Notes: generated from the letters alone by a model not told the origin. 32,000 bases of DNA from Nitrososphaera viennensis EN76 (GCF_000698785.1 NZ_CP007536.1:1080001-1112000), one strand, 5' to 3'; counted from the first letter of the stretch, positions 1 through 32,000 are shown. Numbers and translations are program-made.

Positions 1-633
1 GTAGGCAAGCGCCGCGTCCATGTGCTTGCGCGCGCTTTCCGTCTGGCCGTACTCTGCGGACTGGATTGCAAGCGAGGCCTCGGACGAGCCAAGCTGGTAC
101 TTTTCAACCGCCTGCGTGGGTATAGGGATGTCCGCCTGCACGAGCTCCTTAATCCTCGCATTGGCCCTGTCCCTTGCCTGCACCACGGTGTCGTGTATCT
201 GTGCCAGCTCGTCGCTCTGTTCCGCATCCTTGTCAGCTATGCGAAAGCCGGCGGTGGCCGACTGGCTGCCGTAGGCGGCAGTCACAGTGTAATCGCCGGG
301 CCCGCAGGACACCTTCATGGGACGAGAAATGAACGAGCCGTCGCGCTCCACCCTCACAAACTGCTGGCCGCAGATGACATCGTCTTTTGCCACCTTGACT
401 GTCACGAACTTGGCTCCCTTGTTATTATCATTGTCGTTGTTGGTGGTGTTGTCATCCAGATCAACTGTCCCGGCCACAATTACGCGGTCGCCGGAATCAT
501 AGACGCTCTTGTTGGTGGTGACGGCAAATGACGACGATTGGCCGTACGCCGCAGTAATAGGGAGGACTGCTGCTGTAGCAGCGAGCAGCAAAGCTACAAA
601 AGGCAGTCCTAGCCCCTTTACCCCTCCCGCCAT
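1..633 (-). CDS. Secreted protein, N-terminal part (gene runs off the left edge)
   Basis: Absent from the ORF track because no stop lies in the window. My hand translation of the minus strand from ATG 633-631 is open to position 1 (211 codons): MAGGVKGLGLPFVALLLAATAAVLPITAAYGQSSSFAVTTNKSVYDSGDRVIVAGTVDLDD...KFVTVKVAKDDVICGQQFVRVERDGSF...CGPGDYTVTAAYGSQ..., followed by a helical-looking region. The N-terminus is signal-peptide-like. Plus-strand ORFs 20..274 and 22..531 are its shadows. Confidence 0.6.
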   Translation of the reverse strand, partial: MAGGVKGLGLPFVALLLAATAAVLPITAAYGQSSSFAVTTNKSVYDSGDRVIVAGTVDLDDNTTNNDNDNNKGAKFVTVKVAKDDVICGQQFVRVERDGSFISRPMKVSCGPGDYTVTAAYGSQSATAGFRIADKDAEQSDELAQIHDTVVQARDRANARIKELVQADIPIPTQAVEKYQLGSSEASLAIQSAEYGQTESARKHMDAALAY

Positions 634-781
634 TCTCTCCCCTATGGTAGGGCAGGCGCTTATTTCAGGAACCCCTGAAACGGCCGTTCCCGCTTAAAAA
701 TGCGGCAATAGCCTGGACATGCGGCGGGCGAAGCAGCTGTTGCGAGTCGTATATATTGCCTGACAGCACTTACTATTCCAA

Positions 782-1477
782 ATGCGCCTTTTGCGCCCGG
801 CCTTGGCAGTATTTGGGTTTCTCGTCATTGTGCTTATCCCGTTACAGCAGGCACTTGCGCAAGAGATCCAGCCCACAAACGTTATAAAATCGCCAAAAGA
901 CGAGAGCTTTGTCCTCCCGTACCAGGCGGCAAACCGAGACATCCGCAACCCGGTGGTCTACAAGTACGACCAGTCAAAGGGCCAGAACTGGATATTCACA
1001 GTCGACGACAAGCTTTCGTACGTCCCAAGAAACGACTCCAAAGTCGTGATAACCATCAAAGAGCCGGCGCCAAGCGAAAAGTACATCCAGATATTCATGT
1101 ATGGAGGCGACGAGCAGAAATTCGTAGTCGCGGTAAACGCGCCGCAGACGGGCTACCAGATAATCGAGAGTGGCAATTGGGTCTATGAGGAGCTTGTCAC
1201 CCTGACCCATAGCGACAACAGCGGGCTCACGGTGACGGACGGCAAGAGAATAGTAGTAGACAGGCTCGACATACAGGGATTCAACCCCGCGTCAATCGAG
1301 GTGTATGGCATGGACGAAGCCGGAGCGCTTGCAAACGCGTACGGCGGCACGCTCGGCATAGGCATCCTGTACGGAAGCCCTTCTGACACCCCGGTATATT
1401 ACGTGCCGGCGGCAGTCATGATAGGCGTTGGCGCGCTGATGGGCGTTCTTTTGTGGAAGAAAAAGAGGTCGCAGTAG
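782..1477 (+). CDS. Surface or secreted protein with N-terminal signal peptide and C-terminal TM anchor
   Basis: 231 aa. N-terminus MRLLRPALAVFGFLVIVLIPLQQALAQ is signal-like. C-terminus VYYVPAAVMIGVGALMGVLLWKKKRSQ is a hydrophobic helix plus a basic tail. TATA-like gtatatattg lies about 25 nt upstream of the ATG. I recognise no family. Confidence 0.65.
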   Translation: MRLLRPALAVFGFLVIVLIPLQQALAQEIQPTNVIKSPKDESFVLPYQAANRDIRNPVVYKYDQSKGQNWIFTVDDKLSYVPRNDSKVVITIKEPAPSEKYIQIFMYGGDEQKFVVAVNAPQTGYQIIESGNWVYEELVTLTHSDNSGLTVTDGKRIVVDRLDIQGFNPASIEVYGMDEAGALANAYGGTLGIGILYGSPSDTPVYYVPAAVMIGVGALMGVLLWKKKRSQ

Positions 1478-2126
1478 TATCAGCATAATAGCGGCACATA
1501 TTTTTCAAGTCGCACACGCGGCAGTTCGGCTTGACAGGCAGGCAAATGTTCTGCCCGTACATGACAAACGTGTCGTTTACCTTTGTCCACAGCCTCCTGT
1601 CCACCATCCTGCTCAGCTCCTCCTCGGTCTTTTCAGGAGTCTTTGTTTCCACGAGCCCAAGGCGGTTTGATATGCGGTGCACGTGGATGTCGACAGGGAT
1701 CGCAGGCTTGTCAAACGCGTAGACGAGCACGCAGTTTGCAGTCTTGCGGCCCACGCCTGGAAGTTCCAGCAATTTGTCAATGTCAGAGGGCACCCCGCCT
1801 CCGAATTTTTCGACGATGGCCTGCGCGACCTGCTTTATCCTTGCCGCCTTGACATTGTAAAAGCCGATGCTATGTATCAGCTTTTTAATGTCGTCAAGGT
1901 CGGCAGACGCCAGCTCTGCCGGCGTCCTGTAGGCTGCAAACAGCTTGTTGACCACCTTTGTCGTATTCTCGTCGCGCGAGCGCGCAGACAGGATGGTGCC
2001 TATCAGTATCTTGAAAGGGTCGCCCTGCTCTTCCATCTGCAGGCCGCGAAGAGCAGTAAGGCGAGGCGGCTTTTCCCGGTAAAGCGCCGCTTCCATCCGG
2101 CGGAGGATTTCGCCCATGGGCATCAT
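1416..2126 (-). CDS. nth: Endonuclease III (HhH-GPD base-excision DNA glycosylase with 4Fe-4S cluster)
   Basis: Motifs ILIGTILSARSRDENT, helix-hairpin-helix LPGVGRKTANCVLVYAF and VDIHVHRISNRLGL. Cluster motif C-x6-C-x2-C-x5-C is present (CLPVKPNCRVCDLKNMC). The ORF-track start at 2342 is an implausible Pro/Arg-rich extension, so I place the start at the MMPMGEIL methionines (ATG 2126). The 3' tail overlaps the convergent gene 782..1477 by 62 nt. Confidence 0.85.
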   Translation of the reverse strand: MMPMGEILRRMEAALYREKPPRLTALRGLQMEEQGDPFKILIGTILSARSRDENTTKVVNKLFAAYRTPAELASADLDDIKKLIHSIGFYNVKAARIKQVAQAIVEKFGGGVPSDIDKLLELPGVGRKTANCVLVYAFDKPAIPVDIHVHRISNRLGLVETKTPEKTEEELSRMVDRRLWTKVNDTFVMYGQNICLPVKPNCRVCDLKNMCRYYADTTATSFSSTKERPSARQRLS

Positions 2127-2236
2127 TGCTATCTTTTTGGCCAAACGCTGTTGTTTGTGCGTTCGTGCGCCCGTGATATAAAACCCTCTGCCCCTGCAAG
2201 ATATGGTTCTTATACTCTGTTTATGGAGATGCTTTT

Positions 2237-3403
2237 GTGGAGCTGACGAGGGAGGAAGAGAGGGCGCTTGCGGGGGAAAAGGGCGAGGCGCTTGCCCTAG
2301 CGTACCGCATACTTGCGGCAATCGGCGAGGCCACCGGCGCAAAGAGGCTGGTGCCGGTAAAGTGGGCCCACGTGTCAGGCGTCAACTACAACACAATCGG
2401 CGACGCAGGCGTGCAGTTCCTTGAAAAGTTCAGCAGGGACGCAAGGGTCGCCGTCAAGACGACTGTAAACCCGATGGGCTATGACAGGGACAGGCCCGAG
2501 CAGCTGCCTGAAAAGTTCATTGAAAAGCAGGCAAGCATAATGCGCTCGTACGAGCGCATGGGAGTCACGCCGTCGTTTACGTGTACCCCGTACGAGGTTT
2601 TCGACATCCCGGAAAAGGGCACCGCGGTCAGCTTTGCGGAAAGCAACGCGGCCGTGTTTTCAAATTCACTGCTTGGACTTCGCACCAACAAGGAAAGCGC
2701 GCTTTCGGCCCTTGCAAGCTCTGTCACGGGCAAGGCTCCGCTTTCCGACCTGCGGCTTGACGAGGCAAGGAACCCAAGGGTGGCAATAGAGACAGGGTTT
2801 TCGTTTGAAAGCGAGCTGGACTATGGCCTGCTCGGGTATTTTGCGGGCAAGGCGGTAAAGGACAGCAGCGTCGCGCTTGCAGGCATTGGAAATTCAATAG
2901 GCAGGCCGCAGGCAAAGGCGCTTTCCGCAGGCATTGGCACCTCCGGCTCGTGCGGCATGTTCTCGCTCGGCGACTCGGTTGCAGCAGGCATAGGAGAAAA
3001 GATAGCGTTTGGCAAAGAGGAGGCAAGGAAGGTAAGGGACGAATTGAGCACGGCTGACGACGGCGACATCATCACGCTTGGAAGCCCCCAGCTTGGGCTT
3101 GAAGAGCTTGCCACCCTTGCCAGGCTGACGGAGGGCAAGAAATTCGACAGGCGCTGCATGATATTCTGCTCGCGGGCAATCCACAACCAGGCTACCAAGA
3201 TCGGCCTGACGGGGCAGATTGAGAAGGCAGGGGGCGAGTTCATGTGCGACTCTTGCACATGTTTGACGCCGTACGTCGACAAGGACAGGTACGATTCCGT
3301 GATAACAAGCAGCGTCAAGGCGGCATACTACATGAACAACTCCAACAAGGTCAAGGTCGCGCTAAAGGACGTAAAGGCGATAGTAAAGGAGTACACAAAA
3401 TAA
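2237..3403 (+). CDS. Aconitase X catalytic-domain protein (DUF521); likely phosphomevalonate dehydratase large subunit
   Basis: 388 aa, GTG start. The N-terminus ELTREEERALAGEKGEALALAYRILAAIGEATGAKRLVPVKWAHVSGV is typical of AcnX/DUF521. It is followed by a DUF126-type partner with a TAATG 1-nt overlap. The functional call follows the published archaeal mevalonate pathway, where AcnX large and small subunits form phosphomevalonate dehydratase. Confidence 0.75.
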   Translation: MELTREEERALAGEKGEALALAYRILAAIGEATGAKRLVPVKWAHVSGVNYNTIGDAGVQFLEKFSRDARVAVKTTVNPMGYDRDRPEQLPEKFIEKQASIMRSYERMGVTPSFTCTPYEVFDIPEKGTAVSFAESNAAVFSNSLLGLRTNKESALSALASSVTGKAPLSDLRLDEARNPRVAIETGFSFESELDYGLLGYFAGKAVKDSSVALAGIGNSIGRPQAKALSAGIGTSGSCGMFSLGDSVAAGIGEKIAFGKEEARKVRDELSTADDGDIITLGSPQLGLEELATLARLTEGKKFDRRCMIFCSRAIHNQATKIGLTGQIEKAGGEFMCDSCTCLTPYVDKDRYDSVITSSVKAAYYMNNSNKVKVALKDVKAIVKEYTK

Positions 3404-3828
3404 TGACGACGATGATGATAACCGGCTGCAGAAAAATAGTGGGCGGCAAGGGAGAGGGCGAGGCGCTTGTCAGCTCGCAGCCGATAAACTTCCTTGCAAT
3501 GGTCGAGGCCAGGAGCGGCAGGATAACCGACCCAAAGCACGAGCTTTACGGCAGGTCGCTCAAGGACGCAATACTGGTGTTCCCAAACGCCATCGGTAGC
3601 AGCGTGGGTGCGTACGTTTTCTATTCGCTAAAGGAGGCAGGGACGGCGCCAAGGGCCATAGTGTGCGCAAAGGCAGACATCACCACCGCTTCCGGCTGCG
3701 CAATCGCCAACATCCCGGTCGTCGACCTCCCGGAAGAGATGGCAAAAGAACCATTATCGTCGCTGGTCAGGCCCGGCTCCAGGATCAGGGTGGACGCGGA
3801 AGCAGGCCAGATAGCAGCAACAGTTTAA
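3403..3828 (+). CDS. Aconitase X swivel-domain protein (DUF126); likely phosphomevalonate dehydratase small subunit
   Basis: The start is the internal ATG at 3403 (MTTMMITGCRKIVGGKGEGEALVSSQPINFL...), which overlaps the upstream stop (TAATG). Length is about 141 aa. The pattern GEALV..QP.NF......G.I.D..H...G.S is typical of DUF126. Confidence 0.75.
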   Translation: MTTMMITGCRKIVGGKGEGEALVSSQPINFLAMVEARSGRITDPKHELYGRSLKDAILVFPNAIGSSVGAYVFYSLKEAGTAPRAIVCAKADITTASGCAIANIPVVDLPEEMAKEPLSSLVRPGSRIRVDAEAGQIAATV

Positions 3829-3975
3829 TCTTTTTGTGCACGCAGCAAAGCTTGCTCGGTGCACGGCACACCAGATGGGCGAACCGACCGCGGCTAGCCT
3901 GCGGAATGACGACTCAAGTCCGTGCACCGACTTGACTGAAAAAACCTTTTATTTGCGGGTGGAAACGGGATCATA

Positions 3976-4191
3976 TTGGTCAGCTACTGTCCCGAATGTG
4001 GAGGCGAGCTAAAGTTTGACCTCGCCAGCAAGAATTTCGTCTGCAAGAGCTGCGGCCTGTTTGCTTCAAGGGAAAAGATAGACGAGCTGCGCGACAAGGC
4101 GGAGGCTAGAAAAGAAGACGTGCGCCAAAAGAGGCATGACGATTACATCGACTGGTGGCAGTCTTCCAAGAAGGACAAGCAGCAAAAGTAG
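3976..4191 (+). CDS. Small zinc-ribbon protein
   Basis: 71 aa, TTG start. It has CPECG...x13...CKSCG (four Cys in ribbon spacing) followed by a charged helical tail. No family recognised with confidence. Confidence 0.5.
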   Translation: MVSYCPECGGELKFDLASKNFVCKSCGLFASREKIDELRDKAEARKEDVRQKRHDDYIDWWQSSKKDKQQK

Positions 4192-4235
4192 CCCCAGAAT
4201 AATTAATATCCCCAGCAGGCTCTCCAGCAGATGTC

Positions 4236-5171
4236 TTGCACTCCTGCTGCATCAAGTGCCACAAAGAGCCTTCCGTGTATTTTCGCGCCTACTCTGGCGA
4301 GTATTTGTGCAAGAAATGCTTTGTGCGGTCAATCGAGGACAAGACTGCGAGGACGATGTCGAAATACTCGATGCTGAAATACGGCGAGCGGGTCGCAGTC
4401 GGCGTGTCAGGGGGCAAGGACAGTTTATCACTGCTGTACGTCATGAAAAAGATCTTTGACGAGCATGACCGTTCCAAAGACGACCTTGTCGCAGTCACTA
4501 TTGACGAGGGGATAAAGGGCTACCGCGACGAGTCGCTTGAAATCGTAAAGGGCTTTTGCTCGCAGCTTGAGGTGCAGAGCAAAGTCATGAGCTACAAGGA
4601 CCTGTTTGGCGTTTCGATGGACGAGGCTATGGTCCTGCGGCCGTCAGAGAAAATATCATCTTGCTCAATGTGCGGCACGTTCAGAAGGCGCGCTATTGAC
4701 CTGGCGGCTGAAAGCGTCGGCGCGGACGTCGTGGCGACTGCGCACAACATGGACGACCAGCTGCAGACATTCATGATCAATTTACTGGCAGGCGACGTGG
4801 AGCGCATCGGCTGGATGTACCCGGAGCCCATAGAGTACGCGGGCGGCATGAAAAAGATCAAGCCCTTTGCAGAACTGTACGAGCACGAGATAGCTTTTTA
4901 CGCGCTGCAGCGTGAGATCCCGTTCCAGTCAGAGGAATGCCCGTACATGAACGAGAGCATCAGGACTGACCTGCGCGAGTTTTTCAACAGGATGGAAAGC
5001 GAGCATCCGGGGATAAAGAACAACGCGTATGCGTCTATGATGAAGGTGTCAGAGAAATTACGAGCATCATTTACAGAGCCAAGGGGCGACAGGAAGTGCA
5101 GGCTGTGCGGGCGCGATTCCACCGGCGACGTCTGCTCGGTCTGCAAGACTGTGAGCGTACTCAGGCCATGA
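4236..5171 (+). CDS. ttuA: tRNA 2-thiolation PP-loop ATPase, TtuA/Ncs6(NcsA) type
   Basis: 311 aa, TTG start. PP-loop SGGKDS. N-terminal Zn finger CIKC...CKKC and C-terminal Zn finger CRLC...CSVC. Candidate Fe-S ligands CSMCG and EECPY. This architecture is typical of the TtuA/Ncs6 subgroup of the TtcA family. Confidence 0.8.
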   Translation: MHSCCIKCHKEPSVYFRAYSGEYLCKKCFVRSIEDKTARTMSKYSMLKYGERVAVGVSGGKDSLSLLYVMKKIFDEHDRSKDDLVAVTIDEGIKGYRDESLEIVKGFCSQLEVQSKVMSYKDLFGVSMDEAMVLRPSEKISSCSMCGTFRRRAIDLAAESVGADVVATAHNMDDQLQTFMINLLAGDVERIGWMYPEPIEYAGGMKKIKPFAELYEHEIAFYALQREIPFQSEECPYMNESIRTDLREFFNRMESEHPGIKNNAYASMMKVSEKLRASFTEPRGDRKCRLCGRDSTGDVCSVCKTVSVLRP

Positions 5172-5256
5172 AAAAATAAAACATCGTTCTGGGTTGCCAT
5201 TAACAGATTAGCTTCCTGCGATAGTTAATTATCATGAGGATGTAATTACATAACAT

Positions 5257-6006
5257 ATGCAGTTTGGTTTGCAGCATCCCAGTTTTAGTTTCGATTACAA
5301 GGACGGCGACACCCGGCAGATCGCAGATTCCCTGAAGAACCTTGTTGCAAGGGCAGAAAGCGCGGGTTTTGATTCTTTCTGGGTGATGGACCATTTCCAC
5401 CAGATCTCAATGTTTGGAGCGCCGAAAGAGCCGATGCTCGAAAGCTGGACAACGATATCGGTGCTTGCAGGCGTGATCATAAGGATAAAGCTTGGGACGC
5501 TCGTGACAGGCGTGATATACCGGCATCCTTCGATCCTGGCAAAAATTGCTGCCACGCTGGACGTGCTGAGCAAGGGAAGGCTCTTCATGGGAATAGGCGC
5601 TTCATGGAACGAAGAAGAGTCCCGGGCGTACGGTATCGTTGACAGGTCTTTTCCATCCGGCCAGGAGAGGCTGCTCCGGCTGGAGGAGGCTATACAGGTC
5701 ATTCGCAAAATGTGGACCGAAGAGCCAGCTTCGTTCGATGGGAGATACTACAGGATCCGAAATGCGTACTGCAACCCCAAGCCTATCCAGAAACCTTCCC
5801 CGCCCACCATGATGGGCGGTTCTGGCGAAAAAAAAATGCTCCGGATTGTGGCCAAGTACGCGGACGCATGCAACCTGCTTGGATCTGTCGAGACCGTCAA
5901 GAAAAAGCTGGACATCCTGAAGGAGCACTGCAAGAGTGTGGGCAGAGATTATGGGTCGATCCTAAAGACCAAGCTTGCCACCGTAGTAATTGTCCAGGGA
6001 ACTTGA
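5257..6006 (+). CDS. Luciferase-like (LLM class) F420-dependent oxidoreductase, apparently short at the C-terminus
   Basis: 249 aa. Motifs FDSFWVMDHF, GIGASWNEEESRAYG, CNPKPIQKPSPPTMMGGSGEKKMLRIVAKYADACN, as in the Rv1855c-like LLM family. It ends at ...ATVVIVQGT*, whereas family members as I recall them are about 50 aa longer. Confidence 0.7.
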   Translation: MQFGLQHPSFSFDYKDGDTRQIADSLKNLVARAESAGFDSFWVMDHFHQISMFGAPKEPMLESWTTISVLAGVIIRIKLGTLVTGVIYRHPSILAKIAATLDVLSKGRLFMGIGASWNEEESRAYGIVDRSFPSGQERLLRLEEAIQVIRKMWTEEPASFDGRYYRIRNAYCNPKPIQKPSPPTMMGGSGEKKMLRIVAKYADACNLLGSVETVKKKLDILKEHCKSVGRDYGSILKTKLATVVIVQGT

Positions 6007-6091
6007 AGCCTTGGATGAATTTGCAGGCAGCGTTATCATGAGAAAGTAATTGACCGCTAATATAATATAGCGAATTTTGTACAGGCACTGT

Positions 6092-6406
6092 GGAGGCAGG
6101 TAGGGTCGGGGTGCTAGCCGTGCCCCACACTGGAAATCGGCTTCATGCCAGGACCAGTAACCGCTGGGTAAATCCGCTGGGAGGAGGTACCCGCTTGCCT
6201 TGCGGAAATGAAATCACGCCGTGTCGGATGGTTATGAGCAGCGATCTGCGCGAAGGCGCGGCGTCGACTGCGCATCGTCGAAATGGGTGAGGTCCGGGAG
6301 GGAGCAACCCTAAGGCGGCGTAGCCATGCTAGCACGTCTACGTGGTGGATCTCGCAGGGCTTGAAATGGGGCCTTTTGCCAACGGTGGTACCGGTGGGCT
6401 GCCTCC
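6092..6406 (+). ncRNA. Signal recognition particle RNA (archaeal 7S RNA)
   Basis: No credible ORF in this region. The conserved helix-8 signature GGUGAGGUCCGGGAGGGAGCAACCCUAAGG at about 6285-6314 compares with E. coli 4.5S GGUCAGGUCCGGAAGGAAGCAGCCAAGG. 5' GGAGGCAG (6092-6099) is the exact complement of CTGCCTCC (6399-6406), giving a terminal helix and a length of about 315 nt. TATA-like taatataatatag lies about 25-30 nt upstream. The ends are approximate. Confidence 0.7.
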
Positions 6407-6831
6407 GCTCCTTCTCGAATGTGCACAGGTAAGAGGAGAGAGGCGCGATTCCAGTGGAAACATGGATTTTCGAGTAGTTCTTTTAAACAGCGAGTAAATG
6501 TAAAACAAAGCAGCGCCAGATGGCCTTTGCCATTCCGTCACGGTGCTTGAACCTCATGCAGAACGAGTCCCTCCGGGCCCGCTAAGTTTCCGCACCCTAA
6601 GTGGGTGCGGGCCCATTTGTTCTAGAATGCAGTGAGTGGATTCGAATTCCAACAGGCTCGCTCATGCTGTACCACACCTAATCTTATTGCTTGTTCTTTT
6701 GTAGACATTATCGCGAAGCTTTGCGCCGTAAAAGCCCTGTCGCGATCTGCATTGGAACAACAACGATGTCAATGGACTAGGTAAATAATGGATCGCGGAG
6801 GCCCATGTCGCACGGCAGGCCGGCCGTCTTT

Positions 6832-7506
6832 TCATGTTCTAGTCGTGGGTTTGCGTCCAGCAAGGATATACACCAGACCATCCTGCAAGTGGGTGTTTTG
6901 GTTTTCGCGTAGCGTAGAGACGAGATTTGGTGTGCTGGCAGCCGGGCTTCCCAGACGGAGTATACACGTCGTGACGGTGACGTCTACGAACCCTGCGCCT
7001 TCAAGGAGGCGCACCCATTCGGATGGATGCCGCATGCCTTTGGTCCGTGATGTCTCGTCGATGGCATCAAATTCAGCAAGGGCAATTCGTCCACCGGGAA
7101 CGAGTATGCGCCAGGCCGCGTTGACCCAAGTGTCATCAGCGTGGTGTGCACCCAAGCGACATATGACGGCATCCCATGGCCCTGGAGGTGGATTCGTCAT
7201 GTCTGCGATTTTGAACTGAATATCCGGGAAGCGGCGTCTTGCCGCTTCCAACATGCGCGGGCTGCTGTCGATTCCCAGCGCTTCGGCGCCCCGTGCATTT
7301 GCGGCCGCCGTGCTGTGTCCGGGCCCGCAGGCCAAGTCAAGCAACCGTGTACCGCTTCCCACTTGCACGGCGTCCAGCATCGCCTCTGTGGCGTATTGCA
7401 ACTCCGGTTCCAGCAAGTCGATGATGTCATCGTATCTCTTGGCCCTCTCCGCCCAAGAATCCGTTGTGTGGTCGTGGTGATGGCGACGTGCGTCTGAATT
7501 GCTCAT
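6832..7506 (-). CDS. Class I SAM-dependent methyltransferase
   Basis: 224 aa. SAM-binding motif I LLDLACGPGHST, then ALGIDSSPRMLEAARRRFPDIQF. Last gene of a three-gene minus-strand operon, overlapping the MarR gene by 4 nt. Confidence 0.8.
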   Translation of the reverse strand: MSNSDARRHHHDHTTDSWAERAKRYDDIIDLLEPELQYATEAMLDAVQVGSGTRLLDLACGPGHSTAAANARGAEALGIDSSPRMLEAARRRFPDIQFKIADMTNPPPGPWDAVICRLGAHHADDTWVNAAWRILVPGGRIALAEFDAIDETSRTKGMRHPSEWVRLLEGAGFVDVTVTTCILRLGSPAASTPNLVSTLRENQNTHLQDGLVYILAGRKPTTRT

Positions 7507-7982
7507 GGCCTGTTTCCAAGGAACGGAATAGACAGAATTCGTTCAAGATTATCGCAGAATTGTCTCAAGGCGGGGTCAGACCAATCTTGGAATGTCGAAA
7601 GGACCGGGTGCAGTGCTTGTGCCTCGACCTGAGTGGCAATATCTCGAGCCTCAGGAGTAGCCGTAAGCCATTGCTTGCGCGCGTCGTTCTCGTCAGTGCG
7701 TCGCTTCACCAGACCCAGAGACGACAGACGCTGGATGGCCGGCGTGACGCTGCCGCGGGTGACGTGCATCCAGTCAGCCAGGTCGCTGGGTGTGGTGTCA
7801 CCGTGGTTAACCAAATAATGCAGAACAAGTGCTTGATGGACGGTAAAGCCTCCCTTCACCTTTGTGCGCTGCCATTCATTTATCGCTGAAGCCACTTGTC
7901 GCATAAGAGAAATGGCCCGGAGCACAAGATCAGGTTTGTCCGCGTGCTCTCGGCGGTGTTGCTTTGTCATGCTTAGCGACAC
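7503..7982 (-). CDS. MarR-family winged-helix transcriptional regulator
   Basis: 159 aa. FTVHQALVLHYLVNHGDTTPSDLADWMHVTRGSVTPAIQRLSSLGLVKRRTDENDARKQWLTATPEA is the canonical MarR wHTH pattern. It overlaps both neighbours. Confidence 0.85.
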   Translation of the reverse strand: MSLSMTKQHRREHADKPDLVLRAISLMRQVASAINEWQRTKVKGGFTVHQALVLHYLVNHGDTTPSDLADWMHVTRGSVTPAIQRLSSLGLVKRRTDENDARKQWLTATPEARDIATQVEAQALHPVLSTFQDWSDPALRQFCDNLERILSIPFLGNRP

Positions 7983-8896
7983 ATCTCCATGCTTATTTCG
8001 TGAACGATATGCTCAACGCAGCGACCGCCTTCAGCGGCAGCGACCGTGAGGCGACTAAAGCCGCTGCGCAAGTCGCCGACAACATACACTCCGGGAACGC
8101 TAGTTCTGCCGAACTCGTCTGCTTGGTAGGTGACTATGCCCCATGGATTCATGTTTCGCGGCACACCGAGATCGTCAGCAAGGGTATTAGACGGCACACC
8201 GGCTTTGTCCCACAAGAACCCTGCATCCCGTTCGATGGATTCATTCTCGAGCTGTACTTCTACTAGCCGTCCATCTTGGGACACGAGCCGGCGCACGCGT
8301 CCCTCGTGGACCGACACACTGTTGCGATCTAACTCTTGCTTGGCTTGGGTGCTCAAAGTGCGGCCATTGGTGAAAACGTGCACGTCGTCGCTCCACATCT
8401 TGATGATGGGCACATGACGCTCCACTCCTTCCGCTCCAAAGACCGCGATGCGTTCGTCGCTATGTTCGAAGCCATCGCAAAAGGGGCAGGGGTATACGCT
8501 CTTGCCATACACGTCATGGATGCCCGGGAGCCTAAGGCTGTCTAAGTCGTCGCGGTTCCCCGCGGCAATGATGACGCGCTGAGCATGAATTTCTGGGCCA
8601 ACAGCTCTCTGGATGCGAAAGCCTCCATCATCCTCTTCCAAAGCGGCAATGACTTGATCGGTGTAATAGATGACGCTTGGATATTTTTGCAACTGGCTCT
8701 TGGCCACCTGCAGTAGTTCTAAAGGATGGACTCCATCCCGGGTCAAGAAACCGTGGCTGGCGATCGTGACGCGGTTGCGCGGATTCTCCTCGTTGATAAC
8801 GACGGCGTCAAGGCGGCACCTACCGGCAACGAGGGCTGCTGCCATTCCGGCCGGGCCACCGCCAACGATAGCCAAATCGTGCGTGCTCAGGATCAT
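7973..8896 (-). CDS. Thioredoxin-reductase-like NAD(P)/FAD-dependent oxidoreductase
   Basis: 307 aa. FAD motif DLAIVGGGPAGMAAAL. Redox CxxC in the position of the TrxR active site (YPCPFCDGFE). Second dinucleotide fold RIAVFGAEG. C-terminal GVYVVGD. Confidence 0.8.
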   Translation of the reverse strand: MILSTHDLAIVGGGPAGMAAALVAGRCRLDAVVINEENPRNRVTIASHGFLTRDGVHPLELLQVAKSQLQKYPSVIYYTDQVIAALEEDDGGFRIQRAVGPEIHAQRVIIAAGNRDDLDSLRLPGIHDVYGKSVYPCPFCDGFEHSDERIAVFGAEGVERHVPIIKMWSDDVHVFTNGRTLSTQAKQELDRNSVSVHEGRVRRLVSQDGRLVEVQLENESIERDAGFLWDKAGVPSNTLADDLGVPRNMNPWGIVTYQADEFGRTSVPGVYVVGDLRSGFSRLTVAAAEGGRCVEHIVHEISMEMCR

Positions 8897-8900
8897 ATAC

Positions 8901-8943
8901 TAGTTTGAGGTCAAACTAATATAAATAGTTTGATGCCAAACTA
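8901..8943. promoter_or_regulatory. Promoter of the oxidoreductase-MarR-methyltransferase operon, with two tandem 18-bp palindromic operator-like sites flanking a TATA box
   Basis: P1 is 8901-8918 TAGTTTGAGGTCAAACTA (perfect 8-bp arms). P2 is 8926-8943 TAGTTTGATGCCAAACTA (7 of 8). The AT box atataaata lies between them, about 25-30 nt upstream of the ATG at 8896, so the transcript is probably leaderless. MarR regulators typically bind such palindromes. Confidence 0.55.
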
Positions 8944-9337
8944 TCCATCTATCTTTGGCTTGTGCTGCCTCTAATGGAGATAATACGTTTCTTCGACGCC
9001 ATAATTTGTTAAGAATATCTTCCCACTTCGCCATAAGAAAAATGCTGAAGGGACTTTGCAGCCGTCCCAATGGCTTATGCCTTGTTTCGGACTCGCATCC
9101 TATGTAGGCCCGGGCACCTCTGGGCCCCCGCATATATCTTCAGTTTATCGCACTTTATTGATAGTTGCGACATGGTCGCTGCTAGAAGGAGAATTCTTTT
9201 TCATAGTGTTTCTCATCTCGCCACTCTCTTGTCCATCAGAGCGAGCAGCGCTGTGGTTGTGTTCCAGTTTCGTATGGTCATGTTCTGATACACGGGAAGC
9301 GTGATGATTTTCGTCAAGCGGCTTTGCGATGCTTTCG

Positions 9338-9832
9338 CTATAAGGCGTGAGAAATAGAGCACACGCTCTTTCCTTCATAGGCACGATCAACGCCATCTTT
9401 GACACTCACGCTTTTCATGGCGGTTTTCGCCGTAAGAGGTTCTTTCAAAAAGATTACATCATATCGATATTGTGCCGCATCTTTGCCGAACTGACGGGGC
9501 GCGCCCTCCACCACGCTTTTCAGTTGTTTGTGTGTGATGATGACGACTCGTGAGTCGTAATGAAATGTAGCTGGCAGGACTCCCTCAATCTTGGCGGTCA
9601 ATCTTGCCCTGTTCTGTTCATCCGCCCTGAACAGGATATTGCCGCTTTGAATATAGGTCATTACGTCTGCAAACCCCATCTGTTCGAAACACGCTATTAA
9701 ATCGGTCATCCTGATAATGTTATTCCCGCCCACGTTAATGCCGCGCAGAAGTGCAAGGTACTGATACGTGTCTACATTGTTACTCATGACCGATATCGGT
9801 CTGAATATCCATTCTAATATGCTCTGCGACAT
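9338..9832 (-). CDS. DUF1697-family protein, probably C-terminally degenerate
   Basis: Signature LALLRGINVGGNNIIRMTDL...YIQSGNILF. An alternative, more family-typical start is MSNNVDTYQY at 9787. It ends at ...EGKSVCSISHAL without the C-terminal Arg-Asn-Trp-containing segment I expect for this family. Confidence 0.7.
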   Translation of the reverse strand: MSQSILEWIFRPISVMSNNVDTYQYLALLRGINVGGNNIIRMTDLIACFEQMGFADVMTYIQSGNILFRADEQNRARLTAKIEGVLPATFHYDSRVVIITHKQLKSVVEGAPRQFGKDAAQYRYDVIFLKEPLTAKTAMKSVSVKDGVDRAYEGKSVCSISHAL

Positions 9833-10151
9833 CAGCAGAAAGAAGAATGAGTGGATTCCTTATCGCTATCAATTTTATCCCCCATCCGGAGGTTTTCGAC
9901 ATCAACGGCACCGTCTTTATTCCATATCACTAAAAAAGGAGAAAAATATAAAATAGCTTCCAGCAAGAGTATGAGTTGTTCCCGGTTGCTTCTTTCAAGC
10001 AATGTGCGGGTACATGAAGTAAAATCTTCCGGAAGGGCCCGCATATAATCTAGCTCCGGTTTCTTACATCATGTTTTCAGGACAGAGTCCATGCTGCGAT
10101 AAACGTCTTTAGGGTAATAAAATCACCACGGTCCTCAACAAAACGATCAAA

Positions 10152-11777
10152 TTGAAAGACGTACAGGTCTCTGCTACAGTAACTGCGGCCATTCTGCTGT
10201 CTGCCGCACTGGCATACGTCCAGCCGGTGGCGACGATGGCGCACGGGGCAACCGGGATTGGCGTACTGGTGTACACGCACGGAAACCCTGCAAACCCCAA
10301 CAACCCTGACACGGACAACACGCAGTCGATAAAACAGACGCTCGAAACAAGGTTTGGGACGCCTGCAGAAACGGTGACCCACATGCCCTACAACTGGGAC
10401 GACGGGCTGCAAAGCCTTGACTCGCGAGGAGCCAACTATGCAATCTTTCTTTACACTGACATGTTCGGGCCAGATTCGACTGTCATACACAACGTGACCA
10501 GAGGAGCCTTTGGAGGGATTTCAGAATACAATTACTGTCCGGGCCCGGTCATCGCCGGCGCATGCAACTACATGGGCGAGTCCACCGCACCCGCATCAAC
10601 CGTAAGCGACGCGGTGCTGGTCTTTGCCGAGCCTGCAAGGCCGGACCACCCGATCCTGAAGGACATCTTTGTCAAGCAGGCAAGAGAAGTCAGCACTGAT
10701 CCAGCGAATGAAATCGTCGTGCTTGTCGGCCACGGCGCGAGGTCAGACACCAACGACAATGCGCAAAAGGCAGAACTTGCAACCGCAGCAGCATACGTCG
10801 AGGACAAGATGAACTTTGCCGGCTCGCTGGCTGTCACCGCAAGGGAAGACTGGCCGACGCTCAACGGCACGGCAGTCGCAAACGCCGTGACTGCAATAGA
10901 GAGCATGATGAATGCGACCGGAGCGCAAAAGGTGGTGCTTGTCCCGGCGACGGGCGCAAGCGGCTTTGGCATGGTCGCAAACGCCCTGCAAAACGAGGGA
11001 ATCACCTTTGTGAGCGCGCCCAAGCCTCTGCCGCTTGGGCTGGAGCTATACAAGCTGTGGGCATCTGAGGTCGTTGCCGAGACCATCAAGTTCATACAGG
11101 ACACGCAGCCGACCCAGTCGACGATAACGCCGTACTGGGAAAGGACGTATTCGGTTTCGTCAGTCTCGGCGCTTGCGGCGTACCTGCACCTGCTGCAAGA
11201 TGACGACCACACGGATCCAGATCCGCAGCCCGGATCAAACGCGACGGCCCTGCCTTCTGCGACCACCCTGCTCCTTGCAGGCCAGGTCATGAGGTCCGGC
11301 GACTACATACCCATAGTGGACTTTACGCCCAACTATGTGACGGGTCACCTCCTTCTGAGGGTCGCGTGCGACTCGGCGGGGACCCCTGCGGTGATGGCTG
11401 TCGCAGGCCACATTGACGAAGACGCCAACAAGACGTACGTGGACCAGCTCCACATGCACTACCTCGCGCACGCTTCTGCGCCGGGAAAGAGCTGCGTCTA
11501 CCACGCGCACGTCGAAGCCGGCTCTGACCACTCGGGCGCGCCGTACGTCACCGACATCGGGCTCTTGAACACAGGCAACAAGAACGTGGTCTTTAGGACC
11601 GGGAACACGGTGTCGTTCACGATCCAGAGCGCTCCCGGCGAGATAGGCGAGCCGTACAGCTACGGGCCTGGAGGAGGACTGTCTGCGCCGTTCAACCAGC
11701 CAAAGCAGATCTCAAGCCTGATGGGCCAGACGCCGACGCCGCCAGAAGGAGGCGGCGGAGGGCATTCGCACTCTTAG
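10152..11777 (+). CDS. Large secreted protein: class II chelatase-like (CbiX/CbiK-like) N-terminal region, unknown C-terminal domain, Gly/His tail
   Basis: 541 aa, TTG start. Signal-like VSATVTAAILLSAALAYVQPVATMA. Two beta-alpha-type segments, GIGVLVYTHGNP and EIVVLVGHGARSD...QKVVLVPATGASG, are reminiscent of the two halves of cobalt/iron chelatases. This functional assignment is weak (about 0.35). The C-terminus is PPEGGGGGHSHS. Confidence 0.6.
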   Translation: MKDVQVSATVTAAILLSAALAYVQPVATMAHGATGIGVLVYTHGNPANPNNPDTDNTQSIKQTLETRFGTPAETVTHMPYNWDDGLQSLDSRGANYAIFLYTDMFGPDSTVIHNVTRGAFGGISEYNYCPGPVIAGACNYMGESTAPASTVSDAVLVFAEPARPDHPILKDIFVKQAREVSTDPANEIVVLVGHGARSDTNDNAQKAELATAAAYVEDKMNFAGSLAVTAREDWPTLNGTAVANAVTAIESMMNATGAQKVVLVPATGASGFGMVANALQNEGITFVSAPKPLPLGLELYKLWASEVVAETIKFIQDTQPTQSTITPYWERTYSVSSVSALAAYLHLLQDDDHTDPDPQPGSNATALPSATTLLLAGQVMRSGDYIPIVDFTPNYVTGHLLLRVACDSAGTPAVMAVAGHIDEDANKTYVDQLHMHYLAHASAPGKSCVYHAHVEAGSDHSGAPYVTDIGLLNTGNKNVVFRTGNTVSFTIQSAPGEIGEPYSYGPGGGLSAPFNQPKQISSLMGQTPTPPEGGGGGHSHS

Positions 11778-11872
11778 CCCCTCCTTCCTTTTTCTTTTTG
11801 TTGAGGTGATATAGGACGAGCAATAATAATAACAACAATAGTAGTAATAAAATCAACAATAATCATCGCATC

Positions 11873-13777
11873 GTGCCGCTGTCGCTGCTGACTGCAGCGA
11901 TAATAATAACAGCTGCTGCAATTTGCAATCCAGCAGCCCTTGGAATCCAGTACGCCGGGGCGGATGACGATGACTATGATTATATTGAAAATAGCCCTGA
12001 TAACACGATTGTCATCTTCAAGTACCAGACAGAGGACATGCCATTTCTTCTGGGCGGCGCGACTTTTTTGATAACGCCAAACCCGTACTCCTACACCGCG
12101 GTCTACTACCATTCTTACAACTCGACTGACGGGGAATTGTTTGCAGGCGACGCGCTTGTAATCACCGATAACAACGACCTCCTTGACTCGGACCCGACTG
12201 AGGGCATAATCGAGCTTCAGGGCGTCAACCCCGGCACCTACGGCATAATGGAGATCAACACGTCTGCCGGCTTTATGGTAAACGAAGACCCCGTGGCCGT
12301 AGAGATTTCAGAGGATGCTCCAGTTGGCTCAGCCGAGTTCTTTAGCCAGCTGGTCGGAGACACTGTGCAGAGCGGCGAGCCGGCGCCAGTCCAGCCGCCG
12401 CAGATGGACAGCGCAGGTCTTGTCAAAGTGCAGTCGTTCAACGCCACGGTAAACGGGGTAAAAGTGTTGTCTGCAAGCGACATCCCGGTTTCCATGATAA
12501 TCAGCGCGGGCCAGGCAAATGCGGTCAACGGGTCAGGGCTTTTTCCGCAACCCGTCGTGCTTGGATCAAAAGTAGACGGGTCTGCAGACCTGCTGTCGCT
12601 GCTTGAAATGCTCGGCGTGCCGCAGTACGACGCGCCGGACGAAAACGCCCTTTCGGGCAACGTCTACGTCCCCGCACCCTGGATGGTCAACGACAATTCC
12701 ACAAGCGGCGGCAAGCTGGTTCTGATACCTACGCTTGACGCTGTATTTCCCGGCATGGACATCCTCTTGAACGTGGAAGGCCAGGATCTTGGCCTTGCCA
12801 GCTCCCGGCTTGACTCTATATCTATCCCGCTTGGGGCAGAGGGGCACGAGGTCGGGTTCAAGTTCAAGGTAATAGACGGCATACCGGAGGGCATGCCGCC
12901 GGCGCCGGGAGGAAACCCTGCGTTCTTTCTCGACATCGAGTCTTCCGGTGACATCGACCTTTCAGATTCGGCCAGCTTTGACGGGCACCCGAAGGTAAAC
13001 TTCAAGGTCGCCAAGGACATGGCGACCGGCGCGCCGCCGCTTTCAGACGGCTGCCCAGACGTCCGGTTCTACCTCCTTGACCACACTGCCAGTGCATGGC
13101 AAGCGCAGTCGCCGGCGCCTTTCCGCGACCCGGCCCGGGACGTCAGCGCGGGTGGTGTTGTCGTGCAGTGCGCCTACACGCAAGAGCTGGAGCACTTTTC
13201 GTCCTATGTTGTCAGCGGTAGCGGGACAGGCACGCCGACGCCAGCCTTGTTCATAATGTCAGTGTCTGACACGGTGACAGTCGCCGGCGGCGCGTCTGGT
13301 ACAAGCTCTTCAGTCAGCGCGGGTGGCAGTCCAGGCGCCGGCGGTGGTGGTGGCAGTGGCGGCGGAGTCATGCTTGGACCGGGTGCGCCACCATCAACCG
13401 AGCAGCTGTTTGTTGCAAGCACCAACAGGGTCGTGGTCGGCAGCATCACCCTAGAAAGCCTGCAGGGCGCAACCTTGGCAGGCGCAAAGGTCGGCCAGCA
13501 GGTGCTGGTGTCCTCGCAGATCACAAGCGCGCCGGGCCAGACAGAGCGGCAGCCGTACGCGTTCATCGTGCAGGTAGTGGACGCGGACGGATTCACCGCA
13601 TCGCTGACATGGGTCGAGGGCAGCCTTGATCCCGGCCAGACGGTAAAGCAGTCCAGCTCGTGGACGGCAGGGGCACCCGGCGACTATACGGTCAATGTCC
13701 TCGTGTGGGACGGCATAGGCGAGGCTCCAAAACCGCTGTCGGAAAAGAAGATCGCAGGCGTGGAGGTGAAAGAATAA
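11873..13777 (+). CDS. Large secreted multi-domain protein (SpaA/prealbumin-like N-terminal domain, Gly-rich linker, recurrent C-terminal beta-domain)
   Basis: 634 aa, GTG start. Hydrophobic N-terminus. GGATFLITPNP...TDNN...GIIELQGVNPGTYGIMEINTSAGF resembles SpaA-type isopeptide-fold domains. The linker is GGSPGAGGGGGSGGG. The C-terminal ~115 aa is paralogous to domains in 17704..18210 and 28140..28589. Confidence 0.7.
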   Translation: MPLSLLTAAIIITAAAICNPAALGIQYAGADDDDYDYIENSPDNTIVIFKYQTEDMPFLLGGATFLITPNPYSYTAVYYHSYNSTDGELFAGDALVITDNNDLLDSDPTEGIIELQGVNPGTYGIMEINTSAGFMVNEDPVAVEISEDAPVGSAEFFSQLVGDTVQSGEPAPVQPPQMDSAGLVKVQSFNATVNGVKVLSASDIPVSMIISAGQANAVNGSGLFPQPVVLGSKVDGSADLLSLLEMLGVPQYDAPDENALSGNVYVPAPWMVNDNSTSGGKLVLIPTLDAVFPGMDILLNVEGQDLGLASSRLDSISIPLGAEGHEVGFKFKVIDGIPEGMPPAPGGNPAFFLDIESSGDIDLSDSASFDGHPKVNFKVAKDMATGAPPLSDGCPDVRFYLLDHTASAWQAQSPAPFRDPARDVSAGGVVVQCAYTQELEHFSSYVVSGSGTGTPTPALFIMSVSDTVTVAGGASGTSSSVSAGGSPGAGGGGGSGGGVMLGPGAPPSTEQLFVASTNRVVVGSITLESLQGATLAGAKVGQQVLVSSQITSAPGQTERQPYAFIVQVVDADGFTASLTWVEGSLDPGQTVKQSSSWTAGAPGDYTVNVLVWDGIGEAPKPLSEKKIAGVEVKE

Positions 13778-13827
13778 GAGAGAAGGGGCCTACACGACCA
13801 CGCGCGTGCCTTGCCAGAGGGCGCGCA

Positions 13828-13848
13828 TTTTTTCCTTTTCTTCTTTTT
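13828..13848 (+). terminator. Oligo-T tract, probable archaeal terminator
   Basis: ttttttccttttcttcttttt lies about 50 nt after the stop of 11873..13777 and is preceded by GC-rich gcgcgc...gcgcgc. Archaeal termination typically uses T-runs. Confidence 0.4.
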
Positions 13849-14117
13849 GTGATCCAGTCTTTTACTGGCAGCGCCATATGGCAGTATATCAGGAGGATTG
13901 TCCTGACTTCTTTCTTCCTTGACTCTTGTACAGACAATACAACAAACAAGATCTACGGCTGCTGCGATGGCCAGCATCCTAACCACATCTCGAATATCAA
14001 AGGAAGCTGGACCTCTTTCAACGCTTTAATGCAGTCCCTATCCTACTGCAACACTACTCCTGTTGTTATTATTATCATACAGCCATTGCACATCATCTTT
14101 TAGAGGCATTCTCATTC

Positions 14118-14309
14118 CTAGTCATCATCATGATGGTGATCATGGTGGTGGTAATGATGATGGTGGTGGTGTTCATGCATCCCGTGTCCAAAAGCTCCAT
14201 CCATCATTCTCCCAAGACTTGAATCTTCTATCGGCTTCGCAGGCGAGGTGTAAAGTACGCTTCCATTGCCGGCGTCAACGATTACCTTGTGAAGAGTTCC
14301 GTCGTTCAT
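14118..14309 (-). CDS. Histidine-rich mini-protein with a PepSY-like fragment
   Basis: 63 aa. HKVIVDAGNGSVLY resembles the C-terminal strand pair of PepSY domains. The tail GHGMHEHHHHHHYHHHDHHHDDD has 15 His in its 23 residues. It is divergent from the Met-rich membrane protein gene. No signal peptide, so it may be a remnant. Confidence 0.45.
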   Translation of the reverse strand: MNDGTLHKVIVDAGNGSVLYTSPAKPIEDSSLGRMMDGAFGHGMHEHHHHHHYHHHDHHHDDD

Positions 14310-14427
14310 GTTCGGCTATAACCGGAGGCAATCATTGCAAAACCGATCTCACTGCACCACACTGTACACTCGCCGGCTATATTCTGCTCCCACCAATAAT
14401 CTTGTGCAGGAGGAATGATGATAATAA

Positions 14428-14862
14428 ATGGAAAACGTCTCAAAAACTGGCGGAGGAATAGCTCCTTCAGCGATATTGGCAGTCATAGGAGGAGCATTCA
14501 TGCTCGCAGGAGGAATATTCACTCTTTCAATGCTTAGTCTATGGAACCAGCAGATGGGGATGACGATGTATGGATTGGGCGGTTCAATGATGATGGGCGG
14601 AAGCAGTGGATGGGGCATGATGACGCCAGGCGGTACAGGACTCATGTGGTGGGCTGTCGGAGTCATGTCTGCGATATCTGTAGGTGCAGGTGCAGTGTCT
14701 ATAGCAGGAGGATTAGCCATTCATAGAAAGCCAGAAAGTGCGGGCATCTGGGGCATTGGAATCCTGATTGCGTCTATTGTAGGTCTTGTCAGCATGAGCG
14801 GCTTCTTCGTAGGCCCGATACTGGGAATAATCGGAGGAATACTGGCTATGGCCAAAAGGTAG
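14428..14862 (+). CDS. Met/Gly-rich integral membrane protein (candidate Cu(I)-binding)
   Basis: 144 aa with 3-4 predicted TM helices. The loop MGMTMYGLGGSMMMGGSSGWGMMTPGGTGLM has 9 Met in 31 residues. It lies immediately upstream of, and co-directional with, copA. Confidence 0.7.
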   Translation: MENVSKTGGGIAPSAILAVIGGAFMLAGGIFTLSMLSLWNQQMGMTMYGLGGSMMMGGSSGWGMMTPGGTGLMWWAVGVMSAISVGAGAVSIAGGLAIHRKPESAGIWGIGILIASIVGLVSMSGFFVGPILGIIGGILAMAKR

Positions 14863-14938
14863 CGCGGTCTCACTTGCCTTTCTTTGTTTTGAACAATTCT
14901 GTACCATACTATGATAACGCAATGCAATCAGGCAGCTT

Positions 14939-14952
14939 TTTACAATTGTAAA
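14939..14952. promoter_or_regulatory. Palindromic operator-like site in the copA promoter
   Basis: TTTACAATTGTAAA is a perfect 14-bp palindrome about 10 bp upstream of TATA-like cctatatac (14961-14969). The copA ATG is at 14995. The same 12-bp core recurs at 17446..17461. Confidence 0.55.
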
Positions 14953-14994
14953 GTTCTGCTCCTATATACGAGAAAAACCAAAAGAAAGACAGAC

Positions 14995-17181
14995 ATGGCA
15001 AAGGATCCAGTATGCGGAATGTTTGTGGAAGAAAAGCCCGGCGCCATACGCCATACGGTAGATGGCAGGGAGTATTTCTTTTGCAGCACGCAGTGCCTGA
15101 ATGAATTCACTGCGCCAGAAAAAGAGCTAAAAAAGTTAAAGACGATCACAGGAGTCAGCATCGCCCTCACCATACCGATAACGGTACTGACCTACCTGAT
15201 GATATTGCCAAAAGAGATAAACAGCTACGTCCTTCTTGCGCTGGCAATACCTGTCCAGTTCTGGGCCGGTTGGCGGTTCTACAAGGGAACGCGGGACGCC
15301 ATCAAGGCCAGAGCGTCAAACATGGACACGCTGATCGCTGTGGGAACCACGGCTGCTTTTCTGTACAGCACCCTCGTGACTGTAATGCCGGGCCTGTTCC
15401 CGTTTGAAGGCGTGTACTTTGAGACGGCCGCCATAATCATCACCCTGATACTCATAGGCAGGCTGCTTGAGACCAGGACGAAAGAAAAGGCGTCAAACGC
15501 AGTCAGGAAGCTTCTCGACCTCCAGCCCAGGATGGCACGCGTGCTCAGAGACGGCGGGAAGAGAGAAGAGGAAGTGCCGGTGGAGCAGGTGCAGGAAGGC
15601 GACCTGTTCCTGGTCAGGCCGGGCGAAAGGATACCTACCGACGGAACGGTGACAGAAGGTTCCTCCTCTGTTGACGAGTCGGCAGTCACGGGCGAGTCGA
15701 TACCGGTCGACAAGTCTGCAGGCGCACAAGTCATTGGTGCTACGATAAACAAGAGCGGCCTGCTAAAGGCAAGGGCAACCAAAGTCGGCCAGGACACGGT
15801 CCTGTCGCAGATCATAGCGCTTGTTCAGGAGGCAAGGACGGGCAAGGCGCCGATGCAGAGGATGGCCGACCAGATCGCAAAATACTTTGTCCCAGCAGTC
15901 ATCGCAGTGGCAGTCGCGTCGGCGCTGGCATGGTATTTCATAGGCGGGATAGGGCTGACGTTCTCGCTGCTTGCCTTTGTGTCAGTCATAATCATAGCCT
16001 GCCCGTGCGCGCTTGGGATCGCAACGCCGGCCGCGTTGATGATGGGAACGGGCAAGGGGGCAGAGAACGGCATACTCTTCAAGGGCGGAGAGTACCTGGA
16101 GATAGCAAGAAAAGTCAGGACAGTAGTGTTTGACAAGACAGGCACCCTGACAAAGGGCCAGCCCGAGGTCACCGACGTCATGGCGTTGTCTGAAACAATG
16201 GGCGGGCAGCAAGAGTTGCTGAGGCTTGCCGCAATAGCAGAGTCAGGCTCGGAACACACGCTGGGCCAGTCCGTGGTCAGAAAGGCAAAGGAGCAGGGCC
16301 TTGTCGTCGCAAGCCCGGAATCGTTTGAAGTGGTGTCGGGACACGGGCTGAAGGCGGGATATGCGGGCCATGCCATAATTATTGGAAACAGAAAGATGAT
16401 GGCAGACAACGGAGTGGCTGTCCCAGACAAAGTCAGCGCGACGATGAGCAGGCTTGAGACGGAAGGCAAGACCGCAACTCTTGTTTCAGTCGACGGCAGG
16501 CTTGCAGGCATTGTGGCGATGGCAGATACCGTAAAAGAACATGCGCGCGAGGCAATCGACTCGCTAAAGGAGATGGGCATTCAAGTCATCATGCTCACAG
16601 GCGACAACGAAAGGACGGCAAAGGCCATAGCGTCCAGCCTTGGCATCGACAGGGTTATTGCGCAGGTGCTTCCCCAGGAGAAGGAGCAAGTGATTGCAAG
16701 ACTAAAGTCAGAAGGCAAGGGTGCAGTAGCGATGGTAGGCGACGGCATCAATGACGCGCCGGCCCTTGCCCGTGCCGACCTCGGCATTGCGATAGGCTCC
16801 GGGACTGACGTGGCAAAGGAGACGGGCGGAATCATACTGATAAAGAACGACTTGCGCGACGTCGTGGCCGCGCTTGAGCTTGGAAGGAAAACAGTGTCAA
16901 AGATAAAGCAGAACCTGTTCTGGGCTTTTGCGTACAACACGGGCCTGATACCCATCGCGGCAGGGGCGCTCGTGCCAGCATTTGGAGCGCAGGTGTACGA
17001 ATGGCTCCCGCTTCTTGCGGGAGGGGCGATGGCAATGAGCTCGGTTTCCGTCGTGGCCAACTCGCTGCTGCTTGGCAGGTACAGGCCGAGGTTTGCGGCA
17101 GCAGGCAGGCCGGAAAAAGAACAGATGCGTACAGAAAAAGAGCTGAAGCAGCCCTACTACCACTATACAGAAGCTACATAG
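14995..17181 (+). CDS. copA: Copper-translocating P1B-type ATPase with N-terminal TRASH/YHS metal-binding domain
   Basis: Start chosen at MAKDPVCGMFV (ATG 14995, TATA about 27 nt upstream) rather than the track start at 14911. The TRASH pattern is CGM...FCSTQC. Motifs CPC (IIIACPCALG), DKTGTLT, TGDN and GDGINDAP are present. Confidence 0.9.
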   Translation: MAKDPVCGMFVEEKPGAIRHTVDGREYFFCSTQCLNEFTAPEKELKKLKTITGVSIALTIPITVLTYLMILPKEINSYVLLALAIPVQFWAGWRFYKGTRDAIKARASNMDTLIAVGTTAAFLYSTLVTVMPGLFPFEGVYFETAAIIITLILIGRLLETRTKEKASNAVRKLLDLQPRMARVLRDGGKREEEVPVEQVQEGDLFLVRPGERIPTDGTVTEGSSSVDESAVTGESIPVDKSAGAQVIGATINKSGLLKARATKVGQDTVLSQIIALVQEARTGKAPMQRMADQIAKYFVPAVIAVAVASALAWYFIGGIGLTFSLLAFVSVIIIACPCALGIATPAALMMGTGKGAENGILFKGGEYLEIARKVRTVVFDKTGTLTKGQPEVTDVMALSETMGGQQELLRLAAIAESGSEHTLGQSVVRKAKEQGLVVASPESFEVVSGHGLKAGYAGHAIIIGNRKMMADNGVAVPDKVSATMSRLETEGKTATLVSVDGRLAGIVAMADTVKEHAREAIDSLKEMGIQVIMLTGDNERTAKAIASSLGIDRVIAQVLPQEKEQVIARLKSEGKGAVAMVGDGINDAPALARADLGIAIGSGTDVAKETGGIILIKNDLRDVVAALELGRKTVSKIKQNLFWAFAYNTGLIPIAAGALVPAFGAQVYEWLPLLAGGAMAMSSVSVVANSLLLGRYRPRFAAAGRPEKEQMRTEKELKQPYYHYTEAT

Positions 17182-17407
17182 TAGCTGCCCTTCTGACGAA
17201 CTGGTAGCCCGAACGCTCCAGCTTCTCTTTTATTTCCTCTTTTGTGATCAACGAAGAATCATATTCCACTATCACAGAGTCGGTCATGAAATCAATGTCT
17301 ATCTTTTTTATCGCCTGCTCGCCCTTTAGCTGCTTTTCTACAATGGGCTTGCACGTGGTGCAGTACATGCCGACTACTTTGAAGAGCGCCTTTTGAACTG
17401 CTGCCAT
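17174..17407 (-). CDS. copZ: HMA-domain copper chaperone
   Basis: 77 aa with GMYCTTC (the GMxCxxC motif) and a length consistent with a ferredoxin-like beta-alpha-beta-beta-alpha-beta fold. Convergent with copA, with 8 nt of 3' overlap. Confidence 0.85.
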   Translation of the reverse strand: MAAVQKALFKVVGMYCTTCKPIVEKQLKGEQAIKKIDIDFMTDSVIVEYDSSLITKEEIKEKLERSGYQFVRRAATM

Positions 17408-17445
17408 GTACTATAGATAGCCCATGCTCCAATAATAGGTTGCAG

Positions 17446-17461
17446 CCTTACAATTGTAAGG
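17446..17461. promoter_or_regulatory. Palindromic operator-like site in the divergent copZ / TRASH-gene promoter
   Basis: CCTTACAATTGTAAGG is a perfect 16-bp palindrome. AT boxes flank it on both sides: aataatagg (17431-17439) for copZ and tttatc (17469-17474) for the TRASH ORF. It shares the core TTACAATTGTAA with 14939..14952. Confidence 0.55.
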
Positions 17462-17498
17462 TGCTGTCTTTATCTACGATGTCCTGCTTACTAATGGC

Positions 17499-17642
17499 AT
17501 GTTCAAAGACCCCGTGTGCAAAATGATGGTTGATGAAAGGACCGCCGAGCACATATCAGAGGCAGGCGGCAAAAAAGTCTACCTGTGCTCTGCAGCATGC
17601 AAGTCGCAGTTTGACGCCAACCCAAAGAAATTTGGATATTAA
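17499..17642 (+). CDS. Stand-alone TRASH/YHS-domain metal-binding mini-protein
   Basis: Below the ORF-track size cut-off; hand translation gives MFKDPVCKMMVDERTAEHISEAGGKKVYLCSAACKSQFDANPKKFGY* (47 aa). The pattern DPVC.M......YLCS..C is the same as the CopA N-terminus (DPVCGMFV...YFFCSTQC). Confidence 0.7.
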   Translation: MFKDPVCKMMVDERTAEHISEAGGKKVYLCSAACKSQFDANPKKFGY

Positions 17643-17703
17643 ATGGACGGCGAATCAGCAATGTTCTTGCGCCATTCTGGACATAACCGTTAAGTAATCA
17701 TCG

Positions 17704-18210
17704 ATGCAATTTCTTGACAGCATGGAATCGCCCCCTCATCAATGGTTCGATGACGTGGGGCTTTGCGTCGTCTCTGCGTTTCTCTTTATTCCAATAATAA
17801 TGTCGCCATCATTATCTGTTTATGCCCAGAGTCCTTCTTATCCAGTCGAGATCGAGAATGTAAGGTTAGTGGATCCCGGCGGGCAACCTTTGGACGATTG
17901 CCAACCAGGCGGGGAGCTAGTCATGATCGCTGTCACATTGAAGAACCTTTCAGATTCAGGCCAGCCCGCAGCCATCATCGTTGAACTCAGAGACAATAGT
18001 AGCGACATCACGCAATTCGTTCAGTGGCAAACAACATCCATCGGTCCAAAGGCCACTCCGCAAGTGGCCATAAGTTTCAATCCTGCTTCTTTGTCATCAT
18101 CATCGTCGTCATCGTCGGCCGTTCAATATGATGCCAACGTTCTCGTATGGGACAAGGTGTTGACGCCTGTCCCTTTAAGCAGCCCATTAAAAGTCCCGGT
18201 TAGCTGCTAA
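17704..18210 (+). CDS. Secreted protein carrying the recurrent beta-domain
   Basis: 168 aa. An in-frame GTG at 17755 would give a cleaner signal peptide (MGLCVVSAFLFIPIIMSPSLSVYAQS). Its domain GGELVMIAVTLKNLSDSGQPAAIIVELRDNS...YDANVLVWDK is paralogous to 13400..13774 and 28240..28586. There is a poly-Ser run. Confidence 0.6.
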   Translation: MQFLDSMESPPHQWFDDVGLCVVSAFLFIPIIMSPSLSVYAQSPSYPVEIENVRLVDPGGQPLDDCQPGGELVMIAVTLKNLSDSGQPAAIIVELRDNSSDITQFVQWQTTSIGPKATPQVAISFNPASLSSSSSSSSAVQYDANVLVWDKVLTPVPLSSPLKVPVSC

Positions 18211-18255
18211 GTAGCAGTAGTAGCATGCAAGAAGGAAAAAGGAGAGATTATTTTT

Positions 18256-19530
18256 TTATCTTCTTCTCCAGTTTCTTCTTTTGCTTCCGCCACCAAAGTT
18301 GCGGCGGTTCCGGCCGCTGCGCCCGTGCTGCTGCGGCTGATGCGGGTGGCGGCCGCGCTGCTGTTGCAGCGCAGGGACTTCGATCCCCATCGCCTCATTC
18401 AATCGGCTTATTGGAAGTTTCGTTTGCCTCAGTATCCTTTCAAACTCGCCAAACCGGTCGGGAGACACGAGCGAGACGGCAGTGCCTTCTGCTCCTGCCC
18501 TTGCGGTCCGGCCTATTCTGTGAAAATAGGTTTCCGGCTCGTTTGGCACGTCATAGTTTATCACGTGGCCCACCGCCGGGACGTCGATTCCCCTTGCGGC
18601 AATGTCTGTTGCCACAAGCACGCTGTCTGCGCCCCTGCGGAACCTGTTCATGACGTGGTCGCGCTCTTTCTGAGACAGGTCGCCGTGTATTGCAGACGCC
18701 CGAAAACCTCCCGCCTTCAGGTTTGCCGCCAGCTTGTCCGCCCTGCGCTTTGTCGCGGCAAACACTATCACCTGCTCCTTGTGCGGGCGGATGAGGCTTG
18801 TCAGGTGGCTGAATTTCTGCTGCTCGCTTACGAGGAGGTACGACTGCTCGATGTTGTCAAGGCCGACTTCCTTCGTGTTCAGCCTTATTTCGCGTATCTG
18901 CCCTTCCCGCATGTGGCCCTTGGCAAGCCTTAGGATCTCCGGCGACATTGTCGCGGAAAACAGCAACGTTTGTCTGTCTTTGCTCCCGCTCTTGCCCAGC
19001 CTTGACAGTATGAACTCGATGTCGTCGATAAAGCCCATGTCAAGCATCCTGTCGGCCTCATCAAGGACTACAAACTTGACTCCGTCCAACTTTATCGAGC
19101 CCCGCTTTATGTGGTCTATGAGCCTGCCGGGCGTGGCGACCACTATGTGGGCACCCCTCTTTAGCAGGCCGGTCTGAACCCCAAAGCTCTGCCCGCCGTA
19201 AACTGAAACCGTCCATACCTGCGCGTATTTTGAAAATTTTATCAGCTCGCCTGTAACCTGAACCGCAAGCTCCCTTGTCGGCACGAGTATCAGCGCCTGC
19301 ACCTGCCTATTGCCATTTTTCACTTTTGACAAGAGCGGCAACCCAAATGCCGCCGTCTTGCCGGTGCCCGTGTGCGCCTGCCCTATGACGTCTTTTCCCT
19401 GCAGGATGAGTGGTATTGCCGCCTCCTGTATCGGGAAGGGTTTCTCAAACCCGTTTTCTGCAAGCGCTTTCTGGACCTTCTCGTCAAGCCCGAGTTCCTC
19501 AAACGTGGTTGCGGATTCCTTTACTGCCAT
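18256..19530 (-). CDS. DEAD-box ATP-dependent RNA helicase
   Basis: 424 aa. Q-motif FEKPFPIQ, then AHTGTGKTAAF, PTRELA, DEAD, SAT and HRIGRTARAG. Basic Arg/Gly-rich C-terminal tail. Confidence 0.9.
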   Translation of the reverse strand: MAVKESATTFEELGLDEKVQKALAENGFEKPFPIQEAAIPLILQGKDVIGQAHTGTGKTAAFGLPLLSKVKNGNRQVQALILVPTRELAVQVTGELIKFSKYAQVWTVSVYGGQSFGVQTGLLKRGAHIVVATPGRLIDHIKRGSIKLDGVKFVVLDEADRMLDMGFIDDIEFILSRLGKSGSKDRQTLLFSATMSPEILRLAKGHMREGQIREIRLNTKEVGLDNIEQSYLLVSEQQKFSHLTSLIRPHKEQVIVFAATKRRADKLAANLKAGGFRASAIHGDLSQKERDHVMNRFRRGADSVLVATDIAARGIDVPAVGHVINYDVPNEPETYFHRIGRTARAGAEGTAVSLVSPDRFGEFERILRQTKLPISRLNEAMGIEVPALQQQRGRHPHQPQQHGRSGRNRRNFGGGSKRRNWRRR

Positions 19531-19672
19531 CTTTCTTTTTCACTTTTATTTTCTCGTCATACAAAAGCCACGGAAGATGATGCGTGCGGTACTTGTTGAA
19601 CAAACCTGCCGGAGTCTCTTTGTACCTGACGCAGTAGGCCAGTGCATGATATAAACTGTGGTAACGTGTGGC

Positions 19673-19918
19673 CTATATCGCGTACGTCAGTTTTGCTATT
19701 ATTTTTTCCACGATCACGTCTACCTCCAAAGCCCTGTCCTTGCCAAGCGGGATTTCCACCCCGGCCTCGGCGGCCTTTCTGGCCACGTCCGCGTCGTCCC
19801 GGTCAAGCATGCAAAACGGATCGTCGAGGCCGCTGCCGCCGGCAGGGGCGCGCTCCGTCCAGATTATTTTTTTAGAGCCATCGTCCTTGTAGCCTGCCCG
19901 GTAAATACAGTCCGACAA
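19673..19918 (-). CDS. Hypothetical 81-aa protein, possibly translationally coupled to the upstream radical SAM gene
   Basis: An in-frame TTG at 19918 lies 2 nt after the TAA (19921-19923) of the rSAM gene. Translation: (M)SDCIYRAGYKDDGSKKIIWTERAPAGGSGLDDPFCMLDRDDADVARKAAEAGVEIPLGKDRALEVDVIVEKIIAKLTYAI. The composition looks protein-like. The track lists it only as the tail of a GTG-started ORF (19673..20002) that overlaps the rSAM gene. No family recognised. Confidence 0.3.
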   Translation of the reverse strand: MSDCIYRAGYKDDGSKKIIWTERAPAGGSGLDDPFCMLDRDDADVARKAAEAGVEIPLGKDRALEVDVIVEKIIAKLTYAI

Positions 19919-19920
19919 CC

Positions 19921-20955
19921 TTATTTCGCTCCCCAGCACCGGTCGTCGGCGGCAAGGTAGTTGCCGGTATAGGCGTACGCGGCGGCCCTGCAGCCACCGC
20001 ACTTGTACTTAAAGTCGCACGAGCCGCAATGTCCTTCGACGTCCCTGTCCTTCAGGTGCTTTATGACATCAGAGTTGTCCCAGATTTCCTTGAAGCTGCC
20101 ATCGCGTATGTTCCCCACCTTTAGCGGCAGAAATACGCAGGGGATGATGTCGCCGTTGGCCCGTATGGAGCCAAGCCCGATTCCTGCCTGGCATCCGATA
20201 AAGCCGGGCATCTCCATGTAGCATTCGTCTACCAGCACCAGCTTGTCGGTGTGCGACGTAAACATCATTTTCGTGTACTGGTTCTTTTTTGCGACCCACC
20301 TTTCATAGACGTACTTCCATTCCTCTGTCGACAGGTCCAGCTCCTTCGGGCCCCTTCCCACCGGGATGTACTGCGACAGGTTGAACGTGGAGACTCCCAT
20401 GGCGGCCACCCTGTCCACCACCTCGTCCATCTGCCTGTAGTTCAGCTTGTTTGCGGTAAAGCAGACCTTGGTCGTTATCTTGTTCTCGACCAGCATCTCT
20501 ATGGCGTCCATCGCCCGGCCGAATATGCCGTCCAGGCCGCGGAACACGTCGTGCGTGTACGGGAGCCCGTCCACGCTTATCTGGACGCGGGTTATCCCGG
20601 CCTTTTTCATCTCTTTTACGCTCTGCTCCGTCACCGTGCTCCCGGACGAGCCGAGGCCCACGTTCATGTTTTTCCTGCGCGCGTACCGGATGATGTCGTA
20701 TATGTCGTCGCGCAGGAGTGCCTCGCCCCCGGACAGCGACAGGTCCAGCACGCCGGCGTCGGCAAGGTCGTCCAGCAGCTTTATGCCCTCTTCGGGGCTC
20801 AGCTCGTCAGGGAGCCTGGACTTGGCGTTAGAGGAGCAGTGCTGGCAGTGCACGTTGCACAGGTTCGTGACGTGCCACACCATGTGGTAAGGGTATTTCG
20901 GGACTTTTGACAGGTACTGTTCTTTTTCTTCAATCATCTTTAGCTTTGTCTTCAT
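19921..20955 (-). CDS. Radical SAM / SPASM-domain enzyme B (peptide-maturase-like or NirJ/Ahb-like)
   Basis: 344 aa. Radical SAM cluster CNVHCQHC. GGEALLRDD. C-terminal auxiliary-cluster Cys pattern CQAGIGLGSIRANGDIIPC...CGSCDFKYKCGGCRAAAYA. ATGA overlap with the upstream PqqD-like gene. Confidence 0.85.
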   Translation of the reverse strand: MKTKLKMIEEKEQYLSKVPKYPYHMVWHVTNLCNVHCQHCSSNAKSRLPDELSPEEGIKLLDDLADAGVLDLSLSGGEALLRDDIYDIIRYARRKNMNVGLGSSGSTVTEQSVKEMKKAGITRVQISVDGLPYTHDVFRGLDGIFGRAMDAIEMLVENKITTKVCFTANKLNYRQMDEVVDRVAAMGVSTFNLSQYIPVGRGPKELDLSTEEWKYVYERWVAKKNQYTKMMFTSHTDKLVLVDECYMEMPGFIGCQAGIGLGSIRANGDIIPCVFLPLKVGNIRDGSFKEIWDNSDVIKHLKDRDVEGHCGSCDFKYKCGGCRAAAYAYTGNYLAADDRCWGAK

Positions 20956-21317
20956 TGGCTTGCCACTACCTCCTCCTTCCCTTCCTTCTTCTTCTCCTCC
21001 TGTTTCTTCTCGCCGCCTTCCCTTTGTTCGATGATGATCCCCCTGTCCACGAGTTTCTGGAGGAAATCAAGGAATACCTGCCTGCCTCCCTCTGCCGAGA
21101 ATTCGCCGTACATTTCCGATACCGCAAAGTGCACGTCCCCGACGGAGTTGCTGCCGTCAAGCATGTCCAGTACCAGCTTGCTCAGGGGAGAGATCTTGGT
21201 TATCATGTCGGTGCTCGGGTTGTACACGGTAAACGACTGGTCGTTTTCGCGCCTGCACACGACTTTTGGGTTCATGACAAAAACGGCAGTGTCATCGCTA
21301 CTTGTCATTTTTTTCAC
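20952..21317 (-). CDS. PqqD-family protein (putative RiPP recognition element)
   Basis: 121 aa. The layout is PqqD-like: a beta-start (VVCRRENDQSFTVYNPSTDMITKISPLSKLVLDMLDGSNSVGDV), then helices (VSEMYGEFSAEGGRQVFLDFLQKLVDRGII), then a Glu/Lys-rich tail. It overlaps rSAM A by 20 nt (or 11 nt from the ATG at 21308) and rSAM B by 4 nt. Confidence 0.65.
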   Translation of the reverse strand: MKKMTSSDDTAVFVMNPKVVCRRENDQSFTVYNPSTDMITKISPLSKLVLDMLDGSNSVGDVHFAVSEMYGEFSAEGGRQVFLDFLQKLVDRGIIIEQREGGEKKQEEKKKEGKEEVVASQ

Positions 21318-22398
21318 TCAGCCTCCTTAGCGGCTCTATCTGGATCAGCGGCTCATGCGACTTTGTTTCTGCTGCCGCTGCGGCAGGGATGTATTCCATC
21401 GGCTTGTACCAGCATTCAGGGTCGCCCTCAAACAGGTCGCCGTAATTTGCGTACGCCACAGCCCTGCACCCGCCGCAGACTTCTTTTTTGTCGCAGCAGC
21501 CGCAGTTGTTTTTCAGGTTACTCCTGTCGCGCAGCCCCAGCATGAGGGGAGCGTTTTCCCACAGGTAGCGGAATCCCCTTTCCCGCACGTTGCCGCAAGG
21601 GATGGGAAGCAGCGGGCACGAATAGAGGGTGCCGTCGGCGGCTATCCTGCAGGTGGTCCTGCCGGCGCCGCAGCCCGTCTTGGCGGCGCTCCCGATTTCA
21701 GGTATCAGGATTGCCGCCCTGCAGTCGTGCCATGTTATCCTTATCCTGTCCCGGTATTTCTTTTCCAGCTGCACCCATGCAGCCATGGTCTCCTTTAGCT
21801 CGTCGGCGGTCAGCGCAATCGTGGTGCCAAACCTCCCGGTGGGGACGTACTCCGACACGTTTACGGTGTCCGCGTGGAGGTCAAGCGCCATCCGCACTAT
21901 CTCTTCCCGCTCCTTGTAGTTGTGGCTCATGGGCGTGAACCCTATCAGGACCTTTATTCCCTCGTCCTTGAGGCACTTCACTGCGTCGCAGGCTTTTTGG
22001 AACAGCTGCGGCACCTGGCGGATGTAATCGTGCAGGGCAGGCTGCGTGCTGTCGATGCTGACGGTGACTGCCTGTATGCCCACCTCCTTGAGGCGCCTTG
22101 CGGTCTTTTGGTTGACAAGGATGCCGTTCGTGGCGACGTTTGTCAGCATCTTTCTGTCGTGCGCGTGCTGCATAAAGTCAAAGCAGTCCTTGCGCAACAA
22201 CGCCTCGCCGCCGCCAAACCCGAGAAGCAGGGTCCCGGCGTCTGCCAGCTCGTCGATCAGCTTGTGGCCTTCCTCGGTCGTCAGCTCGTTTGGAAGGGGC
22301 TTTCCGGCGTGCGAATAGCAGTGGATGCAAGAGGCGTTGCACGCCAGCGTCACGTCGTAGATGACATACAGCGGCTTTGGGGTATACGACATTTGCAT
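21298..22398 (-). CDS. Radical SAM / SPASM-domain enzyme A (paralogue of enzyme B)
   Basis: 366 aa. Radical SAM cluster CNASCIHC. GGGEALLRKD. C-terminal Cys pattern CGAGRTTCRIAADGTLYSC...CGCCDKKEVCGGCRAVAYA. LPNELTTEEGHKLIDELADAGTLLLGFGGGEALLRKD aligns closely with LPDELSPEEGIKLLDDLADAGVLDLSLSGGEALLRDD of enzyme B. Confidence 0.85.
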   Translation of the reverse strand: MQMSYTPKPLYVIYDVTLACNASCIHCYSHAGKPLPNELTTEEGHKLIDELADAGTLLLGFGGGEALLRKDCFDFMQHAHDRKMLTNVATNGILVNQKTARRLKEVGIQAVTVSIDSTQPALHDYIRQVPQLFQKACDAVKCLKDEGIKVLIGFTPMSHNYKEREEIVRMALDLHADTVNVSEYVPTGRFGTTIALTADELKETMAAWVQLEKKYRDRIRITWHDCRAAILIPEIGSAAKTGCGAGRTTCRIAADGTLYSCPLLPIPCGNVRERGFRYLWENAPLMLGLRDRSNLKNNCGCCDKKEVCGGCRAVAYANYGDLFEGDPECWYKPMEYIPAAAAAETKSHEPLIQIEPLRRLSEKNDK

Positions 22399-22406
22399 TT
22401 TGTTTT

Positions 22407-22544
22407 CTATGCCTCCGAAAACGTCGTCACCGAATCCAGCTTTTCAGAATCAAACGTTGCTGCCGCTGCCACTAGTCTGCGTCTGAGTGCAAAGCGAGGT
22501 TTTGAAAAGTAGCCGTTGCTTTCTTTGCGTCTATCCTCGGGCAT
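22407..22544 (-). CDS. Candidate 45-aa precursor peptide of the radical SAM operon
   Basis: Below the track cut-off. Codon-by-codon hand translation gives MPEDRRKESNGYFSKPRFALRRRLVAAAATFDSEKLDSVTTFSEA*. The TAG stop ends 8 nt before the ATG of rSAM A. The ORF opens only 8 codons upstream of its ATG, and an AT-rich TATA-like region lies 5-35 nt upstream. Coding status is unproven. Confidence 0.3.
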   Translation of the reverse strand: MPEDRRKESNGYFSKPRFALRRRLVAAAATFDSEKLDSVTTFSEA

Positions 22545-22689
22545 ACTACATAATATACCGGGTATTATTTAACATTATATCTATTTTTGGGTTTTCTGTC
22601 AAATTCAAGTGATTTAAGGGGATAAATGCCACATTAGATCTAATTTACGGAATTCTTAAATAATTCGACATCATACATCAAGCATACAT

Positions 22690-23175
22690 ATGAGTTCGCG
22701 GAATGAGGAGGCACGAAACCTGAGCGTCGTGAAACAGTACCTGAAGGCATTTGGCAGCGGAAACCCGGACGAAATGGCAAACCACCTGGCAGAGAATGCA
22801 GTATTTGAGATTCCAGGACCCAAAAATTCTGCATACTCTAAACACATCGTAGGCAAAAGGAGCATCCACGAATTCTACGCCAAAAGGCAGGAAACGCGCG
22901 GGAAATTCATAAAGAGCACGGCAGTCAAGCCGCGCTTTATCACGGGCAAGAACGCAGTCATCGCAGAGTGGACAGTCAGCGGGTACACCAGAGACGGCGA
23001 GAAATTCGAGTCGAGGGGAACAAACCACTTTACCCTGAACCGCGAGGGAAAGATAAAGAAGGTCAGCATCTTCATAAACGCGCCGCTATCGTCGGACGTC
23101 AGATCCCTGGCGGAGAGAAGGCTGATGGTGTCGGACCAGGGCCAGCTGGCGCTGATGGCATGGTCGGTCGTCTAA
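22690..23175 (+). CDS. NTF2-fold (SnoaL / ketosteroid-isomerase-like) protein
   Basis: 161 aa. N-terminal VVKQYLKAFGSGNPDEMANHLAENAVFEIPG...GKRSIHEFY...AEWTVSGYTRDGEKFESRGTNHFTLNREGKIKKVSIF is the typical SnoaL-like pattern. Confidence 0.6.
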   Translation: MSSRNEEARNLSVVKQYLKAFGSGNPDEMANHLAENAVFEIPGPKNSAYSKHIVGKRSIHEFYAKRQETRGKFIKSTAVKPRFITGKNAVIAEWTVSGYTRDGEKFESRGTNHFTLNREGKIKKVSIFINAPLSSDVRSLAERRLMVSDQGQLALMAWSVV

Positions 23176-23392
23176 GATAAACAAACACACTCTCTCCCTA
23201 CAGCCTGACGCCGAACCAAGGGCCCGTACACCCTTCTTTTCGACCGGCTCCAAAATACGCGCCGCGGCGGGATGGAAAGTTTTTGAATTGAACTGTTATT
23301 GTTACAGGGTTGAAAGTGATGGGCTTGTCCGACCAACCAGCCGAACAGAACCCAGCATGATTTAAATTGGATTTGCCAGGTCTTTTTTCGTA

Positions 23393-23710
23393 TTGCCTAT
23401 CGATCCCAACTTTCGGGAAAACAGGGTCGCAACGACATTTGAGAACCTGAAGGTATGGAAAGACAAGGCGAGCAACCTCGGGATCTATGGCACAGGCGTG
23501 GCAGTCGATTTTGACCTTTGCGTCGGCGACGGGGCATGCATCGACGTGTGCCCGGTGAACGTGTTTGACTGGCACGGCTCTGGCGCCGATAGAAAAGCGC
23601 TCCCAGCCCGCGAGCGCGACTGCATATACTGCTACGGCTGCGAGGCAGTATGCCCCAAGTTTGCAATCAGGGTTACCCCGCTGCAGGAGAAAAAGAGGCA
23701 AGAAAAATGA
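23393..23710 (+). CDS. Zinc-containing 2x[Fe-S] ferredoxin (Sulfolobus type)
   Basis: 105 aa, TTG start. N-terminal PIDPNFRENR...GIYGTGVAVDFDLCVGDGACIDVCPVNVFDW...CIYCYGCEAVCPKFAI closely parallels Sulfolobus ferredoxin (GIDPNYRTNR...[25 protein letters not shown]...CIFCMACVNVCPVAAI). TATA-like gatttaaatt lies about 27 nt upstream. Confidence 0.85.
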   Translation: MPIDPNFRENRVATTFENLKVWKDKASNLGIYGTGVAVDFDLCVGDGACIDVCPVNVFDWHGSGADRKALPARERDCIYCYGCEAVCPKFAIRVTPLQEKKRQEK

Positions 23711-24708
23711 TCAAGATAGACGAGAGCCGCATTTTCCAGATAATCGAGGAGCGCAAGCCCCGCTCAGTAGCATTGAACGGCGCCGAGGCGCTCATCCCGC
23801 GCCTGCAGGACGTGGCCGACCACGTGCACGAAAAATTCGGCATTGAGGCATACGTAATTGGCGACCCGTGCTGGGGCTCGTGCGATCTTAACACGCATGC
23901 GGCAGACATGCTCGGGGCAGACCTGCTGTTCAACGTGGGCCACACGGTGGCGATGGAGACCTTTGGCGAAAAGGTGGTGATGATAAACGCGTACGACGAC
24001 GTGAGCTTTGATTCTGTCGCAAGAAAGTTCGCAAAGGACATGCAGGGAAGGTACAAGGCGATATCTCTTGTCACGGACAGCCAGCACTTGGAGGAGGTGG
24101 AAAAAGCGCAGAAAATCTTTGAAGAGTTTGGATACAAGGTCATAATAGGTCGAGGAAAGGGCCAGCTGCGCGACGCGCAGGTATTTGGCTGCGAGTTCTA
24201 CCCCGCATGGAACGTGCAAAAGCAGGTCGACTGCTATGTATTCCTTGGCCAGAGCCAGTTCCACTCTGCAAGCGTGGCCATGTCGACAGAGAAGCCGACG
24301 TTCATGCTGGACCCGTATTTCGAGGAATACACTCAGATAAACGAGTTTGCTCAGGGGCTGCAAAAGCGCGCCATCCTTTCAATATACAAGGCTGCTGACG
24401 CCGAGCGCATCGGGATCGTCATCGGCCTGAAGGAGGGCCAGTTTGCGCACGTGCGCGCGCTGGAGCTGAAAAAGGAATTTGAAAAGCTGGGCAAGAAGGT
24501 GCAGCTGATAGCGCTTACGGAAATCACGGGCGACAGGATGCAGATATTCAAGGGAATCGACGCCTTTGTGCAGGTCGCCTGCCCCAGGATCGCGACGGAC
24601 AACCACTTTGCCAAGCCGATGCTTTCCGTGCCGCAGGCGCTTGCGCTCATCAAGCTGCTAAAGAAAGAGCCCATAGAAGACTTTCTCAGGATACAGCACT
24701 GGCTCTAG
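23707..24708 (+). CDS. dph2: 2-(3-amino-3-carboxypropyl)histidine synthase (diphthamide synthesis, non-canonical radical SAM enzyme)
   Basis: The start is the internal ATG at 23707 (MIKIDESRIF), overlapping the ferredoxin stop (ATGA). Blocks from my recalled alignment to P. horikoshii Dph2: GDPCWGSCD, NVGHT, IIGRGKGQL..AQVFGC, VQVACPRIA. Confidence 0.85.
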   Translation: MIKIDESRIFQIIEERKPRSVALNGAEALIPRLQDVADHVHEKFGIEAYVIGDPCWGSCDLNTHAADMLGADLLFNVGHTVAMETFGEKVVMINAYDDVSFDSVARKFAKDMQGRYKAISLVTDSQHLEEVEKAQKIFEEFGYKVIIGRGKGQLRDAQVFGCEFYPAWNVQKQVDCYVFLGQSQFHSASVAMSTEKPTFMLDPYFEEYTQINEFAQGLQKRAILSIYKAADAERIGIVIGLKEGQFAHVRALELKKEFEKLGKKVQLIALTEITGDRMQIFKGIDAFVQVACPRIATDNHFAKPMLSVPQALALIKLLKKEPIEDFLRIQHWL

Positions 24709-25096
24709 TTTAGTAACAAGCTTCTGGGTATTGCCTCTTTTTGATACCAGTTGCCTCGTGCAAACAATTAAATAGAGCGTCAAAAATTTCGTGATTTCCT
24801 TGAAAATCTTGTAGAATTCCACATTTGTCGAAATACCACTGAAATACTTTCGCAAAAATATGCGTGACATCATGCGAAATATTGAACAGATAACTATGAT
24901 TTCTCCATATTTTATTTAGAACATTTACAATAATGAGCAGAAGCAGATTATACGAATTTTGACATTAACCAGCTTTTAATGATAGAATATTTGTACAAAT
25001 CTTAAATAGATATTGGGTGTAATTCATAGCAAGGGAAAAAGAAGACCAGGGCGGGCAACCGTCATGTGCCACTATTTTGCCCCCCAGTGATAAAAA

Positions 25097-25339
25097 ATGA
25101 CTTGCAAGGGTATATGCATCCGTCACAAGGCTCAAAAGCCAGTCGGCTCGGGCAGGTACGCCAGCGGGCAGAAGAGGTGCCAGATCTGCGAGATATTCAT
25201 CAAGTGGGACGGCCTCTGGTGCCCGTGCTGCGGGTACAGGCTCCGCACAAAGCCAAGGAACCTGAAGTACAAGGCAAAGCTGCGCGCCAGAGCAAAAAAG
25301 ATGGCGGTGGCCAAGCCGATCGCGGTTCGCTCAAGATAA
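25097..25339 (+). CDS. Small basic zinc-finger protein
   Basis: 80 aa. CKGIC...x19...CQIC...x10...CPCC, followed by a Lys/Arg-rich tail. Possibly binds nucleic acid. No family named. Confidence 0.5.
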   Translation: MTCKGICIRHKAQKPVGSGRYASGQKRCQICEIFIKWDGLWCPCCGYRLRTKPRNLKYKAKLRARAKKMAVAKPIAVRSR

Positions 25340-25357
25340 AAGCGAGCAAGACTGGCG

Positions 25358-25735
25358 ATGGAGAGCGGAACTGGAGCGCCGAGCAGGGAGGAGGTCCGCT
25401 CGGACAGCGGAAGAAGTTTCCTGCTTGAAGCCAATTTTTACGGCAACGGTTGTTTTCTAGCCATTTCGGAAGGAGGCAACAGGAGGATAGGCGCCATATC
25501 GGTAGCGATAAGCTCGCAGAACAACACGACTGCGGCAAAGGTCATACCGAGCAAGAGCGATCCCCTTTTCGTCAACACTATTGCGGAGAAGGTGGCGTCC
25601 ATGATAAACGGCATCTGCATAGTCTCGTTCTACGCAAAGGGCCAGTTAAAGCTTGAAGACATGAAAGCAATTATGGGAGGGGTTATGCATATCGTGGAGG
25701 CAGAAGGTAACAATAGCAATGGCAACAACAAGTAA
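25358..25735 (+). CDS. Hypothetical protein overlapping the start of the UbiD-family gene (possible accessory subunit or chaperone)
   Basis: 125 aa: ...FLLEANFYGNGCFLAISEGGNRRIGAISVAISSQNNTTAAKVIPSKSDPLFVNTIAEKVASMINGICIVSFYAKGQL... It overlaps the downstream UbiD homologue by 17 nt. Function is not recognised with confidence. Confidence 0.5.
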   Translation: MESGTGAPSREEVRSDSGRSFLLEANFYGNGCFLAISEGGNRRIGAISVAISSQNNTTAAKVIPSKSDPLFVNTIAEKVASMINGICIVSFYAKGQLKLEDMKAIMGGVMHIVEAEGNNSNGNNK

Positions 25736-27107
25736 CAACGGCGATCTCCGCAGCTACCTCTCGCTGCTTGAAAAAGAGGGCGAGCTTGTCCGCGTCAAAA
25801 AGGCAGTCAGCGCAAAATTCGAGCTTGCGGCCGTGGTTTCCAAGCTTGACTCCAGGCAGGCGGTGCTGTTTGAAAAGGTAAAGGAGAGCAGCAGCAAGAT
25901 CTCTGTCGCAAGCAACGTCTGCGGCACGCCGGGGAGGTTCTACATGGCCATCAGCTCAAAGAGCGTGCCAAAGGGCGTCGCCGAGGCAAAAAAGGCGATA
26001 CACGCCCGCGTTGGCGAGGCGCTTGCGGGCATGTCCGTACCTTCAAAAACGCAGGAGACAGCGCCGTTATTTGAGCAAAACTCCTCAAGGGACCTGAACG
26101 ACCTGCCGATAGTGACGCATTTTGAAAAGGACGCCGGCGCGTTTGTCACGGCGTCCGTTGTTTTTGCAAAGGACGGCGAGCGGGGAAACCAGAACTCTTC
26201 CACCCACCGCCTGCTGCGCATGGATGAAAAACACATGGCGATAAGGATGGTGGAGGGCAGGCACCTGCACAAGTGCTACACGTACGCAAAGGACCACGGC
26301 GAGGACCTGAAAGTGGCCATCGCAGTCGGCGTGCACCCGGCAGTCAGCATCGCTGCGGCGTACCAGGCTGCGTACGGCGTCGACGAGATGATGATCGCAA
26401 ACGCGCTCCTCGAAGGCAGGCTAAAGCTAGCCAAGGCCAGTTATTCTCAATTGTACGTGCCGAATCATTCAGAGATAATCATCGAGGGCAGGATACTCAA
26501 GGACAGGGTGCAGGAGGAGTGGATGGTCGAGATGCTCCGCACGTACGACTTTAGGCGCAAGCAGCCGGTGTTTGAGCTTGAAAGGATAAGGTTCCGGGAC
26601 AACGCAATCTACCACGACATACTTCCAGGCTACGCTGAGCACCGCCTGCTGATGGGCCTGCCGGTGGAAGCCAAGATGTACGACTATGTCAAGAGCGTCG
26701 TTCCCACCACGCAGGCGGTGCACCTCACCAACGGCGGGAGCAACTGGCTCTCTGCTGTTATCCAGATAAAAAAGCGCCTTGAAGGCGAGCCCAAGAACGC
26801 CATCATGGCCGCGTTTGCCGCCCACCCGTCGTTAAAGATGGCTACCGTGGTGGACGACGACATCGACCCGGCGGACGCAGTCGCAGTGGAATACGCCGTT
26901 GCGACGAGGTGCCAGGCGGACAGGGGCTTTGTCATCATTCCAAACGCAAAGGGCTCCAGCCTCGACCCTTCAAGCGACCAGCAGAACCTGCTCACCACCA
27001 AGGTCGGCATCGACGCGACTGCGACCATCCTGAAACCGAAGGAGAGGTTCGAGATTGCGAGGATTCCCGGCGAGGACGAGATCGACGTAAGCAATTACAT
27101 CACCTAA
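25719..27107 (+). CDS. UbiD-family (prFMN-dependent) decarboxylase; likely anhydromevalonate phosphate decarboxylase
   Basis: 462 aa. UbiD-like blocks DLRSYLSLLEKEGELVRVKK, FEKDAGAFVTASVVFAKD..GNQNSSTHRL, and VAIAVGVHP. Archaea lack ubiquinone, and the archaeal mevalonate pathway uses a UbiD homologue together with AcnX, which is present at 2237..3828. The specific substrate is inference. Confidence 0.75.
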   Translation: MATTSNNGDLRSYLSLLEKEGELVRVKKAVSAKFELAAVVSKLDSRQAVLFEKVKESSSKISVASNVCGTPGRFYMAISSKSVPKGVAEAKKAIHARVGEALAGMSVPSKTQETAPLFEQNSSRDLNDLPIVTHFEKDAGAFVTASVVFAKDGERGNQNSSTHRLLRMDEKHMAIRMVEGRHLHKCYTYAKDHGEDLKVAIAVGVHPAVSIAAAYQAAYGVDEMMIANALLEGRLKLAKASYSQLYVPNHSEIIIEGRILKDRVQEEWMVEMLRTYDFRRKQPVFELERIRFRDNAIYHDILPGYAEHRLLMGLPVEAKMYDYVKSVVPTTQAVHLTNGGSNWLSAVIQIKKRLEGEPKNAIMAAFAAHPSLKMATVVDDDIDPADAVAVEYAVATRCQADRGFVIIPNAKGSSLDPSSDQQNLLTTKVGIDATATILKPKERFEIARIPGEDEIDVSNYIT

Positions 27108-27144
27108 TAAGATTAAATAGCCTCATACACTAACACTGTGCGCC

Positions 27145-27474
27145 ATGAAAGCTAACAATTATGCCATGAAAGACTGGCACCTTGAACACGTTGAAAAAGT
27201 AATTGTTCGCTATGTCAAGGGCGTGTCCCCTGACGCTTCCTCTTTTGAAAAACGCAACTACAAGAAATACAGCACGGTCTCCAGCTGCGCCAAGCAGATA
27301 GAGTACGACATCAAGCACGGCGTGACGCACGAGGAGGTCATGGCAGTCGTGCGCAAGGTCCGCCACGACAAGTCGTTCAAGGACCTGCAAAAGAGCCCCG
27401 AGTCGCTCCAGCGCCTTGACGAGCTGGAACGGCAGATCTGCGCCCCGAAAAAAGTGGCGGCGTCGTTCTTCTGA
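27145..27474 (+). CDS. Hypothetical protein
   Basis: 109-aa charged, helical-looking ORF with no overlap problems. No motif recognised. Confidence 0.45.
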   Translation: MKANNYAMKDWHLEHVEKVIVRYVKGVSPDASSFEKRNYKKYSTVSSCAKQIEYDIKHGVTHEEVMAVVRKVRHDKSFKDLQKSPESLQRLDELERQICAPKKVAASFF

Positions 27475-27526
27475 ACCTGAAATAAATAGTTATATTGGCG
27501 TTGTCGGGCAAGACTGGTGCCTGCAT

Positions 27527-28087
27527 ATGTCAGAGTACCGGTTCACCGACGGCAACCTTCTTGTCCTGTACGCAGTCCACAGGGGCAAGTCCCAAGACGG
27601 CGGGCTACCTGATTATGTACAAGAGCGCGTCAAGGTCAGCCTAGAGACGTACAACATGATAATGAAGTCGAGGCCGGACAGGCACAAGACGATGGTCATG
27701 ATAGTCGGCGAGCCGGGCCCGTCAGAGAAGGTAAAAGAGATTCTGGTAAAGGGCGGGGTAAAACCGGAAATCATCGCCATCGATTCAGAATCCAAGAACA
27801 TCGGGCAAACAATCGACTATATCCACAGCATGATAAGCAAAAAGCCAAACCCGCCTTTCATCTATTTCATAGCGTCTGTGTGGCTGCATGACACGTACAA
27901 CACGACGGTCATTTCAAAGATGAAGGGTATCAAGACGCAGTTCTACGGCGCGCTTGACCACAGGCCGGTGCACGAGGTGGAGCAGGAAAAGACGTATGAT
28001 GCCCCGAAAAAGGGCGGCGAGTACTACAAGCGCAAGCTGACAAACAAGGCAGTAGACGTTGTTTTGAATATAATTTTCCCCGACTAG
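27527..28087 (+). CDS. DUF218 / YdcF-like protein
   Basis: Start moved to the ATG at 27527 (MSEYRFTDGNLLVLYAV), with TATA-like aaataaatagttatatt about 30 nt upstream. MVMIVGEPGPSEKVKEILVKGGVKPEIIAIDSESKNIGQTIDYI resembles the DUF218 core (G..........L...Gv....I..e..S.nT.en). Confidence 0.5.
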   Translation: MSEYRFTDGNLLVLYAVHRGKSQDGGLPDYVQERVKVSLETYNMIMKSRPDRHKTMVMIVGEPGPSEKVKEILVKGGVKPEIIAIDSESKNIGQTIDYIHSMISKKPNPPFIYFIASVWLHDTYNTTVISKMKGIKTQFYGALDHRPVHEVEQEKTYDAPKKGGEYYKRKLTNKAVDVVLNIIFPD

Positions 28088-28139
28088 CTACAATTGGCAG
28101 CAAAAGACTGTTTCCACATCGCTTAAATTCTGCAAATGT

Positions 28140-28589
28140 TTGAACATCGCACGGTTGTTACAGCATACACTGGCTCTGGCGTTCATTTTTGTTGTAATAT
28201 CAGTAATCCCGTTGATCCCGTCAGCTTTTGCAACTAGCTATGAGCTGATGACGCCTTCCATTCCAAAAGCCATAACAATCGACAACTTGCCTGCGAGGGA
28301 GGGAATGGTAGGACAACAGTTAATGATAACGACCACTGTCCAAAGCAACCTGAATGAAGCGAGGCCCTACGCAGCCATAATCGAGATAAGGGATTCTGAC
28401 GGAGTAACAATAGCATTGAGCTATCAAGAGGGAAATATGGATGCCCACGGTTTGACACCAATGGGAATGTCATGGATTCCGCAAAAAGCAGGCACATATC
28501 AATTTCGCACGTTTGTAGTAAGCGGCATACAAAATGCACAAGCCTATTCGCCCGTAGCATCTTCGGAAATCAAGATAAGCGAGCGTTGA
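28140..28589 (+). CDS. Secreted protein carrying the recurrent beta-domain
   Basis: 149 aa, TTG start. Signal-like LALAFIFVVISVIPLIPSAFA. MVGQQLMITTTVQSNLNEARPYAAIIEIRDSDGVTIALSYQEGNMDAHG...MSWIPQKAGTYQFRTFVVSG aligns with VGQQVLVSSQITS...QPYAFIVQVVDADGFTASLTWVEGSLDPGQ...SSWTAGAPGDYTVNVLVWDG of 11873..13777. Confidence 0.65.
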   Translation: MNIARLLQHTLALAFIFVVISVIPLIPSAFATSYELMTPSIPKAITIDNLPAREGMVGQQLMITTTVQSNLNEARPYAAIIEIRDSDGVTIALSYQEGNMDAHGLTPMGMSWIPQKAGTYQFRTFVVSGIQNAQAYSPVASSEIKISER

Positions 28590-28662
28590 CACGTATAGCG
28601 CAAAATCCAAGTTTTGCAGACTGATAAGATTTAATACCCTTGCCACTTTCGCTAGTCCAAGT

Positions 28663-28792
28663 GCGGTCATCGTCTAGTTTGGTCTAGGACGCTGGCCTTC
28701 CAAGCGCGTTGCGCGCGGAGAAAGCCCGCGACCCGGGACCCGGTTTTTCAAAAGGAAATTGGGCGGGAATTCGAATCCCGGTGACCGCACCA
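28663..28792 (+). tRNA. tRNA-Gly (anticodon UCC) with two putative introns and encoded CCA
   Basis: Acceptor GCGGTCA / TGACCGC + A + CCA. U8. D-arm GTCT-AGTTTGGTCTA-GGAC. Anticodon stem CTGGC with loop CTTCCA|A. 3' stem GCCCG, giving one U28-C42 mismatch. T-arm CCGGG-TTCGAAT-CCCGG. This parse requires removing 20 nt at 28703-28722 (canonical 37/38 position) and 32 nt at 28738-28769 (between T-stem and T-loop). The spliced length is 75 nt plus CCA. Confidence 0.75.
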
Positions 28793-28905
28793 AAATAATA
28801 ATATTGTAATTTGTAGATTATTTGATCTTGCGAGTGATTTCTCTCCGTAATCCGATTTCAAGTTCGCAGAATTCCAGAGCCTTCCAATAGCTTGCAGGAA
28901 AACAC

Positions 28906-29325
28906 CTACTGTCGCCGTTGCATCAAGATATCGTCAGGCGTCCTTGGCTTTCCATCCCTGAAGACGATTTTTGGCATGTTCCTCATTGAAAAAGAGGCGG
29001 CTGCAAGCAACACCGGCTCAAACTCTTTACCCAGATCCGTCAGCCCGTACTCTACCCTGATTGGAGAGTCTGACACGATCCTTCTCCTGACAATTCCGTG
29101 GCTTTGAAGCTCGCGCAAGCGTTCAGTGAGAACCTTTGGCGTTATGCCTTCTATATTTTCGAGAAAGCGGTTGAACTGCGTCGTGCCCCTGAGCAATTCC
29201 CTTATGATTAGAACGGTCCATCTTTTTCCTATAATTTTGAAGGTCGTTTCGATCGGGCAGGACTTGAGCTCTGGGAGGCTGTAAACAGCTTCTATCATTG
29301 AACATGTTCTATCGTTCATTGCCAT
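28906..29325 (-). CDS. HxlR-family winged-helix transcriptional regulator
   Basis: 139 aa. CPIETTFKIIGKRWTVLIIRELLRGTTQFNRFLENIEGITPKVLTERLRELQSHGIVRRRIVSDSPIRVEYGLTDLG is the canonical HxlR pattern. Confidence 0.85.
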   Translation of the reverse strand: MAMNDRTCSMIEAVYSLPELKSCPIETTFKIIGKRWTVLIIRELLRGTTQFNRFLENIEGITPKVLTERLRELQSHGIVRRRIVSDSPIRVEYGLTDLGKEFEPVLLAAASFSMRNMPKIVFRDGKPRTPDDILMQRRQ

Positions 29326-29339
29326 TCACTTTCCATCCG

Positions 29340-29363
29340 GTAACCAGCTATGATTCTGGTTAC
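29340..29363. promoter_or_regulatory. Inverted repeat in the divergent HxlR / membrane-protein promoter
   Basis: GTAACCAG-ctatgatt-CTGGTTAC has perfect 8-bp arms. It lies 15 nt upstream of the HxlR ATG (29325) and just upstream of TATA-like gcttataaacta, which precedes the ATG at 29404. Confidence 0.45.
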
Positions 29364-29403
29364 GTGAGGCTTATAAACTATGCTTTTGATAGCAAGTATG
29401 TAA

Positions 29404-29835
29404 ATGAAACTGCTTGACGGCTATTCAAAACAGACGCAATACAACAACACGACTTCCATCCTGATAGCGCTGCAAACGTGGAGGGTGGCAGGCATAGTTT
29501 TCCTGTGGGGCGTGGCCCAGGGAATCCTGAATCCTGCCTTTGGGATACCTGCGGGAATTGGAGACATCCTGATCGGGGTGACGGCGATCCCGTTTGCCTT
29601 CTTTCTCAGGAAAGGCTACAGCTGGTCAAAGTACGCCCTTATAGTCTGGAACGTGCTTGGCATTGCAGATCTGGCAATGGCAGTCAGCCTTGGCCTCCTT
29701 ACGTCGCCGGATTTCGGAACTTCGACAATGACGACATTCCCCTGGGTTCTCGTTCCCACCGTTGCAGTGCCGGCAGCGCTAACGCTGCATGGGATCACGC
29801 TGTACCGTCTGAAACGCTGGACGCAGTTGCAATGA
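29404..29835 (+). CDS. Integral membrane protein (about 4 TM helices), divergent from HxlR
   Basis: 143 aa. Hydrophobic segments WRVAGIVFLWGVAQGIL, GIGDILIGVTAIPFAFFL, ALIVWNVLGIADLAMAVSLGLL and FPWVLVPTVAVPAALTLHGI. No family named. Confidence 0.6.
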   Translation: MKLLDGYSKQTQYNNTTSILIALQTWRVAGIVFLWGVAQGILNPAFGIPAGIGDILIGVTAIPFAFFLRKGYSWSKYALIVWNVLGIADLAMAVSLGLLTSPDFGTSTMTTFPWVLVPTVAVPAALTLHGITLYRLKRWTQLQ

Positions 29836-30044
29836 CGAGCAAGTTGCAACATAAGGCAGATGGTTCGTGCAGGCAAGAGAGGCCATCGAACCTCCCCTAC
29901 TTTTTTTCATGAAATCACGAGGAGTTAGGTTGCTCATGGACAAGAAAATCTTGTCCACGTTTAACACAAGGCAAAACTAACGTCAACTAACTGCGCAGGA
30001 AAAAGCGACGATCATGCCCCACAATTCAATTCAGGCGACCGCGC

Positions 30045-30542
30045 TTAGATCTCGTTGTCAAACGTCACAGGCACCAAGGTGAGAGTGGACTCGATCTGCG
30101 CAGTTCCGGCCGCCCTCCACGTTATCGCATCAGGGTTGTCCCTTATCTTGTTGTAAATGTCGGCAATCCTGTCGTCAAACTCTAGCACAAACTCGTCGTC
30201 CCGCAGGGGCACGGAATTTTGCGAGAATATCGCCGGCCTGCCGTTGAGCGGGACGTTCTCGTACGAGAGGGTATGCGAGCCCAGTGATTGCCCGTCGGCA
30301 AAGAGCTCATAGTCTATCCTGGAAGTGGTCGCCGTCTGGTCGGTCGGGTTTGTAACCGTGAACACGACCCTCATCTGCATATTCTCTGCGGTTGCCTCAA
30401 GGACGGTCACGTTTGACAACGCAACTGTCACCTCGTTGAGGCGGGGAGCGGTTGCGCCAAATATCAGCGGCAATAGAATGATGGTGGCGGCGACGGCAGC
30501 GATTGCGCCGATGAGCACTGCTCTTCTCGGGCCTATGAGCAC
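30045..30542 (-). CDS. Membrane-anchored LEA_2 (LEA14 / NDR1-HIN1-like) domain protein
   Basis: 165 aa, GTG start. N-terminal TM VLIGAIAAVAATIILLPLIF. V.V.NPN-type pattern: MQMRVVFTVTNPTDQTATTSRIDYELFADGQSLGS. Assigned by pattern recall only. Confidence 0.55.
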   Translation of the reverse strand: MLIGPRRAVLIGAIAAVAATIILLPLIFGATAPRLNEVTVALSNVTVLEATAENMQMRVVFTVTNPTDQTATTSRIDYELFADGQSLGSHTLSYENVPLNGRPAIFSQNSVPLRDDEFVLEFDDRIADIYNKIRDNPDAITWRAAGTAQIESTLTLVPVTFDNEI

Positions 30543-30613
30543 GGGCTATGCTCTTTCTGGAGCGCATTAAAACCTTTCTTCGCCAAGCAGCATCGATAAT
30601 ATAGTGCAAGGGC

Positions 30614-31123
30614 GTGGCTCTGCTATTGGCTGTTGCTGACGGCCTTGTCACGTGGGTCCACCTAATCTGCGCGTCAATATGGGTTGGAGGCTCCATCTTT
30701 ATCGCGGCAGTCGCGGTGCCGGTGCTAAGATCACACACCAAGTCGGTCGAGGAGCTTGTCGGCCTGATGGTCAAGCTTGGCAGGCAGTTCAACAAGGTGA
30801 CCGTGCCGGCATTTGCGATCCTCATCGTGTCGGGGATATACAACGCAAGGGCGTTCATGTCAGAGCCCGGCGCGCTCCTCGATTCCACCTACGGCATCCT
30901 GCTCCTGATAAAGATAATCCTGGTGCTTGCGACCGTAGGCGCGTACGTCGTCCACGTGCGCATACTCAACGCGGACATGGAGCGCAGGATCCTGTCTGGA
31001 AACGCCGGCGCGCTGTACGTGCAGTCGGTGCGCTCCAAAATAATCCACCTTGGAAGGATAATAGTCATTTTGTCGATAGTGATACTGTTGCTTGCCGCGC
31101 TGCTGGACAGCGGCGGGCTCTAG
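30614..31123 (+). CDS. CopD-like membrane protein
   Basis: 169 aa, GTG start, 4 TM helices. VHLICASIWVGGSIFIAAV matches the CopD-family H-x6-W-x-GG signature. The stop overlaps the 3' end of convergent rtcA by 4 nt. Confidence 0.55.
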   Translation: MALLLAVADGLVTWVHLICASIWVGGSIFIAAVAVPVLRSHTKSVEELVGLMVKLGRQFNKVTVPAFAILIVSGIYNARAFMSEPGALLDSTYGILLLIKIILVLATVGAYVVHVRILNADMERRILSGNAGALYVQSVRSKIIHLGRIIVILSIVILLLAALLDSGGL

Positions 31124-32000
31124 GCACTGTTGCCTTGTATTGTTATCACGAATTCCTCTCCCTTGCCCGGCGACTGGACGATGTCGTACTTGCAGCCCGC
31201 CACCTGCCGGGCGACCTGCAGGTTCGTCCGCAGGTGCTCCGTGACTCGGGACGTCCTGTATTTTGATATGCCCTTTGCAAGGCACATGGGCAGGACGAGC
31301 ATGTCGGCAAGGAAAGGGTCGACTGCGGCCCCGGCAAGCGTGCTTTCCAGGTACCTTGCCGCAGCCTCCTGCCCCACCTGCTCGGCACGCTTGCCCACCT
31401 CGCCTATAGAGTCGCCCCCGACAAAGGGCCCGCCAAAATCAGACGCCGAGTACACCAGCATGGACGTGCCCGGCGACGGCGCAGTCTCAAACGACGCGGT
31501 ATAGTTTGTGCATTTTATCCCGCTCTTTTCAAGCGACAGCAGCGCGGCCGAGATCTGCCTCTCGGCCACGTGCTTTGGAAGCTGGCTGCAGACGCTTGTT
31601 ATCCGGGGCGCAACCGCCCTGCCGTTCAAGAGTTCCACGGGCGCCGGCTTGCTGCACGGCTCTATAGTGGCTTTTACGATGCCGCCGCCCTTTGGGTAGT
31701 AGCCCCTCTTCAGGACGTCCAGCGAGAATTTTATCCCTGCGCTCCTGTACGCCTCTGACACCACGTAGCGCATATAGTCAGTGGTCGGGCTTGCCCTGAC
31801 GTCGGTGCCGCCTGTTATCTCGATTTCAAGGCCGTTTCCAGACAGCGAGACTGCGGGGATGGCCGCCATAAGCGTGAGCGATATGCTCCCGGCGGTGCCA
31901 ATGTCCACCCTGCGCGGGCCGCCGGCGAACCTGCCGCCGGCAGAGGGCGAAAAGCGCACCCACTCGGCCCCGACCTGCAGGTTTTCCACCCTGGCTCCAA
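31120..32000 (-). CDS. rtcA: RNA 3'-terminal phosphate cyclase, C-terminal about 290 aa (gene continues beyond the right edge)
   Basis: DIGTAGSISLTLMAAIPAVSL, ITGGTDVRASPTTDYMRYVV and LKRGYYPKGGGIV match RtcA blocks. The family N-terminus (about 50 aa containing the GGGQ motif) is missing, so the true start lies outside the window and M at 31989 is internal. Confidence 0.85.
   Translation of the reverse strand, partial: GARVENLQVGAEWVRFSPSAGGRFAGGPRRVDIGTAGSISLTLMAAIPAVSLSGNGLEIEITGGTDVRASPTTDYMRYVVSEAYRSAGIKFSLDVLKRGYYPKGGGIVKATIEPCSKPAPVELLNGRAVAPRITSVCSQLPKHVAERQISAALLSLEKSGIKCTNYTASFETAPSPGTSMLVYSASDFGGPFVGGDSIGEVGKRAEQVGQEAAARYLESTLAGAAVDPFLADMLVLPMCLAKGISKYRTSRVTEHLRTNLQVARQVAGCKYDIVQSPGKGEEFVITIQGNSA

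Follow-up and report, generated by a model that had tools for sequence, protein, structure and literature searches.

The ammonia-oxidising archaeon Nitrososphaera viennensis contains an operon in which two radical SAM (rSAM)/SPASM enzymes surround a gene of the PqqD family, and this raises the question of which substrate the enzymes would act upon. The operon is located in a DNA stretch of 32 kb that was analyzed as a whole (the window). It had been predicted to consist of five tightly coupled ORFs on the minus strand, and all of the described junctions and motifs were recovered (Table 1). The ATG of rSAM A at 22398 lies 8 nt past the stop codon of a 45-aa ORF, rSAM A overlaps the 121-aa PqqD ORF (GTG start) by 20 nt, the PqqD ORF and rSAM B have an ATGA overlap in common, and a further ORF with a TTG start begins 2 nt past the rSAM B stop codon. 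Gene callers chose the ATG at 21308 as the start of the PqqD gene, and with this start the overlap with rSAM A is 11 nt. For the ORF behind rSAM B, they favored the GTG at 19939, which results in 88 aa. Both enzymes carry the C-terminal CGGCRAxAYA block in addition to the cysteine motifs listed in the table.

Table 1. Positions of genes, protein segments and putative promoter elements, counted from the first nucleotide of the window
Feature	Position	Strand	Remarks
rSAM/SPASM enzyme A	21298-22398	-	366 aa; CNASCIHC
PqqD-family protein, stand-alone	20952-21317	-	121 aa (GTG), 118-121 aa depending on the start
rSAM/SPASM enzyme B	19921-20955	-	344 aa; CNVHCQHC
Small tail ORF	19673-19918	-	81 aa from TTG; 88 aa from GTG 19939
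45-aa ORF (the "peptide" of the original prediction)	22407-22544	-	upstream of rSAM A
SnoaL_2/NTF2-like candidate precursor	22690-23175	+	161 aa; divergent from the rSAM operon
Conserved precursor tail, residues 145-161	23122-23172	+	LMVSDQGQLALMAWSVV-COOH
AWSVV, putative core	23158-23172	+	extreme C-terminus; stop codon 23173-23175
TATA-like box TTAAATAA	22656-22663	+	26 nt upstream of the ATG of the SnoaL-like gene
TATA-like box TTAAATAA	22565-22572	-	20 nt upstream of the ATG of the 45-aa ORF

The two enzymes had been described as paralogues of each other, and indeed they share 36% identity over 331 aa (E = 8e-75). The Pfam domains Radical_SAM (PF04055) and SPASM (PF13186) were found above their gathering scores in rSAM A (83.1 and 24.3 bits) as well as in rSAM B (83.0 and 39.5 bits), and both were assigned to the rSAM/SPASM enzymes, for which a CxxxCxxC motif and a seven-cysteine auxiliary-cluster motif are expected in addition. 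Comparison of 44-46 orthologues across A and B revealed that C20/C24/C27 and eight auxiliary cysteines are conserved in rSAM A, and C33/C37/C40 and eight further, invariant cysteines in rSAM B. In a neighbor-joining tree, A and B formed distinct orthogroups, and the same groups of loci branched similarly in both. As the rSAM cores begin at residues 20 (A) and 33 (B), neither enzyme contains a fused RiPP recognition element (RRE). The solved structures closest to rSAM A were those of SkfB and, next, PqqE, both of which modify peptides.

The search of NCBIfam did not place the enzymes in a curated family, because neither of them reached the cut-off of any model. The best matches were NirJ2, AhbD, and TIGR04053, with 206-241 bits. 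For AhbD/NirJ2 (TIGR04545/TIGR04055, cut-off 500), rSAM A scored 214.9/221.5 bits and rSAM B 226.9/225.2 bits, and for AhbC/NirJ1 (TIGR04546/TIGR04054, cut-off 650) both enzymes scored 153-169 bits. The values were about 147-167 bits for MftC (TIGR03962; A 148.2, B 146.7; cut-off 265), 130.3 (A) and 119.1 bits (B) for PqqE (TIGR02109, cut-off 381), and 107.5 and 118.9 bits for ScmE and 93.8 and 93.3 bits for ScmF (cut-off 400). Models of triceptide maturases were not among the best 25 NCBIfam matches. The layout had been likened to that of the bacterial GeoRSP systems, but membership in this group did not hold up: the GeoRSP rSAM model TIGR04303 gave 157.7 bits for A and 200.9 bits for B at a cut-off of 400, and the PqqD-family models of GeoRSP in NCBIfam had zero matches to the PqqD protein. 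Furthermore, both enzymes are full rSAMs, and thus, unlike in GeoRSP, there is no SPASM-only protein.

The proposal that the 121-aa ORF belongs to the PqqD family (PF05402) was borne out for the family, but not for the N. viennensis protein alone, which scored 20.3 bits, just below the gathering score of 23.4. Its orthologues from the related loci L009 and L007 reached 36.1 and 23.6 bits, respectively, and 21 of 23 orthologues matched PF05402. The family profile matched the structures of TbiB1 (5v1u, E = 1e-4) and PqqD (5sxy, 3g2b), whereas the only NCBIfam match of the protein was ScmD, with 27.6 bits at a cut-off of 100. The N. viennensis protein has a Lys/Glu-rich C-terminal extension, which the orthologues lack. 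We infer that this stand-alone PqqD protein is an RRE.

According to the original prediction, the operon had no assignable product. However, a strongly conserved candidate precursor is encoded just outside the region covered by that prediction. It is a SnoaL-like protein of 161 aa that matched SnoaL_2 (PF12680) with 53.4 bits (gathering score 27). In the AF2 model, the core (about residues 1-131) had pLDDT values of 73-90, and residues 132-161 had values of 35-42. A Foldseek search with the model retrieved SalBIII, SnoaL2, KSI, and NTF2-like folds with E values of about 1e-8. The protein thus consists of a folded core, a linker that varies, and a C-terminal tail that is conserved, and the mean pairwise identities among the partner proteins are 39% for the domain, 25% for the linker, and 69% for the tail. 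In the partner protein, strong conservation is confined to the flexible C-terminal tail. Its consensus is LxVxD[IV]GxL[AS]LxA-W-x-V-[VI]-COOH. In 49 unique precursors, the motif was always found at the extreme C-terminus, the spacing of W-x-V was conserved, G(-7) and W(0) were invariant, and L-13, V-11, D-9, L-5, A-1, V+2, and V/I+3 were nearly so. In this motif, LxVxDxG would be a recognition strand and A-W-x-V-V the core at the extreme C-terminus. The NTF2 domain is intact and confidently folded in the model, and therefore, the protein could also, or instead, be an enzyme or a binding partner.

In essentially all of the related loci, the SnoaL-like gene lies directly beside the rSAM-PqqD-rSAM cassette. 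When genome loci were retrieved with the rSAM B profile, 28 of 31 contained the genes of both enzymes, A and B, and an ORF with the motif at its end. Retrieval of metagenome loci with the tail motif led to 28 loci. Of these, 20 include the rSAMs, and the remaining eight are contigs of at most 3.1 kb. In more than 45 loci, both enzymes are conserved along with PqqD and a precursor that bears the tail. A cassette made up of SnoaL-tail protein, rSAM A, PqqD, and rSAM B is conserved across bacteria, N. viennensis, and metagenomic relatives, and the bacterial cassettes with a SnoaL-like partner are found in Paenibacillaceae, Bacteroidota, Proteobacteria, Acidobacteriota, and Verrucomicrobiota. The loci are not uniform. 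In Paenibacillaceae, the same tail also occurs on 47-aa peptides without an NTF2 domain; their gene has a strong Shine-Dalgarno site and lies between PqqD and a pair of M16 proteases, and the cluster includes an MFS exporter. Loci L010 and L016 encode peptides of 49-71 aa with W-x-V-I at their end; TldD/PmbA, MFS, and a third rSAM are encoded there as well. In loci L050 and L056, the precursors occur in tandem, and genes for VOC/glyoxalase and class I methyltransferase proteins recur as tailoring genes at related loci. The SnoaL-type clusters contain neither a protease nor an exporter and in this respect differ from typical clusters of secreted RiPPs, and a dedicated gene of either kind does not adjoin the N. 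viennensis cassette.

We therefore favor, with a probability of roughly 0.68, a RiPP-type (or protein-tail) maturation system, for which the NTF2/SnoaL-like protein encoded next to the operon would provide its C-terminal tail as the substrate. The comparisons of precursor, enzymes, and PqqD all support the earlier proposal of a RiPP-type rSAM/SPASM cassette with PqqD as RRE. The features generally expected of a RiPP system, i.e., an RRE and a precursor with recognition region and core beside the enzymes, were found, and the co-localisation was observed in both search directions. Neither a curated model nor a publication on the rSAM A/PqqD/rSAM B/SnoaL-tail family was found, and, as judged from sequence, the cassette is an uncurated family of rSAM RiPP systems that occurs across many bacteria. 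In the proposed mechanism, the stand-alone PqqD, as RRE, would bind the LxVxDxG segment of the flexible tail and hand over the Trp/Val residues at the end of the tail to both SPASM enzymes, each of which would carry out a distinct radical step. One step might be a cross-link between the side chains of Trp and Val(+2), as the W-x-V spacing equals that in three-residue cyclophanes; the other, or an alternative, might be an oxidative decarboxylation of the free C-terminal residue similar to the reactions of MftC and AhbD. Both steps are guesses based on the motif spacing and the functions of distant relatives. The decarboxylation would explain that the nearest curated relatives, AhbD/NirJ2 and MftC, are decarboxylating enzymes. 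Since a dedicated protease and exporter are missing beside the N. viennensis cassette, the product may remain on the protein or need a housekeeping protease for its release.

The small ORFs at both ends of the operon are alternative candidates for the precursor. For the 45-aa ORF, the tight coupling with rSAM A and the TATA-like box in front of its ATG, which suggests possible leaderless translation, can be put forward. However, a phmmer search retrieved homologues only as N. viennensis copies. The ORF is missing from the closest relatives (L007/L008, L012, L049, L077) even where the enzymes are 65-80% identical, and in the relatives, the SnoaL gene abuts rSAM A and leaves no space for it. It lacks Trp as well as the tail motif, and neither Pfam nor NCBIfam models matched it. 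Therefore, the small peptide upstream of rSAM A, which the original prediction had regarded as a candidate, was rejected as a conserved substrate; probably, it is a leaderless upstream ORF or a 5' leader that was created by inversion of the precursor gene. One related lineage has retained the 81-aa ORF that follows rSAM B: its counterpart in L007/L008 has 71 aa (BLASTP, E = 5e-12) and the C-terminus IEKIIAxLTYxI in common with it. It matches no family in Pfam or NCBIfam, occurs neither in L012 nor in any of the bacterial loci found, and, to go by its sequence, is a real, lineage-restricted accessory gene. The two small ORFs are lacking in the bacteria across which both rSAMs and PqqD are conserved, and neither ORF contains the W-x-V-V motif, so that either one is very improbable as the precursor. 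Even less credible is a role of the enzymes as AhbC/AhbD/NirJ-type tetrapyrrole enzymes of alternative haem or haem d1 synthesis with an incidental PqqD gene, although their best NCBIfam matches and the CGGCRAxAYA block point in this direction. This identity is largely refuted by scores of 153-227 bits, less than half of the cut-offs of 500-650, and by the lack of annotated ahbA/B-like (siroheme decarboxylase-like) genes on either side of the copy in the window and of the related loci. In addition, A and B are the closest paralogues of each other, which AhbC and AhbD are not. Both enzymes are accompanied by PqqD and the tail-bearing precursor throughout the conserved loci, and the Paenibacillaceae cassettes come with M16 proteases and MFS exporters.

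Two further explanations assign another role to the SnoaL-like protein. It might be a catalytic or binding partner whose tail docks the rSAM/PqqD complex, and the substrate would then be a small molecule or an unrecognised peptide. This is unlikely, although the NTF2 core has a confidently predicted fold and is similar to the enzymes SnoaL, SalBIII, and KSI, protease and exporter are missing from the SnoaL-type clusters, and the recurring VOC/glyoxalase and methyltransferase genes would fit a small-molecule-like chemistry. On the other hand, peptides of 47-71 aa with little beyond the tail hold the same position in the cassettes of Paenibacillaceae and L010/L016, the domain evolves fast in comparison to the tail, the presence of the PqqD RRE implies a peptide ligand, and the strict placement of the tail at the free C-terminus mirrors MftA. 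Alternatively, the modified SnoaL-like protein might itself be the end product, with a cross-linked or decarboxylated tail as a built-in cofactor or a lid of the NTF2 pocket. Protein maturation by SPASM enzymes has precedents in anSME and QhpD, and the retention of the NTF2 domain in many phyla and, again, the missing protease and exporter would agree with it. Nevertheless, we regard it as decidedly unlikely, because the short-peptide versions with proteases indicate that the tail can function without the NTF2 domain, and, with the low confidence of the tail in the AF2 model, nothing shows that it docks onto the domain.

The favored maturation of the tail can be compared with several known systems. 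The similarity to mycofactocin includes a stand-alone PqqD-type RRE, an rSAM/SPASM enzyme without a fused RRE, MftC among the better NCBIfam matches, and a core with Val at the extreme C-terminus (...AWxVV); the core of the mycofactocin precursor MftA is at the free C-terminus (...GVY-COOH). In contrast to the one rSAM of mycofactocin, the present cassette has a conserved pair of paralogues, both scoring below the MftC cut-off. Furthermore, its core (AWSVV in N. viennensis) contains Trp and no Tyr, an NTF2 domain is usually fused to the precursor, and MftD/E/F genes are lacking. With the PQQ system (PqqA/PqqD/PqqE), it shares a PqqD and an rSAM/SPASM enzyme working on a peptide, and the M16 protease pair of Paenibacillaceae (compare PqqF/G/L) would fit a logic of cross-linking followed by excision. 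However, the core motif differs (E-x-x-x-Y in PqqA), a second rSAM is present, the PqqE scores are below the cut-off, and PqqA, PqqB, and PqqC were not found at the locus. GeoRSP and SynChlorMet (ScmD/ScmE/ScmF), which are in silico cassettes of Haft, also combine two SPASM-type proteins with a PqqD-like protein, but the scores are far below the cut-offs, and the cassette is a separate family with an assignable precursor. AhbD, NirJ2, and AhbC, which catalyze oxidative decarboxylation or side-chain removal on carboxylates, are the closest curated relatives and have the SPASM C-terminal block in common, but here the context is that of a peptide (PqqD, precursor, and proteases). Precursors with NHLP or Nif11 leaders and borosin fusions likewise combine a protein-sized N-terminal domain from an enzyme fold with a short C-terminal core. 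The domain of the present precursor is NTF2/SnoaL-like instead, it was not matched by the NHLP and Nif11 leader models, and the literature search retrieved no report of such a domain as a RiPP leader. Triceptide/cyclophane rSAM/SPASM maturases act on an aromatic-x-x motif, in which they link the ring to a C-beta with 1-3 spacing (for example, PMC11499958 and PMC11851443). The W-x-V motif has the 1-3 spacing of these triceptide/darobactin-type cross-links, but it is single and C-terminal, and there are two conserved rSAMs outside every curated family.

In N. viennensis, the SnoaL-like gene and the rSAM operon are divergent and not co-directional. TTAAATAA occurs twice in the window, compared to 0.36 sites expected by chance, and both sites are inside the divergent intergenic region of 290 bp. 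For a co-expression of the precursor gene with the rSAM operon in this species, the one argument is this shared promoter region. The site at 22656-22663 is a putative promoter from which the SnoaL-like gene would be transcribed into a nearly leaderless mRNA, and the site at 22565-22572 is probably the promoter of the rSAM operon. The spacing of the latter box to the ATG of the 45-aa ORF suggests that the transcript starts at or near 22544.

The five minus-strand ORFs and their tightly packed junctions, as read in the original prediction, were confirmed in the window. A further gene, encoding a SnoaL_2/NTF2-like protein, lies just beyond the region that had been considered. The coordinates of these and all further features are compiled in the table.

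Features of the window and of loci or contigs compared with it (L-numbers)
Feature	Location	Strand	Remark
45-aa ORF	22407-22544	-	stop 8 nt ahead of the rSAM A ATG at 22398
rSAM A	21298-22398	-	20-nt overlap with the 121-aa ORF
121-aa ORF (assigned to the PqqD family)	20952-21317	-	ATGA overlap with rSAM B
C-terminal extension of the 121-aa ORF	20952-21030	-	residues ~97-121
rSAM B	19921-20955	-	stop, then 2 nt, then TTG of the 81-aa ORF
81-aa ORF	19673-19918	-	TTG start
SnoaL_2/NTF2-like gene	22690-23175	+	divergent from the operon
Signal recognition particle RNA	6094-6404	+	RF01857
541-aa ORF	10152-11777	+	
634-aa ORF	11873-13777	+	
Copper-handling gene group	~14900-17700	+/-	downstream of a DEAD-box helicase
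P-type ATPase	14911-17181	+	part of the copper-handling group
Region identical to L001	9921-25289		100% identity
Region divergent from L001	25290-32000		against L001:1-5666
FeS_assembly_P + PqqD fusion	L001:1257-1859		200 aa
Short-peptide clusters	L010:2372-9046; L016:557-9362		three rSAM/SPASM genes
Tandem precursor genes	L050:7414-8540; L056:3611-4975		
Cassette beside mobility genes	L009:8725-10584; L015:7654-13080		

A gene-neighbourhood survey was performed with homologues of rSAM B. In essentially all related loci, a SnoaL_2/NTF2-like protein of 160-190 aa is encoded beside rSAM A, PqqD, and rSAM B. Alignment of the translated partner proteins revealed that the extreme C-terminus is their most conserved part, and it reads …LMVSDQGQLALMAWSVV in N. 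viennensis and …LSVEDIGRLALAAWPVV in Holophagaceae. The association was analyzed from both directions. A search with the rSAM B profile against one genome per species yielded 31 loci, from Paenibacillaceae, Bacteroidota, Gallionella, Hyphomicrobiaceae, Afifella, Rhodopseudomonas, Pseudovibrio, Rubrivivax, Reyranella, Opitutaceae, and Lysobacteraceae. Both rSAM genes and an ORF whose product terminates in the motif were present together in 28 of these, and the other three contained partial matches or lay at a contig end. Conversely, a search of metagenomes with the tail motif yielded 28 loci, 20 of which contained the rSAM genes, while the other eight were contigs of at most 3.1 kb. The 49 unique precursors define the motif L(-13) x V x D [ILV] G(-7) [RE] L [AS] L x A W(0) x V [VI]-COOH, in which G(-7) and W are invariant and after which the stop codon follows directly in every case. 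Ends of the AWMVA or AWPVVA type are uncommon variants. The tails of the 41 unique SnoaL-type precursors shared a mean pairwise identity of 69%, compared with 39% for the NTF2 domains and 25% for the linkers.

Structure prediction is in line with a folded domain followed by a flexible tail. An AlphaFold2 model based on a 6-sequence alignment, which replaced a poor one from 3 sequences (pLDDT 57.7), had a mean pLDDT of 71 with a confident NTF2 core (residues 1-131), and residues 132-161 scored only 35-42. Foldseek bore out the NTF2/SnoaL/KSI fold. Word-indexed homologue searches turned out to be too insensitive, with two matches for the PqqD protein and three for the SnoaL protein, and neighbourhood look-ups and pattern scans were therefore used instead. 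An exhaustive HMM search with archaeal-type precursor sequences retrieved 7 proteins at E ≤ 1e-3, which would make the archaeal-type subfamily very small; the bacterial precursors are too diverged for this profile, so this count is no measure of family size. On the basis of these comparisons, the most likely substrate of the system is the C-terminal tail of the SnoaL-like protein encoded next to it.

Two other views of the operon had to be weighed. The original prediction had treated the product of the 45-aa ORF as a candidate peptide. It is well placed directly upstream of rSAM A, but it has no homologue beyond the N. viennensis copies. In the closest relatives (the loci L007/L008, L049, and L077), no space is left for it, since the SnoaL gene directly adjoins rSAM A in the same orientation, and in locus L012, an unrelated 62-aa ORF occupies its position. 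Its role as precursor was thus rejected, and the comparison indicates that it is not the conserved substrate. The other view was that rSAM A and rSAM B are haem enzymes of the AhbC/AhbD/NirJ type. Both enzymes passed the Radical_SAM and SPASM Pfam thresholds, their paralogy was verified (36% identity, E = 8e-75), and each contains the CxxxCxxC triad plus eight more cysteines, all conserved among 44-46 orthologues. Neither reached any curated NCBIfam (June 2026) cut-off. The scores of the two enzymes were 215-227 bits for AhbD/NirJ2 (cut-off 500), 153-169 for AhbC/NirJ1 (650), 206-241 for TIGR04053 (395), 158-201 for GeoRSP rSAM (400), 147-148 for MftC (265), 119-130 for PqqE (381), and 93-119 for ScmE/ScmF (400). 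Bacterial orthologues from Holophagaceae, Paenibacillus, and Pseudovibrio likewise remained below every cut-off. These low scores led us to reject the haem-enzyme identity as well as membership in the GeoRSP or SynChlorMet (SCM) systems. Among solved structures, SkfB and PqqE, both peptide-modifying enzymes, are the nearest. The alignment with SkfB starts at SkfB residue 108, past its N-terminal region, and the rSAM cores start at residues 20 (rSAM A) and 33 (rSAM B), and thus neither enzyme has a fused recognition domain. Of the original interpretation, the RiPP-type rSAM/PqqD cassette was retained, whereas the 45-aa precursor and the GeoRSP assignment were not.

The assignment of the 121-aa ORF to the PqqD family gave a divided result. 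The N. viennensis protein alone scored 20.3 bits on PF05402 and missed the gathering score of 23.4, but 21 of 23 orthologues matched the model, with same-position cassette orthologues reaching up to 36.1 bits. The family profile also matches the lasso-peptide RRE (RiPP recognition element) TbiB1 and PqqD structures. At the family level, the protein can thus be classified as PqqD-like, and it would be expected to act as an RRE because this is the established function of the PqqD family. The N. viennensis protein carries a Lys/Glu-rich low-complexity C-terminal extension (…EQREGGEKKQEEKKKEGKEEVVASQ), which is missing from the bacterial orthologues and from L007.

Because the SnoaL gene of the closest relatives points in the same direction as the adjoining rSAM A, the precursor gene appears to have been inverted in N. 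viennensis, creating a divergent intergenic region of 290 bp. Both TTAAATAA sites of the 32-kb window fall into this region (0.36 expected by chance), one 20 nt ahead of the ATG of the 45-aa ORF and the other 26 nt ahead of the ATG of the SnoaL gene. They would represent twin archaeal promoters giving rise to near-leaderless transcripts, and the 45-aa ORF may be translated. At the other end of the operon, the 81-aa ORF is conserved in L007/L008 (E = 5e-12, common C-terminus IEKIIAxLTYxI) and was not found in L012 or the bacterial loci, which is the pattern expected for a real, lineage-restricted gene.

The architectures of the bacterial cassettes varied. In Paenibacillaceae, the same tail (…DLGELSLIAWRVI) is located on 47-aa peptides that lack an NTF2 domain and are preceded by a canonical Shine-Dalgarno site, and the gene order is LuxR/PAS regulator, rSAM A, PqqD, peptide, M16 protease pair, rSAM B, and MFS transporter. 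At L010 and L016, a sister architecture comprises three rSAM/SPASM genes, a peptide of 49-71 aa with the terminus …SWAVI or …LWNVI, and genes for a PqqD-like protein of 89-90 aa, an MFS transporter, a split carbamoyltransferase, and an upstream TldD/PmbA. Tandem pairs of SnoaL-type precursor genes were found at L050, where the copies carry an extra terminal Ala (…AWLIVA, …AWPVVA), and at L056, where one copy is the variant …GQLSKAAWAVV. Optional tailoring genes recur as well: a VOC/glyoxalase gene repeatedly adjoins the cassette, e.g., in Bacteroidota, and a class I methyltransferase is encoded at L007, L015, L027, L056, and L075. A B12-binding rSAM gene appears in clusters whose SnoaL-like precursors end in …AMAWMVA (L034, L036-L043, and L048; hosts Bauldia, Pseudovibrio, Rubrivivax, Reyranella, Opitutaceae, and Lysobacteraceae). 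It encodes about 488 aa and lies between PqqD and rSAM B at L036 and L040, a matching gap is present in the other loci of this subtype, and the enzyme may methylate the core by radical chemistry. Such arrangements follow the grammar of a RiPP family. Short tail peptides, clusters with protease and exporter genes, tandem precursors, and recurring tailoring genes make it more likely that the tail is a substrate than that it is a docking motif. In the mycofactocin system, the conserved core of MftA lies strictly at the free C-terminus, and the placement of the tail recalls this arrangement.

The comparisons thus established the gene content, the motif, the flexible tail, a stand-alone PqqD, and full sets of cofactor-binding cysteines in both enzymes. 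From these elements, we infer that PqqD would bind LxVxDxG, a segment with alternating hydrophobic residues, in the form of a beta-strand and would present the terminal A-W-x-V-V residues to the SPASM enzymes, with one step carried out by each of the two. Speculatively, one step might be a cross-link from Trp to Val(+2), matching the 1-3 spacing of three-residue cyclophanes. The other step, or an alternative to it, might be oxidative decarboxylation of the C-terminal residue, a guess prompted by the fact that MftC, like the nearest curated relatives AhbD/NirJ, acts on carboxylates. The presence of two conserved paralogous SPASM enzymes for a single five-residue core suggests chemistry that has not yet been described. 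No protease or exporter was found in the SnoaL-type clusters, and therefore, the product may stay on the SnoaL-like protein. We attach only a low probability to the far-reaching possibility that a Trp/Val product made from an NTF2-fold C-terminus is a new redox cofactor or signal, similar to PQQ or mycofactocin, or a tethered cofactor of the NTF2 pocket, and that it represents a new class of RiPPs, whose leader is an NTF2 domain and which numerous bacterial phyla share with an ammonia-oxidising soil archaeon.

Judged from its genes, the cassette would be a RiPP pathway of the rSAM/SPASM plus RRE type, with a novel family of precursors and two conserved paralogous maturases. No NCBIfam model (June 2026) claims any of its components. 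The family, the motif, and an NTF2/SnoaL leader were not found in the literature searched, including PMC10288494 and PMC12912966, which do not mention the family; most subscription journals lay outside this search, and a prior description is possible. An NTF2/SnoaL-fold RiPP leader would, if confirmed, be the first in that literature. The orphan operon has become testable, with residues ~145-161 of the SnoaL-like protein as the candidate substrate, two enzymes, a binding partner, and predicted mass shifts. It adds a rare archaeal rSAM-RiPP candidate, in a cultivated ammonia oxidiser, to an uncurated family present in Paenibacillaceae, Bacteroidota, Alpha-, Beta-, and Gammaproteobacteria, Acidobacteriota, and Verrucomicrobiota.

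In a neighbour-joining tree, rSAM A and rSAM B formed two separate orthogroups. The same locus groups recur in similar arrangements in both halves, which argues that the cassette travels as a unit and that the A/B duplication is older than its spread. In each half, a separate deep branch is made up of N. viennensis and its metagenomic relatives of low GC content. The close relatives L007, P0094, and P0095 are labelled putatively archaeal solely by their grouping with N. viennensis. At the bacterial loci L009 and L015, the cassette lies directly beside TraG/TrwB-like, relaxase, and IS21/Mu-type transposase genes, suggesting that it is horizontally mobile.

The metagenome contig L001 is identical to the window across the cassette and then diverges completely, which points to a rearrangement between strains or to a chimeric assembly. 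Its divergent part encodes the FeS_assembly_P and PqqD fusion protein, which is absent from the window. The copper-handling group, which, as annotated with Pfam on the identical contig, includes small HMA and YHS proteins in addition to the P-type ATPase, has no evident tie to the cassette. The adjacent ORFs of 541 and 634 aa are essentially devoid of Pfam annotation, and the latter has a weak SpaA match only. No tRNA genes were found in the window, and the sole match of the Rfam scan was the archaeal signal recognition particle RNA, with 114 bits at a gathering score of 96.5.
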